The position numbers were made by a program, and so were the translations under genes. The notes below the pieces were generated by a model that was not told where the DNA came from, searched no databases, and worked only from the letters and a program-made list of their open reading frames with translations. A DNA stretch of 64,000 nucleotides. It comes from Klebsormidium nitens. Its lineage: Eukaryota > Plantae > Klebsormidiophyceae. The stretch spans positions 62,001-126,000 of the forward strand of contig DF236954.1 in the NCBI GenBank assembly GCA_000708835.1, written 5' to 3'. Of the stretch, positions 1 through 64,000 are shown in pieces; the stretch's first letter is position 1; the number at the start of each line of letters is the position of its first letter.

Positions 1-467
1 GGAAGAACGATTGCGGATATCCTCCAAACTTCCATTACGCTCGTCCTTCCTCAGCAAGATCTGCAGCTCCATTGTAGCGGTAGTAAGCGGGATCCAAAAG
101 TTTCTGAAAAACAGTCGAGCAATCATTAGCCCGACACCTGGTGCCCTCGATATCGGCCCCAATCCTCACCGGTCAAGATGTGGCAACGATCCACCTTGAT
201 ACGAGGGACACTTTGGGTCACGATCGAGTCAGAGGATAACCTGGCGAGCATGAGACATTCGGCAAGCCTTAAGAAATCAATGATTTGAAAAAGACAAAAG
301 TACGCCAAGATTTTCCTAACGAACCCAAAAAAAACCTGACCCAGAAACTTACCTGCTCCGCACCCCTACCCACCCTACCCGCCAAACTAAACCGACCCGT
401 TTCAGTGTTGTTACCTTATTATGATCTCGGCTTATTCTCATCTCTCTTGAGTTCGATCAAAAATCAC

Positions 468-3400
468 CTGCTCCATGTCGTGCAGCTCTTCGATGATGAG
501 CCCCAGAGCCTCTCGCGCGTTGCCCATCCGCCCCAGGATGAACACCACCTCGCGCGTCAGGCCGCGCGCCTTGCACGTCTCGTACGCCTTTTCCAGCGGG
601 TAGAAGCTGCTGCTTCGCAGAAACGGCAGCAGGAAGCGAGGCTCGTAGTCCGCGTACAGCTCGACCTGGGCAGTAATAACGTGCAGGCTTTCATGCGACA
701 GTACATTTTCAGATTCTATGATCTAGAGCCGTGAAAGTTTTGAATCGAAGGTGGAGTAACAATGGCTAGCAGAAGCGGTCCCTAATCCTTCCCGGTTCGT
801 GGCGTGGCCGGATGCTTTCCCAGGACACCGAAAAGTAACTTTGGGACTCGTTCTTTTTGTTGTGACCCAAAAACTTCAACGCAAAGTCGGGAGCAAACGT
901 TCTGAATCTTGTTCAACCTTGGACCTTGGGCAAACGCTGAACCACGGTTGATTAGCAGTTTACCGGTCATACGTCAGCAGGTTTAACACCATTGGGTCGC
1001 GAATAATCGAACTCGCTTCGAGCCCTCTTGAGTGAGAGTTCGGGAGAGGCATCGTGACTCTTGACACTGAAGAGAAGAGCGGCGAAAAGTGTTCGGATCT
1101 CAGAATCCGTATCCTTGAACACACAATTCGAATGCTTGTTCCAGTTCGGAGTGTCGAGAATCAAGCATACTGCCAGCTACAAATATGGAGAGCACCGCCG
1201 AGAAAACACAAGTTGGGCGTCACATGGATGCGCCATCAAGACCTCGGGCCCTACCTGCATCCCGTGGTACTCTTTCCCCGCCGTCATGTCCACTTCAAAC
1301 AACCCGTGCAGATACAAATGCAGCAGCTTTCGCAGGTCCCGCCTGGACCTTCCGCCCTTGGGACCCGCTTGGCTTCCCCCGGGGCTGCTTTCGCCAGAGG
1401 GGGCGGCTAGACCCGCCCGCTTTTGGCGGCGCATTTCGTGCTGGATCTGGGAGACGACGTCCGAGGGGGGGATGTCCGCGCGATGTTGAACTAGCATGGT
1501 GACCGCGCGGGGGGCGTCGAGCTTCAGCAGCGGGAGGGCCTGTAGAGGGAAAGTGAAAAGATAAGAACGACGCCGTTTGCGGTAGGTCACGTGGGGAAAG
1601 GTTGGTAAAAATCTGCTCGTAGAATCCCGTTCGCGCCAAAAGAATGAGTAGGAAACGAAGGGAAACCCGGTGGATGGACACTACAAGCGGTCGGCTGATT
1701 TTTTGGTCAGACGTATGGCCAGCATGAAGTGTTGGAGAACCACAGATTACACGAAGGGGTTGCAGGACCTCTTCATACTGCAGTGCTGCCCCTGCCTTTC
1801 TTCCGGCAGGCTGCTTAACACATGTGTACGTCTTAGATACACAATTCGTGACCCTGAGGCGGTAATGCTCGAGTGTAGAGTGAAGAAGAAAGAGCGTTGT
1901 GGCAAGGCCGCGACGGCAAGCGTACTTTGGATTTGAAGACTGACTCAGAAACTTTTCTGGAGCGGAGTAGTCAAGCAGAGCAAGGAGAAACAAGTCCAGC
2001 GAGCCGACCTTGTCACGGCATGCAGCTTGCAGCTTGTGCCGCTCGATGAAGTCAAAGACGTCGGTGCGGCGCAGCTGGAGGTATAAACCCAGCGCCTCTT
2101 CCCACTGGTGGTTGTGCAAGTACAGCTCCGCTAGCGCCTGCCAGCAAGATAGCAGAAGCGTCAACACCGGGTTCTGATCGTGTGGCTGACAAGGGAACGT
2201 TCATTGTTCCTCAATTTCAAGCACGAGGTCGCGAACAACCTTCTTCGGAGAATCGGGAGGAAGAAAAGTCGGGAGAAGCCGGGACCGCCTCCTCGCTCCT
2301 GAATGTCGTACAGTGAACCCAACCCCAATGGGCCAAAAGAGTCTAAAACCAAAACTGAGCATGAAAGGAGGCGCTACAGCCGTGTGAACACCCTCTGACC
2401 GCTCCGACAACCGGACTCCGCTGCTTTACACTCACCGCTTGCAGCGCGGCGGAGTGCGGAAAGGCGACCAGCCGCTGCTGGACCGCTGCAATCATGGTGG
2501 TGACGGTGTACAGGGATGGGGGCCACGTGCGCACCAGGTCGAGGAAGCGCTCGTGCTCGGAGGGGGCGGCCAGGAAGGCGTTCAGGACCACCTGCGAAGG
2601 GTGCAACGTGACAGCTGAAGAGTCGCCTTGCGCACAATGACGGCGCGTCTTCAAGGTTGACATCAATGAAAGGTTCCGGCCGCTGGGGGCTTGCGCGGTG
2701 ATCTCGGAACAAGCATTGGACTGTCCATGAAAGCTTTTTGCTGTCTTTTTGGGTCTACGGTACGAAGACGGTATTCATGTAAGCGGTTGAGAACCACGCG
2801 AATGCATTAGGTGCGAGCAACTTTCGTGGTGCACGTTAGACCAGCAAGCATTCTTTCTTCAAATCAGATCATGCTTGGCATGGCTTCCACTCCTTGCTCG
2901 TTTATCGACCGTCTTCGAACCGATTGCCTTTCTACTTGTTTCGCACAATGGCTCGCCTATGCTTCTGGTTTGCAGGTGCCTCGCAAACTTCCGCAAGTTT
3001 GCCCGCCCCTTCCCCTCACCTCGTAGACCGTTTCCCGCAGCTGCGGGTTGGCGGTGGGGATGTAGGGCGCAAGAGCAGGCAGCTGGCGCAGGCTGGCGAA
3101 GTGGAATACCCAGCGCTCCCATGCGGCCGCGTTGCCCTTGAGCAGCTTGGGGCACAGCTGGGCCGCCTTGCCGTACTGGCGCTCCAATACCAAGTGGTCC
3201 AGGTAGCGCGCACCCACCTGAGGTTTTTTGAGGCCTGTGTAAGCTTTTGGGAACTGTGAGCTTTGCGTGATGATTTGACGCAGCTGTAGATGCGGAGGGC
3301 TTTCTCTCATCCTCAAGACACCTTGCGCAACTATTCAAAAAGCCGGTGTCCGTAGGTGGATCTCCGTTTCTTCAACATTTTGCAGACCTTGTCAGATGCT

Positions 3401-6400
3401 TCTTCCAGGTTTGCCAACCTTCCCACTCCTCTTCCAAGCGGGAAACAACGAGGCCACTGCAAAAGTGGCACTCAAAGGGTTCCAGCGACAGGGGCCTCCC
3501 ACGCACCTCTTCCAGGACCTCTTGCCGGGCCCCTCCCTTTTCGACGGCCTCGAGCGCCTTCTCGTGCCGCCCGTGCTGCACCAGCCATGCCACGTGGTCG
3601 TCCGCATCCCGGGGCTTCGCTTGGACAACATCCTGCACGGAGTTTCACGCTGTGATAATTACATCTAGCACCCTTCCGCTCTGGCTTGAGCAGAATGTGT
3701 GTACTGCTTAAGCTCGATGTAGGACGCAGTCAAATCTGCTATGGCTCGGAGTAGAAAGTATCACAATGATTTAGCTTGACGAAGGCCTAACATATTCCCA
3801 GGTGGACGATCAGCAATCACATGATTGCTTTCCTGAAAGCTTTTGCGATCCCGGGACTCTTTTGCGACCTTACAGAAGTAATTACAACGACAACTGCAAA
3901 TCTGTTCATCCACTCGGTAAGAATCCTCACACATTGATTAGCGGCAACTAGACCCAACCAAGATGTCGAGATGGAGGACTTGAAGTACTTGGCATCTCGA
4001 ACGGCCACGCTCAATTACACCGGAGCCAGATGGCTCAAAAAGCAAATACTGAAAGCACCCAGTCGCAGTGGCGACTGTTACAGTCGCGAACGCTTTCGTC
4101 CTTTTCGGATCAGAAGGCACAGCGGTCCCCTTTTCTGATTCTTGGACTCTCAGGCAGTCAGCGAAACCATACCTTTTTAGGGTTTTAGGGACCCGAAAGA
4201 AAAGAACGAGAACATGGAGCTGACAGTAAACGCGTGACAGGCGGGAATCGGTGTGAAGAGCAGCTGACCTTTGGCGAGACGATGTAGTAGAGCGGCTCGT
4301 CACCTGCGGACCACTGCCCGCCCTTTTCGCTGCTGCCCATGAACGGCGCATGTATGAGACGGTAGTCCTTCGCTTGGTACTGCTGGAATCCGTTCACACT
4401 GAGGGCGTCCGAGGTCAGCTCCTCGTTTTCGCGGGTGAGAATGCGCACCTCGGGCCGCTGCCCGGAGGCGTGGGGGGGGGCTGACGTGGCAGTGCCCTCG
4501 GGTTGGTCGTGGATGTAGGCCAAGACGACCAAATCCTTCCCTGCCAGATTGGAGAGAGGTTCGATAATTACGTCGATCGAAAGATGTCAAATACTTGAAT
4601 GTCTCTCAGGGAGCGGAAAATCAAGTCTGAAGTTTACCTCGTTTACAGTCTTCTGGAACTCGGCGGAGTCAGTCCAATCAAGGCTTTCGTTTGCAGCCGC
4701 TACAGCACAGGAGTCCTGAGCTGTGTTTCTCCTAGCTTGCCAACCTTCGAAAGGGACAATTACCACGCGGCTTTCACAGTAACTCCTGCAACATTTCAGG
4801 TTGGATGGAGAATCCGATACAGACGTGGACTACTTGAGACATACGACAGCGTATAGCAGACCAAAAAGCTGCTCCATTCGTAGAACCGGCCTCACCATAG
4901 GGCGCGATGCCCGAGATCAGGTAGTCCGCCTGTATCGACGCCAGGATCTCCACGTACTTCGCCGGTCCCGGCAGCCCTAGCCCCACTGTCTTCGCGGCCC
5001 CGAGAAAATCCATCGCGTTCAGTCCCGCCATAAGAGTCGAGGCAGCCGCGGCCGGCGCAAGGACGCTGCCGTTACTCGGGGGTTTGGGGGTTTCGGGAGG
5101 GTTTGGGGATTTGGTGCGGATGGCCGCGAGTTTGATGGTGCTAGCCCACCCGATGACGAGCAATGCGTCGTCCTGCCAGACGAGGTGGGGCCGTAGAAGA
5201 CCCGCGCTGATGCTGCAAGGATGCAAAGGGAGGGGTGTTCGGATCAACGCAGATTACAGGGAGCGAAGCTCGTTTCATTCGCTAGATTGTGACTAAGAGC
5301 ACGAGGAGATGCCGCAACGCCCCGAGTGTGTAGAAAGCTCGATACTACCTGCCTCGGTTGTGAAAAGAGAAGGGCTGACAACGGAAAATTGACGGCTGAC
5401 TTTACTCAGTAGGGGAGAAATGCGCCGTAACGAAGGCTTAGTCAGGGTCTGCTGACATGGACAGCTGAAGTGAACTTGCAGGATGCGAGCAGAGGCTGTC
5501 GACTCAACAGGACAGAAATTTCTTGATTTTCCGAGGAGCTAAGACTGAGAACGAAGGTTTGCCAATCGCGGCCTTTGTTTCCAGGCGACAGGGACACAAG
5601 CGTCCCTCGCCTGCTCGAAGGCGTCTGCTTCCGTTTCTGGAACATAGAATTGAATCATTCTCGATCTCACAACGAAGGTTTGGTTACTGACGAATGGGTA
5701 GAAAAGACAAGCGTCTTATCAATAAAGTGGGATATCTCCAAACAAAAACAGGGCTACCGCCCCCTCGCTTGACTCACCCGCCCCTCGGCATGTCGATGTA
5801 GCTGATCCTTTGCCCCGTCGCCATATCGTACAGTTTCACCCCCAGATCATTTGCCCAAGCGACCAAACTGGTGCGCCACCGGACCGCATGTATGGGGCCC
5901 TCTCCAGAGTGGAGGGCGGTGTCTTTGGGCCCCAGCCAGCCCTTGGTGTGGAGGACGAGCGTCCCAGCAAGGCCTCCCGCAACGAACTGGCGGTCCTTCT
6001 TGGTGGAGTACTCGGGGTCGATTGCCACCGTCTGCAGGTTGAGTTAACGGGATTAACTAGATGTATGTTCTTCGAGAGGGCAGTGTGGGGCGTGCTCCTC
6101 TGCGGTGTCTTCTGGTACCCGATAGAAACGGTTGCTTCGAGAACAGATTTCAGAACTAGACTGATGCTCAAAACGAACCAAACACGTCCTTCATTGGGGT
6201 CGCAAAGGAGGGAACAGTGCCGACGAGCAGAGGCCATCGTAACAACGGGTTCATTCCTAAAAGTCTGTGGCTTCTAGTGAAATTGTCTTCAAAAAGGATT
6301 GCACCCCGCAAATTGTCCAACCATCATCAATGTGATGATTCCACCTTCTCAGCCTGATGTATCCAGCAGCTGCGGACTGCCTCTCGGCCGGCAGCTCTGT

Positions 6401-8162
6401 CTTTGTACACGAATCGCCAAACAGCCCCTCTCAGTGTTCCGAGTGTCCGTTTCCGATTGCAGTACCATCCAAAAAGCCCACAGAAGTTTCATCAAGTGTA
6501 TGCCACATCCGCACCTTGATTGGTCGGTAGTAGTTGTGGCGCTCCCGCTCCTCTGAATAAAGGCCGTTGACAACCACTGTCCCATCGTCAGAGCAGCTGG
6601 CAACGTACTCCCCCGCCAGGTCGAAGGACACGTCATTCACTGCGGCCGTGTGTGAGGGGAAGCATTTCACCTGCATCGAAACGCTTTTTGTAGCACCATC
6701 CCACGGTGATTGGCAGCAACGAAGCAGGGGATAAGCATAAAACCCCAACCTGAAGGTACTTGCAGAGCGGCCGCTCGTAAACTGAAACATGCAAGGTTTC
6801 CAACTTGCACACTTTGCATGTACCTTTGGGGAGCGCAGCAATTCAAGCAGAAGGTGGAGTGTTCAAGGCAGGATGGCCGGGGCAAGCCTGGGGCTGGCAG
6901 CCCTGCCAACACGGCATTCGACTAGCCAATACAGCTGTTGCGCAATCCCCATGTCCAAAGTTGTGCAGCCTGGCTTTGTTCAGCAGCCAGATGAGAGGGC
7001 AGAACTCCACCGTAGACATTCGAGTTCTGGAAGTGAACGGACCTCGTGTCCACTGAAGTCAAGGATGTGCACCCCGCCGTTCTGCGTCCCGAGCGCCAGC
7101 ATCTTCTCAGCCACCCCCAGGCAGGTGGCCGCATTCTCCTTGGCAAGGATCTCAGGCAGGCTTCCCCACAGCCGCTGATACTTCAGCTTTGGCTCCTCCT
7201 CTTCTTCCTCCTCCTGGGGGCAGACAGGTCAAAGATGAGTCTGCCTCCAATTGTTGAAGCACCCTCCAACGGAGCTAAAGCTACACGTATCCCAGTACTC
7301 ACTGAAAGTCTGGTGTTGAACCACAAAGCATGCATGAAGTTGCTGTTCTAAAATCATGAAAACTTTCCAATAGCCAAACAGATTCAGCATCGGAGGCGCC
7401 AGTGAGCAAAAACCTACGGTATGCGTTACAAGTAGGAGCATGCTCAGTGAAAGTGATGTGGATGAACCTTTTGATCGTTGATCATGTAGGAAAAGGTCGC
7501 ACATCAGGTCCCCACGAAACGCTCAATTGAGAACATGTTTTGGCAGGCCAGGTCCATGGCTAGGAAACTGTTTTCAAGCTTGAAAAATTCCTACCATATC
7601 CCTTGCATTACAGCATTCGTTGGTCAATCCTTAATGTGTAACAAGCCCGGAAAAGTGGGCACGGTTGCCCTTGTACAACCGGTACAAACAGCTTTTTAAC
7701 ATACATCATGTCCTTCTCTCACAAACCGATCCTTGATACAACTCACACAATCTGCATCTTTACTGATATCTTTGCTGAGATTCACCAGGCATACATGCAC
7801 TGTGATGAAGACCAACCAATGCTAAGACACATCCGCAATGCTTCAATGCAGAATTCGTGAGCCCTGGCACATTCACACTGATACCCGACAACTGGCGCGA
7901 CGAGCAGGGTCTTTGATTTGTCTCCCCATTAAGTGTATTTCCGAAAGGTCAGTCAGAATGAAACCGCTCAGCAAAAAGGGAGACAAAGCTCGCTTGTAGT
8001 GAGCTTGCTCGGACTGCTCACCTCTTCTTCCTCTGCATCATCCCGCCCTCGTTCACCCTTCCCAACCTCTGCTTCATCATCCCCCTCATCACCCCCGCTC
8101 TCGTCTGCTGAGCTCATGTAATGACGTTGTGCCTTCACGCTTTCATCACTATTCTTATCCAT
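468..8162 (-). CDS. VPS41: Vacuolar protein sorting 41 (HOPS subunit); multi-exon, 3' end lies outside the window (before base 1)
   Basis: Exons read EEEPKLKYQRLWGSLPEIL...LALGTQNG (about 7048-7213) and SHTAAVNDVSFDLAGEYVASCSDDGTV (about 6513-6671). The WD region continues at about 5776-6034, 4895-5249 and 4268-4542 (DEPLYYIVSPK). Further exons: DVVQAKPRDADDHVAWL (about 3500-3633), LCPKLLKGNAAAWERWVFHF (about 3018-3217), about 2432-2592, about 2007-2139, about 1250-1542, and clathrin-repeat VELYADYEPRFLLPFLRSS...REVVFILGRMGN (468-665). An acidic first exon spans 8022-8162 (ATG at 8162 or 8118). Internal exon limits are approximate. Confidence 0.93.
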
Positions 8163-8718
8163 GTTGCTTCCGCTTTCATACGAAGAGCGCAGCTTTCAGA
8201 AGAATTTGGGTCCAGCCCGCTACTAAACGATCAATTCAACGTGCGAGCACGGCTCCATTCGGTTTCCAAGTAATCGCAGCGAGGGAAAGGTGTCCCAGCT
8301 AATCAGGCACAATTTGATAAGGGATTGATAAGCAGTCACTGTTCAGAGGTCCTTCACGTAAGTTGGCGCCTTGCAGGGAAGTTGGAACAACCAAGCAAGG
8401 AACTGGCTTGTCAAGGCTAGACACACAAGTCTCATGCAAGACTTTCTCGTTCGGCCTGCGTTACACACCATTATCTAGCAGTCATATTGTCAGCGTGCCT
8501 CGCAAAGCAAAATTGGTTTGTAACGCTCATTGCTAGGGTTTGGACAGCTTCAGCTGAACACGTCAGAACACCGCATTTCTGCGGGACCACATTGTCATTG
8601 CAATCTGCATTGCAGAAGAAGTGCACCGCTTACTTGTGGACGGTGTGCCTTCTTTCGATCCTTTGATCTTCTAAGGGCTGTCTCTCATTATAGTACACTG
8701 CATTGCACCACTGGACAG

Positions 8719-11700
8719 ATGGCAGCGTCTCTTGCTCTCCGGAGGTCTTCCGCGAACTTACATTTTGAGCGGCAACCTCCACAAGCAAAGCACAGCACAG
8801 GAAATGTCCCGCAACTTCAGCAAAGCCTCTATGGTAAAAGGTTAGGTCAGCGGTCAGCGCAGAGGGTTAGAGTCTTGAGTGGGCACGGAGCTGAGAGAAG
8901 ACCTCATGGTACTGTGTGTATGTCACGAGAAGGTCAACCTTTGGTTGGGGAGGACTTCGGAGCCAGGGATCCCTTTGCAGGCGAAATAGCATCTGACTTT
9001 GGCAACAAGTAAGGAGCCTCTTCTTATCCTAGGTTTTGACCACTACTGGTAATGGTGCATCACATTCGGGTGTGCTTCTTGGTGCTTTCAGATTTTCTGC
9101 CTTGCCTCCTTCGATAGCTTCTGGCAGACGCAACACAGTGGATACTTGTTGAGGGGACTCCCAATAGACAGCTGAACCTTTAGGCAACCTCAGTAATTGT
9201 TACAGCATTGCCCTAGGTCAGTTGCTACCGGTTAGTTCCTTGGTGGAAAGGCTTCCAATATGCTGAGGAAGTGTCACTCTTGCTCGTCTTCAGGAGGTGT
9301 GCCTTGAGGTTTCCGTTAGCCTTTTGCCACGGCTCTCTTATGGTTTTGGTAAAGTGCATGATACTTTGTGCGCCTGTTATTTTTAGATGTTGCCAAGGAT
9401 CTGCGGAATGCCTTGAGAAAGATCAAGAGGTCTGCTGTTGCCAGTGCTTTGTGTGACACGATTTTGCCAGAGTTGCAACCATTTTGAGTGACGAGGTATG
9501 AGCATCTTGATCCACCTAAATCACAGGCCTCCTGTATCTTCATCTTGATCTGAGTCTGGGGGTAGAAATCCACCCGTGTTTTACGCATCTACGCATTTGA
9601 TTTCTAACCGTTGACCTCGTTAGATGTAAGAATTGTCAGTATCTTATGCTCCTGAATATGAAGTAAAGGTCGGCCTCTACATCCTGGACCATATCAACGG
9701 CCAGCCTTACCTTTAGCCCGACCCACGTGGACATCAACACCTGCTTTTGCAATGACTTGTGGAGAATAGAATTCATCTGGTACTGCATGGGAGTCACCAA
9801 AAGCAAGATGGGCTGAGGTTTAGTCACTCCAACTACGAATGGTGAACAGCAGATGCCAACCCCCCCATAGATGGCTCTCTTGACACCCTGCTCCCACGTA
9901 ACTCCTTGTCTATGGAGAAGCGAAGGTTTATGGTTCTTTCCTTCTTCATCATTTCTTGATGTTGCTCCTTAAGCTTATTGAAGTTTGAGCCAAGTTTTCC
10001 CAGGTTGCACATCTTTTTGAAACCACCTCTGCTACAAAGTCCTGCAACGTGCGGCCTTCAGGTCTGTCCCCTATTCGTTATTTGTGTGTTCAGATTATCT
10101 ACGTAGCGCCACTTTCCAATAGAGATGGTCGGCTGTGCAGGGTGTTGGGCAATGCGGACACAGAGCATAAGATCAAGGTCCCCATACTACGGGGCATCGT
10201 CGGACTGTCTGCCAGAAGTTGTCAGAAGCTTGGACCTGACACGAAGGCGCTGTCACCGGAAGAAGCAAACGACCTTCGAAAACAGGTGAGTGAATCGGAC
10301 CAAGCGCTCTTTATTTCCTGCGGTTAGGAGATGGGGCGCTTGCATCATGATCAAAATTGGTATATTGACAAGAGAAAAGGCTTTATTTGGTGCTGGCCTT
10401 TACCCCCGTGAACTTATCGTCGTTGATTTGGCTGTCTAAACTTCTATCTTTCGAGCTGATTGCACACCTCCGCTCAATCGGCGGTGGCAATGACCGGATA
10501 TGTGTGTCGATGCGCTCTAAGTGCGAGTAAGTTTGACATGGGCCCATGTTCGGATCCTTCTCTAGATAAAGATGCAGACGCTTGAGTAAACAGAAACCAA
10601 GAGCATCCTTGAGTGTACTGCAGAACGGACCTCATTTCTGCTCTTGGATAGAGTATAGGTCGATATGCTCGAAGTGGAACAACGGTGGGTTTGAGTACCG
10701 ACAAGCGACCCGAGGCAAATTCCGCAAAGCAACCTCTTTTTCTTTCTGCGCCGTTTGAATTCGAAGCTACTGGATTGGAAAACGTCGGACGATCTTCAGA
10801 TGAGTCACCTCAAAATTCGCGAGCAGATGCAGGAAGAGGCCTCTTTGTTATGCTAGCGTCTCTTCGTTTGTGAATACCGGAATCAGGTTCGAGAGAACTG
10901 TGACAGAAGGGATTCGCTGTGCAGAAGGGATCAGAAGCAAAGTTTGAGGTGAGGCCCTTCTAAACATCTTCACATCCTTCCCCGTACAGATACTGGGCTG
11001 GAAACTTCTAGAAGGGCCAAGCGGCGAGCTCCGGCTGCAGCGGGAGTGGACGCTGCGGAATTTCCCGTCGGGGCTCGAGCTGTTTCAGCGGATCTCAAAA
11101 GTTGCGGAGGAGCAGGGGCACCACCCGGACCTGCATCTAACCGGCTGGAACAAGGCCCGCGTAGAGCTGTACTCGCACGAACTAGGTGAGAGGGGGTTTT
11201 CGGAGGGAGTGGATTGGAGGGTTGTTTCTGGGTTGATGACCGGCGTGCTCGCTTCGGCGTTCCTTGGAAGGAAGTCGCGGTGAGGTTCCGTTTGATACAT
11301 CGATCGACAATCATCTGACCGTCAGTATCCAAGCGAGAAAAGGCAAGGAAAATTGGCGCGCATACTGCTGTAAGCGCACACACTGATTGTCTTGAAGGCC
11401 GTTCACAAGGGAACTTCTGGCCGGGTTGGGGTTGTACTCTAGTTGTTGTCGACAGGGGATTGATGCATATGGCAGGCCAGGGGATTGTTCTGAGGGTAAG
11501 GGACACAGGAAGTTCTGGCTGCTAATCGTGCTGATTACCAGACCGGAAAATGCAAAATCACCAAGCCAACTTTCATCCAGGATACGTATGCCATTTTGTC
11601 CGGCGTGTAAGTCGTGCTATCCTGCGTTGAGTTGTCGGCGATCTGATCTACGAAAGACCCATGGAAGCCGGCGTTTCAAAAATTGATCGATGTGTCACAT

Positions 11701-11952
11701 GTCACCATGCACTGTTGTAGAAACCTTCTCTTTGCAGAATCGAACGGTTTCTGACCACGAAGTACCATCCTGATTGTGGCGAAAGACGAAAAAACTTTTG
11801 TTCTGCCAGTGACCTATCCCGGCCGCTTTCTAACGGTTGCTCGACATGCCTTTGCAGGGGGCCTAAGTGAGAACGACTTCATACTGGCAGCTAAGGTTGA
11901 GGAGATCGACACGTCAGATCTCATCAAGAAAATAAAGAAGTTCTGGGCCTAA
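8719..11952 (+). CDS. RAF2: Plastid pterin-4a-carbinolamine dehydratase-like protein / Rubisco accumulation factor 2
   Basis: Four phase-consistent exons: 8719-9008, 10141-10285, 10990-11185, 11858-11952. Transit-peptide-like N-terminus, then GEDFGARDPFAGEIASDFGNKVLGNADTEHKI, GHHPDLHL and GGLSENDFILAAKVEEI...KKFWA*, matching the plant RAF2/SDIRIP1 type of PCD. Confidence 0.9.
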
Positions 11953-12660
11953 GGCCATCCGTCGTTGCATTGCCTGCAGTTGCTGACAGACCTTCGTTGG
12001 GTTAGTCGGAAGATAGAAGAACGGGGATCCGTCGAATGAAGTGTACCTTATTACAATAAACATCGTTGCGTCGAATTCTAAGGCTGAGTCAGCCCGCTGC
12101 AAGCTAGCCAAGCTTGCTGAATCGTAGATCCGGGAAGCCAACGGTCCTGATCAGAGTCCAGACAAATCTGCAAGTAAGACCTGTGGCTTGCGTTCAGGTC
12201 CGTCAGAACTCTTTCAGTGTTGGCCCACATAGCTCCTAACAACACGAAGTGTGGACGCTCTTCAGAGTCCATACTACAAGAGCAGACGGTTAGCAGAAGG
12301 TTTGATCGGTTATGGCACTGCGCACCCGGTACTTGCAAAAATAAACCTCAGGCCATATTGTTTGATTGAGATTCGGTAACATGTTAGCATCCGGAGTCTG
12401 GGCCTGAAATTTGAATGAGTCGATCTGCCCACCCGGTGATGGTCTCTATTCTTATAAGTGATGCCGCAGCCAGTGCCGCTTTAGGCTTCTCATGACATAC
12501 ATATAATTACGGTTAGGGTGCGTTCTTGCAAGCCAATAGCCTCCTCCGCCGACACAAGCGCGTCTCTGGATTTGCGAACCACAATGAACACCTTCTATAT
12601 AGAGGTACTGCACAAAAGTGGCAGACTGATCTCAATGTATGTCGAGTAGCAGACTAAACG

Positions 12661-12790
12661 GTGGCCCTGGCCGGCTTATGCCGCACTGCGACCCCGGCCG
12701 CCGCGTCTTAGGCCCGGGGCCGGGCGGCCCCGGGCCGGGCCCGGGCGCGGCCGCGCCGGGGCCGCAGGCGCTCACGGTACCCACCTCGGC
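12661..12790. promoter_or_regulatory. GC-rich island with short palindromes about 600 bp upstream of the RLK start
   Basis: 12711-12765 is 55 nt of pure G/C. It contains the hairpin GGCCCGGGGCC-gggc-GGCCCCGGGCC (12711-12736) and the palindrome GGCGCGGCCGCGCC (12744-12757). A regulatory role is inferred from position only. Confidence 0.4.
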
Positions 12791-13372
12791 TCAGGTCCGG
12801 TACCGCACTGGTTGTTTTCCCTGGCACCCGATTGAAACCTGGTGTCAACACTTCCAAGTTCCAATTCAGCCTTCAGGCTACCATGACGTGCATAATGCAG
12901 AAATGGAAGGCGGGTGCCCGAATTGGCGCACGCCGCATACAGCACTGAGCAGGCGACTTGGGGTAGCTTTGCTCAAAGCAAGAGGAAGCACTTAGCATAC
13001 ACAATCATGACGATACATAGAGGAATTGCAGCAAGTGTGCAACTAGGTAAGACTTAGCTGAAATCTTCGTTGGAGCCTTCCAGAAATTTTGATCAAAAGA
13101 GCCTTGTTGACTTCACTTCCAGGGCGTACAATGGTAGTTCATTAAAGCAAGCTACGGACGCCGCAACAGGCCAGCACAGAAGGATGATGCCAGGTCCTTA
13201 ATGAAGTTTGAGAAAGTTCATTTGAGAAGCTCTATCACAAGTCATCATTAAAGGTAACACCTCATAAATAGCACGGCTCTTGGACCTTAGTGCCCGGCCC
13301 TCCAGGTGTCCATCACTGCCCTAATGGCTTGAGCTGGTCCCGCAGTGTTTCTAGCTCCCATCAGCAATCAGC

Positions 13373-16300
13373 ATGTTGCAGAGGGTGGATAAAGCCTTCT
13401 ATTACAAGCGGACCTCCATTGGCTTCGCTGTCAGCTTAGCTTTGCTAGTGTTTGCTGAGCGCAGCAGAGCAGACTTGGTAGAATCTGCACCTAGACCTGG
13501 GGCTCCTCTTCCTCCACCCATTCCTTCTGGCGAATGTCCCCTGGTCTTCCTGCAGGCAGACATACAGTATGCAAAGCAGACTGCATGCTCCTCAGGTAGG
13601 AACCGCATGTTGGTGTCAGCTAAACTTCTGCAATTCTTTCCAATTATTGGCTTGAAATATCACACTGTAGGTAGAACACTTGAAACTTTAAGGTCATAGT
13701 AAAGCCCTCAGGTGTGTCTGAAACCAACTCTTTATCTATACGAAGAAGTTGGGACCCTACGTGGCAGGCAACATAAGTGGAAGGATACACAGCTCCAGTA
13801 GACAAAAACTTCCTATCAAAGACTTTGGTAAATGAACAAGTGTCCCCCGAGCAAGCAACCTGGAAGATGGAAGGTTCCTTAGCTACACCCCCTCATCGGG
13901 CCACAAAGAATTTATCGTAGGACAGAGAGCTCGGTTTGCGCTTATTGGTCCATGACTTACAGTTCTGATAAATTACCCCTGTTGATAGTATATGGGTAAT
14001 CTAAAGCAGACCTTCATTAGATTGAGACACCCAGGCTCTGAGACCTGGGCTTACATGTCCCAATGCACGTCCTGCCACTGACAGAATCCTGAGCATGGTC
14101 TTGATAATTGTGAAGCTGACAGTCGGTTTGCTCCTTGGCTTCTTCAGGCACAGCTACTGCGAGCAGTGTAGGCGCAGCTGTTGCATCTGCCAACAGCCTA
14201 GCTACCACATGCTGCAGTCAACTGAAGGCTGTCCTTTGGAAGGCACGAGGGCGGTATGCCAACGAGACTGGACGCCTCCTCCTGCCTCAGGCATCTGCTG
14301 ACACTTGTGTCCAGGTACACATCTGAACTCAGTGTTTTTGTTCAAAGTCTTGCTTGCTAAGTCTACCAAATGCCCAGTCTTGGTTTCATATGATTGGCGC
14401 TCTGCTCCTAGATTGATGGTACTAGAAGAGTAGGGGTTCCCATGGAGAGTGCATTCGAGGGCTGGATCTCAAGCCGACTGATGCTCCAGCGAATTAGCCT
14501 GTAGAGTACAATGATGAGAATCTTGCAGGACACGATGGACTGTCTGCTTCCAAAGGCAACGCAGTATGCTGAGACAAGCTGCGAATCAATGCCCAAAGGG
14601 GTTTTTTTTCGCAGAGTTTGAACAACTCGGTGATAGCTGCTGGGCTACCTGCTGTTGGCACGTGCCAAATTGAGAGCGATGTATTCTCGGAAGATGCGGG
14701 GAAAGCATGTGGCGACGATCTCACGACTGTGTACAATTTTTGGTCTGCATCAAATCGGACTTTTCCAGGTATGTCAACGCTGCTATGAGTGTCAGTTGTG
14801 AAGATACTGATACTTTTGTTGGAGACAATGCTAGAACAGAGGGCTGCTTCCAAACGGTTTACTGGAAGTCCATCTATCAGGAGGTGATGTTCTTTTCAGC
14901 CATACTCAGATCGTCATGCACGAGTTGAGCTTATTATGGCATTACCAACACTGCAACGTTCTGAAGGACGGCTCGCTGCGAGGTGCGCGCAAGAAGAAGA
15001 CACTCAAAAGCTCGTTTCGAGCTTGTATCCCTACATATTTCTGAAGCAGCCCTATCGTACTTGCAGGAACGGTTGGTATCAGTTGCTATGGAGCAAATGC
15101 AGACTGCGGTCTCTGTACCACCCTCATTCAGAACAAGATTCTGTCACTAGGCAGCAGCGCCACGGCCTTGCTAGCATCGACGTCATGCCAAGGTAAGTTC
15201 CAGAAGGATATTGTAGTCCCTCTAGGAAAGATGCTTGCTTGATTTGAAGTACGGAAATCTTTCATTGCTTGTGCGCCTGAATGAAACAAGAAGGTTCAAG
15301 TCTGAGATAATCATCCGGAGACTTCTTCACGGAAAGCGCAGTCAACCGGAGACGTCCGTTGATGGCCTTTTTGTGCCGACTTCTGCACTTGGAACCAAAA
15401 ACTTGAATATTGAAGCATTCCTGCATACCGCAACGAACCTGCCTGAAACGAACCTGAGAGGCGAGGGTCCCGCCTCCAGTCTAAGAGTCCAAGCCCTCCT
15501 TTCGCTAGATCTGCGACTCGTTCATGTAGCTCGGTAGCAAAAACAAGAGCTGGGCTTGGTAAAAGAAAGGATTCTCCGGCAACGAAAAGTCGCAGGGTTG
15601 GGCAGGCACGTGATATCCCAGACTGTTACCCTTTTTCCGCAGATCTTGCTCAGGTTGCAATGGCCGCGGCGGCATACCCCCTCGCCATCGCAAACGGCAT
15701 CGCTCGGTGCCTTTACACCGTGGACATTGCACCCATTCCTCAAGCAACCAAGTGCACGTCGTACGATTGGTCGAGGCAGAACTGGACGTCCATCGTTCGC
15801 AGCTGCGGGCCGGAGAAGTATCGAGCGGACCGCTGCTGTAATCTTATATACGGACAGTACCAGATGATGCTGGCAGCCAGCCTGAACAAGACGAACTACG
15901 TGTTGGACCAGGTGAGACGCGCTTCGCATGGATGTCAGGAGCGATCGCGCGCGCGCACAGGAAGATTTTGCTGCTAAACAGGCCTCGTTAGCACCGTGGT
16001 TAAGGCGCTAAGCAGTCCGCCCACCCAGGGTCTGCTCGGCGTCCCGTTTACCTTACTCTGGTCCAGGGTCTGGTGAGGAGAAACCAAGTTCCGGTTACTT
16101 TAACCAGAGTCTGGTCGAGGGTCTGGTTAAATTTTCAACCAGACTGTCAATTCGGAGGGTTTGAGATCTTCTTGAGACCAAAGCGCGTCGTTTCTTTGCA
16201 CGGCCATAGTGGGGTGCTGCCTGACAATAGGGTCCGACCATCTTGGCCACAACCTGCTTCTACGCGGAAATCTGTGCTGTATCATACTGCAGGTAGGCAT

Positions 16301-19300
16301 TCGTATCTCCATTTCGTACCTCAGACAGGCGATACTTGTATTTTGCTACCTACGGATATGGTTGAAGGATTTGTTTTCACCGGCACTGCAATCTGTTGAA
16401 GCGATCCGTTTTTCCGATAGCCCCTTTTGGAAGGCGCCTTTGCCGGGGCGAAAACGGCGAGTCACCCGACACTTCTCAACACCGGTGGTTTGCTCGTTTG
16501 CGGAGTCTCCTTCTTTTGTTTGTTCTTTTTGCCCGTGGAAACACGTTCATACGATCCTCCGCAACCAGGACCTACAAAACTGTCCAGTCGAGGTAGTAGC
16601 TCTCACGGAGACTCCGCAATACCCTAGGCAAAGGACCTTCAACTTCTCTTTTCACTTCAGGGGCAATCCGACGTATGCTTCTCGGAATTCAAGGCTTCAC
16701 TCGTCGCGCAAGGCATTCCCCCCGCCACGCCAGAGCTCTGTCGCGTGACACCCGCAAGCGGTCTCTTGAACATCGGTTGTTTCAACTACTCCACACTTCA
16801 ACAAACGATTCCCACCCGTTACTTCCATTACTTTGCGGGCAACTGCACGCGTGCGTCGCCCGACAACTGCCGCCACTGCACACAAACTCTCATCGACGTT
16901 GGAACCGAGCTTGCGAACAACACCAGTGTCGAGTACCTGAACTCTTGCCAGCAGCTGGCTGTGCATCAGTATTACCGGTGGCTTGGCAGGATCGACTTAC
17001 CACCCGAGCCAGCGAATTGCTACTATCAATTTCCCCCGGGGCTGGAGCTCACGATAGTGCCCTTACCCCCGGGCAAAAGCTCGTCCAAAGTTGGCCTCGT
17101 AGCCGGGCTGAGTTCCGCAAGCGCGGCTGTGCTTCTTGCGGTACTAGCGGGTGTTGCCTTCTTCCTGTGGAGGCGTTATCCTCTGTACAAGGCCGAGTGG
17201 GACGCCGAGAAGAAGACGCTCGGCCGCTTATCGTCGCTGCGACAGAGGGTCGTGGGGACGCGGTTGCAAGTGTTCACGAAGAAGCAGCTGAGTAAAGCGA
17301 CCCAGGACTTCAGCGAGAGCCGTTTGGTGGGCGTTGGGGGTTCGGGAAAAGTGTACGTCGGAGAGCTGAACGGGGAAGTAGTTGCGGTGAAGGACGCCAC
17401 GTTTGGGTCCAACAAAAATGGAGCCAAGGTAAGAAGGCAACTTGAGCTGTACAGGATGTGAAAAGCCTTTGTTATTAGGAACGCGATCAGTACTTCGCAG
17501 TCTAAACTTCTCTTACACGCATCTTTGATCGCCCCGAATCGCTCCAAGACTGCCTTTGGAAAATAATGATCTTGGGAAAAGGCGTTTTCTTGGGGAGTGG
17601 CTTCGTGATCAAAACCAAGTGATCAAAGGTAATCTGGGGTGCAAGATGGGTTCGGGTCGGGGGGGGGAACTAGATTGGAATTTCTTGCTTGGACGGTGGC
17701 AATATGACGGTGGACTAGGAGCGGCCGCTTGTTTCGGTTCGTGTCCAAGCCCTCCAGACAATTCTGCTCATCCATCGGTGGAAGTCTTTACTCTCCCGTC
17801 CTTCCTGGCACTTTTTGGCTCTTCAGAACTGACAGGTTTTGTCCTCGCAACAACACGAATCGTTTTCTCAATGATCGAAATACAGAAGGATTCGAGAGGT
17901 CTGTAGGACATACGCCATAATTGGCATCGAACCCGACATTGACTATCGGCGGGTTGGTCAAAGGGCACTTGATAAGCCACGAGCTGGTCAAGTACACTAA
18001 TGGTCAACCTGTGTTTGCTGCAGGAAGCATGGAACGAGGTCGCAACTCTGGCCCAGTACCGGCACCGTCATCTGGTGGTCCTTAAGGGCTGCTGCATCTC
18101 CGGAACGCACTCCTTGTGAGTTGGCCACTGCCTTTGCACTGCAGGCGAGAGAGTTGTCTGCGCTTCTTGTTGCTCGTTCGGGATGTCAGCTTGTTACAGA
18201 AGTTGTGATCTTCAGTCGCTTGATTTGGGCAGCTCACAGGAAGTTCGACGCCGGATCCCTTTTGAAGCTCTTCTCAGGGCGTTGATGGTTTCCGCCGCGT
18301 TCTTTCAGCTCCACTTCCTCGTGTCCGTCACAGCCCTACAACACCTTGCACTGCTCGTCAATACACTTGTCCTGGCTGCCAACCACAGACTTTCGACGCT
18401 TTGCAGAAAAAGATATACCGACCCGGGAACAGCTGCTTGACCATAATTGATTCCCTCTGCAGCCTGGTCTACGAGTTTCTGGAGCAAGGCAGCGTCGACG
18501 ACCACCTGTGCCCGGTGGGGGTAGTCCCGGTTGGCCGCCCCGCTGAGCACAGTGTGCGCGCGCACTACTTGGACTGGCCCACGCGCGAGAAGATCGCCCT
18601 GGGGACGGCCAAGGGGCTGGCCTACCTGCACGAGGTGAGTCAAGTCGCCGTGTCAGGAGAAGCTGATAAGTTTCGAAGTTCCGACCCTTTCAGATAGGAG
18701 GAACTCGATTTGGAAGAAGGAACAATCTGCTGATGCTTCATGAGATTGAGCTTTTGTCTGCGATTTTTGAGGCCGGTGATTTGAAGATCGAGTGTCCGCT
18801 GATACTAAACTTTTCTGATCATCCCCTTAACCGCAAGCTCGTTGATTGGGGCTTCGTTGGCATCGTTTCTTCAGGGCCTTTTCCGGAATGAAGTCGGAAG
18901 ACACACAGACATTTGCAAGCAGGAGTTAGTGGCATGGCAGATACTCTGCTCTTGGTCATTCTAAGTTCCACCTGAGCTGTCTGTTTGCGGGTCCTGCAGT
19001 AAAGGCGACATTTTTCCCTTGATTCGACAACGGTCCGTAAAAGCTATATCTTTTCTCCCCCAAGAGTGTAAGCCGCGGTGTATTCACCGAGACGTGAAGC
19101 TGAGCAACATCTTGCTGACCAACGAATTTGAAGCCAAGTTGGCCGACTTCGGACTTGCAAGGCGTACAGACCCGCATGACACGCACGTCACCACAGGTGG
19201 GTGTTTCTTTCCGGAATGAAGCATGCGGTAGCCATGACTCAGTGCATCATGTGCATCGGATTCAAAAGCTTCACGCACGTAGACACTAGGTGAGCCTCAC

Positions 19301-21638
19301 TTTATTGTGCCTTACTCGGAGTCCAAGAAGCTGAGAAGGAAGATTTCCAGGCGGCGGTAATTCAGAAGCCTCACCCTTAGGGTTGCGGTCTCTCGCCGTT
19401 TCCTCGACGCTCGGAGGACTGCTCTTACTCAGTTGCCTCTCCAAGTACGGTACTGAGACGAGAGATTTGTGCTTGAGCACTCCTGCTGGTCATCACATAC
19501 GTTGGACAACCGGCTCCGGGCTGTCCCTGCAATTGACCCCTCTTATAGCAGCAAGGATGACTTCACTGAGTTTGTGATTCACTTTTCTGTTTGCAGCGAT
19601 CGCCGGCACGTGGGGCTACTTAAGCCCCGAGTACATGGCCACCGGGAAGCTCACCGAGAAGAGTGACGTGTACAGCTTCGGGGTGGTGCTGCTCTGCCTC
19701 GCGGCCGGGAGAAGGCCCACTCAACCCAACGGACCAGAGGACCAGGTAAGAACTCGGGGCGGTACCCTCTCCGTCTCTGGTTCTTGAGCCGAAAATGATG
19801 CTGATAAGGCATAGCTGGGCGGCTCGCTTTTACAGTACGCTTTGACCAGACGTTCATTTAGTTATGTCCACTCTTTTGACATCAGCTTCGGATTGGGGTG
19901 GTTGCGGAAACGCTTCCCCAATTTGCGGTTGATTCGAGCGGTGACCGTGGCACTGGTGGGGACCTTCGCCGTCAAGTTCTCGTTAACCAGATCAGAAACG
20001 TTTCGTGCCGCCAAAAGCCTGGTCGAAGCGTCAATCAACAGCTTTACTTTCGACTCGTACGTACCGTACCGTACCCAGCGCTTCGAAGTCACAAGCCGCC
20101 CCAACAAGGTGCAAGGTTTCTTGGAGAGTCTTTCTGACAAGAACCCGCCGTAGATCGCTTTCGCCCCCTCGTTGGTTGCCTTTCATCTTTAGGAAAGTAC
20201 ACTCTGCAAGTCCAACAGAGGGCGAATCCTACTTTCAATCGCTCTTGTCATCATTCCGCCAGATCCACCTACCGGAATGGGCGTGGTCCCTTGCGGAACG
20301 GAACGAGCTCGAGCAACTGATCGACCCGCGGCTCGAAGGGGAGCAACGGGAGTACGCGGCGAACATGGAGCGCACGACCAAGGTGAGAAGTCGCCCGTCT
20401 CTCTTCTCTCAGAACACGTCAGGGCGTACGTCAGCTTTTGAAAGGGCGGCAGGGAACAGATGGGCTGGCGGCTGTCAAGAAGGGGTTTCGCGGTCACGGT
20501 GCGGAACTGATCATGTCGCATCAAAAATGGCGACCACGCACCTACGCATACCCCCTTTTCTGTCAATGAACAAGATCAGTGCTTCGCAGCGCCATGAAGA
20601 GAGACATCATGAACTTTGTCGCTCCAAACGAGTCTTCTGCCGCTTGCAGTATTTCCTGCAATAAAGGGTATTATTGGATCGGACTCGTGACGTTGCCCAG
20701 AAATTCTGATTAGAACGGCGTTGTATCATCGACTTTTCACCGACGTTGTGTTATAGACTTTTTCCCGGCGTCCATCAAGCCGGTCCCGGTGCTTTCAGGT
20801 CACCAAGAGCCACTGGTGTAAAATTTCGGCAACATGAAAGCAATACTGCGAGCTTGCAGTCGCCCTATGGTTGTTTTGGGTAAAGTCTTTATGGGTGCCG
20901 GTCGCTCACCTAAAGGTACTACCACCACCCCGACGTCCTTCAGGAATGACTCCTACCAGGTCAAACTTCCTTTCAAGTTGGGAATGTCAGTCTCTCCGAT
21001 CCGCTGGGCCTCCTTGCGCAATAGAGATGGCGTGTTCTGGTGTTACTGACGGCGGCGGAGGCAGCTCGATCCTCGAGCTTGCACTTTTCGATGGGGCCAT
21101 CGTTCAGCGGCTTTGTACTACTGCGCCAATGCGAGTCAACGCGACTTTCGGAAGGCAACGAATCAAGTACATATATCATTGATCGCTTCTATGCTAGAGC
21201 TTTGTATTCAAAAGCGAAAGAGGGCGGGGACCCCCGCCTGTATGCAGAAAGCGCGCGCAGTTCAAGGGCACCAAAACCGGGTGGACGAATTGGCTGCTTA
21301 CTTAACTCAACAGGTTCCCTTTCGTTCCGGTTTCTACTTTCTGTGATCAGTCTTTTGAGTCTTTTTAACCCCTTTTCCAGATTGCTCTGCTGTGCGTCCA
21401 CACGGCGGCCAGCGTCCGGCCCAGCATGCGGCAGTGCGCGGACATGCTCTTGGGGCGGATGGAGGTGCCCCGGCTTCCGAGGCGCCCCCCGACCCTCTAT
21501 ACAATCTCCTCGTTGGCGTCGTCCGATCCTGATAGTTCAGCGGGGCTTTCCTTGGGGCAACAGAGCTCGAGCCTGAGCACTGGGGGCGCCGGAGGGTTCT
21601 CCACTTCAAGCGATCATGATGCGAAAAGCATCCCTTAG
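13373..21638 (+). CDS. Receptor-like Ser/Thr kinase (RLK/Pelle) with signal peptide, two tandem SPARK-type Cys-rich domains, a TM helix and an RD kinase domain
   Basis: 12 exons: 13373-13595, 14148-14314, 14615-14768, 15067-15192, 15643-15911, 16661-17428, 18024-18115, 18463-18634, 19067-19196, 19597-19745, 20263-20382, 21381-21638, all phase-compatible. Kinase motifs: [52 protein letters not shown] helix: [27 protein letters not shown]. Confidence 0.88.
20800..21110 (-). mobile_element. Possible degenerate pogo/Tc5 (CENP-B-type HTH) transposase fragment in the last RLK intron
   Basis: The minus strand reads ...[34 protein letters not shown] (about 20925-21035), resembling the Tc5 HTH pattern 'lrekA..ia..lg...FkaS.gWl..F..r.gi'. 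It has a stop and a frameshift; no TIRs were identified. Confidence 0.4.
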
Positions 21639-23770
21639 GTTTTGTTGATTCTCTCGATGTGGGGTCTGCTTCCGGCTTATCAAAATGTGTTTGTACCGCT
21701 TACAGTACGCTGATCCACTTCCAAGCTAGCTACTTAAACAGCATATTTCGTCTTTGGGACATGTAGTTATAAGTGACGTTTAACAGTAAGTGTATTATAG
21801 AAGATGGTCACAGGAAGATAACACTGATTCTTCCAGCCGACGGAACAGAAGTAACTTAGTACGTCGGGGTTTATGACAGTCAAATAGGTACAGTATAGAA
21901 AGTTTGAAGCGGCCCCGGATGTTAGAAGACCTGAAGTACCCGCGCCTTCCTCAGGAAAAGACGTGAGTACATTAGTCCAAAGAGAATCGATTATGTTGCA
22001 AGCAACCCGTCAGTAGCGAGTGATCGAGTACCCCGTTACCTGCAGTCTTTTTGCCCCCGTTACATTGCTTTACGGATCGCGACACTCTGTCTTCTCTCTA
22101 GAATCTAGAATGTTCTCCCCAGATCAAGACGTCTTCGCCAGTTGTCCTCTCATTCTTACTAGTTCTTTCGCGATTGGAAAGCCCTTTTTCTTATGGCTTC
22201 AATCGTTGCTTCTCTGATCACGATCTGAGCCCACCTTCGAATTTCTTTACTACCATCTTGTTTTTTGGCTGACTGAATTGGAGACGCCTTCGAGCAGGAA
22301 ATGCGTTCGTAGGAGAACGGCCTACGAAGCCGGCGGCAGCCGACAGCCTTCACGTACCCTGCCATAGAACCGCCGACAAGATTCGCAGACACTCGTTTTC
22401 GTAGATAGCGCAATACCGCTTTACATCTTTTCAGAGGTCCCTGATCCGAATGCGGCAGTGCGCTAAACCGATTGAGCCTTCTGCACCAGGTCGAAGATTG
22501 CAGCTTCATTCCAAACTTAAGACTCATGTGTCTGAAAGAGGATGTCTCGTTCGCCGTGAATCAGGCCCGAATGAAGGCAATAATCCCGTCTGTTCAAATC
22601 TCGGCCGTTCTGTTGACAGACTGCCCGCGTCATCCACCCAAGAAAGCCCAGCAGCTGATAAAAGCGCTCGCGTCAAATTTCTCTTCAAGTGCGCTCGCCT
22701 ATCAATTGTAAGGTAGCGTCTTCAAACGCGGATACATCATCTGAAAGCTTCTGGCCCAAAAGTTTTTGCATGTCTCTCCGGCTTAACGACGTTTCTTTCG
22801 GCTACGTTTTGTCAGGCTACAGGAGTGGTGCGAGGTCAGATGTCAAATATCATATGCTGTACTCGTTCCAAAGAAACACCATCGGTTGCCGCTCCGTATA
22901 TTCTTCTTGCGCGCCGTGATTGCACAGACCGCTTAATTGAGGTGCCCACTATGCGGAGCGGTCTGAGTCAAATCTAAAAACCGATACAAGCTGATAGACG
23001 CGCGCTTCTGGCAGCTTCGAATTGGTGAGGTCCGGACTCATTCTCACAGACTCTTCAAATTGGTCACTGATGTATACAGATCATTAGACTTGCCTACAGT
23101 AAGTCAAAATACCGGAGACAGAGGAGAAGGTACGGATCGAACGAGGGAGAGAGCTTCGAGGTGCATGCTCACTACGTGCCGGCTTCCCAATCCTGAAAGG
23201 TAACCATTGTGAACTCGGTTGGCTAGCCATCAGCCTAGATGCACACATACAGCAACTTTGTGTTCCGCCGCATCGAAGCTCTTTGAGAACACGACTGTGG
23301 ACCCAGCTTGCCATAATATGCAGCATAAGTCAGTAAAAGCCGATCATACTGCAGGAGGAGAAGACACTCAGGTACACGTGGATTTGGATCATGCTTCACG
23401 AAATGGAGAGCTTTAAGAGATTACTCGATTTTCTTGGACTGCTTCGAACAAGTCAACAGTTTCACTATGGAAGATTGTCTAGTTGTCTACTCACAGGGAC
23501 TATGTTGAAGCAGAAGAGTGTTCATGACGGAACACAGAACAAACTGCTCTATGTTAGCTCTACTAACTAAGCAGCATTACAACAAGCCGTACTACCCTGT
23601 TGCTATATGTTGATCCTAACCGGGGCGACTGTTCCTTTGAGATAACCAATGGCCATGCATTCTTGGTTATAGAAACTATAAAGGCCTTGACTGCGTGTAC
23701 TACAAGAGATAAAAGTACCAGTTATTTCCGCTCTCTACTTAAGTGCTACGCCTTTCTGAAAGTGGCGCCT

Positions 23771-24811
23771 TTAGATCCAGTTTTTGAGTTCTGGTGCTTC
23801 ATGAAGAAGCTTTACGATGTCCTTCAGTGGCAGATACGTTGCGCCGGTGAAGAATCTACTTTCAGGAGATTCCGGAACTAAGGAGGACCTTTCGAAAGCC
23901 TCCCAGTTGATGAAGCCGACCTCCACAGCAATCTTATCAAACAAGTGCACGAGGTACTCGGAAGTCTCCCATTCAGGTAACAAGCTGCGCGTAGAAAAGG
24001 TTGAGAACCGTTCAACGTGGTCGTCGTAGCACCGCAGGCGCATCATGGCTCCAGCGCGATTGCGCGCCATAAAGTATGTTTCACCCTCGCCGTCTTCAAA
24101 TGCCTTGAAGCGTTCAGGCTGCAGCGCCGTTGATGCTTGCAAGCGGTGGTAGCGACCCTCTGCTCCTTCTTCCGGAGCCACCAGAGACTCGTAGGTCGCG
24201 GGCTTGCAGTGATCCAGCAGGCTCTGCAGCTTTCCGTCGGCCTTGCGCATGAGCTTCCACGAAAACAGTACGACTGACCGCTGAGGCTCCACAGGAGAAG
24301 TGGTGCATTGCCGCCGAGCTGCTTTAGGCGTCAGACGCATCGTATTGACCACTGCCTTGCAACCAACATTCTTGGGATGCTTGAACTCCCACTCATCCTG
24401 GCAGCCCTGGAACTCGATTTCAAGCTCGCTGCACTCTGCTGAACAAAACAATTGACTTTTGTTCATGGAGACGTCCATCAGCATGACGTGAGCTGAAAGG
24501 TCCAAATCTGGGGGAGTCACCCTCTGAGAGTCGCAATTCTGATGAACTTCACCCGCCACTTTCCCGGTGAGTTTCATGAAAAGTTGTTTGTAGAGGCAGA
24601 CCCCTCCGATCCCACCATAGTGTTTGACCACGAGTTCCATAGCTGGAGATGTTGTGATAGAAGGGCTGTGGCGCTCGCAAAAGGTCTTCCAGGCAAGGCT
24701 TCCGTCCAGCGCTTGCCTGAGCGACGTTGAGAGAAGGGCCAGGCTGCATGTCTCCTTGGTTGTCAGAAAGGAGAGCAGGTAGTCGAAAGGAGGAGTATCA
24801 AGCGCCTCCGT
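23771..24811 (-). CDS. Intronless F-box protein, paralogue 1; start codon reads ACG (pseudogene, non-AUG start, or N-truncated form from ATG 24640)
   Basis: The frame is open from ACG-GAG-GCG-CTT-GAT (24811) through TEALDTPPFDYLLSFLTTKETCSLALLS...AWKTFCERHSPS into ORF 23771-24640. It is collinear with paralogue 27909-28934, which starts ATG-GAG-GCG-CTT-GAT. Confidence 0.75.
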   Translation of the reverse strand, partial: TEALDTPPFDYLLSFLTTKETCSLALLSTSLRQALDGSLAWKTFCERHSPSITTSPAMELVVKHYGGIGGVCLYKQLFMKLTGKVAGEVHQNCDSQRVTPPDLDLSAHVMLMDVSMNKSQLFCSAECSELEIEFQGCQDEWEFKHPKNVGCKAVVNTMRLTPKAARRQCTTSPVEPQRSVVLFSWKLMRKADGKLQSLLDHCKPATYESLVAPEEGAEGRYHRLQASTALQPERFKAFEDGEGETYFMARNRAGAMMRLRCYDDHVERFSTFSTRSLLPEWETSEYLVHLFDKIAVEVGFINWEAFERSSLVPESPESRFFTGATYLPLKDIVKLLHEAPELKNWI

Positions 24812-24869
24812 GTTTCAGCTTTGAGTGCAGAAGTGCAGTGCTATGCAGTTCGTTTCTGAGGACACAGTT

Positions 24870-25025
24870 TCACCTGAGGACGCGGCCCCGCAAGCGCCGC
24901 GGGCGCCTCTAGCCCATCAAACCCGGCGCGATCTAAACCCCTGCTCTTGCATTAAGGCGGCCGCGCAAACGCGCGCCGACGGCCGCGCGGCATCGCGCGC
25001 GGAAACGCGACGCACTAGAGTCAGT
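24870..25025. promoter_or_regulatory. GC-rich putative bidirectional promoter between divergent F-box genes
   Basis: Lies in the roughly 350-bp gap between the two starts (24811 and 25165). It shares AAGGCGGCCGCGCAA(A/G)CG(C/T)GCGCC and AAACCC(C)T elements with 28995-29125 upstream of paralogue 3. Confidence 0.5.
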
Positions 25026-25164
25026 AGAGTGCTCGTCTCTTGAGGAATGCACATGCCAAAGCGCTCACCCCGTTTTGTTCAGTTCAGAAAGTTGTTTCAG
25101 AGCTGCGATTGGCTTTAATACTTCATTTGCTTGCCAAATTTCGCCTGGAAGCTAAGTCTTCATC

Positions 25165-26133
25165 ATGGAGACGCTGGATGCGCCTACCTTTGACGAAGTG
25201 CTGAAGCACCTTTCCGCAGAAGAAGCGTGCAGGCTGGCCGTCCTCTCACGCACTCTGAAGTCGCTGGTGAAGGAAAGCTTTGTTTGGAAGGTGTGGTGCG
25301 AGCGCGACTGTCCTTCACTAATGACTTCGCCTGCAAAGGAGCTTATGAGCGCGCACTATGGCGCGCCTGGGCACGGAGGCCAAGATTCCAAGTACAGGGA
25401 GTTGTATCTCAAGCTGTCAATGAACTGTTGTCTTTCTTTAGAGTCAAGCGAAGCCAATACAGGGCTCTTAAGATTCTCAGACTTCATCCTGTTACTAGAC
25501 GTCTATGAAAAAGGCAAAGGCGTGGTGTTCTGTTCAGCCGAGGGCTGTGAAGTGGAGCCTTCGGTGAAAGGATATCAAGAGGCGTGGGATTCTGAGAGAT
25601 ATCGGGGTGTTTGCCGAGCAGTGATCCGAGCAGCGCACGAGCCAGGAGCAGAGAAAACGTGGGGTTTCGATGATGTGACAGCAATATACTGTGGTGTCAA
25701 GCACCTTGAACCTTTGGGGCGCAATCCTTTTGGTGGCTTAAGGGTTCGCTGGCATGCAGAAGTTTCATTCTCTTGGAAGTTGATGCACAAGTTTGATGGG
25801 AGTGTCAAAATGCTGCTGGACCGGAAACTTATTGCCTGGAGTGACTATCAAGGCTACCACAGGGCATTAAGCCATGGCACACAGTGTTACATCAAACTGG
25901 AAGCCGTTGCAGATGTTCAAGTAACAAACATGATTCAGAGCCGGCGAAGAAAACTTCGGGCGTACATGTCTTTACGCAGTTATCGCCCGAACGCAAGCAG
26001 TCGTTGCAAACTGGATGCGGATTTGTCTGGTTGCGCCATAGAAGTAGAGCTCGTTGAACGAGGATCGTGGGAGATCCAAAAGCCGGAAGTGTTTCTACCG
26101 GTAGTGGGAAACGATAGTCAACATTGGCTTTGA
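25165..26133 (+). CDS. Intronless F-box protein, paralogue 2 (322 aa, divergent)
   Basis: N-terminal F-box-like segment METLDAPTFDEVLKHLSAEEACRLAVLSRTLKSLVKESFVWKVWCERDCPS. Shares DFILLLDVY...FCSAEG, FSWKLM..DG and the terminal W-L motif with the other two paralogues. Confidence 0.8.
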   Translation: METLDAPTFDEVLKHLSAEEACRLAVLSRTLKSLVKESFVWKVWCERDCPSLMTSPAKELMSAHYGAPGHGGQDSKYRELYLKLSMNCCLSLESSEANTGLLRFSDFILLLDVYEKGKGVVFCSAEGCEVEPSVKGYQEAWDSERYRGVCRAVIRAAHEPGAEKTWGFDDVTAIYCGVKHLEPLGRNPFGGLRVRWHAEVSFSWKLMHKFDGSVKMLLDRKLIAWSDYQGYHRALSHGTQCYIKLEAVADVQVTNMIQSRRRKLRAYMSLRSYRPNASSRCKLDADLSGCAIEVELVERGSWEIQKPEVFLPVVGNDSQHWL

Positions 26134-27908
26134 CGCAGATTTCGTAATCTTGGCTGGTCAAACGAGTAGAGTATCCTGAAGGCCCCTACATAATCTTATA
26201 TGCAGTAGTCGCGCCGTTTCTTGTAGTTCATGTCTCCTGCCATTGCAGTTTGATGAAACTCTTTTGTTCCAAAATCATGATAACTTGTTCCGAAAGGCAC
26301 CAGAGATTCTTATCGGCAAAACAGATGCACTTTCCATTTTCAATCCCAAGATCAGGTCGCAGGCTTTTTTCTGTCTTCAGCCCGGCCCCGTTCGTTGCTA
26401 CGAACGAAATGGCTTCTCATGCCGAGCTGTAAACCACGACTAGCTTCAAGAAATCCTGCAAAACATGAGGCTTCTTTTCAGCAAATTTGGAAGTCCAGAC
26501 CGTGCGTTAGTGATCTGTCCGCTTGAAGCGAACGTAAGGGAATCTCGTGAGACAGCCTAAGTTTTACTGCAGGGCTGTTCTGCAGTAAAAGTGCGATTTG
26601 CAGAGAGGATTCGTGACCTTTGACCCCCAGGATACCTTGTACCCCCGGCCGATTGAAGTGAAGCGACGGAAGACCGGTTTGATGCCATCATATATAGATC
26701 GCAGTTGGTTTTCGCAGAATCCTCCCCTGCTCATTTGGACTTCCACCTTACTGCTCACTGGCCCGTTTCATCCGCAGATGCGATTGCCAACGGTAGATTT
26801 AGCTTGGACGTAGTGAAGATTATCAGCTGTTTCGTCTCAATGGTCGTTCCGTAAGGAAACCTTTATTGGGCTCCCTAATTACTGGAGCCACTGGTCGAGC
26901 GCCCACCCAATATTGAATATGGTCGGACAGAATCTCCATGCCACGTATCCTAATCCGCAGTCTCGAGCTAATAGTACCTGAGACTATTCCATTTGCACAG
27001 AAGGTTTTGTTCGATTTGCGACGAAAGTGACTGTATACGTCTCTCTGCTTACCTTAGTGGCTTTCCCTCATTTATAGACTGTTGGATGAGAAACCGTTTA
27101 CATGATGACGAGGGGGACTTTCTCGGCGAATCCTGTCTTGACCAAGGGGTCAGTAAAATGCGCTCCCTTGTGCGGGGAAGACCTCAAATGATGGTAATGA
27201 TCGTATCGTACTCAGCAATTGCTCTCATCAAGCGGTGAAATTGCTTCTGGCACTTAAAAACGGCGGTTCTGGATCCAGTACTCGCATGGAACTTTTGAAA
27301 TCTCAATAAGTCGTAATTGGACCTGCCATCATTCTACACAATCAATCTTCAAAGCTAGCCAGATTTGAATACGGTCGGGCGGCCGTCGCGTCGGCTTAGA
27401 TACAAGGGCAAGTATATGTTCCGCCACATTGAAACTCCTTGAGAACAGGTTGAGGACCCGGCTCGCCACGTATATGCGGCAACATGACAGTCAATCTCCC
27501 AAAGAAGGAGGCTGACATAGAGCACTTCCACGTTACGTCACGAGCACTGCACTTTCGGGAACTATGATGAAGCAGAAGGCTGTAGTTCATGATGGATGTG
27601 AGCGCCTAACAATCAAACTCAGTCCACACAGAATCGAGTAGATTCTTCAAGCTCTCATCTCAGAATCTTGATTTAGACCCATGTTGTCAGACCGTTGTCT
27701 TTCATGACGAAGTGGACAACATGGCTTGATTATCAACTGCTCATCGTACTGGTGGCGGATTGCCGTTATCTTCAATATGACTCGTATTCTTGCTTACAAA
27801 AATCCTAGGATGGCCAAGCTTCCGTTTACTAAACTGTTCCAAAAATCCGGTGATCTGTTCTTCATGTGCTCTCTACGTGCTGCGCACCATGTCTTAGAGC
27901 AGGTGCCG

Positions 27909-28934
27909 TTAGATCCAGTTTTGGAGATCTGGTGCTTCATGAAGAACCTTCAAGATGTCTTCCAGTCGCATATAGGTTGCCCCAGTATAGAAGGTATTGT
28001 TTGGATCAGCAACAGGTCGCGGATATTGGAAGGATTCGTCAAGTGACTTCCAGCTAATGAAGCCGACCTCCACAGCAAGCTCCTCGAAAAGAAGGTACTC
28101 CCAACCATCCGACAAGCTGCCGGAGAAGCCTGAGAGCCATTTGCGGCGATTATAGCACCGAAGGCGCATCATCGCTGCAGCACAGTCCCACACTTCAGAA
28201 AAACCAGCCTCGCCGTTTAATACAAGCTTCCGAACGAGCAGTTGCTGTAGGTATGTCGCTGCTCGCAATCGGTGGTAACGCGCTGCTCCATTTTCGGGAA
28301 CCACAAGAGACTCGTAGGTCGCGCACCTGTGATGCAGCAAAGTTTGCAGCTTTCCATCGGCCTTGCGAATGAGTTTCCAGGAGAACGATAAGACTGCATC
28401 TTTATCGTGCACAGGAATGGCAAATCGCCGCCTGATGGTCTGTTCAACATCACTTGGACGCGTCCCCTTGACCACTGCCTTGCATCCAACATTTTTGGGA
28501 TGCTTGAACTCCCACTCTTCCTGGCAGCCCTGGAACTCCTCTTCAAGCTCGCTGCTTTCAGCTGAACAAAACACACAACCAACTCCGTCCAGATAAACGT
28601 CCATCAGCATGACGTAGGCTGAAAAGTGTGAAGGAAGAGGCCCTCTCTGAGGAATATCGCAATCCTGAGTTTTCCTTGGCCTTTTCGCTCTTAGTTTTAG
28701 GAAAAGCTCCTTGTAGAGGCGCCCCCCTGCACTCCCACCATAGTGTTTGATCACGACCTCCCGTGCTGGAGATGTTGTAATGGAGGGGCTGTGGCGTTCG
28801 CAAAAGGTCTTCCAGGCAAGGCTTTCGTCTAAGGCTTGCTTGAACGATCTTGAGAGAAGAGTTAGACTGCAAGCTTCCTCGGGCGTAAGAAAGGATAGGA
28901 GGTAGTCAAAAAGAGGAGCATCAAGCGCCTCCAT
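27909..28934 (-). CDS. Intronless F-box protein, paralogue 3 (341 aa)
   Basis: Intact ORF MEALDAPLFDYLLSFLTPEEACSLTLLSRSFKQALDESLAWKTFCERHSPS... Long identical stretches with paralogue 1, e.g. FCSAE.SELE.EFQGCQ.EWEFKHPKNVGCKAVV and LHEAP.L.NWI*. Confidence 0.85.
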   Translation of the reverse strand: MEALDAPLFDYLLSFLTPEEACSLTLLSRSFKQALDESLAWKTFCERHSPSITTSPAREVVIKHYGGSAGGRLYKELFLKLRAKRPRKTQDCDIPQRGPLPSHFSAYVMLMDVYLDGVGCVFCSAESSELEEEFQGCQEEWEFKHPKNVGCKAVVKGTRPSDVEQTIRRRFAIPVHDKDAVLSFSWKLIRKADGKLQTLLHHRCATYESLVVPENGAARYHRLRAATYLQQLLVRKLVLNGEAGFSEVWDCAAAMMRLRCYNRRKWLSGFSGSLSDGWEYLLFEELAVEVGFISWKSLDESFQYPRPVADPNNTFYTGATYMRLEDILKVLHEAPDLQNWI

Positions 28935-28994
28935 TCTGAAAGCTCAGGTGCAGAAGTACACTCTTCTGATCAGTTGAACCTGACAGTGAAGGAG

Positions 28995-29125
28995 CCCTCT
29001 GGCCGCGCGCCGCGCAGCCCGCCCATCGGGTATTCGACGCGCACGCGGCCGCGCTTGAAACCCTGGATTTTGCTAAGACTAAGAAGGCGGCCGCGCAAGC
29101 GTGCGCCAGAATGAAGTCGCGCGGC
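28995..29125. promoter_or_regulatory. GC-rich promoter-like segment co-duplicated with F-box paralogue 3
   Basis: Homologous to 24870-25025 and at the same position relative to the minus-strand F-box start. Confidence 0.45.
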
Positions 29126-29499
29126 GGCTCTCACACCAGCGTGCAGTAGTGACTACTACTGTAGTCAGAAGTCAGACAGACATTTACATACACGAGGCTC
29201 CTTTTACCTAAGCAAGCCGCAGGGCGGTCCCCCGGATCTCGCAGCGAAGCGCCTTTGTTCAAGGGTTTTGATTTGCCATATTGCGGCACCAGAGAGCGGA
29301 CGTGCGGGGCGTTCATCGTCAGTTCGTTGAACAAACGGCGTCTTCGTTTCTCTTGTCGCCCTGGCCAAGCTGATCTAGACGGTGTCTGAGATTCGGCGCA
29401 TCGCCTGGCGACGGCCTGACGAACTTTCGGGCCTTTCTTAAAGCTTTCCGTCAGGTTCAAAGAAAGGTCAATGGTCAATCCGGAGTCAATCGTCTGCAG

Positions 29500-29949
29500 T
29501 TGAATGGCGGTTCAACAGGCTGTTTCCAATTGGCTGAGCAGCATTTTCTTCACGCCAGAGTACCTAGAGCACAAACGCACCTCGCAGCGTCCGAGAGCGT
29601 CCGGTTGGCAGCAGCGCAGCGATGCGGCAGAGTGGACCGCAGCTCACAGGCGAGTGGTTATGTGAGAGAGCTTCACACCCGAGACCTCAATGCGCTCTGC
29701 CGCAGATGTATTAATGCGAGCGACGCTGAAGCAGTGACACTGCAGCAAGCAATTGACAAGGCTTGGGCCATTATGCGCGAGATCAACGACCATGGAGCGG
29801 CACTACTGGAGGCATACGACACGGGCCGTGACATCGACTTTGACTCCAATTTTTGGCGAGAGCACGAGGAGCTACTGCGGCGACTTCCTGAGGCTCTGCA
29901 CCCGGCGAGCGTCGCCACCGGCCCGAGCTTTTGCAAGGAGAGCACCTAA
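29500..29949 (+). CDS. Orphan ORF (149 aa from TTG), helical-looking C-terminal half; function unknown
   Basis: Reads RDLNALCRRCINASDAEAVTLQQAIDKAWAIMREINDHGAALLEAYDTGRDIDFDSNFWREHEELLRRLP, which has protein-like composition. No ATG start and no recognised family. Confidence 0.25.
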   Translation: MNGGSTGCFQLAEQHFLHARVPRAQTHLAASESVRLAAAQRCGRVDRSSQASGYVRELHTRDLNALCRRCINASDAEAVTLQQAIDKAWAIMREINDHGAALLEAYDTGRDIDFDSNFWREHEELLRRLPEALHPASVATGPSFCKEST

Positions 29950-30973
29950 TGCAACAAGAGCACACTCGGCATAAGAAAACGAGAGAAAATTGCATTAGCA
30001 AACGCATGACCGGACTCAAGCCGCTTGATTGGCAGCTAGATTCGAGCTAATGTCTGTACACCAATTTTGTAGATACCCGGTAGATCATTGGTTTGGGCCT
30101 AGTGTCATATAGGAGGACGGTGGCTGCGGCGGCAGCTTCGTGGGGACCGTACTTTGGCTTTGGTTCAAGTGTACTGCAGTTGAGTTTGTGTTCTTCCACC
30201 GTCGCGGTTTGTTGTCTTGCAAGCACATGGATTGATTTCAACCAAGACGCCTGCGCCCGGTGTCGCGCCTCCCGGTTAACAAGAGTCCTTAATGCATCGT
30301 GACGTAGAACATCATGAGCTCCCTCTAATTGGAGCATCCATATAGCTCGCGAGCAGGCAGCGTTCAGGCGCATCGACTCATTGCCGCGCCAATTCCAAAA
30401 CGCCATGCGCCGCAGGGCCGTGATTACAGAAAGAAAACGCTTGAGGGAGTAGCTACTTGCGACCAGACATGTTAGACGGACGCTTTCGCTCATCATCATG
30501 CAAGACAGTCATGCATGGGCCACGAATATTGTTTGAAGTCACACTAGGCCGAGTCAGTAAAATTTTTGTTGCATGCATGGTTTTGCGTTCAAGGGTTGAA
30601 CATCATCGTACGGTATCCTCTAGGGGGCTGACTTCTACGCTGGGCCGCCAGCACGCGTAAGTCGTCGGTCCTACACGTACAGTCGCTCTATCTTTGAATG
30701 GGACTTGATACACCGATAAATCAGCACGGTGATCACACGGCTAATCCCTATCAGCTCTACAGAGATCTACGTCAAACGTCTGCAACAGCGATCTGTGGGC
30801 ACGTAGTTCTACAAAGGGCGATTAGTGCAATCAGACTCTTGTCAAACTTGCGCAAGCCGTACATATGATACACCCGCAGAAAGCTACAGCTCCTATGACG
30901 ATTCCGGGATAAGTTAGGCGGTCCTATTGCACCTACTCCTCACTTTATCCTGCAGTCGTTACGGTCCGCTTTA

Positions 30974-32319
30974 TCACGAAGTGGTTCCGTTGGGGGCCGG
31001 GGTCAGCGCAGCATATTGCAGCTGCCAGTTGCTGGAACCAGAGGCTGCGCTGCCATTAACGGTTCTGTTGGTATACACCCACAAAAGCGTAGCGTACATG
31101 TTCCCTAGCTGCACAAAAAGCGGAAGCGAAGGTCAGACATCCGAAAAGAGATTCTGGGTTCGCAGAAGATGAGTGACCGTGAGACAGAAACTCTCTTTTG
31201 GGGAGAACAGAGACCGTGACAAAGCAGGGAACGACCACACTCGAAATAGAGACGTTTGATTTTCTGGCTGGGCGCCGATTCAGTTCCGGGGGCCGTAGTG
31301 CTCGACTATTGCAAAGGCGTCGAAAAACAGCCCACAAATTTAGGGGCACTCAAGAAGTCTCCCTAAGGAGCTCTGAATGGCGTCTGACAATGATACGAGA
31401 GCTCTCGGTTCGTTGAACCCGCCATGCGTATAGCATAGCTGACGTCAGCTGCCACGACAGCAGCCCCACAGACTACGCTATCGTCAAACCAGGAGCAACT
31501 CACCGCGTTTGCCGGGAACTCTTCGGTGACCAGTACGGACGTGGGGTCGACCTTGAAGAGGCTCTTCAGGACGGGGCTGGACACATTGCCCTTTACTGCG
31601 CTTAGGAAGGGCGCCAAAACGGTCACGTTGCCGTACCTGGGGAATCGGATGGGCAGCGGTGTGAATAACCGCGAGGCAAACGCCAAGAGCTCAAATACAT
31701 TAAAAGAGCCACGGCGGATGAATCGACTCAGCTCGAGGGAAGATATTAGCGAAGTGCAAGCGAAGCTTCGACGAAGCGCAAGTTGTTGACCTGAGTTCAG
31801 CATCAGGCTGCAGCAAACCCGTGTAAAGACAGACGCCCGCGGCACGAAGGTAAACGAACCAGCAGGGCTGGCGGCTTGAGTGCGCCTCTGTAACAGCTTA
31901 AGAAGCACACCGTCGGAAACGCTCAAGAGCTCTCCTTGAGGCACCTTAACCAAGCGACTAATGCTCCAACAAATCGACGGAAGTACCACGCCAGACATTA
32001 CCCAAAAAAGTCTCGTACTAAGCGCGTTCCGTACAGATGCCGAAACGCCGAAAAGTCGACCTCTCTGTGATTGCTGAGGAGTAGCAATCACAATCACAAA
32101 GGAAGATAGACGTAGCTTACCCCAAAGGTCCCGGCAAGTTCGGCGCGTACAGGATACTGGTGTTTGTCACCAGGGGGAGGACCGCTGTCAGGTTGCCTTG
32201 CTGGAGGGCGGCCACCAGGGTGGCCGTCCGGGCTAGAACGTCGCTGCTGTTTGCGGGGGCGGGGGAGGGGGCGAGCGCGGAGGTTATGACTGGGAGGGTT
32301 GGCGAAACCGTTGCTTGGA
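30974..32319 (-). CDS. Three exons encoding a Pro/Thr linker plus an NTF2/SnoaL-like domain; no start codon of their own, probably an alternative 3' end of the upstream Cys-repeat gene
   Basis: Exons 32121-32319, 31504-31636, 30974-31108 are phase-consistent. They read ...SSDVLARTATLVAALQQGNLTAVLPLVTNTSILYAPNLPGPLGYGNVTVLAPFLSAVKG...GNMYATLLWVYTNRTVNGSAASGSSNWQLQYAALTPAPNGTTS*. The acceptor at 32320 has a pyrimidine tract of about 105 nt. The fold call is pattern-based. Confidence 0.65.
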
Positions 32320-32985
32320 CTGGAGAAGCGTTGATGGAGCGGAAGGGAGATAGGTTGCGAGGGCGGAAAAGGAAGAGTTTGAAGGAGTGGATTGAGGGGA
32401 GGGAAGAAGGGGAGGGGACAGGAGAGAAGAATGCGTCAGTCTAGATAAACGGAACAATCCGAAGGGCGAAAGAAGTTGCTAGCATATGAGGGGAAGCAAT
32501 AATGTCCAAGTTCGGAGATAGAAAGAGAAGCGAAAGGGGTCAAAAAAGCGGTGAAGGTGCAACGAGAAGCGAGCCACCAAACCGTCCTATGGGGATTTGC
32601 ACAGGGAAGCATGAAACAAAAGATAATGAAGGTGGGTGCGGTGTGTGTGAATGCGAGCATGTGATGAAATTGGGGAGCGTCTTGCTATACGCAACTGCAA
32701 TCTATACAACAAATGTGTGTGGCAGAGAGCTGTGGCGCAATGGTAACGTGTCCCGTGTGCAAAGCAAGCGGCGACAGTGCGCAACGAGTGAGTGAAGAGT
32801 GCATTCAACGTGCGTGAGAAATCAAAAATAAGGAACCCGCATGCAATATTCGTGGAATCACGCAAAACAAGATTCAACTCTCTATCCATAATCTATGTAC
32901 AGTTTCTATGGACACGTAGCCAATTAACACAAGCCCCGGCGCTAGCCTAGTCGTCGAAACTTAAATCATCGAACCCGCTGCTTTT

Positions 32986-35900
32986 TTACGCAAAAACTAC
33001 AAGCGCAGAAACCGCTGCACCGAGCACAACCATAATCCCAGACACACTGCCAATCGTAGCCCCTCCAGCGGCTGCGGCGGGCGACCCCGCGCCGCTCACA
33101 CCAGAACTGCTCGTCAAAAGCACGCTCGAGTTCTGCGCCCCGGTCAGGCTAGCGAAGCCCCCGGGCACGGGTGACGTCACGACCGACGTACTTGTTGACG
33201 TCCCGGTGACGTTCCCTGGGAAGCGGACCTGGTTCCCGCAGTCCACCTCTTGGCCGTTCACCAGAAAGACGGCGTTGCAGCCGCCGCAGAGGTCGGAGAT
33301 GCAGAAGGCGGTCGGGAAGTTTTGGCACTTAAGGAACGCGCACGGGTCCGGGATGCACGGGCGACCGGTTGCTTTGGTGAAGGGCGCCGAGCCGTCGGGG
33401 CAGGGACAGCTGGCGGTGACCTCCCAACCCACGTAGTCGTTTGGTAGGCCCACCTGAGACAGGGACAAGATGGTGAGGTTTTTTGAACGCTCTTTCACGG
33501 TATCTAGTTACTGAAGGAGCGAGCAGCTTTTTGAACGCCCGTCTTCGGTACCTACTTCCTTTGGACAGGAGCAACGGCGTCTCGGGCGATTCCACCGAGT
33601 CGTTAGGCAGACCCAGTCGTCAAAGACAAAGCGTGTCAGGACGAAACATGAACGGCAGAACACGAAGTGCTTTCAGATTCTGAGGTACTGCCCCGGGCAA
33701 AGTTAGAAAGGATGGTAAGCTCGCCGTGCGAGTCAGCCCTCAGAGCAAGCTGGACAGGCCAGCCGAAATAGAGAGGCTCTCCAGATCGCGCCTCCTGTTC
33801 ACGCTCCTCTTTCGATTGCAGTACAGAAGACGTTTTATGACTGGACAATCAAATAGTAACACCTTTTAATGATGATCGTAAGAGCTCGAGTCCCCGCTCA
33901 CATTGAGGTTGTACTTGGCCTTGCAGCCATCGCACGCGTCCGCCACACACTGCGCCGTTGGGTAGCGTCCGCACAGCGGCTGTGAGCAGACGGAGGCGTT
34001 GCAGGGGCTTGCTGGGGGGGTTACGGGAGGGGCTTGGCCGTTGGGGCACGTCTGGCCCGCAGCGAACGGGTTCACGACGGCGGGCTTTGGAGGAGGGGCG
34101 TATGAGGCTGCAAAAAGGAAAAGGTGGTTAGCAAGACTGCCTTGCAAGCTGTTCTGACTAATCTACAACACACGAAGATTTTTGAAAGCCAAGAAAAAGG
34201 AAAGCGAAGGAAGTGAGGGTGGTCTCGGAGGGGCGGCTTACGAGGCTGAAAAAAGGAAGGGCGGTGAAAGTTGACTAGGTTATGATGAAATCCGAAGCAC
34301 CAAATGACAAGGGGCAAGGTTTCACGGGGCTTTTCTATGGGCAGGCGATGTTGTGGAAGGGACTCGCTGTCGAGTCGCTGCCGAGCTAAAGGGCGTCTTG
34401 CGAGAAAGTCGTTACCAGCATGCGGGACAGAAGTGCAGTTCATAGCCAAAAGATGATCAACAGTCCACGTGCCGGAAAAACCCCACAGTTCACCTCATCT
34501 CGACAGACCACTATCCAACGGCGAAGTGCAACAGGATTGTATACAGAAACAACAATTGTCAGCTGCATTCTTTCCTCGGTTCAATCTTAGGCTTTGTAAG
34601 GGCGACTTCATTGTAAACCCTTGAGAGCTGTACGATGGCTAATAAGAAGTTTCCCTCCATGCCATGAGGGCGTGGTTGCCAGCAATCCATCAATTTCCAC
34701 TGGGTCCGTGATTGAGACTCCAACCCAAGGCGCTTACTCGTCCCGCTCGTCTGCTTCCCGCTCTTCGGCAGGCTCGCTGCGCCCAACGAAGCCGGGATCA
34801 CTTGCGCGGCAACGGTAGCGACCGGCACCGTTGCGTTTGCTCCCGGGAACTTTGTCTGCACGCCGCAGTCGACCTCCGTCCCGTTGACCATGAAGACGGC
34901 GTTGCAGCCGTAACACGTGTCAACCAGGCAATAGGCGTTGGGAAAGGCGGGGCACGTGAGGAGGGAGCAAGGGGAGGGGGAGCAAGTTTGCGGCAGGCTG
35001 CCGTCGGGGCAGGTGCAGTTAACGCCCCAGCCAAACAGGTCGCCGGGAACGCCGACCTGGGGGGTGGTGAATGCGCGGGTGTGAATAAACGGGGAACTCC
35101 GGAATTGGCGGACTGCTTTAAGAAAGCGTGACTCTCTATGTTGGAACCTTACCCCCAACGTCAGCTTCAGCTGCTGTGGGGCCGTTTATGTAATTTCGTT
35201 AGCCGCCGTGAAGGAGCGTTTTGATTGGCTTCACATCACCGAAGTGGGACGTGCCTTAGACGAATCCTCGACGAAGCAAACACATTACCTTATCCACAAA
35301 GTCGCTCGAGATGTTGTTATCGACCCAAGTACACACTGAGCATAGCTTTTTGAAAGTTGTGCCATGATGATCGCACAAATCAGAAATCCGATCTGTCTGT
35401 CAAACGTACAGCATTGACAAGACACCACATCAGAGGATTGAGTCGACCCGCATTGAGAATTCGTTTCAGGGGAACTAACCTGCTCGTTGTAGTTTGGCAG
35501 GCACTTGTCGCACTGGTCAGCCACACACTGAGACCCAGGGTACCGAGGACACGATGACCGGGCACAGTCGAGCTCCGTGCACGCCCGGGGGGCACTTCCG
35601 TCAGGGCAACTCTGGCCCCCACTGACAAAGTTGACGGCCGGCTCGCTAAAGACAGGGGAAGGGGGGATCTTTGCTCCTGCAATTGAGGGGAAAGACTTGA
35701 TGAATAACCCGGATTGTGTTGACAAAATGGCAGGCCCCGAACTTTGTGATCAGGAGGTTTGCAGGATTCCGAATACTGCTTGAAAGGTCGGCTGACGGCC
35801 GGGCTCCATTGAGCAGCAACAGCGAGTCTTCTGATCTTTAGCTGTGACTACTTTCAGATAATGACGGTGAAAAACAACGTAGAGTCAAGTCAGCATAAGT

Positions 35901-37761
35901 TAGACAGTCCTTTAACGTTGGGCTCTATGCTCCCAATCTACTCGTAAACCTACTCGTAAAGCCCTCACAAAGAACGACATGTTTGTCATGTTTCGTCCTC
36001 ATTCCAAATTCCAGTCGAAGCTGGTTGTGTGAAAATATACGCCAGAAGAAGCTCACCAGCCAGGGGAATAGGAGCAGGGGCTGAGAGAGGGTATGCAACG
36101 TTGCACTGGTTGAAGTAATTTTGGAAGCCCTGGCGCAGCGACGGGCTCGCAAAGATGTCCAAAACCTCCTTCAGCTGGTATGTGCATTGCACATCCAGGC
36201 TCCGGATCGCAGCACAGGTCGGGACGCCCTTCACTGCGTCGCTGAAGAGGTTCTTCTGCAAAGTGGAGTTGAAAGATAGTTCTTAGACATTCTTCGATGG
36301 ACTGGTCCTGCTGCTTAAAAGGTCAATTGCACGTTGATTCAATGGCAGTGCCTCGAGCGCAGAAGTGAGGACTGAGGCATTACAGAACGACACTGACAAG
36401 GTGCACATCAGAACCGCTTCTTGAAGTTGGATCAGAGCGCACAACAGACGGAGTATTTGGACTTCTGAGACAACATTTCTAAGCCCCCAGAGAATCTTTG
36501 AGCAAATCTTGTACTCAAATTGAACCACTTGCAATGTTATGCAAACCGGTCCTGCTCGGATTTAGAGGTCAAAGTCCCATGAGCACCTTCTTACTACAAG
36601 CTTCTACCATATACGATTGATAGCCTAGGAGCTGGAAGCACAAACCTATGATGGCAGATCCCCCTCAAGTTGCGTGTAATCTTCCCCCCACACCTTGCAT
36701 ATCGCAAGGCAACCTGGCCTACAATAGAGCAGTCCTGTCGTATATTGTAATTTACTATGTTCAAAGGGCCTTCCAGGGAGGTCAGGAAATGTGCTGAACT
36801 TACGAAGCAGTAGCTGCCATCAGCGGCAGTGGTACACCAGTATGCCGCAATCACGTCGAGGTCCGTATCCACCGGAGCTGCACACCTCTTCCCAAAGTTT
36901 GTGGCATAGAAGGCCTTCTCTTGCCAGTCCACAACTCCTTGGTGCACAGAACTGTAGCACACAGAGAATTGATGGGCTTAATAACCAACCACTGTCATTT
37001 CAAACTTTCCAAGCATGGTTCAGACAGAATATATTGGTCCTTGGGGCGCTGCCTTGGAACACTACCTCAATGTGGTTGACTTCCACAGACTACTCATTTG
37101 TGTCTTCATTATTAGGTAGTCTTTCAACCAGTGCGGTGCCCTAGATCTACAATTGTCCAACACCTGTCCTCTATTGATCTTGACCAACAAATCTGAGCAA
37201 GCAGGCAAACCAGCAGTTCTAAGCAGTCAGACAAAGGCAAATTAGTCATTTGTGTAGCTATGTCTATACACCGAAACTCCAACTACATATAAGCAGGCAA
37301 GTGTGTAAAGTGCCAGACAACCTGTCGCAGACTTTTGCAATTGCTTGTTTCAAAGAAGCAATGCAAACACTCATTAACAGACTGTCTCTCAAAACCACTA
37401 AAGACATAAGCTTTCTTTGCAGTTCCACTTGTTCAGGCAAGTCAGCAATAAGGGGTCAACTTGAACAAGAGCTGAAACAGCGAAACAGCCCTCACCAGTA
37501 CCAAGCACAGAAGTTGCCAAACTCCGCCTTAGTGCTCGTGAAATTCGCAAAGTCGAAGTCTGCAAAGCCACCACATGCGGGAAGCGAATGGAGTGCCGTG
37601 GCTTGGTTCTGCAACCGGATGGTTTCACAGTGCAAGGCCTGCTGCTGCTTGATGAGCTGCTGCTGTTGAAACTGCTGCTGAGGTGAGAGGTTTGCAGTTG
37701 CGCAGGCGAACAATGCTGCTAGCCAAAAGGCCTGCAGCAAAACTCCCCGCCCTGGAGCCAT
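32986..37761 (-). CDS. Secreted/cell-surface Cys-rich protein (about 600 aa): signal peptide, 10-Cys N-domain, four 8-Cys repeats, Ser/Thr/Gly spacer and a hydrophobic GPI-like C-terminus
   Basis: Exons 37496-37761, 36804-36951, 36057-36255, 35480-35676, 34738-35056, 33902-34107, 32986-33453 (1803 nt, phases match). Signal peptide MAPGRGVLLQAFWLAALFACATA. Repeat consensus CP(D/N)G-x5-9-C-x4-C-x4-C-x7-C-x4-C-x2-C-xn-C. Tail GIMVVLGAAVSALVVFA*. Confidence 0.8.
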
Positions 37762-38254
37762 GTCGAGGAGACCGGATCTTTCAATGCAGCGTCTGGCGCT
37801 GAAACTTTCAAGGACTTTCCACAACGGAGTCACGCCACTTCGAAAGCTCCAAAAAGCTTATGCGGAGATGGGGACGGAAAAAGTTGGTTATCAGCTGATC
37901 AACAGATGCTCATTCACATTCAATCGGCCTCCTTTTCCACCAGAATTCCGGGCTGGGATTATGCAAAGGATGATGAAGACAAGGTGGAATTCATGATCCG
38001 CGACCTTCTCTCTTGTCTATGATCCGTTTGCACAATGCAGACCAGCCCGCAAAAGCCGGAGTTTACCGATTGGTGCGTACCGCAGAAACGTGCTCACCTA
38101 GTTGACCCCAGTCTCTTCCAAAGCTGGTATGATACCGTCGAGTACCGAGCACGCTCCGGGCCACAAGTGTCGCGCAACCAGGCCTCGTGACATCACGGAG
38201 TGACCCGACCCGAGTTGACTTGCGTCAGCATCGAATGGGGCACGTTCACTGGTC

Positions 38255-38295
38255 CGGTCGAGGGCCCCGCCGCGGGCGGGCCGCCCCGCCCTGTT
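38255..38295. promoter_or_regulatory. GC-rich core between the divergent Cys-repeat gene and ISN1
   Basis: GGGCCCCGCCGCGGGCGGGCCGCCCCGCCC lies between the starts at 37761 (-) and 38533 (+). The role is inferred from position. Confidence 0.35.
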
Positions 38296-38532
38296 TTGGC
38301 ACATGGTAATGCTATAGACAACTATTATCGCTATTGTCCCCGGCCCTAGTTACTAGCTCACAGGGAGGGAATGCGCTGCGTGCAGAAGCTCATTTCTGCT
38401 CTGCAGGTTATTACTGCCACTTGCGCGAAAGACTTCAGCTGACGCAGCCTTGCCTCTCCTCCTGTGCTTAGAACACCTTCTCTAATACTGGAGAACCACA
38501 TAGAATGCGCTGAGAGAAGACCGGCGGTGGTG

Positions 38533-41500
38533 ATGGCAGACTTGGTGCAATGTCAAGGGTTCTTCGACATCAGAAAGGTCTCTGATTCGAAAGCTCTGAG
38601 AGCATCAAGGGCTGCAACAGCGACACCCCAACTGGTGTTGCGCAACGGTATCCTTAGTGGTACATTCAGAAGCGCTGGAAAAAGTTGGAGCTCAGCGAGA
38701 GCGCAGTCTGCGGCAGCTGGGTGGCAAGGTGGCAGTCAGTGGCCCCTTCGATGGCCGGTGGTTAGGAACCGCGCTTCATCTTTAGGCAACCACAGCTCAC
38801 GGCAAGCGGAGCAAACTCGGTCAGGAAGGCCTCGAAGGTGCAGGTCTCTGAAGAGTGCCACTGCAATACAACTAGAGCGAGAGAAACTGCAGAGCGAGCT
38901 TGGTGCGCCCTTCTGGCCCCATGATCGGTTGGAAATGTCCCGAGCACCAAAATGTGGGGCCATGTCTTTATGTGAGGCAAGGTTTGTGGAAGAGCGGAGG
39001 GGGAGGCGAAAGTTGCGGAGAAAGAATGTTGTAGCAACCCTTGATGCCCTCAAGACCAGTGGCTCTTCGGCGCGGCTTGGAAGAACGCAGCGAGAAGCTT
39101 TAGTTAGTGCCACCAGTGTACCTGGTGTCGAAGTTGAAGGCCAGAGTGTGGCCCACTCACATGCTCAGTCCATTGACACCGCCCATGAGCCCTCCACATC
39201 ACAGCCTGTACAGTTGGATACATTTGATGAGTCTTCCAGTAGCACCAGTTTGAATGCAGGACTTTCGAGCAGCGAAGCAGAACACTTGGCGGAAACCTTA
39301 GTGGAATCTTTAGCGGAGTCAAACGAGGCGGCGATTGGAGTACTTGGAGGTTCAGCCGAGACTGCCGACGAAAGTAGTGGTGTGAACAGGGGCGATTCCT
39401 GTTCCACCAGTCTGTCGAAGCACCGCGAGAAGTACTGGAAGGGGCTTATTGACACTGAGAACTGGGAGGCACTGCACTTGGATCGTGCAGGATCCGTCAC
39501 GGATTCGCACGTCTTGCGGCGGAAGGGGCACTTGAAGGTGAGTCAGCAAAAGACAGACTGATGTTGACGGTATGAACCAGGACCCACGTCAGCTTATAGA
39601 TTGCAAAAGATATTATGCTTGCAAATTGCGGCAGAAAGGTCACTGTGAAGAGTCCGCAAACTTGCGCTCAAGGGTATCAGCGGGCAATGTTGGAAGTGTG
39701 ATGGAAAGGGTATGAGAAAATATGAAGTACGCGACTGCGTCGAATCACGTAAGCCGCTACGCAACGAGCCGCTCAGAAGATTTGAAAACAGGAGAGCTCT
39801 GCGCTTGTGACTCTATGTTATCGGACCGAGTGGTGAAGAGAAGAGAGGGAAAGGTGGCATATTTTTTGTGGGGATCTTCTTGGTCTTCAGACTGTGGGCT
39901 ACTTCTAGTTAGACATGGTCTCCAACAAAAGGTTCTGCGAGCGGTTGGCTCTATTCCACCGTTTGGAAGGACTCCGTATGCATCTCGCTGATGCAATTAT
40001 TCATCCCAATTGAGATGCGAATCTTCTTTGGGGAGCGAAGCGGGGTCTGTGCATCACAGCATGGCATTAACTAGAGGCGAGACAAATGCTGGCCACTTTT
40101 CTGGCCTTGTTTCAGGAACAAGATGGCCTGATCGACTTCATCATCAGTATGCACCAGATGCTGTCCCCATATGAGGTAAGAAAGGCGCTGATGCCATCAC
40201 CCTCCTTCCGTACGATTCTGTTCCATTATTCCAACCCGTCCAAATGAGGACGCTTGCAATTGGAATTGATCAGAACGGCAGGAACAGGACGCAGGCCAAT
40301 ACCTGACTGCCAAGTCACTACTCCGCCCGAAAGGAATCACTTACGGACACTGTAATCGTGAAGCCTAATACAACACTCGTAGCAGGGTCCAACTCAATCC
40401 CCACGAAAAGGTAATTCTCGCCTTTCATTCGCAAGCCTGGAACCAGCAACGGCCACTGTCTTCTGCCGGCAGTCTGATTATTGCCTTGAACGTCGTCCCC
40501 TCTTTATATCCGCCGAGTTTGTTCATCTCCTACATTTTGAAACGAAGGAGGTGGGGGTTCGTTTTGCCGAACGCTGACAACATGCTTCCTACTTCCCATG
40601 CCTGACCATCACGCACTTGCAATTTCAGGTTGCACCATCAGGCAGGAGCTGGCTTTTGAAACGCAACAAGAAAGGGATAACGGCAATGGGAAGACGCGCA
40701 TAAGAAGTCGGCGAGGCGGCGAGACTTGAGCCATCACTGAGACCCTATCAATATTGGGGACTGAATCTTGTCACGCACAAGGAGGCAAAGTGGCAAGATG
40801 TGATTATCAGCGAGAGCTTTGAATTCAGGGACTCGAATCTGACATCTCCGAAACTCTGCAGGTAATGGAGAAGGTGGAGTAGTGGGTGTTGGAGCATCGA
40901 CAGGACCACAAGCGGAGCACGCTGAAGCGGCTGGTGCCCTCCGTCGGCAAGTTCTACACGCGCCTAAAACTGGTCGACGCACTCAAGGTGAGACTTTGGG
41001 GGTTGTGCGTTGAGATGGATACCAAGGAACGCCTTTTCAAGCTGACAAGGGATAGTATATCTGCAAGTGTGGTTGGTTGATCCGATGGTACTTTCAGACC
41101 ACGGGGGTTGACATTAGCGTTATGTTGCAGAAACTCTTAGAGCGTCGTTACCACTGCCGCTGCTGACTTCCGTGGAGAAGCACATCTGCCTTACACGCAG
41201 GCCAAGAGCTTCTTGCGTTATTTTTCGTAGCGATTCTTTCGATTTCCGAGAGTCCCCGTCTGAATGCGCAGTTTCGCATTCAGTCCGTCCTGCTTACCTT
41301 TCAGACTGTCCAGTTGATTTCCGCGGCTACAAATGAACCGGCAATTATCTCAAGCCGTTACTTCCTCAAACTCCCAACTTTCTCAAGCATCGGAAGATCA
41401 GAAACTGTCAACGACATTACTCTCACCAAAATCAACATGAGTGCCCTCAGCACCACCGTTCAGCAGCGACATCTCCAACAAAAGCAGAGTTCGAAACAGA

Positions 41501-44500
41501 GGGGACGCCACTGTTCTTTGCAGGAGTTTGACGAAAATTTTCCGTTTCACGTCGCCGCTACGTTCCGGCGAACATTTTTGGTAGCTGAAGAGTTCAACTC
41601 CTAAGACGAGTGCCGTCACTATCATTCAGCGTCGAAGCTTTCGACCACGATCCAATCTTTCAAGTTTTTCATCGAATCGAATAGAATGAAGTCGAAAGAC
41701 GATACGCCCTTCGTTTCTGCGCGAATACGACGAGTCTGCCTCCTTCTTGCGCCGCCGCTACGTCCCGCCCAACTTCTTTGATTACTGATGGACAATCCTC
41801 CATGAGTTTTCTCACCACCATTCAGTAGCGTCTGTTTTGTTTCCCAGCATTTCGATAAATAACGCTGACTCTCTTTGCAGGAGGACGACAAATTCGCCTC
41901 CTTCTTGCGCCGCCGCTATGTCCCGCCGACACTTATCAATATTCGAGACGGTCCTCATGTGGCTATGAGCACCCAACACCACCTCTACGATTGCATCTTT
42001 GGAAGCAATCGAGTGAGAATTAAATTCCAGTCATCGAACGCCCTTTTCTGTTGCAGGAGTACGACGAGTTCGCCTCCCTCTCGCGCCGCCGCTACGTCCC
42101 CCCCAACTTCGCGGAGATCCGGCACATCCTCAACATCGCGCAGCTGCACGCGTCCGCCGAAGAGCTCGCACTCATCACGTTCGATGCGGACGGGACGTTG
42201 TACGCGGACGGACACCACATGAAGGACGACAACAAGATGATTGGGCACATAGTCGCGCTCATGAAGCGGGGAATCAGCGTTGCAATCGTGACTGCGGCAG
42301 GTATGCGGCAAGAAGTGTGTGTCCTTATTGTGGGTTTCTGGTGAGCAGCTCGGTTTCGATGAACGGTGCGACTCCTTTTTCCCTAGCGTGAAGACGACAG
42401 TAAACGATTTGGGCATTTGGTTACGGACTCGTAATAAACTTGACCAGCTTTGCACTGTTGCTGCGGCAGATGGGCGACGGGGCCTTGCCTTTCTGGTCAA
42501 TGATGACTTTCACAAACGTTTTGATTTTTGTTTTGGCTACTCAAGTAAGCTCTTCGATTCGTCTTCGAGAATTGTTTGCAAAGAGCTTAACACCATACGG
42601 TGCCTTTCCTTTGCTCGTGGCTTGCTCAGTCCTTTTCTTGTCCACACGTGGCCGTCCTTACGGAAGTAGCGCACCTTTCGAGGTCAGAACATGTACAGCT
42701 GTCCGTCTGCACGTGCTTGCAAAGCGGTGAAGACCAACCAGCGGACCCACTGCCTTGCAACACCAGGGAAGGCTCTTGAGTTTTCTCTTTGGTGGGTCTG
42801 ATTCCGAGCTTCTTTCTGTCCCCCAACAGGTTACCCGGGTGAGGCCGCCCGCTTCGAGGGGCGCTTGGCGGGACTTCTGGCGGCGTTCGAAGCGCTCCAG
42901 CTCCCCCCCGCAACGACGAACCTGTTCCACGTGATGGGGGGCGAGTGCAACTACCTGCTGAAAGTGAACGACCGGTATCGGCTGGAGTTCGTGGACGATT
43001 CGCTGTGGAAGCTGGAGAGTATGCGGGAGTGGGGGGCGGACGACGTGGAGCGATTGCTGGACGACGCCGAGGTGAGGAGTGTACTTCTGGGTTCGAACAC
43101 GGGTTTAGAGTTCGAGTTAGCTTTTACCAGGTCTTTTGGTTATGCACTCGTCGAGCATGTTGGACTAGGGGGACGGGGACGTGGAACGGTCGCTGGACGA
43201 CGCCATTGGTAGGACAGTCTTAACAAGCCAACTCTCATCAAACGCCGACTCCTGACACCAAAGCCTAACCCGAGAACAATAAATCGAAAAACCGCTTGGA
43301 TAACACCCTGGTTGTTCACCTTCTCAGGCAATTCTGCGGTGCCTCTGCGCGGTTGCGCGTGCCGTCGGCAAGGAGCGTACGGTGGGCATCAGTGGTACCA
43401 CCGTACTGCCTGAAAGAAAGATTTCAAATTTGAGCCCTTGGATGTCGATATTCCAAGATTCTTGTTCTCCCAGGCGATTCTGCGGTCGGCCTCCGCGCGG
43501 CTGCGCGTGCCGGTTGCGGTGATCCGCAAAGAGCGCGCGGTGGGCATTTGCCCGGTACAGCCCACCATCTACGAGGTGCTCGAGGAGATTGCGCTGACAG
43601 TGCAAGCGCAGCTGGTGGATTCCAAACTGCCCTTCTGCGCTTTCAACGGGGGAAAGGACGTGTTTGTCGACGTAGGTAAGACCCCCAGAAACGCCTCCTG
43701 CAGGCAGACCATACCGTTCCACATGCAGGTTTGGTATCACGCCGAACGTAAGGCGCGCAGTCTCCTCATGCAGATTGCTTGCGCCGAAGTCTTCTGTTCT
43801 CCTACTCTGCTGTCCAGTGCTTGGTTTCAATTTGTTCGTTTCTGGTTCCTCGCTCTTTGGTTTTGCTGTTGACGAAAGTGATCTGGCGAATTCCTGCCTT
43901 TTGGTGCATGTAACGGGGTAGATAGGAATTGGACCTAATCACTTGTCCTCCAGGGTGTTTGTCAGAGTGCACTGAATGTTCCAACCCCCGTCCTCGTACT
44001 AAAAACAGCGTCTGTCAATCGTTCTCTCATCAACTGCGCTAATGACAACCAATGTAAGTCTTTTAATCACATGTGTTGTTGTTGGAAGCGGAATTAAATG
44101 AGTTCGTGACTGTGCACAGGTAACAAGAGCCTGGGCATGGCTGCACTACTACAGTATTTGCGGAAACGGCCCGAGGAGACCCTCCATGTGGGCGACCGGT
44201 TCACGGTGACCGGTAACGACGGGGCCACCCGCAGCCGGTGCTCCATCCTGTAAGCTTTACTGCGACACCTTGTCAGTCTGATCTCTTTCTTTTTTAGTCT
44301 TTCGGGATATTTCTCGGATGTCCTGGGACTTTTGGGCATGGCGGTCGCTTCAGAAAATATTACACCTTTTCAGCAATATTAAGCTGTCCTATGGCTGCTA
44401 AGATTCGCGCTCGCCTCATTTCCGTCTTCGTCGTTCTTCATATCTCTTTCTGAGGATCTAGGGCTGTTGAGATTCCTAGCAGATTCGACGCCGCCTTGCC

Positions 44501-44899
44501 GGGCTGAGCATAAATTGCTCTTCCTTCAGACGGAAAAGTGTTGGACGAGGAAGTACATTTTTGGGCGTTCATTCCGCAACTATTCCAGTCAGTATCGAAT
44601 CTTGCAATCGCCCGCCCTGCATCGTTTGTACTTTCCCTTTGCATGCCCTCTTAGGTGACGTCAGCATCCCTTGAAGGATTTGCAGATGCAAAGAAAAAGA
44701 CATGTGCTTGTGAATGCTACTCGGGATGGATCTACACTGATATTGTCCGGGTGTTCAAGCAGGATTCGAGTCACTTTCTGCTACTGAGTCGTTCTCCGTG
44801 TTTGCCAGGTGGGTAGCGAATCCAGAGGAGACGGCGTTCTTCGTGCGCATGCTCCTGCGAGATATCCACCTCTCCAAGCTCACACCGTACTTAGAATGA
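38533..44899 (+). CDS. ISN1: IMP-specific 5'-nucleotidase (HAD family) with a long N-terminal extension; in-frame TAG at 40880-40882
   Basis: Exons 38533-39537, 40116-40175, 40862-40987, 42057-42300, 42830-43071, 43474-43675, 44120-44249, 44809-44899. Motifs: RRRYVPPNFAEIRHILN, LITFDADGTLY, VAIVTAAGYPG, VMGGECNYL, PFCAFNGGKDVFVDVGNK, LHVGDRFTVTGND, WVANPEET. Confidence 0.9.
41511..42110 (+). repeat. Degenerate tandem array of the ISN1 intron-3 acceptor plus exon-4 start (3 copies plus the real exon)
   Basis: Copies begin at 41524 (EFDENFPF-RRRYVPANI, 1-nt deletion), 41723 (EYDESASFLRRRYVPPNF) and 41881 (EDDKFASFLRRRYVPPTL). The real exon at 42057 reads EYDEFASLSRRRYVPPNF. Confidence 0.9.
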
Positions 44900-46339
44900 G
44901 TCCCTGTCTTTGCTATAAAGGTAGGACGAAGTTCCCGAGGGGGTGTCTGTCAATTAGCTAGGGGCTCTTCGTTAGAACGCGAGCAATAGGTTATAAGGGT
45001 GGGGGGTGAAGAACTATCAGGTTAAAGCCAGCAGCGTAGGGAAGCGCACAGGTTTAGGAGTAGGTGTCTTAGGATTTGGCTGCTTGACTTCTAAACGGGC
45101 ACCTAAATCTGATCAAGCAGAGACTTCGTGAAATGCCCGTTAAGGTAGAATGAGTGATCCAAAACAAAACCTAGGCACGGGTGAGCTAACCCGATCACAC
45201 TTTTGCGAGGATCCTTGTACAATGGTTTGCTTGACCAGGACCCGAGAGTCACCCTTTGCCAGGTTCTGGATACGTCCGACGCTCTAGCTGGTGGCTTCAA
45301 GCCCGTTTTGTGAGAGTGAACGGTACTCAGGCTTCTAGTTTGACCGCAATATCAATCAGATGTCAGTGATTATACCGCTTCCATGTTGCATGCAAAGCGG
45401 CGGCAGGCTCAACGTACATACGTGCTCTTACTTACTGCTGCTCCTTCAGGGACGTTGGAGGGTATTCAACCAGGCTTGGCAAACCTGCTGCCCAATCATA
45501 AGGGTTTTTGCCGCGTACCACGGCTTTTCTGCGCGTGAGAAACGTATGCACACTGATCATTGACGGTCGCAGTCATGAACGTAACCCTGTCACTCCTGCG
45601 CACATGTGCCTCAGAGGCGGCGCGACAGGGCGGCTAGATGCACCGGCATGCATATGGTGGACTGGCAGCACAATAAGGCACCGGCCTGCATGAGAAGGCA
45701 AGCTTACATGACAAATACGGCCGGCCAGAAAAGCCCATGCAATGGCTGCCAAAGCGGAACATAATATTAAAGAAGCTACTGTAGGTGCACGCACTGACTT
45801 GGTCCTGGAGTATACTAGCCAAGCGGCTGGAGGCGACACCCGGGGCTGCTCTTGTGTCAAGCAAAGTGGTTGCAACAAATTGACCCACAAAGCTCACTCA
45901 GCCCGCAGCTACTCTGTCCTGAATCGAGTCAGGCCTTGCTGCAGCAGGTGGGCGACTCGAATGGGATCGGTGACGAGTGCACGGGGAAATTATTTTGCCG
46001 CGGAGCAGACCAATGAACCAGGCGGCTGCCAGTAATTGCGAGGCAGACTTTCGTCACTTGCGTGCGCGCATGCACGCAAGCTCGACAAAAAAGATCGGTC
46101 ATCATTGATTTCGACAAAAGTCTCGTGGGCCTGGCAGCGTTGTGATGACAGCGACTCTCACGAACTCGGCGCTGAACCTTGCTTTCATCCGTTCACAAGC
46201 ACAGACAATTCTCCTGCAAAACGCGCACAATCAGTGTTGAGAAGTAAAAAGGACAAGCAGCCTGCAAGGAGGATAAGCGCGGTCAGTTCGTATTCGAAAA
46301 GATCTTTTCTGCGGACTCTGCCAAACAAAGGTGGTCAAC

Positions 46340-48274
46340 ATGGGTAGCCCTCACGGTCCAGCTTCGACCCTTGAGCCAAGTTTCGATTGCGTGATCGTTT
46401 ATGTAAAGGACGTAGACAAGTCGGTGGAGTTTTACGAGAGGGCGTTCGGTCTGACTGAAAGAAGGGAAGAAGGTCGCCGGAAAACCATGTGGGCGGAGAT
46501 GGAGACGGGGGAAACGACGCTGGCGTTCACAGCGATCACGAACGCGCTGGGATACGAGCAGGTGGGTGAAACGCGTACGATGAAGCTGCATGCACTTCGA
46601 ACTATAAGCTTTTTCCTGAGCTGAGAGTCGGAGATGGGCACGTTGCTAAAATGAGCATGAGATATTGCTGTTGATTGCCTGAAGGATGTGAGTAATCCTT
46701 TCGAGTTGAGTTATTTGTTTCTGTCTCGGTTTTGATTTGTTTTGACGAGTTTGAAGCCCGGTCTTAGAGTTGACATCAGAAACGGGTTCGTCTTACTTGC
46801 ATGCACGTGCGCTTGATTCCAATATGCATGATTGAGAGGTCACGACAGCCTTTTCATCAGGTTAGCAGCGCTCTTATTATGCCCTGATTGCTCCGAAAGA
46901 GTGGTTTTGTGAGGATTGCAGGGTCCATATCTGGCCCGTAAGAAGTTCTAGCCGGATTGGCAATGAGAGCGAGCGTTGCTGGGTTCTTTCCAGCGGTTCA
47001 CCCTCTGTTCTGAGCCATTGTGAGGCGCAGCGGGGTCACCACGTCGATTCGCTGGAAAGCGAGCTTTTTTGAGGGTGTTCTCGGTCTTTCATAGGTATCA
47101 GACCCTTAAAGTCTCAGACTAGCGAGGTGATCTTCAACAACAAGGAACTGTGTGTGGCTATGATGAGGCACCAATTGGATGAGTTTCCAATATGTAACCT
47201 GAAGCCACCACCGAAAATAATGCGTCTCCTTTTCTCCAGGAGAACACAGGGGGGTTTTACATCATTGTCTCCAAAACAAATCCTCCAGGCCAAATTTCGA
47301 TCTGCTAGACTTAGCTGCCATCCGGATCAAGATCAAAGTTCGATAGTGCAAGCTCATCCTATAGTTCCTGCCTTTCTCAAGGCGACCAGAATCAGTCTCA
47401 GCTATGTCCCATTTCAGCTCACCAAATATTCAGCACAAAGGCAACTCGAGCTTCGTTTCTTTCCGTTCCGCAGCGCGACGTCCGGCTGGCGGGCGGCATC
47501 GAGCCGCCACACGATCAGAGCGACACGCCCCCGAATGTCGTCATCAGTCTGATGTATTCTGACGTGCACGCGGCGTACCGTCACGCGGTGGCCAACGGAG
47601 CGCTCGGGATGGCGCCCCCGGAGAACAAGCCGTGGGGGATGACGGCAGGGTGCGTCATGCTTATGTCTGCAAGATGCTTGCCATTTGATTCTGTAAGAGC
47701 TTTCCCGTTCGCTGTGCCGAAGTTTGTTGATCGACGTTGGATTTCTGCTTAAGCTAGTAGCGTCTGTTCTGTCTCTTTACGTCGAAGTAACAGCGCCTGT
47801 GGTATGGGTCTGCCTCTGGCGATTGATGAAAGTCGTGAAGAAAGTTTGCGTTGAGTCTCTGCTTTGAATCGCCGTCTCTTTTAGGCACAGCTCTGGCTGA
47901 ACAGCTTGTACTCCGTTTCTGAAGCATCTCGTGCATCACTCGCTGATGGTCCGAACGAGATACGTCCGCAGACATCAGCCCATCAATTTCATTGGATCAA
48001 AAAATATCTGCCCTCGTCTTTCCTTTGACTAGCTCGTCTGTTGACTATTGCAAAGCCAGTTCAAACTAGAATTTGAAGTCAGGTTTGGTTTCCAAAGTGT
48101 TATTCGACCTCTGAGCGCTTCCGGCCACTGCTATCGGGGTTGCCTCGACGAGACTGGGCATCCAGAGCTCCAACTGTTACTGAACAAGAAATCTGGTTTT
48201 CGCGGCGCAGGTACGTGAAGGATATTGACGGCATCCTTGTGCAGCTCGCAAGCCCTGTCCGGGGTCGCACATGA
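46340..48274 (+). CDS. VOC / glyoxalase-bleomycin resistance family protein (about 153 aa)
   Basis: Exons 46340-46561, 47474-47649, 48211-48274. Reads VIVYVKDVDKSVEFYERAFGL...WAEMETGETTLAF...SDVHAAYRHAVANGA...PENKPWGMTAGYVKDIDGILVQL. Confidence 0.9.
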
Positions 48275-49347
48275 GTAATTTCTGATCTGGCTATTGCTGC
48301 TTTCAAAGTAATTGAGTAATCTCTAATCCCTAAAAACGGTCCGAACCTTCTACCGAGATGGGGGGTAGTTTTGTGTAAGCAGTTAAATGCTCAAGGCAAC
48401 TTGTGCGGCAGTTCGCGACGAGCTGGCGTCTCGAACTTCCAAGATCAGTAGAGACGCCATCCGCGCCAATCGAGTCGAAAAGCTAGGAGGTTGAGATCTT
48501 AACACTAGGTATTTGAAGGGTGTCAGTGGGACGCTACTGAGGATTGATGGATCAAGCGGCAGATTCAACATTCAAGGAGTACGTGATTCGCGAGAAGTGA
48601 GAATGATCTTGTTGCGTCACAAAGCTGGCATGTGCACGCAAGCAATGCCATGCCAATATCCGAGAAGAGAAGGTACGTCGACCTTGGCAATCTGGCGCGT
48701 CCGGTCATGCAGGAATTTTCGGAGGCCGTTGGCCTGACGGTTGTTTAGTAAAGGAGTTCAATCAGATCTTTCCGGCCACTCTGTATTCAGTGACCGGCCA
48801 AGGTTCGCTGCCGCCTATAATGATAGCCTTAATAAATGAGGATGACAATCACCTAAGTAGATTTATAACCTGGCCATGCAAGACCTGGAGCAACATGATG
48901 CAATCATGTAGGTTGCCACCAATCTGCGATACGCATGTCTGATGATGCAACGCGCGAAAGTCTAACGTGCACAGCAGATGATTCTGGCTTAGATGATGTT
49001 CGACAATGCTTGTATTTGGACTCAGTGTCTGTCATGCAGCCTCCTACAGTCTCGAGCAAGAAATGTAGGAGGCACATATTGGCCGTGCTGCCTTGAGCAT
49101 TTGAGTACATTTACGGCCTTGCCTGACCCAGACTAGGATTGCAGCCATCGGGGTTGGCTGGAGGAACTGGTCAGGAAGAGAGGTCTTTAGGAGCTTAAAT
49201 GAAGAGTACCAAAACGCCCAGTTCTACAACATGCAGCGGCGTGTGTGATGTCGCGTTAGTGGGTGCCCCTTTTATCATATACACCTATGTTGATCTACGT
49301 GATCCCCCAGATCAGTCAAAACTAGGATAAGCTTCTCGTCCATTCAA

Positions 49348-52300
49348 TCAGTAAAAGTCCGCGTCCCAATAGTAGTCCGAGTTGTCGTCATCTCTCGACT
49401 TGCTCGCACCGCGCCCCTTGCGGCCGAAAAAGTCTTCCGGCCACTCGGAATCGAACGGCCTCCGCACGTTTGACCAAGAGCTCGCCCCCGAGCCCCGGCC
49501 CCCGTGAGAGCGCGAAAAGCCATGCGATCGAGACGAGCGTCCGAAGTTGCGCACGGACGACCGGAAAGTGCGGTCCTCTTCGTCCGCATCGTACGCCATG
49601 CGCTGCAAGAGAGATCGTAAAAATTTGTCAGCCAGCTAACGTGCTGACGATAGGTTTGGATAATGAGCACACCGAGCGATATTACCCATCGCTCTGGAAG
49701 GGCATTCGGCGATTGCCTACACATGCGCACGCAAGAGGTAGAATGTCAATAAACTGGGTTCGCGTCTACCAGACCGACTCTGGCCAAAAGACTGCGACAG
49801 CCATATTCGAGAGATGGGGAATAGATCTTGGGAAAGGGCAGAGAAGACTTGTTCCTCCAGGTTTCGAACTTCGGAGATCGCCTACCCGTTCCACGGATCC
49901 AGAGCACCGCTCACCTTGCTAGGATTTGACAGCACGTTGTACGCCTCGCCGATGATCTTGAACAGGCGCTCGGCTTCACTGTGGATCTCCTCAGTCACGG
50001 CCGCCTTCTCTTCTTCCTTAAGCATGCTCAGGAACTGCACAGCCTGCAAAACACGAAGAGTGCGGAGAACTCAGAAATGCATCAGGGTTTGAAAAGCAGG
50101 GCTGAAGAAGAAAATCCGAGCTACCAGGACACGGAAGATGAGCGAGACCTTTCAGTACGCCAGCTTGGATGTCAAGGGTCGGCCAGAGAGACAAAACATA
50201 TTGTTTCTGCTGACAATCGTTCTGCAATACGCCGAGAAGGCTGACGGATTCATTGCCTGTGTCCTTGGAGAGAGGAAAGGCAAGGCGATTGGTAAAACAG
50301 ATTCTCAGAAGTACCAAAAACATGCTTGGTACTTGCAGCCGCTAGCTGTGAAGCACCGCAGCTCTGAGAAATAAACAGATCCAGCTGGCAAACTGCAACA
50401 CTGCAAAACACTTCCATTGCCGCCTGCTTCCAGAAGATCCTCAATCCATAAGCACAGCAACATCTCATACCCTATACTTCAGCGCCGTACCTTATCCGGG
50501 TGATGCCGCAGCGCCGCCTTGCGGTACGCCTTTTTGATCTCCGCTTCGCCTCCCTCTTTCTCCACTCCGAGCACCTTATAGTGATCCACCGGGACGTCCT
50601 TTTGCACCGCTTCCTGAGCCTTCTTCTTGCGCTCTGCGACCCCCCGGATCTCCTGCGTGAGCTGCGGGTCCCGATGGGAGGCCTTCTGGCGTGACGTCAG
50701 GATTCCGGACAGGCGCTCCAGGTCGCGGACGGACTCCGAGTGGTCGCGGATGAGCTCGTGGAGCGTGGCGCGGCGGGACAGGGCCTGCAGAGCGAGGAGT
50801 AAATGGCGTGAGACGGAAGGGCTTTATCGTCTCCTTCGGCGGGAGAGCGCCTGCGAAAAGTCAAATTGCCTTCTCAGACTCCAGAGTAAGTGGAGTGCTT
50901 TCACTCCGCTCACTTTGGAGTAAGTACACTGCTGCAGTACTGCTGGGACAAGCGCGCCTAGATCCAGGAATTAAAAATGTGTCTTTGATGTCAGATGATC
51001 ACCGCGAACCGAGAGCGTGAGATTGCAAAAGAAGTCACACATGCGAGTCTGCCGAAAGTAGCGACTGCAGATTAAACGAAAGCTGAGTAAGCTGAGTGAC
51101 ACCACAACGTTTCATCTCAAGACTTCTCTTCTTGTCCAAAGGGTTGTAAGCGCGCCCCTTCTCCCCTCAGTCAGGAACTCACAACGTTTGCAAGGGCAAT
51201 ACCGATCTTTTATCAAACCGCTTGTTTGGCCCAAGCCACTCAAATGGCTCCTACGAGATTCAGCTTCTTATCTCGCTCAGGCCTTTCACAATTGGCCCTT
51301 TTCCAATCAATGCAAACAGTCTCCAAAACCCCCCGCCGACCCTTACCTTTGCATACCCGGGGTCGAGCACGACCGCCCGGCTGCAGTCTGCGATCGCCTC
51401 GGCGAAGCTCCCCAGGGCCTGGTACGCTGCCGCGCGGTTGGCGAGGCACACCGCGTTGAAGGGGCGGCTCGAGCTGTTGCACGCGAGCGCCGCCGAGTAG
51501 TGCTCGATTGCGACCTCGCGCTTGCCGGCCTGGAACGCAGCGTTGCCAGCGGCCTGGGAAAGGGAATGAACATGAGAAGAGCTCTGCATAGAGACTGCGG
51601 CAATTTGTTAATCAAGAGGTGGGCCGAAAGAAACAAGTTGCTTGTCCCCGAGTGGTCGGAAGCGATGGGGCTCTGCCGCTGCGGGGTCTTGCGGCACATG
51701 TAACTTTGAGACGACGAAAGCTGAACGGCGGAATTGTCAACGGAAAAGGGAAACCTCTCAAAATGAACACTTCCAGACACTCGTAGAATGAGGTCGGCTA
51801 TGAGATCGCTTTACATGTCAACCTGTAAGGAAGGACTCAAGAAACATCTTAAAAGATGCTTCCACAATAAATGAAAAACCCGATGGCGACTTTACTTACG
51901 AGCCGTGATACAATGAAACGCCGAGAGTCCGTAGATATTAGGCCCCATTACAGTTGGTGCTCCTAAGTGCACGAATCAGATCTGACCTTACGAAGTAGAT
52001 GAAAGAGAATCAAGAAATCAAGAGTTAATGCATCGCACCTTGTGTTTCTGCAGCTCCTTGATGAACGCTCGCAACCCCTCGAGAGTTTCTTCCGATGCAG
52101 CCGCCCTTCCCGCGCCCTTCTCGTTGACCGTTACCGCTTCCACCTTCCCGGCCAACTCGTCCGCCTCCTCTAGTTTCCCCAGGTGGTACTGCGCCAGAGC
52201 GCTCACACGCCACCGCCACGTTCGGACACTTTCTACCCCCGTTAGGACCCCGTCCGAATCCTCCTCTTCGCCGTCCGCGCCCTCGCCGCGCGCCCGATTG

Positions 52301-55300
52301 AGCTCCGACGCGGCCAGACTCGACTCGCAGAACTCAATGACGTCATCGAACTTGCGGAGCCAGAGGAGCGCGAGCGCGCGCAGCTCGTGGAGCGCCTCCG
52401 AGTGCCCTGCGACAACTAGGGTGGCGGACACGAGCTTCAGGGCTTCGGACGCGCGGCTTGCTGACACCTGGCGGAACGGCCGGGCTAGGAGGCGGGTCGT
52501 CTCGGGTGCAGAAACGTTTTCGGTGTCGGGCTGGGAAACGGAGGTCAGGAGATCCTGGCACTCAAGTAGCTCTGCCGCTTTGGTGACCGCTGCCAGCACC
52601 TCTTCCGTCCTCTTGAGGCTTTCGCACGCCTGCAGGGAACGAAGGCGAAAAAAATGTACACCACCGCTATGGGTCTACTTGAAGCTAAGCCTTTTGGGTC
52701 CTGACCGAAAGCAACAGCGCGACAGTACAGAACCAAGTTTGGTTACAAGACCAAATGTCCAAGCACAACAACGGAACAACAGTCACAGACCAGCACATCC
52801 TTTCCAGCCTAGGCGACTCAATTCTCAGAGAAAGGTAAGGAGAGGTTCACCAATCTCTCACCTCAGCCCAGACCTTGATGCTCACGCCCCCTCCACCGGG
52901 GTTTCCCGCCTTGGCGCATTCTGCGTACCACGCCCGCGCCGCATCGAACTCGCCCAGCATGAGGTGGCAGTTCGCGGCCCGGAGCCGCACCTTCTCGAAC
53001 TCGGGGTCGATTGCGCACGCCGTCAGACAGTCCGAGAGCGCCTCGCGGACGCGCCCGAGGGCCATTCGGACGGCGGCGCGGTTGCTCAGGCACAGCGCGG
53101 CCGATTTTGCACACCTGCATGGAAAAAACCCTTTTGAAATTTCCAGTCATTCGTCCGCATCTGTCCGAAAGTAGATGGAAGAAAACTAGAGCGACAGAAT
53201 GGCCGCCTAAAGCGCCTATTGGACGCGCCCGCGGGCCATTCGGACTGCGGCAAGGTTGTTCAGGCACAGCGCGGCCGATTTTGCACACCTGCACGTGAGA
53301 TGGAATGCACGGACTATTTGCGCATCTAAAGATCGCAGAGGGAGATGGAAGAAACATAAAGCGGCATGAAGGCGGCGATCCGAGAGCGTCATTCAGGCAC
53401 AGCACGGCCTCCTTTAGTATACCTGGCGATGGTGCAAACTCCCACTCGCTTCCAGAAGACACCCTCAGGAACGATCCACAATATCTCCAGACGGCCTCGA
53501 CCTTACGTACGCCAGTGAATGACTTCAACTGAACATCGTTTGTAAAGCAAATTAGATTTCACTCGAATCTATCTACTTTGGTAGACGCTCGCTTCAAACA
53601 CCCAACGAAAGTGAGCACTCTGTACCCGCTATAAACTCGACCTTCGAGTTGACTGCGCAACTATTGAAAGGACTGCGTCCGATGTCGGCAAATATTCTCA
53701 CCTGTCGTACACGAGCCCGTCTCCGGTCGTCACAGCGTCGACGCCCTTGGTGTAGAGAGCCTCCGCGCCCTTGTAGTCCTTACTGGCATACGCCTGGTTC
53801 CCCTTGAGCCGCCACCGCTCACAGGTAGATGCGGCTTCCGTTGCCTGAGCGGTGCTAAACGAGACCTGCAGGTTGGACGGGAATGTCAAATGGGGAGCAT
53901 CTGAAACTTACTCAAGAGCGTACGCGTGGAGCCTGCTCCATTACCTGAGCTGTGCTGAGCGAGACCTGCACGTTAGTCGGAAATGTCAGATGGGGATCTT
54001 TTGCAATAAATCCGGAGTGCTGGCTGAAAGTCAGGGCGAAGACGAGGACCGCCTGCTTTGGCTTGCAGGCATTGCGGTGGACAGTTCGCTCAAAACGCAA
54101 AGTAATCAATCAAGCCTCTGCACAGATGCACAGCAGCGGAGATAGTCTTATGGAGTTTCCAATATCAGCACCGCGCATAACAACAGGCGGCAGTCCCTTT
54201 TCTCAACATCGTCGCGACTTTGCAGCAAAAAAGACCAAGGAAAGCCGCTTGTGTAAGTGACCAAGTAGTCCGAGATGCAGGATTGCAGCAAGCAGACGTC
54301 TTGTCGGCCAGCAAAAAGCGCATGCGCAGCAAACGGTGTGGTAAGCCCCAGTCATCAACACCGGTCTCAGCAAGAGATAAAAAAGGCGGTCTGACATTTT
54401 TTGTGATGCGCCCAGAAACCCTCAACCCGCAGCCGAAACTTATGAAGCGTCTTGTCCTCAGCCTGTGCACTCACCACATCCGGAGGTAGATCGTCGAGAC
54501 CACCTTCAACCTTCGGCGCACCCTCTTCGACTGGCGCGCCGCTGGTCGGATCAAAGTACTGAAAGTAGCTTTCCGAGCTTTCTGGATAGTACACTTGGTT
54601 TCGGGACGGTTTGCGGCCCCCTGGCCCCTGAACCTCCTGCCTCTTTCCGTTTCCGTTCTCCTCGTCCATGGCTTCCGGGCTTGCCACGTCATCGGCTGTC
54701 AGATCGATGTACGAAGAGGCCCCTCCGGAAAGAGAACTAGAGTGGAGCTTGTCCCAGCTCGCGCGGGCTCTGCTGGGGCCCACCCTGCGCGCTTTCCGGA
54801 CCGGTTTTGGCGACTGCACCTGAGCAGCGCTTGTCGCTGCGGGATGGGGCATGGTGGACCCGGGAAAGATCGGGTTAGACGAGTCTGGGAACGTTGGCTT
54901 GCTAGGATCAGCGTACTCAGTACCTCCAAAGAACGGATTGCCGAAGATTGGGTTAGGGGAGGTGGGGAAGGTCGGGTTAGGAGAGGCGGGAAAAGTCGGG
55001 TTAGGAGAAGGGGGAAAAGTAGGATTAGGGGAGGGAGAGAAAGTCGGGTTAGGAGAGTTGGGGAAGGTCGGGTTAGGTGAATCCGGAAACTGGCTGCCTG
55101 CAAAGGTCCACTCTGGAAGCGCGCTGCTCTTTGCTGCATCGGAAGCGCCATAACCCGGTGGTTCCGGAAACCTGCCCGCCCCTTTTGGCGCCCCTGGGGC
55201 AAAGCCCGGGCCACTAACCCCAAGCACCGTCTTCTCTGCTGACTGCCTCGGAGCCTTGCCTCGCTCCAGAGACCGCCTCCGGCCGCCTTCGGTCGAACGC

Positions 55301-58300
55301 CGCAGCGAGTCGCTTCGCTCCATGGACCGTCTCGAAAGGGACGAGCGCCGGGGCGACTTGGGCGACGTCGGGCCTGACGCAAAAACGAACGGCCCGGCCA
55401 CCGGTGGCGGTCTGGGGGGGCTGCCCGGGGACTGGGCCTGGAAGGCAAACGGCCCCTCAGCAGCCTTTCCCGCACCGAAAATGAACGAACCTGCTGAAGT
55501 CTTTGGTGCAGCATCCGTTTTTATGTTCGCTGGAGGAACCTCTTCGGCTTTACTTGGTTCGTTGAACTTCGGTTCCGCTGGTCCGCCCCTTTCGCCCTCT
55601 TTGAAGCCCCCGAGCCTGCTAACCGGCTCGTCAATCCCCTCACTGACGCCCTCGGCCGGCTGTGCACTGCTGCTCTCACCACCGTTTGGGGCCTTGGCTA
55701 CGCTCTCCGCCTCGTCCTCAGCATCGCTTTCGGAACTCTCCGTCAACTCTTTTTGATCCACCGAGCCCAAGTCCATCTCCTCGACATCAGCCCCCAGCGC
55801 CTCTACTCCTTCGGCTGCTCCTGTAGCAGATTCGCTCTCGTTCTCAACCGCGCCAGCGCCATCTTCCCCCCCTTTGCCCACCTCTCGCGCCGTCTTTTTC
55901 AGCCGCTCTAGTTTCTCCTTCTCCCCACGGACCCAGTCCTTGTCCTGCGCCTCCGGGTTCACGTCATCATCGCTCTGGCTATCGCTCTCGCTCGAGTCGT
56001 ACTCGTACGGCTCCTTAGGCGGCGTCCACCGACCAGTCCAAGCCTCGCCCCCTTTCGCCGTCCGCTTATCGCCCTCGCTCTCCTCAAAGCTGCTGCTGCC
56101 CTCTTCCAAGTCCCCATCGTACGACGCACTAACCCGGACCCCATTCACGCCCGCCTTCCGGGGCCCCTTCACACCCGCCCTGGGCTTCCCTACCCCCGTC
56201 GCTGCGTAGCGGTTGTTGACAGTCGCTCCGAAGCCCTTGGCTTCTGCCGTCCCCGCACTCTGCTCTTCACCAAGGCCCTTATCCCCCCTTTTGGCAGCGG
56301 CCGGACTGGCGTCCTCTTTTCCGACCCGCTTCTCCGGCCCCGCACCATGCACATCTCCATTTTCGAAACTCTCCCGCCCGGGGGAGATGTCCATCGGCTG
56401 GGGCGACTCAACCCTCGCCTCCTGCTCTTCTTCCATCGGTCCCAGAGGTACCCCGCCGGCCCCTGGGTTCGCGCTCCCGCTCTCAACAACCCCAGAAGCA
56501 GCAGAGGCTGGTTTGGGACTTGCGGGTATCGGTGGCTTCCCTACGGGAGTCCGCTGCAAGCTCCTGGTCGCCGTGAACGCGGTCTTGCCGGAGGGAGACG
56601 CCTTCTTGGCCATCTTCTGCTCTGACCGCCGCTTCGCCGGAGTCCCTGGGGACACCCCTCCACCGCCAAACGCCACAAACGGGGGCACTTGGGGGCTTCC
56701 ACCAACCTCAGGACTCGAGTCCCGAGCTGCAAAGACCGGCTGACTCTTGCCGAACACCCCAGCGCCGAAGCTCTCTGAAGTCGTGTCCTCGTCTGGAATG
56801 GAGCCCTTGAAATGGAAACCCCTGAGACCCTCGAGGCTTGAAGCGGTGCCGGCAGCGGCTCCCTCAAATGTGACTCCCTCTTTCGACTTCGCCCCAGCTA
56901 AGTGGAGCCTCTCTGCGAAGCTCTGGCTGAATTGCGAGCTGTCAGCCTCGCCAATTTTCTTCCCCAGCGACTCGGGCTGATCGCGTGCGCCGCTCGCGCT
57001 GCCTCCGCTGCTCCCAGCACTGAAGACAAACGCATTGATGCCTTGCGGAGGGGCCGGTTTCGCCTTTTCAGGATCCGGCAGCGGCGACTGGACAAACGAA
57101 GGGGAGGGGAGATGCGAGCCAAAGCCTGGCGCAGCCGTTTGATTGGAGGGGGCCTGCGGAGGGGTCTGGAAGACGAAGGGGTTTTGGGCTGCGAGCGCCT
57201 TTGCTGATTGAGCACCGAAAACGACGAAGGCATCCCGTTCTGCTGCCTTGCTGGGCTGCTGGTTCTTTGCGCCTACCGCTCTCTCTGGAGGGAAAATCGA
57301 ACTGAAAGCAAATGGTGCTTTGCCTCCAAAGAGCACCTCCGGGGCTACATGGAATAAGGAAGCGCTCTCTTCGTTTGGCTGAGGCTTTGGAGCGGGCTTC
57401 TCCGCAGCCCGTGTGCTGCTTTGTGGCTTGGAGGGACTGACGGGGGGGGCTCTTGGCTTGGAGAGGTTTAGCTTGTCGAAGCCCTGAGCGAGGCCTTCCG
57501 CTTGCTGCTTTCGGTACATGGTGGCAAAGGGCCGCCGCCTGTCAACCACTGGCTCTTGCGCCTCTCCCAAACCCTGTGCGCTTGTGGGCCCCTTCACGGG
57601 GGCTGGAAAAGCAAAGGGCTCGTCCGCGAACAGGGAAAACCCCTGGGTTTGCCCTGGCCCAATGCTCCCCTTGCTCTCATTGGACCTGCTCTGACGCTCT
57701 TCCACGGTCGGAGATGCTGCCCACGTTGTGTCCCCCAAGCCAGATGCAGCGTCGGCAAACGCATCGAAGAACGTTGCGTCGGCAGGGGGCGGGCTATTGA
57801 GGTCCAGGAAGGAGCTGATCCCAGCCGCCTCCGTGCGCTTCCCCGCGCCTTTGAACCCCGGCCTGTCTCCGTAATTGGCCCTTATCGAATCAAGCCCATC
57901 ATACTGTGCACTGCTTCGGTTTCTGCTTGGAGCCACCCGCCCCTGGGGAGCACTGCTTGGGTTTCTGCTTTGACCAGGCGCTGCAAGCCCCCCGCCAGAG
58001 GCCAGCCCAACCCCTGACGGGCCTTTGCTCTGACTCTTGCCGCGTGTAGGTACTGCCTGGTCCCCGAAGCTCTCCCGCGACGTTGTTGAGCCCGACGTTG
58101 TTGGGCCCCCTAATCCTGCTGCCCCCCCAGCTTTCTCCCCAAGCACGCCAACATCGAAGCCCCCCGGCTGTGAAACTGCAGGTGCATTGCTGCTACGACC
58201 AGGCGCCGGTGCCGCATACCTCGGCCCGGCTGCGTCTGGACCTCCGGTTTTAGGATTTGCAGCAGCCTTCACCGCCCCTGGGTTGCCCCTCCACGGAACA

Positions 58301-59347
58301 TTGAAAGCAGCCGCTGCAGCGGCCGCCCTCTTCGACTGCAGGTTACTGTCCGGCACGTCAGCCTTTTGAACCCCTGACCCTCTGACCCCTCCATCTCTCC
58401 ATGCAGCAGGCGCCGGTTTCCCCTGGTGCGCCCCCCCAGTCTTTGCGCCGCTCTCCCCAGACCTGCGCTCCTCACGCTGGAACGAGTCCCTATTCTGGTG
58501 CTCGTCCACCATGCCGCTGGAGCTCCCAGTTGCATCCCGACCGAGACCATCACTGTGTGACTTTTCAAAAGCCCCCAGCCCTTCTCTAGCTCCTGACCCC
58601 TTGACGGCGAACCTTGAGTTCAAGCGCCCGTGCCGAAACCCTCCGGCTGCTGGCTGTGTCGCCCTAGTTGCGAAGCTAGCACCCCCAGATCCTGCGTCCT
58701 TGTTCTGACCAGCTGATGCACCAGCTCCAGTTGATGACAAGTTGGTGTCATTCTTCGACGACACTGACGGGCGAGAGCCTGTGGTCGACGAGAACCCTGC
58801 AGGAAATCGGGAGCCAGATCAAAGATTTTCAAAGCCCGCTTTTCAAAGCTTGCGATTTGGGAACCAGCAGTTCGATGTTGTGAGAGACCTTAAAGGATTG
58901 CTGAATAGATCTGACTGTGGAATGTGGTTGATCAATGCCACCACCTCCTATTTGAAGAGGCTTGACTGACTTCAACAGGACTTTCATGACTATCGCCGAT
59001 CGTCTCTGCTCGCGATAGAAAAAGGGCAGTGATCCAACAAAGTGTACACACTTCTGATGTGACAGATTCTGCTGACAGGCAACTGAGGCTTGCATGGAAG
59101 TTGTCCAACTTGAGCGTATCCACGATGTTTCAAAGCAAACAGTAAGAAGCGTCATGTTGTCATGCCTTACAAAAGAACAGACTGCAGGATACCGCGCGAC
59201 TCGTACAAACAAAAATCATAAGCATGTCCAAATGCAGAGGGAGCATGATCAGGATGTACACAAACCTGCGAACTCTCGGAAGCTGTCATCACCACCGAAG
59301 CCCAAACCGGAGCTGAAGTAAGACTGTGAGCCGCCTCCCTTTGCCAT
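49348..59347 (-). CDS. Large TPR-repeat plus C-terminal J-domain co-chaperone (DNAJC7-like plant type) with an approximately 1450-aa low-complexity N-terminus
   Basis: Exons 59266-59347 (MAKGGGSQSYF...), 54475-58796, 53702-53865, 52862-53114, about 52039-52630, about 51347-51553, about 50484-50786, about 49913-50043, 49348-about 49604. TPR motifs: KGNQAYASKDY, CLSNRAAVRM, AGNAAFQAGK, CLANRAAAYQALG. J-domain: DHYKVLGV...IKKAYRKAALRHHPDK...FKIIGEAYNVLS. Confidence 0.9.
53205..53295 (-). repeat. Intronic duplicate of the acceptor plus the first ~75 nt of the TPR exon at 53114
   Basis: GGACGCGCCCG(A/C)GGGCCATTCGGAC...CAGGCACAGCGCGGCCGATTTTGCACACCTGCA occurs at both about 53047-53118 and about 53221-53292. 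Confidence 0.9.
53941..54000 (-). repeat. Intronic duplicate of the acceptor plus exon start at 53865, forming a possible 21-nt micro-exon (53945-53965)
   Basis: On the minus strand the copy reads tgcag|GTCTCGCTCAGCACAGCTCAG|gtaatg versus the real tgcag|GTCTCGTTTAGCACCGCTCAG. Upstream intron sequence is duplicated as well. Confidence 0.8.
54930..55090 (-). repeat. Coding 24-bp tandem repeat (S-P-N-P-T-F-P-x, about 6-7 copies, plus 2 decayed copies to about 54855)
   Basis: Translation FPDSPNPTFPNSPNPTFSPSPNPTFPPSPNPTFPASPNPTFPTSPNPIF. The DNA unit on + is approximately GGGAAGGTCGGGTTAGGAGAxxx. Confidence 0.9.
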
Positions 59348-60367
59348 ATCAGTACAGCGTTCCCGACAGTCTTTGGTGCTGAATGACCACCTTTAGCCTC
59401 TGACCTGCAAGAAGCTTCTCCTGAGTAAGCACACAAGTGCTCCAACATTCCGATGCAAGATGACAACGACAAACTTCTGCACAGCATCAAACGGCAATCG
59501 AAGCATCCCAACACAACAACTTTTGACCTGGACACTCTCTACATACGCCTAGGTTATCTGTGATCAGAATCGGAAATTGTTTTGCAATTCAAGAAAAGCA
59601 TAGGCTGAACAGACGGTGCACCACCAAGCAACTTACTCAAACCTTTCTCCAGACCATCTCATCTGATTATCCCTGTTAAGAGAGCGTGCTGTATTGTTCA
59701 GTCCAAGTAGCAATCCTGCAGATACACACCGGGACACACCCTGACATTCATGCATCCTGAAAGAGCAGGCTGCTATTCATTACGCATTCATTACGGGCCG
59801 GGGTCGCAGAAGGAGACAAACCTTAAGTCCTTGATGTTTCTGCGAAACTCCGGGCCATAACCTCCTTCCTACAGGTCCTCTACAGCACTTGAATGTTTCC
59901 CTGATTGCCATCTCCGTCACCCTCCTCGTTCCCAAGGTCCAGTAAAGGAATCTGGGCTTCGTCTCCTCCGTTTTGACTTTTGAGAGTTGAGCTGCAGAAC
60001 TGCGTGTTTGAAGCCTAGGTACTTGGCGCCAAAATGAGGTGCAAAATTCATAGATCGAGACGAGACGCCTTGACAACATAACCACACACTTCCTCAGTGT
60101 ATTTTGATTGTTTTTGCACATATACGTACCCTGAAAGCAAGCTGCTGCGGACGTATGTATCTGTCTAATATTTATTATATTGCGTGTTCAGTTTTTGCCA
60201 CATGCAAACGACAGGATCGCGTATACCAAAAGAATATGTCAATATGGTTTGCTTCTAAGATACTAAACTCAACCAGGGGGACCTGTGAAAGTTGAACTTA
60301 AAACACTCTTGAAAGTCCAGGACCACAGGCAGCTGCTCTGAAGCAGAGCTGATCTGAGCGCCGGGCC

Positions 60368-63300
60368 ATGGCGAGCTCCAGGGTGCATCCCCGTTGCAGG
60401 AATGCATCGAACCCGTATCACGAGTGCGTTGAATTCTGCTTTAAGGTTATTGCTCAACAGGACGAGCAAGGGGAGGCGCCTGGTGCACCTCAACATGGAG
60501 GTATACTTATGCCTTTACCACAAGGTCTTTGTGAATGGAAATCTTCCATTGTTGTTCCTTGGTTCTGGACGTGGTTCTCTGAATCTGCTTGCATTCACTG
60601 GCGCCAAAACGTGGATGATTAGTCTTTGTAATAAGGGGTTGATTCGCATGGTGATTGTCACCTCAGTGCACGGTGTTTAGCGCACCTGTTCTCTGTATGC
60701 AGAATTGTGTGGAATTTTATAGTGAAACTGCTAAGCTTTTGGAGGATTCTCAAGCCTCTCCTTGTCTTTACAAGTGCCAGCAGCCGAGAGCAATTATTGA
60801 ATGTAAGTTCATGAGGACCAGCCACATGGCCGGAATCTACACCTTCGTTGCGTAGCCAGTCTGCCTCACTGGCAAAATGAAAGTCGTTCCAGCGCAGTAA
60901 AACAACCCACAGTAGAACCCTAATCCTGTCGCATTGTTGTCTGTGCAGGCCCCGAACCCTCAGCCAACGAGCTGCCGACTGCTTTCGGAAGGGCAGCCAA
61001 GCGGCCAAGGCCGTACATGCAAAGAGAAACTGCGCCAGAACCTGCTTCAGAGGAACCGAAGCAGAATGACAGTCAAGCAGGCCCTGGTTCGGAAGCGCCT
61101 GGCCCGGGCAGGGGAGAAGACACTGGTCCGGGGGGCAATGGGGCGAGTGGACAGGATGCCGACTTTGGGGCAAATCCTACGGAGGGCATGAACGAGCGGC
61201 AGAAGAAGCTATTTGTGTTGAAGCAGAAGATGGTGAGCCGGACGCATTTTTTGTCTGGTCTGAAAGTAGATAGAGATGCATCTTCTTACATGCTTGAATC
61301 AGAGACTCTTTGTTTCTGCGAGCTTCTTGTCGTTCTCAAGAGAGGCATTGATCTGCTAGCAGATTGACCAGGAATCTGCCTGAGGTTTATGGCAGCCTGG
61401 AATCATTCGCTTGGGCATTGCAAGTTCAAACGGGGTTTCTATCCAAAACTTTTCGACAACAAGAGTATTATCGTGGACTCGCAAACCTCTCAAGCTTTTT
61501 ACATCCTCATTTGGAGACGCTACTTCTGCATTTGTTTCCAGACATCTATACCCAAGGACTGCATTATAACAGCCCCCATCGGAAGTTATATTCAATAACT
61601 CTTCCCTCCCACGAAGAAGCAGAACTGGGTCAATCTTTTATAGCTCCAACTCTGCAGTAAACATTGTAGACTTTCCACCAGACAACCATGTTTCTGGACC
61701 ATATTTGTGGAAAAATTCCCAGAACCTGAATCGGTAGCTCCGTTTACCTGGCCAAACCGTGCCCCACGTCTGATGCAGAGGCTAGAGCTCTCCTTTATCA
61801 GCTGTCAAGGACCACGCTTAACCCTCCTTTTGACCAACTCTGCAGAACAACGCCCGCAAGCTGAACCAAACGGCGGTTGTGGCGGAGAAAAAGCGCGCGG
61901 AGGCGCCTGGGGAGAGCCGGGGTGTGTCGAAGCAAAAGTGGTACGACGAGAAGAAGAAACGGTTAGGGAAGGAACTAGAGGCGAGCGGGCTGGACATGAA
62001 GCAGGCGTATATGCTGGACACTGTGGAGGACGCAGAGGAGAAGTACAAGAAGTGGGACAAGAAAGAGACGCCGTTTGGGTGGGATGGTGCGTGTCAATCG
62101 ATGCTTTTCCTTCAGTTTGTGTCGTGTATGTGTCCGTTGTGTAGTCAGTCCTTAGCTGACCGAGTTAGCTTCTGAGCAGATGGTTTGAAGGTCGCATGAC
62201 TTTGTGGGACGAGCTTTGTACATTCTGCCTGCAAAACAAGCAGACCGTAGAAGATTGTGTTTCAACCTGTCTGGTGTAAGGGGTGGTGACTCCGCTTGTA
62301 AAAGTCCTATAATTCCTTCACGGCGTAGCTCGATTTCTCCAGCATTCTGAGTCGATGGGAGGTGCCTTAGAACCAGTAGCGGCCACTTTGCTCTCTGACG
62401 TGCAAAATCAGCAGATCGCTCGTCAACTTTGCTGAAGATGGATTACAAGTAGCTCTATGATCAGTCCAAGAGCATGATTTGTAACGAAGTAGCTGATATC
62501 GCTCAAAGGTCGATCTTCTGGACAGAGCGGCTCAAGGTAGGTGTCCTACAGTGTTCTCGTCAGAGCCTGAACGCTGGCTGTTTCGTGCAGTTTTCAACCA
62601 GAAGTCGCTGTACAACGCTTACAAGAAGCGGACAAACGACGTGCCGTACACCCAAGAGGAGTACGAGCAGGCCAAGGCGAACGACCCAAACTTCTATGCG
62701 GACGACTCCAACTTGCAGTACGGCCAGGTGGGACCGTCTTTCCGTCTTGTTTTCCTGTCTTGTTTTCGCTCTCCCACTCTGCAACAACCTGGTGCGGCAG
62801 AATTAGAAATAGGTCGTGAAGGTTCTCTTTGTCGCAATATGTTAGGTGGATGGTGGAGCGAAATTCGAATCCACAAGGTCTTACCGATTACGGACTGCCT
62901 GGTTGGCACTCGTGGTATCCTGCATCTCTTTCTGCTATTATTTCCCCCTATATTAACGGATGGTGCCCCTCTAGCCTGTCCTCTCCTTTGCTTTCGAACG
63001 CAAAAAAGACCGTTCTCTGCTTGAGAATCCTGTCTGGATCGACAAATGGAGACTCCCGTGGGGACCGGCTCTTGTTCCACTCTTGGCTGACTCTGGGGTG
63101 TCCCTCTTCATCCCAGTGCGTTTCAAGAGACTTTTTTGGGAAGTCGGCGGTTTGTACTTGTCAATCCGTTTTGGCTTCCTGCTTATCCCGTCGCTTTAAG
63201 AACCTCCAGACTTACCGTCGACTGTGACGAGCTTCTTATCTCACCTCAATTCGTCCTCGCCCCGTGCAGTCCAAGGCGGTTCCGCAGGAAAACGTCGACC

Positions 63301-63497
63301 GCATGGTGGGCGAGCTTAAGGCCCGGGAGGAGAAGCGGAAGCAGTTCAGCCGGCGTAGGAAGTTCCATGAGGACAAGGATATCGACTCCATCAACGAGCG
63401 AAACGCGCACTTCAACAGGAAAATCGAGCGCGCATTTGGGAAGTACACGGTCGAGATCAAGAACAACCTCGAGCGCGGAACAGCGCTGCCTGACTAG
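60368..63497 (+). CDS. SYF2: Pre-mRNA splicing factor SYF2 (plant type, N-terminal [14 protein letters not shown] motif)
   Basis: Exons 60368-60500, 60949-61232, 61846-62086, 62591-62727, 63270-63497. Motifs: [86 protein letters not shown]. Confidence 0.95.
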
Positions 63498-64000
63498 CCA
63501 GATGAGAGAACGGGTGTCGAGTTCCGTTGTACATACCCGAAGGTGGCAGGTAGCTGTCGCGGTCCCGTACTCCTCATTACTGATTTGTCAAGCTTCTTTA
63601 GCTACATGAAGCGCGCCTGCTGCTCAGTCGCAGTGTTTTGCCGATTTTGAGATTCGGCGTCCCTTGTCGTTCATTGTCGAGCACACTGTTTCCTCCTTAT
63701 CAGAACGCAAGTATGCTGGCTTGTTGGACTCGAACTTTATTGAGAAGCGCGCTTGTTTCCTTTTGAGTACGAGGACCGCGATTTTTGCATGCGATGGTGG
63801 TGGTCATAAGTGATAATTTGCCTGCTGGATGTACGTTTTGCACGTGAAATCCTTACCATTTGGGGTACACTTTTATTGAGTTGTGTTCTCTTCACTATGC
63901 TAATCACCATTGGCCGAGCGTCCTCCCCTTGAGCAATGGGGTGGCGTGGTATTCCGCGAGGGAGGTATTTCGCGGCACACTTCGGTGTGACTGGTGAAGA

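Follow-up and report, generated by a model that had tools for sequence, protein, structure and literature searches.

Gene structure

The window analysed here is a stretch of 64,000 nucleotides from contig DF236954.1 of Klebsormidium nitens, and on its + strand, at 13373-21638, lies one gene whose predicted product is a receptor-like kinase (RLK) with two tandem SPARK domains. The gene has 12 exons (Table 1) with compatible phases and no internal stops. Reading the junctions base by base gave a total of 2631 nt, or about 876 codons after splicing, and a protein of about 875-876 residues. All introns have GT donors, and all acceptors but that of exon 9 have AG with a pyrimidine tract. The joining of the exons is a prediction from splice sites and homology; the Pfam and tblastn evidence comes from single exons rather than from the joined protein, which was examined codon by codon from the exon coordinates for its length, number of cysteines, sequons and hydropathy.

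An earlier note on this DNA had proposed a 12-exon chain spliced in phase, and the base-level reading of the junctions bears this out. The peptide fragments that it quoted are all present where it placed them, and its range of 13373-17428 corresponds exactly to exons 1-6, from the start of the first to the end of the last. Its description of six small exons is right in that six exons reach 17428, but the part at 13373-15192 contains four, not six.

Table 1. Exons of the SPARK receptor-like kinase gene, with their predicted content
Feature	Position	Strand	Content
Exon 1	13373..13595	+	First ATG of the ORF, signal peptide, Cys1 and Cys2 of SPARK module 1; donor GTAGGA, phase 1
Exon 2	14148..14314	+	SPARK module 1: CC pair, N-E-T sequon, Cys5; tblastn to GAQ77883.1 E 9e-18
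Exon 3	14615..14768	+	SPARK module 1 Cys6, Cys7; GAQ77883.1 135-187, 79% identity, E 3e-21
Exon 4	15067..15192	+	SPARK module 1 Cys8 to Cys11 (C-x6-C-x2-C ... C); GAQ77883.1 177-228, 69% identity, E 9e-16
Exon 5	15643..15911	+	Module 1 Cys12 (15708-15710), 14-residue linker, SPARK module 2 (from 15753) Cys1 to Cys4 and N-K-T sequon
Exon 6	16661..17428	+	SPARK module 2 Cys5 to Cys12 (to 17020), membrane helix (about 17087-17179), juxtamembrane stretch, kinase glycine loop, VAVK lysine
Exon 7	18024..18115	+	Kinase helix C region
Exon 8	18463..18634	+	Kinase hinge to helix E, C-terminal ...AYLHE; strong donor GTGAGT
Exon 9	19064 (or 19067)..19196	+	Catalytic loop (HRD) and DFG; Pfam Pkinase E 8e-10; start uncertain
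Exon 10	19597..19745	+	End of activation segment and helix F; Pfam Pkinase E 1e-7
Exon 11	20263..20382	+	Kinase C-lobe
Exon 12	21381..21638	+	Kinase domain end, Ser-rich tail, TAG stop 21636-38; GAQ77883.1 801-885 aligns to the protein's last residue

An in-frame stop lies directly 5' of the ATG of exon 1, at 13352-54, and the leader that follows the ATG has a K/R-rich start and then a hydrophobic core. The alignment of exon 1 to residues 1-75 of the annotated K. nitens protein GAQ77883.1 begins at this ATG (77% identity, E 3e-24, tblastn). Exon 5 matched residues 246-318 of the same protein (77% identity, E 1e-33, tblastn) and exon 6 matched it at 75% identity (E 1e-127, tblastn); the ends of exon 6 are the exact limits of conservation in orthologous ORFs of other assemblies.

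Two SPARK modules in the ectodomain

The signature of the SPARK domain is a set of 12 conserved cysteines in a fixed arrangement (Montero et al. 2021, PMC8237591). The ectodomain of the window gene contained 24 cysteines, which fall into two sets of 12. The SPARK arrangement thus occurred in two copies (residues 55-246 and 261-433), and the gaps between successive cysteines run parallel in the two (16,23,0,30,18,14,25,6,2,23,23 in module 1 and 16,9,0,29,20,12,21,7,2,22,23 in module 2). Each module is about 190 residues long and includes a conserved N-x-T sequon. The 24 cysteines were conserved, with the same spacing, in eight Klebsormidium relatives.

Compared with the Pfam SPARK profile (PF19160), exon 2 alone scored 29 bits over profile positions 30-71, above the gathering cut-off of 25, and exon 6 alone scored 16-18 bits over positions 63-151, below the cut-off. 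Exons 1, 3, 4 and 5, each taken alone, gave no Pfam match because they are too short. Since exons 3, 4 and 5 lack matches of their own, full SPARK coverage of both modules is deduced from homology and cysteine spacing. The equivalent of exon 4 in GAQ77883.1 lies within the best Pfam SPARK stretch of that protein, residues 53-210. An HMM made from exon-6 homologues, which covered the C-terminal half of module 2, gave 1-2 bits on exons 1-5, which is not significant, with exons 3 and 4 at the expected profile positions; the same HMM detected no further SPARK gene in a six-frame translation of the whole window. The layout of the protein places the modules outside the cell, with the hydrophobic leader before them and a single helix, identified by hydropathy at residues 456-486, after module 2. 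The profile score, the 12-cysteine signature and this predicted extracellular position all agree with membership in the SPARK family (PF19160).

In a BLASTP comparison of exon 2 with exon 5 the CC motif alone was matched (E 1.5); the modules have diverged too far for a pairwise comparison to detect their likeness. Alignment of module 1 of the family to module 2 by hhalign gave a probability of 92% and an E of 6e-7, with 108 columns in register. The two modules are evidently the product of a tandem duplication of one SPARK domain, which predated the diversification of the family.

LLG/LORELEI proteins are small cysteine-rich helical co-receptors that hold RALF peptides for FERONIA. A wide search with VIA-align, made with a model of a paralogue (mean pLDDT 63), gave nothing but weak matches for the ectodomain; it matched LLG1 (6a5d_B) with a Z of 5.3 over 75 aligned residues and LLG2 (6a5e_D) with a Z of 4.3, values below the level of chance matches among helical models. 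It is quite improbable that each SPARK module is, in its N-terminal half, a distant structural relative of these co-receptors, as this model might suggest. Searches of the PDB by sequence and with Foldseek, with the paralogue as query, returned matches to the kinase N-lobe only and no solved relative of the ectodomain.

Relationship to other SPARK receptor kinases

At about 75% identity, all 12 exons matched GAQ77883.1 collinearly from the first methionine of that protein through to its end, and the E values of the exons (1e-12 to 1e-127, tblastn) are far beyond chance. GAQ77883.1 (UniRef100_A0A1Y1HIZ9, 885 aa) is annotated as 'Protein kinase superfamily protein'. Like the window gene, it has two SPARK stretches and a Pkinase domain (Pfam, 58 bits for SPARK) and 24 equally spaced cysteines; the window gene differs from it in a loop between Cys2 and Cys3 of module 1 that is 5 residues shorter, and in an exon 8/9 acceptor that lacks the canonical AG at the homologous position. 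A quarter of the residues (25%) differ, so the window gene is not the same gene copy but either a paralogue or the orthologue from another lineage. On sequence grounds, the window gene is identified as an orthologue or close co-orthologue of this protein.

The exons also matched GAQ86782.1, and exon 5 aligned to a further K. nitens protein, GAQ84805.1, in the N-terminal half of its one SPARK domain. Two Pfam SPARK stretches and a Pkinase domain were present in GAQ77883.1 and six other Klebsormidium RLKs, and a small HMM built from land-plant SPARK proteins identified two domains in each of these relatives. Transcriptome ORFs of K. subtile, 877-884 aa in length, carried both modules and the kinase on a single message. 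The collections searched contained no identical protein, and the gene may be either one that the K. nitens annotation lacks or one of another Klebsormidium lineage. Eight metagenome contig loci (L001-L008) matched at the start of the kinase alone, not in SPARK, and were set aside. The earlier note's claim that one gene encodes two tandem SPARK modules and a kinase is supported by the Pfam matches of single exons, the 24 cysteines, the collinearity with GAQ77883.1, the domains of the relatives and the hhalign result.

In a tree of 31 rows, built from the exon-6 part and not from the whole kinase domain, the window gene grouped with GAQ77883.1 and with four ORFs of other assemblies (100/100 clade). 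The land-plant rows formed a separate 100/99 group outside the Klebsormidium sequences (midpoint root, long branches). The tree places the predicted protein with the K. nitens SPARK RLKs and apart from the land-plant subfamilies.

Montero et al. 2021 (PNAS 118:e2105281118, PMC8237591) describe 17 SPARK RLKs in K. nitens, which are monophyletic and "mostly" have "two tandemly arranged SPARK domains". Their architecture, mostly a tandem SPARK pair followed by a membrane helix and a kinase, is the same as that of the window gene (PMC8237591). Receptor kinases with two SPARK domains have been known from Klebsormidium since 2021, when the architecture was published, and the window gene is one more of them. 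The earlier note had given the SPARK domain as a single copy in the plant RLKs and had suggested that a two-SPARK receptor in an alga could be an ancestral or lineage-specific architecture; its novelty fails because double-SPARK RLKs are documented in that paper, a finding that the note itself had named as one that would remove it.

The SPARK RLKs of land plants (SPARK-I/URK-2, with ARK and SPARK1, URK-1 and RKF3) resemble the window gene in having a 12-cysteine PF19160 ectodomain before an RLK/Pelle kinase, but they have one SPARK domain where the window gene has two. SPARK RLKs of Riccia and other land plants were retrieved with exon 6 as the query. ARK has a role in arbuscular mycorrhiza, which is without counterpart in the alga Klebsormidium. 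Assignment to SPARK-I/URK-2, a one-SPARK land-plant subfamily defined by kinase phylogeny, was considered and rejected; the window gene has two modules, and its nearest relatives, by tblastn and in the exon-6 tree, are all from Klebsormidium. Rice OsSRL1 is a GPI-anchored SPARK receptor-like protein (cited in PMC8237591). Going by their description, proteins of this type share a cell-surface SPARK ectodomain with the window gene, but they lack a kinase and are held by a lipid anchor where the window gene has a membrane helix.

Kinase domain and the exon 8/9 junction

The kinase motifs (G-loop, VAVK, HRD, DFG and SPE) were all retained. Pfam Pkinase matches were found on exons 9 and 10, and the kinase exons are collinear with residues 536-821 of GAQ77883.1, which form its Pkinase domain. 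The solved kinases closest to a paralogue in a PDB sequence search were BAK1, FERONIA and IRAK4. An RLK/Pelle-type kinase is predicted on the same polypeptide as the SPARK modules, with the junction of exons 8 and 9 as a caveat. The acceptor of exon 9 that homology predicts (start 19064) reads CCCCCAA/GAG, with AA in place of AG. An AG at 19065-66, with the start moved 3 nt downstream to 19067, keeps the frame and loses one conserved Glu. The kinase may lack one residue in a conserved loop, or be partly mis-spliced.

Alternative readings of the locus

The AA acceptor raises the question of whether this is a decaying copy with a crippled kinase. With the acceptor of exon 9 mutated, the first AG past the pyrimidine tract (19063-64), which does not keep the frame set by the strong donor of exon 8, would be used; the resulting frameshift would lead to a stop about ten codons on, before the catalytic loop, and so to a double-SPARK membrane protein with no kinase or to a target of NMD. 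In favour of this reading, the acceptor predicted by homology is altered, while 10 of the 10 Klebsormidium relatives examined have LH-x-x-C-x-P. However, all other exons are intact, with no stop or frameshift, the catalytic motifs are all kept at 70-84% identity to GAQ77883.1, an in-frame AG lies 2 nt further on at the cost of one Glu, and a weak in-frame alternative donor is available at 18638. A decaying copy is unlikely.

It is very improbable that the locus holds two genes, with exons 1-4 (13373-15192) encoding a secreted SPARK protein and a second gene, from exon 5 or 6 on, encoding a single-SPARK receptor kinase. K. nitens does have at least one annotated single-SPARK RLK (GAQ84805.1, 656 aa), and it aligns to the window from exon 5 onwards only, but exon 4 ends in phase 1 at a strong donor (GTAAGT) with no stop, neither exon 5 nor exon 6 opens with a Met or a signal peptide, and the full chain is collinear with single K. 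nitens proteins and complete K. subtile transcriptome ORFs. The two modules are also not separable at an exon boundary, because one exon carries both the last cysteine of module 1 (Cys12) and the first four of module 2 (Cys1-4). A single SPARK domain with a large insertion can scarcely be credited. The matches of exons 2 and 6, by themselves, are complementary and in order, as collinear halves split by exons 3-5 would be; against this, the cysteines form two full sets with matching gaps, close relatives give two Pfam stretches (profile 5-143 for the equivalent of exons 1-4 and 29-150 for that of exons 5-6), the land-plant HMM finds a pair of domains in each relative, and module 1 aligns to module 2 by hhalign.

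Proposed function and significance

The preferred reading, with a probability of roughly 0.92, is a single 12-exon gene encoding a type I membrane double-SPARK receptor-like kinase that belongs to the Klebsormidium SPARK RLK clade of Montero et al. 2021. The protein would begin with a signal peptide and two tandem SPARK modules, cross the membrane by one helix, and continue through a juxtamembrane stretch into an RD Ser/Thr kinase. By analogy with RLK/Pelle kinases, the SPARK modules would be disulfide-locked, mostly helical and outside the cell, where binding of a putative ligand or partner would change receptor pairing; the RD kinase would then phosphorylate itself or a partner and relay the signal. 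The ligand, which the earlier note had rightly called undefined, and the downstream steps are purely conjectural for this receptor.

The discovery value of the gene is small, with the architecture published and an annotated K. nitens protein about 75% identical. The gene adds a Klebsormidium orthologue whose protein is absent from the collections searched, and a hand-checked 12-exon model now exists where ORF tracks show merely fragments. It is also flagged for one concrete oddity, a splice acceptor in the kinase domain. If the kinship with LLG/LORELEI were true, the tandem-SPARK receptor would represent an ancient built-in ectodomain for binding peptides or wall fragments, older than land plants.

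Gene structure

The receptor kinase gene was read on the plus strand as 12 exons (E1-E12), with GT at all donors and AG after a pyrimidine tract at the acceptors, E9 being the sole exception. The phases were compatible and there were no internal stops across the total of 2631 nt (876 codons and a stop codon). The earlier note had placed a receptor kinase with a tandem double SPARK ectodomain at 13373-17428. These limits coincided to the base with the first position of E1 and the last of E6, the '12-exon chain' was right when the junctions were read, and all of the quoted peptide fragments were found on the plus strand, but 13373-15192 contained four exons, not the six small exons that had been described.

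Exons of the receptor kinase gene and open reading frames (ORFs) of the adjoining G+C-rich stretch, in window coordinates
Feature	Position	Strand	Remark
E1	13373-13595	+	junctions read base by base
E2	14148-14314	+	junctions read base by base
E3	14615-14768	+	junctions read base by base
E4	15067-15192	+	junctions read base by base
E5	15643-15911	+	junctions read base by base
E6	16661-17428	+	junctions read base by base
E7	18024-18115	+	junctions read base by base
E8	18463-18634	+	junctions read base by base
E9	19064-19196	+	junctions read base by base; start predicted by homology
E10	19597-19745	+	junctions read base by base
E11	20263-20382	+	junctions read base by base
E12	21381-21638	+	ends with TAG stop
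Upstream ORF	12639-12995	+	
Upstream ORF	12632-12784	-	

Directly upstream of the gene, a G+C-rich stretch (12640-12790) encoded Gly/Pro runs on both strands and is probably low-complexity DNA.

The exception at E9 lies in the exon 8/9 junction (window 18630-19070). LH-x-x-C-x-P was found ahead of the catalytic loop in 10 of 10 Klebsormidium relatives examined, and K. nitens GAQ77883.1 reads LHEECKPRC at this site. In the window, E8 ends with ...CAC GAG|GTGAGT and the following exon region reads ...CCCCCAA GAG TGT AAG, so the acceptor predicted by homology is AA (19062-63) where AG is expected. Use of the AG at 19065-66 would keep the frame, lose one conserved Glu of LHEEC and give 875 residues. 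The AG at 19063-64 would shift the frame if joined to the strong donor, with a stop about 10 codons on, or would add one residue if joined to a weak donor at 18638. Because all other exons are intact, we favour the in-frame rescue by the AG at 19065-66.

Encoded protein

Residues, cysteines and hydropathy were counted by a script that stepped through the exon coordinates codon by codon. A hydrophobic leader at the N-terminus is followed by an ectodomain with 24 cysteines in two sets (residues 55-246 and 261-433) and by a single membrane helix (456-486). Between successive cysteines, the first set has gaps of 16,23,0,30,18,14,25,6,2,23,23 and the second of 16,9,0,29,20,12,21,7,2,22,23; only the Cys2-Cys3 loop (23 versus 9) was called different. 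The kinase motifs are complete, with the glycine loop and VAVK in E6, HRD and DFG in E9, and the end of the activation segment in E10. The product, a type I membrane protein, has two disulfide-rich extracellular modules and an intracellular RD kinase.

Number of SPARK domains

The SPARK domain is defined by '12 cysteine residues' and was deposited as PF19160 (Montero et al. 2021, PMC8237591). When Pfam was run exon by exon, SPARK matched E2 with 29 bits (profile 30-71) and E6 with 16-18 bits (profile 63-151), against a cut-off of 25 bits; Pkinase matched E9 and E10, and E1, E3, E4 and E5 had no match when each was scanned alone. On their own, two such matches do not prove two copies and could be the two halves of one SPARK domain, therefore copy number was decided from relatives.

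When E6 was used for a word search, it matched ORF fragments of Logan and JGI assemblies (75-81% identity) as well as paralogues (33-50%). Matches from a metagenome scan were confined to the kinase. Conservation started and stopped exactly at the exon ends, and the assembly ORFs continued into ...GAK|V.... Full-length Klebsormidium proteins came from a library search with E6 and a word search with GAQ84805.1. GAQ77883.1 (885 amino acids) matched 12 of 12 exons collinearly at about 75% identity when searched against the window with tblastn (E-values per exon 1e-12 to 1e-127), from Met1 at 13373 to the final residue at 21635; GAQ86782.1 was also collinear across all 12, with lower identity. Pfam found two SPARK stretches and Pkinase (536-821) in GAQ77883.1, its best SPARK stretch (residues 53-210, profile 5-143) being equivalent to E1-E4. 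Two stretches were also found in six other proteins, of which five were from K. nitens (GAQ89420.1, GAQ89583.1, GAQ79963.1, GAQ89360.1 and GAQ86783.1) and one was a K. subtile transcriptome ORF. For GAQ79963.1, module 2 gave the best stretch (residues 256-373, profile 29-150), which corresponds to E5-E6. Built here from four land-plant SPARK domains, a small HMM gave two domains in every two-stretch relative and one in GAQ84805.1. The 24 cysteine columns, with the window's spacing, were conserved in all eight double-SPARK relatives.

By sequence comparison, the ectodomain arose when a single SPARK domain was duplicated in tandem, because hhalign aligned module 1 with module 2 of the relatives (probability 92%, E 6e-7, 108 columns) with CC, N-x-T and the later cysteines in register. 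The paired stretches, the shared cysteines and this alignment support the reading as a two-SPARK receptor kinase. E1-E4 might instead be a gene separate from the kinase part. Two observations argue against this: module 1 ends and module 2 starts within E5, which holds the last cysteine of the former and the first four of the latter, and in K. subtile, a related alga, both modules and the kinase are on a single message, since the entries there are complete Trinity ORFs of 877-884 amino acids.

Three other proteins differed in domain content. GAQ84805.1 (K. nitens, 656 amino acids), a single-SPARK RLK, matched the window only from exon 5 on; it may truly carry one SPARK domain, or its gene model may lack the small upstream exons. 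GAQ81555.1 (K. nitens KFL_000830370, 525 amino acids) matched exons 1-6 only and stops 8 residues past the boundary equivalent to that of exon 6; either the model is truncated (intron read-through) or this is a genuine double-SPARK protein that lacks a kinase. In Liquidambar formosana KAK9292329.1 (820 amino acids), Pfam found SPARK in three stretches (212 bits) together with part of a kinase; the protein is a land-plant receptor with multiple SPARK domains or else stems from a fused gene model.

Phylogenetic placement

In a maximum-likelihood tree of the E6-equivalent part (31 rows), the window gene, GAQ77883.1 and four ORFs of other assemblies formed a clade with 100/100 support, which was nested in a larger group of Klebsormidium sequences. 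The SPARK RLKs of land plants (Riccia and two others) formed a separate 100/99 group. Because of the midpoint root and several long branches, the tree is firm only for the near neighbourhood. No protein identical to the product was found in any of the searches run. Orthologues of K. nitens and K. subtile share at least 90% identity, against 75% for the window gene, which therefore either belongs to a Klebsormidium lineage further away or is a paralogue missing from the K. nitens annotation.

Structure, possible function and published receptors

For the paralogue GAQ81555.1, an AlphaFold model with a mean pLDDT of 63 (mostly 70-85 within the modules) predicted both SPARK modules to be all-helical. 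Neither sequence nor Foldseek found a solved structure resembling the ectodomain, and for the ectodomain a wide VIA search gave weak rows only. Residues 227-305 of the model, the N-terminal half of module 2, aligned with LLG1 (6a5d_B, Z 5.3, 75 aligned) and LLG2 (6a5e_D, Z 4.3), both scores being lower than the noise among helical models; a likeness to these GPI-anchored co-receptors is a possible lead only. Other RLK/Pelle kinases suggest by analogy that six disulfides would lock each SPARK module and that binding of a ligand or partner to the ectodomain would alter receptor pairing, after which the kinase would trans-phosphorylate.

In land plants SPARK is carried by SPARK-I/URK-2, URK-1 and RKF3 RLKs and by GPI-anchored proteins, and in K. 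nitens it is found in more than 10% of RLKs, or 17 genes (PMC8237591). Later papers (PMC11287157, PMC13174206) added no SPARK ligand or structure. The suggestion that the double arrangement was novel is refuted, because the K. nitens SPARK RLKs had already been described as monophyletic and "mostly" with "two tandemly arranged SPARK domains" (Montero et al. 2021, PMC8237591). The earlier note had itself said that prior documentation of double-SPARK RLKs would remove the novelty. The window gene is of a type already known among algal receptor kinases.

Follow-up and report, generated by a model that had tools for sequence, protein, structure and literature searches.

We analysed a 64,000-nucleotide stretch of the Klebsormidium nitens genome (the window; all positions are numbered within it). 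On its minus strand lies one gene. It opens at 37761 with the ATG and a signal peptide, continues through three exons encoding an N-terminal Cys domain of ~190 aa with ten cysteines, and then has the exons A1, B1, A2 and B2, which carry 8-Cys modules. The exons upstream of B2 were placed using the sequence and the protein P0151 of a related alga (see below):

37496..37761, minus strand: exon 1, with the ATG (37761-37759), the signal peptide and the start of the N-terminal Cys domain; read from the sequence and collinear with P0151 residues 1-88.
36804..36951, minus strand: exon 2, N-terminal Cys domain; sequence and P0151 collinearity, without a Pfam match.
36057..36255, minus strand: exon 3, N-terminal Cys domain, phase 1 out; sequence and P0151 collinearity.
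35480..35676, minus strand: exon A1, first 8-Cys module; sequence and P0151 collinearity.
34738..35056, minus strand: exon B1, second 8-Cys module and linker, with the phase-1 donor CGA/GTAAGC (a slash marks the exon end); sequence and P0151 collinearity.
33902..34107, minus strand: exon A2, third 8-Cys module; P0151 collinearity, with the A2-B2 junction present in the cDNA L001.

The donor of exon 1 leaves phase 2. Read by eye, the signal peptide in this exon comprises a short charged segment followed by a hydrophobic core and small residues, ahead of a polar stretch, a layout conserved in P0151. When each of the ten exons of the gene was searched separately against Pfam there was no meaningful match, Toxin_7 and HCMV_UL116 scoring far under the cut-off. 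Protein word searches with exon N1 (36-114 aa), exon N2 in its stop-free open reading frame (134-427 aa) and B2 (85-271 aa) returned no protein from this genome.

The 3' part of the gene begins at B2, which can be read through to a stop or left at an internal donor for three further exons, N1 to N3:

33192..33453, minus strand: head of exon B2, fourth 8-Cys module, common to both predicted isoforms; sequence, cDNA and orthologues, dN/dS 0.06-0.21.
33184..33195, minus strand: 5' splice site within exon B2, ACAA/GTACGTCG, ending the exon at 33192, GT at 33191-33190, phase 1; orthologues and cDNAs.
32986..33191, minus strand: read-through part of B2, with a Ser/Gly stalk, a small-residue region, a 16-residue hydrophobic tail and the stop (32986-32988); sequence, open in five genomic copies.
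32750..32985, minus strand: putative 3' UTR of an anchored isoform with its poly(A) region, boundaries approximate; from conservation.
32320..32440, minus strand: CTGAC branch-point-like motif at -120, followed by a pyrimidine tract free of AG over 119 nt and by the acceptor AG (32321-32320); sequence and orthologues.
32121..32319, minus strand: exon N1, phase 1 in and phase 2 out, encoding a Pro/Ser linker followed by the first helices of a C-terminal domain; sequence, cDNA and orthologues.
31504..31636, minus strand: exon N2, C-terminal domain; sequence, cDNA and orthologues.
30974..31108, minus strand: exon N3, C-terminal domain and stop (30974-30976); sequence, cDNA and orthologues.

An earlier, sequence-only reading had listed the B2 tail, the donor at 33192, the acceptor at 32319, the three exons and their stop, and all of these were found where it had placed them. 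Read through as a whole (33453-32986), B2 becomes rich in Ser, Gly and Ala, and its last 16 residues before the stop are hydrophobic; N1, N2 and N3 are all open and in phase. Chance does not account for these features: four or five genomic orthologues conserve the donor, the tail reading frame, the tract ahead of the acceptor and all three exons.

A protein search with exon B2 retrieved P0005 (238 aa), whose cluster mate is P0151 (684 aa). The contigs encoding them, L001 (993 nt) and L005 (2640 nt) respectively, are both intronless and come from two independent JGI samples of a relative at ~80% nucleotide identity. L001 and L005 are spliced mRNAs of this related alga. Searches of the window used single exons, with P0005 and P0151 taking the place of a joined protein. 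Both match the window exon by exon, join 33192 to 32319 exactly and continue after B2 into orthologues of 32319-32121, 31636-31504 and 31108-30974. Mapped onto the genomic contigs L006 and L007, L005 falls into ten blocks; the eight block ends that were read are GT...AG, the first two block ends overlapping and falling outside these eight. A further contig, L002, matches the cDNA at 99.6% identity within B2 and has an intact tail. In a scan of metagenomes for the spliced A2-B2 junction, L005 was the sole match, and a word search with B2 returned only three already-known relatives.

ACAA/GTACGT is the exact point at which both cDNAs break, and use of a 5' splice site inside coding exon B2 is established, through these orthologous cDNAs, in the relative. 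The 33192 to 32319 junction had been predicted from raw DNA alone and was borne out to the base by independent spliced RNA. The donor is identical in five genomic copies (the window, L004, L006, L007 and L002), and this invariance, which includes the eight bases after the exon end, holds at a synonymous divergence of ~1. The same splicing would be expected in this K. nitens genome. The sequence-only reading had also compared the donor at 33192 with that of B1 at 34738: both are indeed phase 1, and 'roughly the same position' was loose, the B1 donor lying 19 codons further from its module. The alternative junction that it had offered, 34738 to 32319, found no evidence and was dropped, both cDNAs breaking at 33192.

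Two adjacent genes, one for a GPI-anchored Cys-repeat protein and a separate one for an NTF2-like protein, could in principle produce fused contigs as read-through chimeras. The tail stop and N1 are separated by ~666 nt (the reading had given about 650 bp), and the CT-rich tract ahead of N1 could pass for a promoter or a 5' UTR pyrimidine patch. However, N1 lacks any ATG, and upstream of it the frame closes before reaching a start codon. We listed all ATGs in 32320-33000 against all phase-1 GTs, and none made a convincing start for the N exons: no ATG-started reading frame in the 666-nt gap has a plausible phase-1 donor, in agreement with the reading's doubts about an independent start. The C-terminal domain retains seven conserved N-x-S/T sequons although it lacks a separate signal peptide, and L005 holds the full fused 684-aa coding sequence with UTR sequence on both sides. 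Moreover, the only block of the gap conserved between the clades is the branch-point and tract region. Two separate genes are therefore scarcely credible.

That block is the best-conserved part of the gap. The N1 acceptor is preceded by an AG-free stretch of 119 nt that is 82% pyrimidine (a tract of 'roughly 105 nt' had been noted), against 17-51 nt at the other acceptors of the gene. In all four lineages the AG-free stretch measures 119-149 nt and CTGAC lies at -120 to -137. The splice sites of N1 to N3 are all conserved in the orthologues, and dN/dS across these exons is 0.05-0.36 (summed p 2e-13). These observations bear on whether the gene might chiefly make the anchored form, with the fused mRNA as rare splicing noise picked up by chance in assembly. 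The GPI-type tail is well formed and conserved, as such an account would have it, but noise would explain neither the clear purifying selection on N1 to N3 with their conserved splice sites, nor the invariance of the donor and its next eight bases, nor the assembly of the fused form in two independent samples. We regard it as very unlikely.

The read-through past 33192 adds 68 codons. Its end consists of a Ser/Gly/Ala run, a spacer of ~8 residues and, immediately ahead of the stop, a hydrophobic stretch of 16 residues, a layout that, read from the sequence, is common to five orthologues and resembles a GPI-attachment signal; the tail would accordingly be a candidate for GPI processing. The frame is open in the five genomic copies, its indels are all multiples of three and the position of the stop is fixed. 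Among the genomic orthologues, dN/dS of the tail is 0.21-0.51 (Fisher p 1e-5 to 1e-6). Substitution patterns thus indicate that both alternative ends, the tail and the downstream exons, are kept by selection. The ~240 nt after the tail stop are ~60-70% identical to L004, a level similar to that of the 3' UTR downstream of N3 (68%), and identity to L004 drops to 30-55% in the middle of the gap. Together with the coding selection on the tail, this pattern hints indirectly that an anchored mRNA may be made by way of an intronic poly(A) site. The ends of tail-bearing Logan contigs carried no poly(A), and we could not assign a poly(A) site.

The fused form could instead be the sole functional product, the internal donor being constitutive and the tail reading frame an untranslated by-product. 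Only fused spliced contigs were recovered, from two samples; neither the metagenome junction scan nor the B2 word search yielded a spliced contig ending in the GPI-type tail, and every tail-bearing contig is genomic or unspliced. Against this, the tail keeps its 68-codon frame with indels of 3-nt multiples only, a fixed stop, a hydrophobic end and dN/dS below 1 across lineages at dS ~1, all of which is unexpected for an untranslated intron; the true introns of the gene fail to align between the two clades. We consider a sole fused product unlikely. The evidence supports the B2 locus as a real composite terminal exon, with two alternative C-termini as the best reading, because the GPI-type tail, though intronic in the fused mRNA, is under purifying selection. 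The proposal of alternative terminal exons giving an anchored and a secreted form is thereby upheld, by the fused mRNA in the relative and by selection on the tail.

What the released form would gain is a domain of ~125 aa, which is probably NTF2-like. This assignment draws on language-model similarity: in a search of the Atlas, the C-terminal domain scored 0.94 with NTF2-family, SnoaL_3 and DUF4440 clusters, and N1 alone scored 0.82, all of its named matches belonging to the NTF2 clan. The ~125-aa length also fits the NTF2-like superfamily families SnoaL_3 and DUF4440 (PF13474, PF14534). Profile methods gave no significant HMM match to the superfamily: the domain had no match at E <= 10 in Pfam or NCBIfam, P0005 had none in Pfam at E <= 1, a profile search of the PDB with the domain gave no NTF2 match, and tblastn against plasmids gave no significant match. 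A phmmer search of the PDB returned a weak collinear match to the ketosteroid-isomerase-like 3d9r (E 0.72, not significant). AlphaFold2 gave no confident model, with a pLDDT of 36 for P0005 (from a misaligned alignment of orthologue pieces) and 37 for the C-terminal domain alone (from a clean but shallow alignment). The alignments had only 8-9 rows, near-identical or partial, and N3 rows were left out because MAFFT repeatedly set N3 pieces on N1. The NTF2-like relatives in this comparison are small bacterial proteins, whereas the algal domain would be secreted, is predicted to be heavily N-glycosylated and stands behind disulfide-rich modules. No part of the protein, whether the N-terminal Cys domain, the 8-Cys modules or the C-terminal domain, has a Pfam family or solved relative.

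Taken together, we think it probable that one gene has its C-terminus decided at composite exon B2, as an anchored or a fused soluble form. The product would be a secreted, N-glycosylated, Cys-rich protein comprising the signal peptide, the N-terminal domain and modules A1-B1-A2-B2. Where the donor at 33192 is used, B2 would be joined to N1-N2-N3, and the protein would end in the Pro/Ser linker and the heavily glycosylated, probably NTF2-like domain; this form (684 aa in the relative) would be soluble. Where the donor is skipped and cleavage and polyadenylation take place within ~660 nt downstream, translation would run through the 68 codons, and the Ser/Gly stalk and GPI-attachment-type signal would give the anchored form. 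The choice may be regulated through the distant branch point and the long pyrimidine tract; the long AG-free stretch and the conserved, distant branch-point motif make such regulation directly testable. Since the released form would gain a whole domain, the isoforms probably differ in their job at the cell surface or wall.

The immunoglobulin mu heavy chain provides the classical comparison: at its composite terminal exon, splicing competes with intronic polyadenylation to switch between secreted and membrane forms. In the algal gene, likewise, a 5' splice site internal to a coding exon would compete with read-through to a nearby stop and a putative poly(A) site, and the choice would set membrane-attached against soluble protein. 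Unlike immunoglobulin mu, the polarity is reversed, read-through leading to the anchored form and splicing to the soluble one; the anchor would be a GPI-type signal rather than a transmembrane exon; and splicing adds an entire extra domain. In its fullest form our reading is that an immunoglobulin-mu-like switch is maintained in this alga and in its relatives for a cell-surface, protease-inhibitor-like Cys-repeat protein, GPI-anchored or released with a glycosylated NTF2-like, putatively ligand-binding or enzymatic domain, with the branch point and 120-150 nt tract as the regulatory handle. We give this an even chance of being right.

The type of splice switch is already known; we found neither this domain combination nor its regulation described. 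GPI and non-GPI isoforms arise by alternative splicing in Arabidopsis SKS3 (bioRxiv 10.1101/669507), CD59 (PMC9214515) and NCAM (PMC2290859). There the alternative C-terminus consists of a short peptide or a transmembrane segment, or is absent, whereas in the alga it would be a folded domain; the alga is, moreover, a streptophyte, and the switch appears conserved across lineages at dS ~1. A precedent in the plant lineage for a 3'-terminal processing choice, as far as the account in PMC9434269 goes, is chloroplast ascorbate peroxidase of spinach and tobacco, where 3'-terminal alternative splicing gives a soluble or a membrane-bound isoform; the algal gene differs from it in the protein, in the compartment and in the type of anchor. 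The algal gene would represent a clean case, conserved in evolution, of switching between anchored and released forms; it comes from the algal lineage closest to land plants, in which few such switches are documented.

The Cys pattern C..C..PC..C..P.A.C..C.GC.A.F..C occurs in both module A and module B and is common to invertebrate secreted polyproteins whose source labels include 'kielin/chordin-like', 'papilin', 'hyalin-like' and 'agrin'. A phmmer search with B2 matched 176 library proteins at E <= 1e-3, 30 of them at E <= 1e-10, with up to 14 module repeats per protein, and the Cys columns show little or no variation across 76 aligned proteins. There is no model for this module in Pfam and no solved structure in the PDB. 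Its relatives are animal or Bryopsis proteins, which often carry Kunitz, Kazal, TIL, WAP or thyroglobulin-1 domains; an NTF2-type Pfam domain occurs in 0/75 of the matching proteins scanned, and the algal protein instead adds its probably NTF2-like domain. Given how widespread the module is in invertebrate inhibitor polyproteins, a structure or activity for it would annotate many proteins at once.

The region of the window around the gene is eukaryotic, rich in introns and has a G+C content of ~53%. The exons below were read as one gene, with N1-N3 continuing in phase from a donor inside B2:

37761-37496, minus strand: exon 1, with the ATG and signal peptide
36951-36804, minus strand: exon 2, N-terminal Cys domain
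36255-36057, minus strand: exon 3, N-terminal Cys domain
35676-35480, minus strand: exon A1, Cys module
35056-34738, minus strand: exon B1, Cys module and linker
34107-33902, minus strand: exon A2, Cys module
33453-32986, minus strand: exon B2, Cys module and tail
32319-32121, minus strand: exon N1, in phase, acceptor AG at 32321-32320
31636-31504, minus strand: exon N2, in phase
31108-30974, minus strand: exon N3, in phase, stop at its end

Comparison of the exons with the window (tblastn) gave only A1, B1, A2 and B2 as Cys modules. B2 ends in a Ser/Gly/Ala-rich stretch, then 16 hydrophobic residues, with the stop (32986) immediately after; as read from the sequence, this layout is of the GPI-attachment signal type. 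The same exon contains a phase-1 donor, ACAA|GTACGT (exon end 33192). The sequence-only reading had described both features, and also an acceptor with a long pyrimidine tract that opens a phase-1 exon leading through two more exons to a stop at 30974; all of these are present. It had also held that the N exons have no convincing start, and this is borne out: N1 has no ATG, upstream its frame closes before any start, and in the 666-nt gap between the tail stop and N1 no ORF that begins with ATG has a credible phase-1 donor. Exon-wise Pfam scans of the gene were blank, as were word searches with N1 and N2, the length windows of which leave out proteins of 600-700 aa. The N-terminal domain (37761-36057; ~190 aa, ten cysteines) has no match in Pfam, NCBIfam or the PDB.

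Three close relatives came out of an exhaustive search in which exon B2 was the query: P0002 (178 aa, 76% identity), comprising B2 including the tail; P0006 (90 aa), which is the tail; and P0005 (238 aa), which is the B2 head plus 146 further residues. In P0005, residues 1-87 match the B2 head, and are followed by one junction codon and then by orthologues of N1, N2 and N3; judged by this order, P0005 is the predicted fusion. P0151 (684 aa), from the same 90%-identity cluster, spans the signal peptide through all of the gene's exons into the same C-terminal domain. The contigs encoding P0005 and P0151 (L001, 993 nt; and L005, 2640 nt, with 265 nt 5' and 320 nt 3' of the coding sequence) are without introns and come from two different JGI samples, the sample type being judged by the fact that all nine introns are missing. 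In blastn against the window, the L001 blocks stop exactly at 33192 and restart in N1, N2 and N3; the A2-B2 junction is also spanned. L005 aligns in ten blocks on L006 and L007, genomic contigs of close relatives (82 and 77 kb), with GT...AG at all eight block ends read (blocks one and two overlap at their ends), and with CCACAA|gtacgtcg joined to cag|CCCAAG at the junction in question. On these alignments, the predicted 33192 to 32319 junction is in use, exactly, in actual mRNA from a relative at ~80% nucleotide identity.

For the anchored end, B2 through N1 was aligned across the window, L004, L006, L007 and L002, all five of them genomic. Twelve bases of the donor region, ACAAGTACGTCG, are identical in all five, at a between-clade synonymous divergence of ~1. 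The tail ORF is open in 5/5, with three indels of 3 nt each and a shared stop position, immediately 3' of which the between-clade alignment collapses. dN/dS is 0.06-0.21 in the B2 head (Fisher test of synonymous vs non-synonymous, 3e-16), 0.21-0.51 in the tail (1e-5 to 1e-6 for the deep pairs, 8e-5 for the close pair) and 0.05-0.36 in N1-N3 (2e-13, each exon being analysed separately and the counts alone summed). Such selection and conservation of the tail are unlike those of a mere intron, so both C-termini are presumably translated. The tail-bearing contigs, all genomic or unspliced, carry no poly(A). As no spliced contig of the anchored form was found among the contigs searched, this half of the switch proposed by the sequence-only reading rests on purifying selection, whilst the fused half has its mRNA in a relative. 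In B2, L002 and the cDNA share 99.6% identity, which places L002 in the species of the cDNA source or in one nearly the same; since its tail is intact, the organism making the fused mRNA also keeps the anchor signal. The first ~20 residues of the tail reading (33191-33125) can be aligned to the terminal linker of B1 (34830-34745; tblastn of B2 residues 1-109 on B1), so the internal donor sits where B1 has ordinary linker. The GPI tail may have arisen from a B1-like linker of this sort.

In the mechanism we propose, B2 would be a composite exon. With the internal donor in use, the tail and the gap would be lost and the N exons added; skipping the donor would require cleavage and polyadenylation within the gap, or else two exon junctions would follow the stop at 32986. 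Between the window and L004, its closest relative, the first ~240 nt after the tail stop are ~60-70% identical, the mid-gap 30-55% and the true 3' UTR after N3 68%. The UTR-like identity 3' of the tail stop would fit a composite exon. Ahead of the N1 acceptor in the window (32320-32440), 119 nt are free of AG and 82% pyrimidine, and a CTGAC lies at -120; across four lineages the AG-free stretch is 119-149 nt and ~80% pyrimidine, with a conserved CTGAC at -120 to -137. At the gene's other eight acceptors it is 17-51 nt. Regulated splicing tends to favour acceptors with a distant branch point and a long pyrimidine tract; the N1 acceptor appears to be of this kind, again in agreement with a composite exon. 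The immunoglobulin mu gene is governed by splicing versus intronic polyadenylation, and the proposed B2 switch would share this logic.

Alternative 3' exons give GPI-anchored and differently ended isoforms of Arabidopsis SKS3 (bioRxiv 10.1101/669507), CD59 (PMC9214515) and NCAM (PMC2290859), and PMC9434269 describes soluble and membrane-bound chloroplast ascorbate peroxidases of plants arising by alternative 3'-terminal processing. Switching of this sort is already known; what we did not find described, in literature outside subscription journals, is the domain architecture, a Cys-repeat protein exchanging its anchor signal for a putative folded NTF2-like domain.

The C-terminal domain has no significant match in Pfam, NCBIfam, the PDB or by plasmid tblastn. 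In an ESM Atlas language-model search, residues 108-238 of P0005 have NTF2-family, SnoaL_3 and DUF4440 clusters as neighbours at 0.94, on a scale whose own calibration has 4-10% of shuffled sequences at >=0.9; the window's exon N1 by itself scores 0.82, every named neighbour being in the NTF2 clan. Two AlphaFold2 runs gave pLDDT 36 and 37 from alignments of near-identical orthologues and exon pieces, the first of them misaligned. We consider an NTF2 fold probable. Seven N-x-S/T sequons are conserved within ~130 residues of the domain, which would fit entry into the secretory pathway by means of the upstream signal peptide. The end of N1 (32150-32120) resembles that of N3 (31005-30977) in a Y-A..P.P.G motif, and MAFFT repeatedly placed N3 pieces on N1; the likeness may be accidental or reflect a small internal repeat.

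The 8-Cys modules A1, B1, A2 and B2 fall into a large family without a name, of which 176 proteins match at E <= 1e-3, mostly invertebrate secreted polyproteins with up to 14 copies per protein and with one green-alga member, from Bryopsis. No Pfam model covers the module, and no relative of it has a solved structure. Domain context was taken from 75 hit proteins and P0151 (76 in all). In the 75 hit proteins scanned, the Pfam domains found alongside are for the most part modules of protease inhibitors (Kunitz, Kazal, TIL, WAP, thyroglobulin-1 and pacifastin), and an NTF2-type domain occurs in 0/75. By association, this points to the repeats having an inhibitor-like or matrix role, and the module may be an undescribed one of protease-inhibitor type.

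In the relatives' contigs, ferroportin-like (FPN1) ORFs lie 3' of N3 on the opposite strand; these have no nucleotide match in the window. The upstream neighbour (39419-42302; L006 458-3099) is syntenic with the relatives' contigs, its nucleotide matches forming blocks the size of exons.
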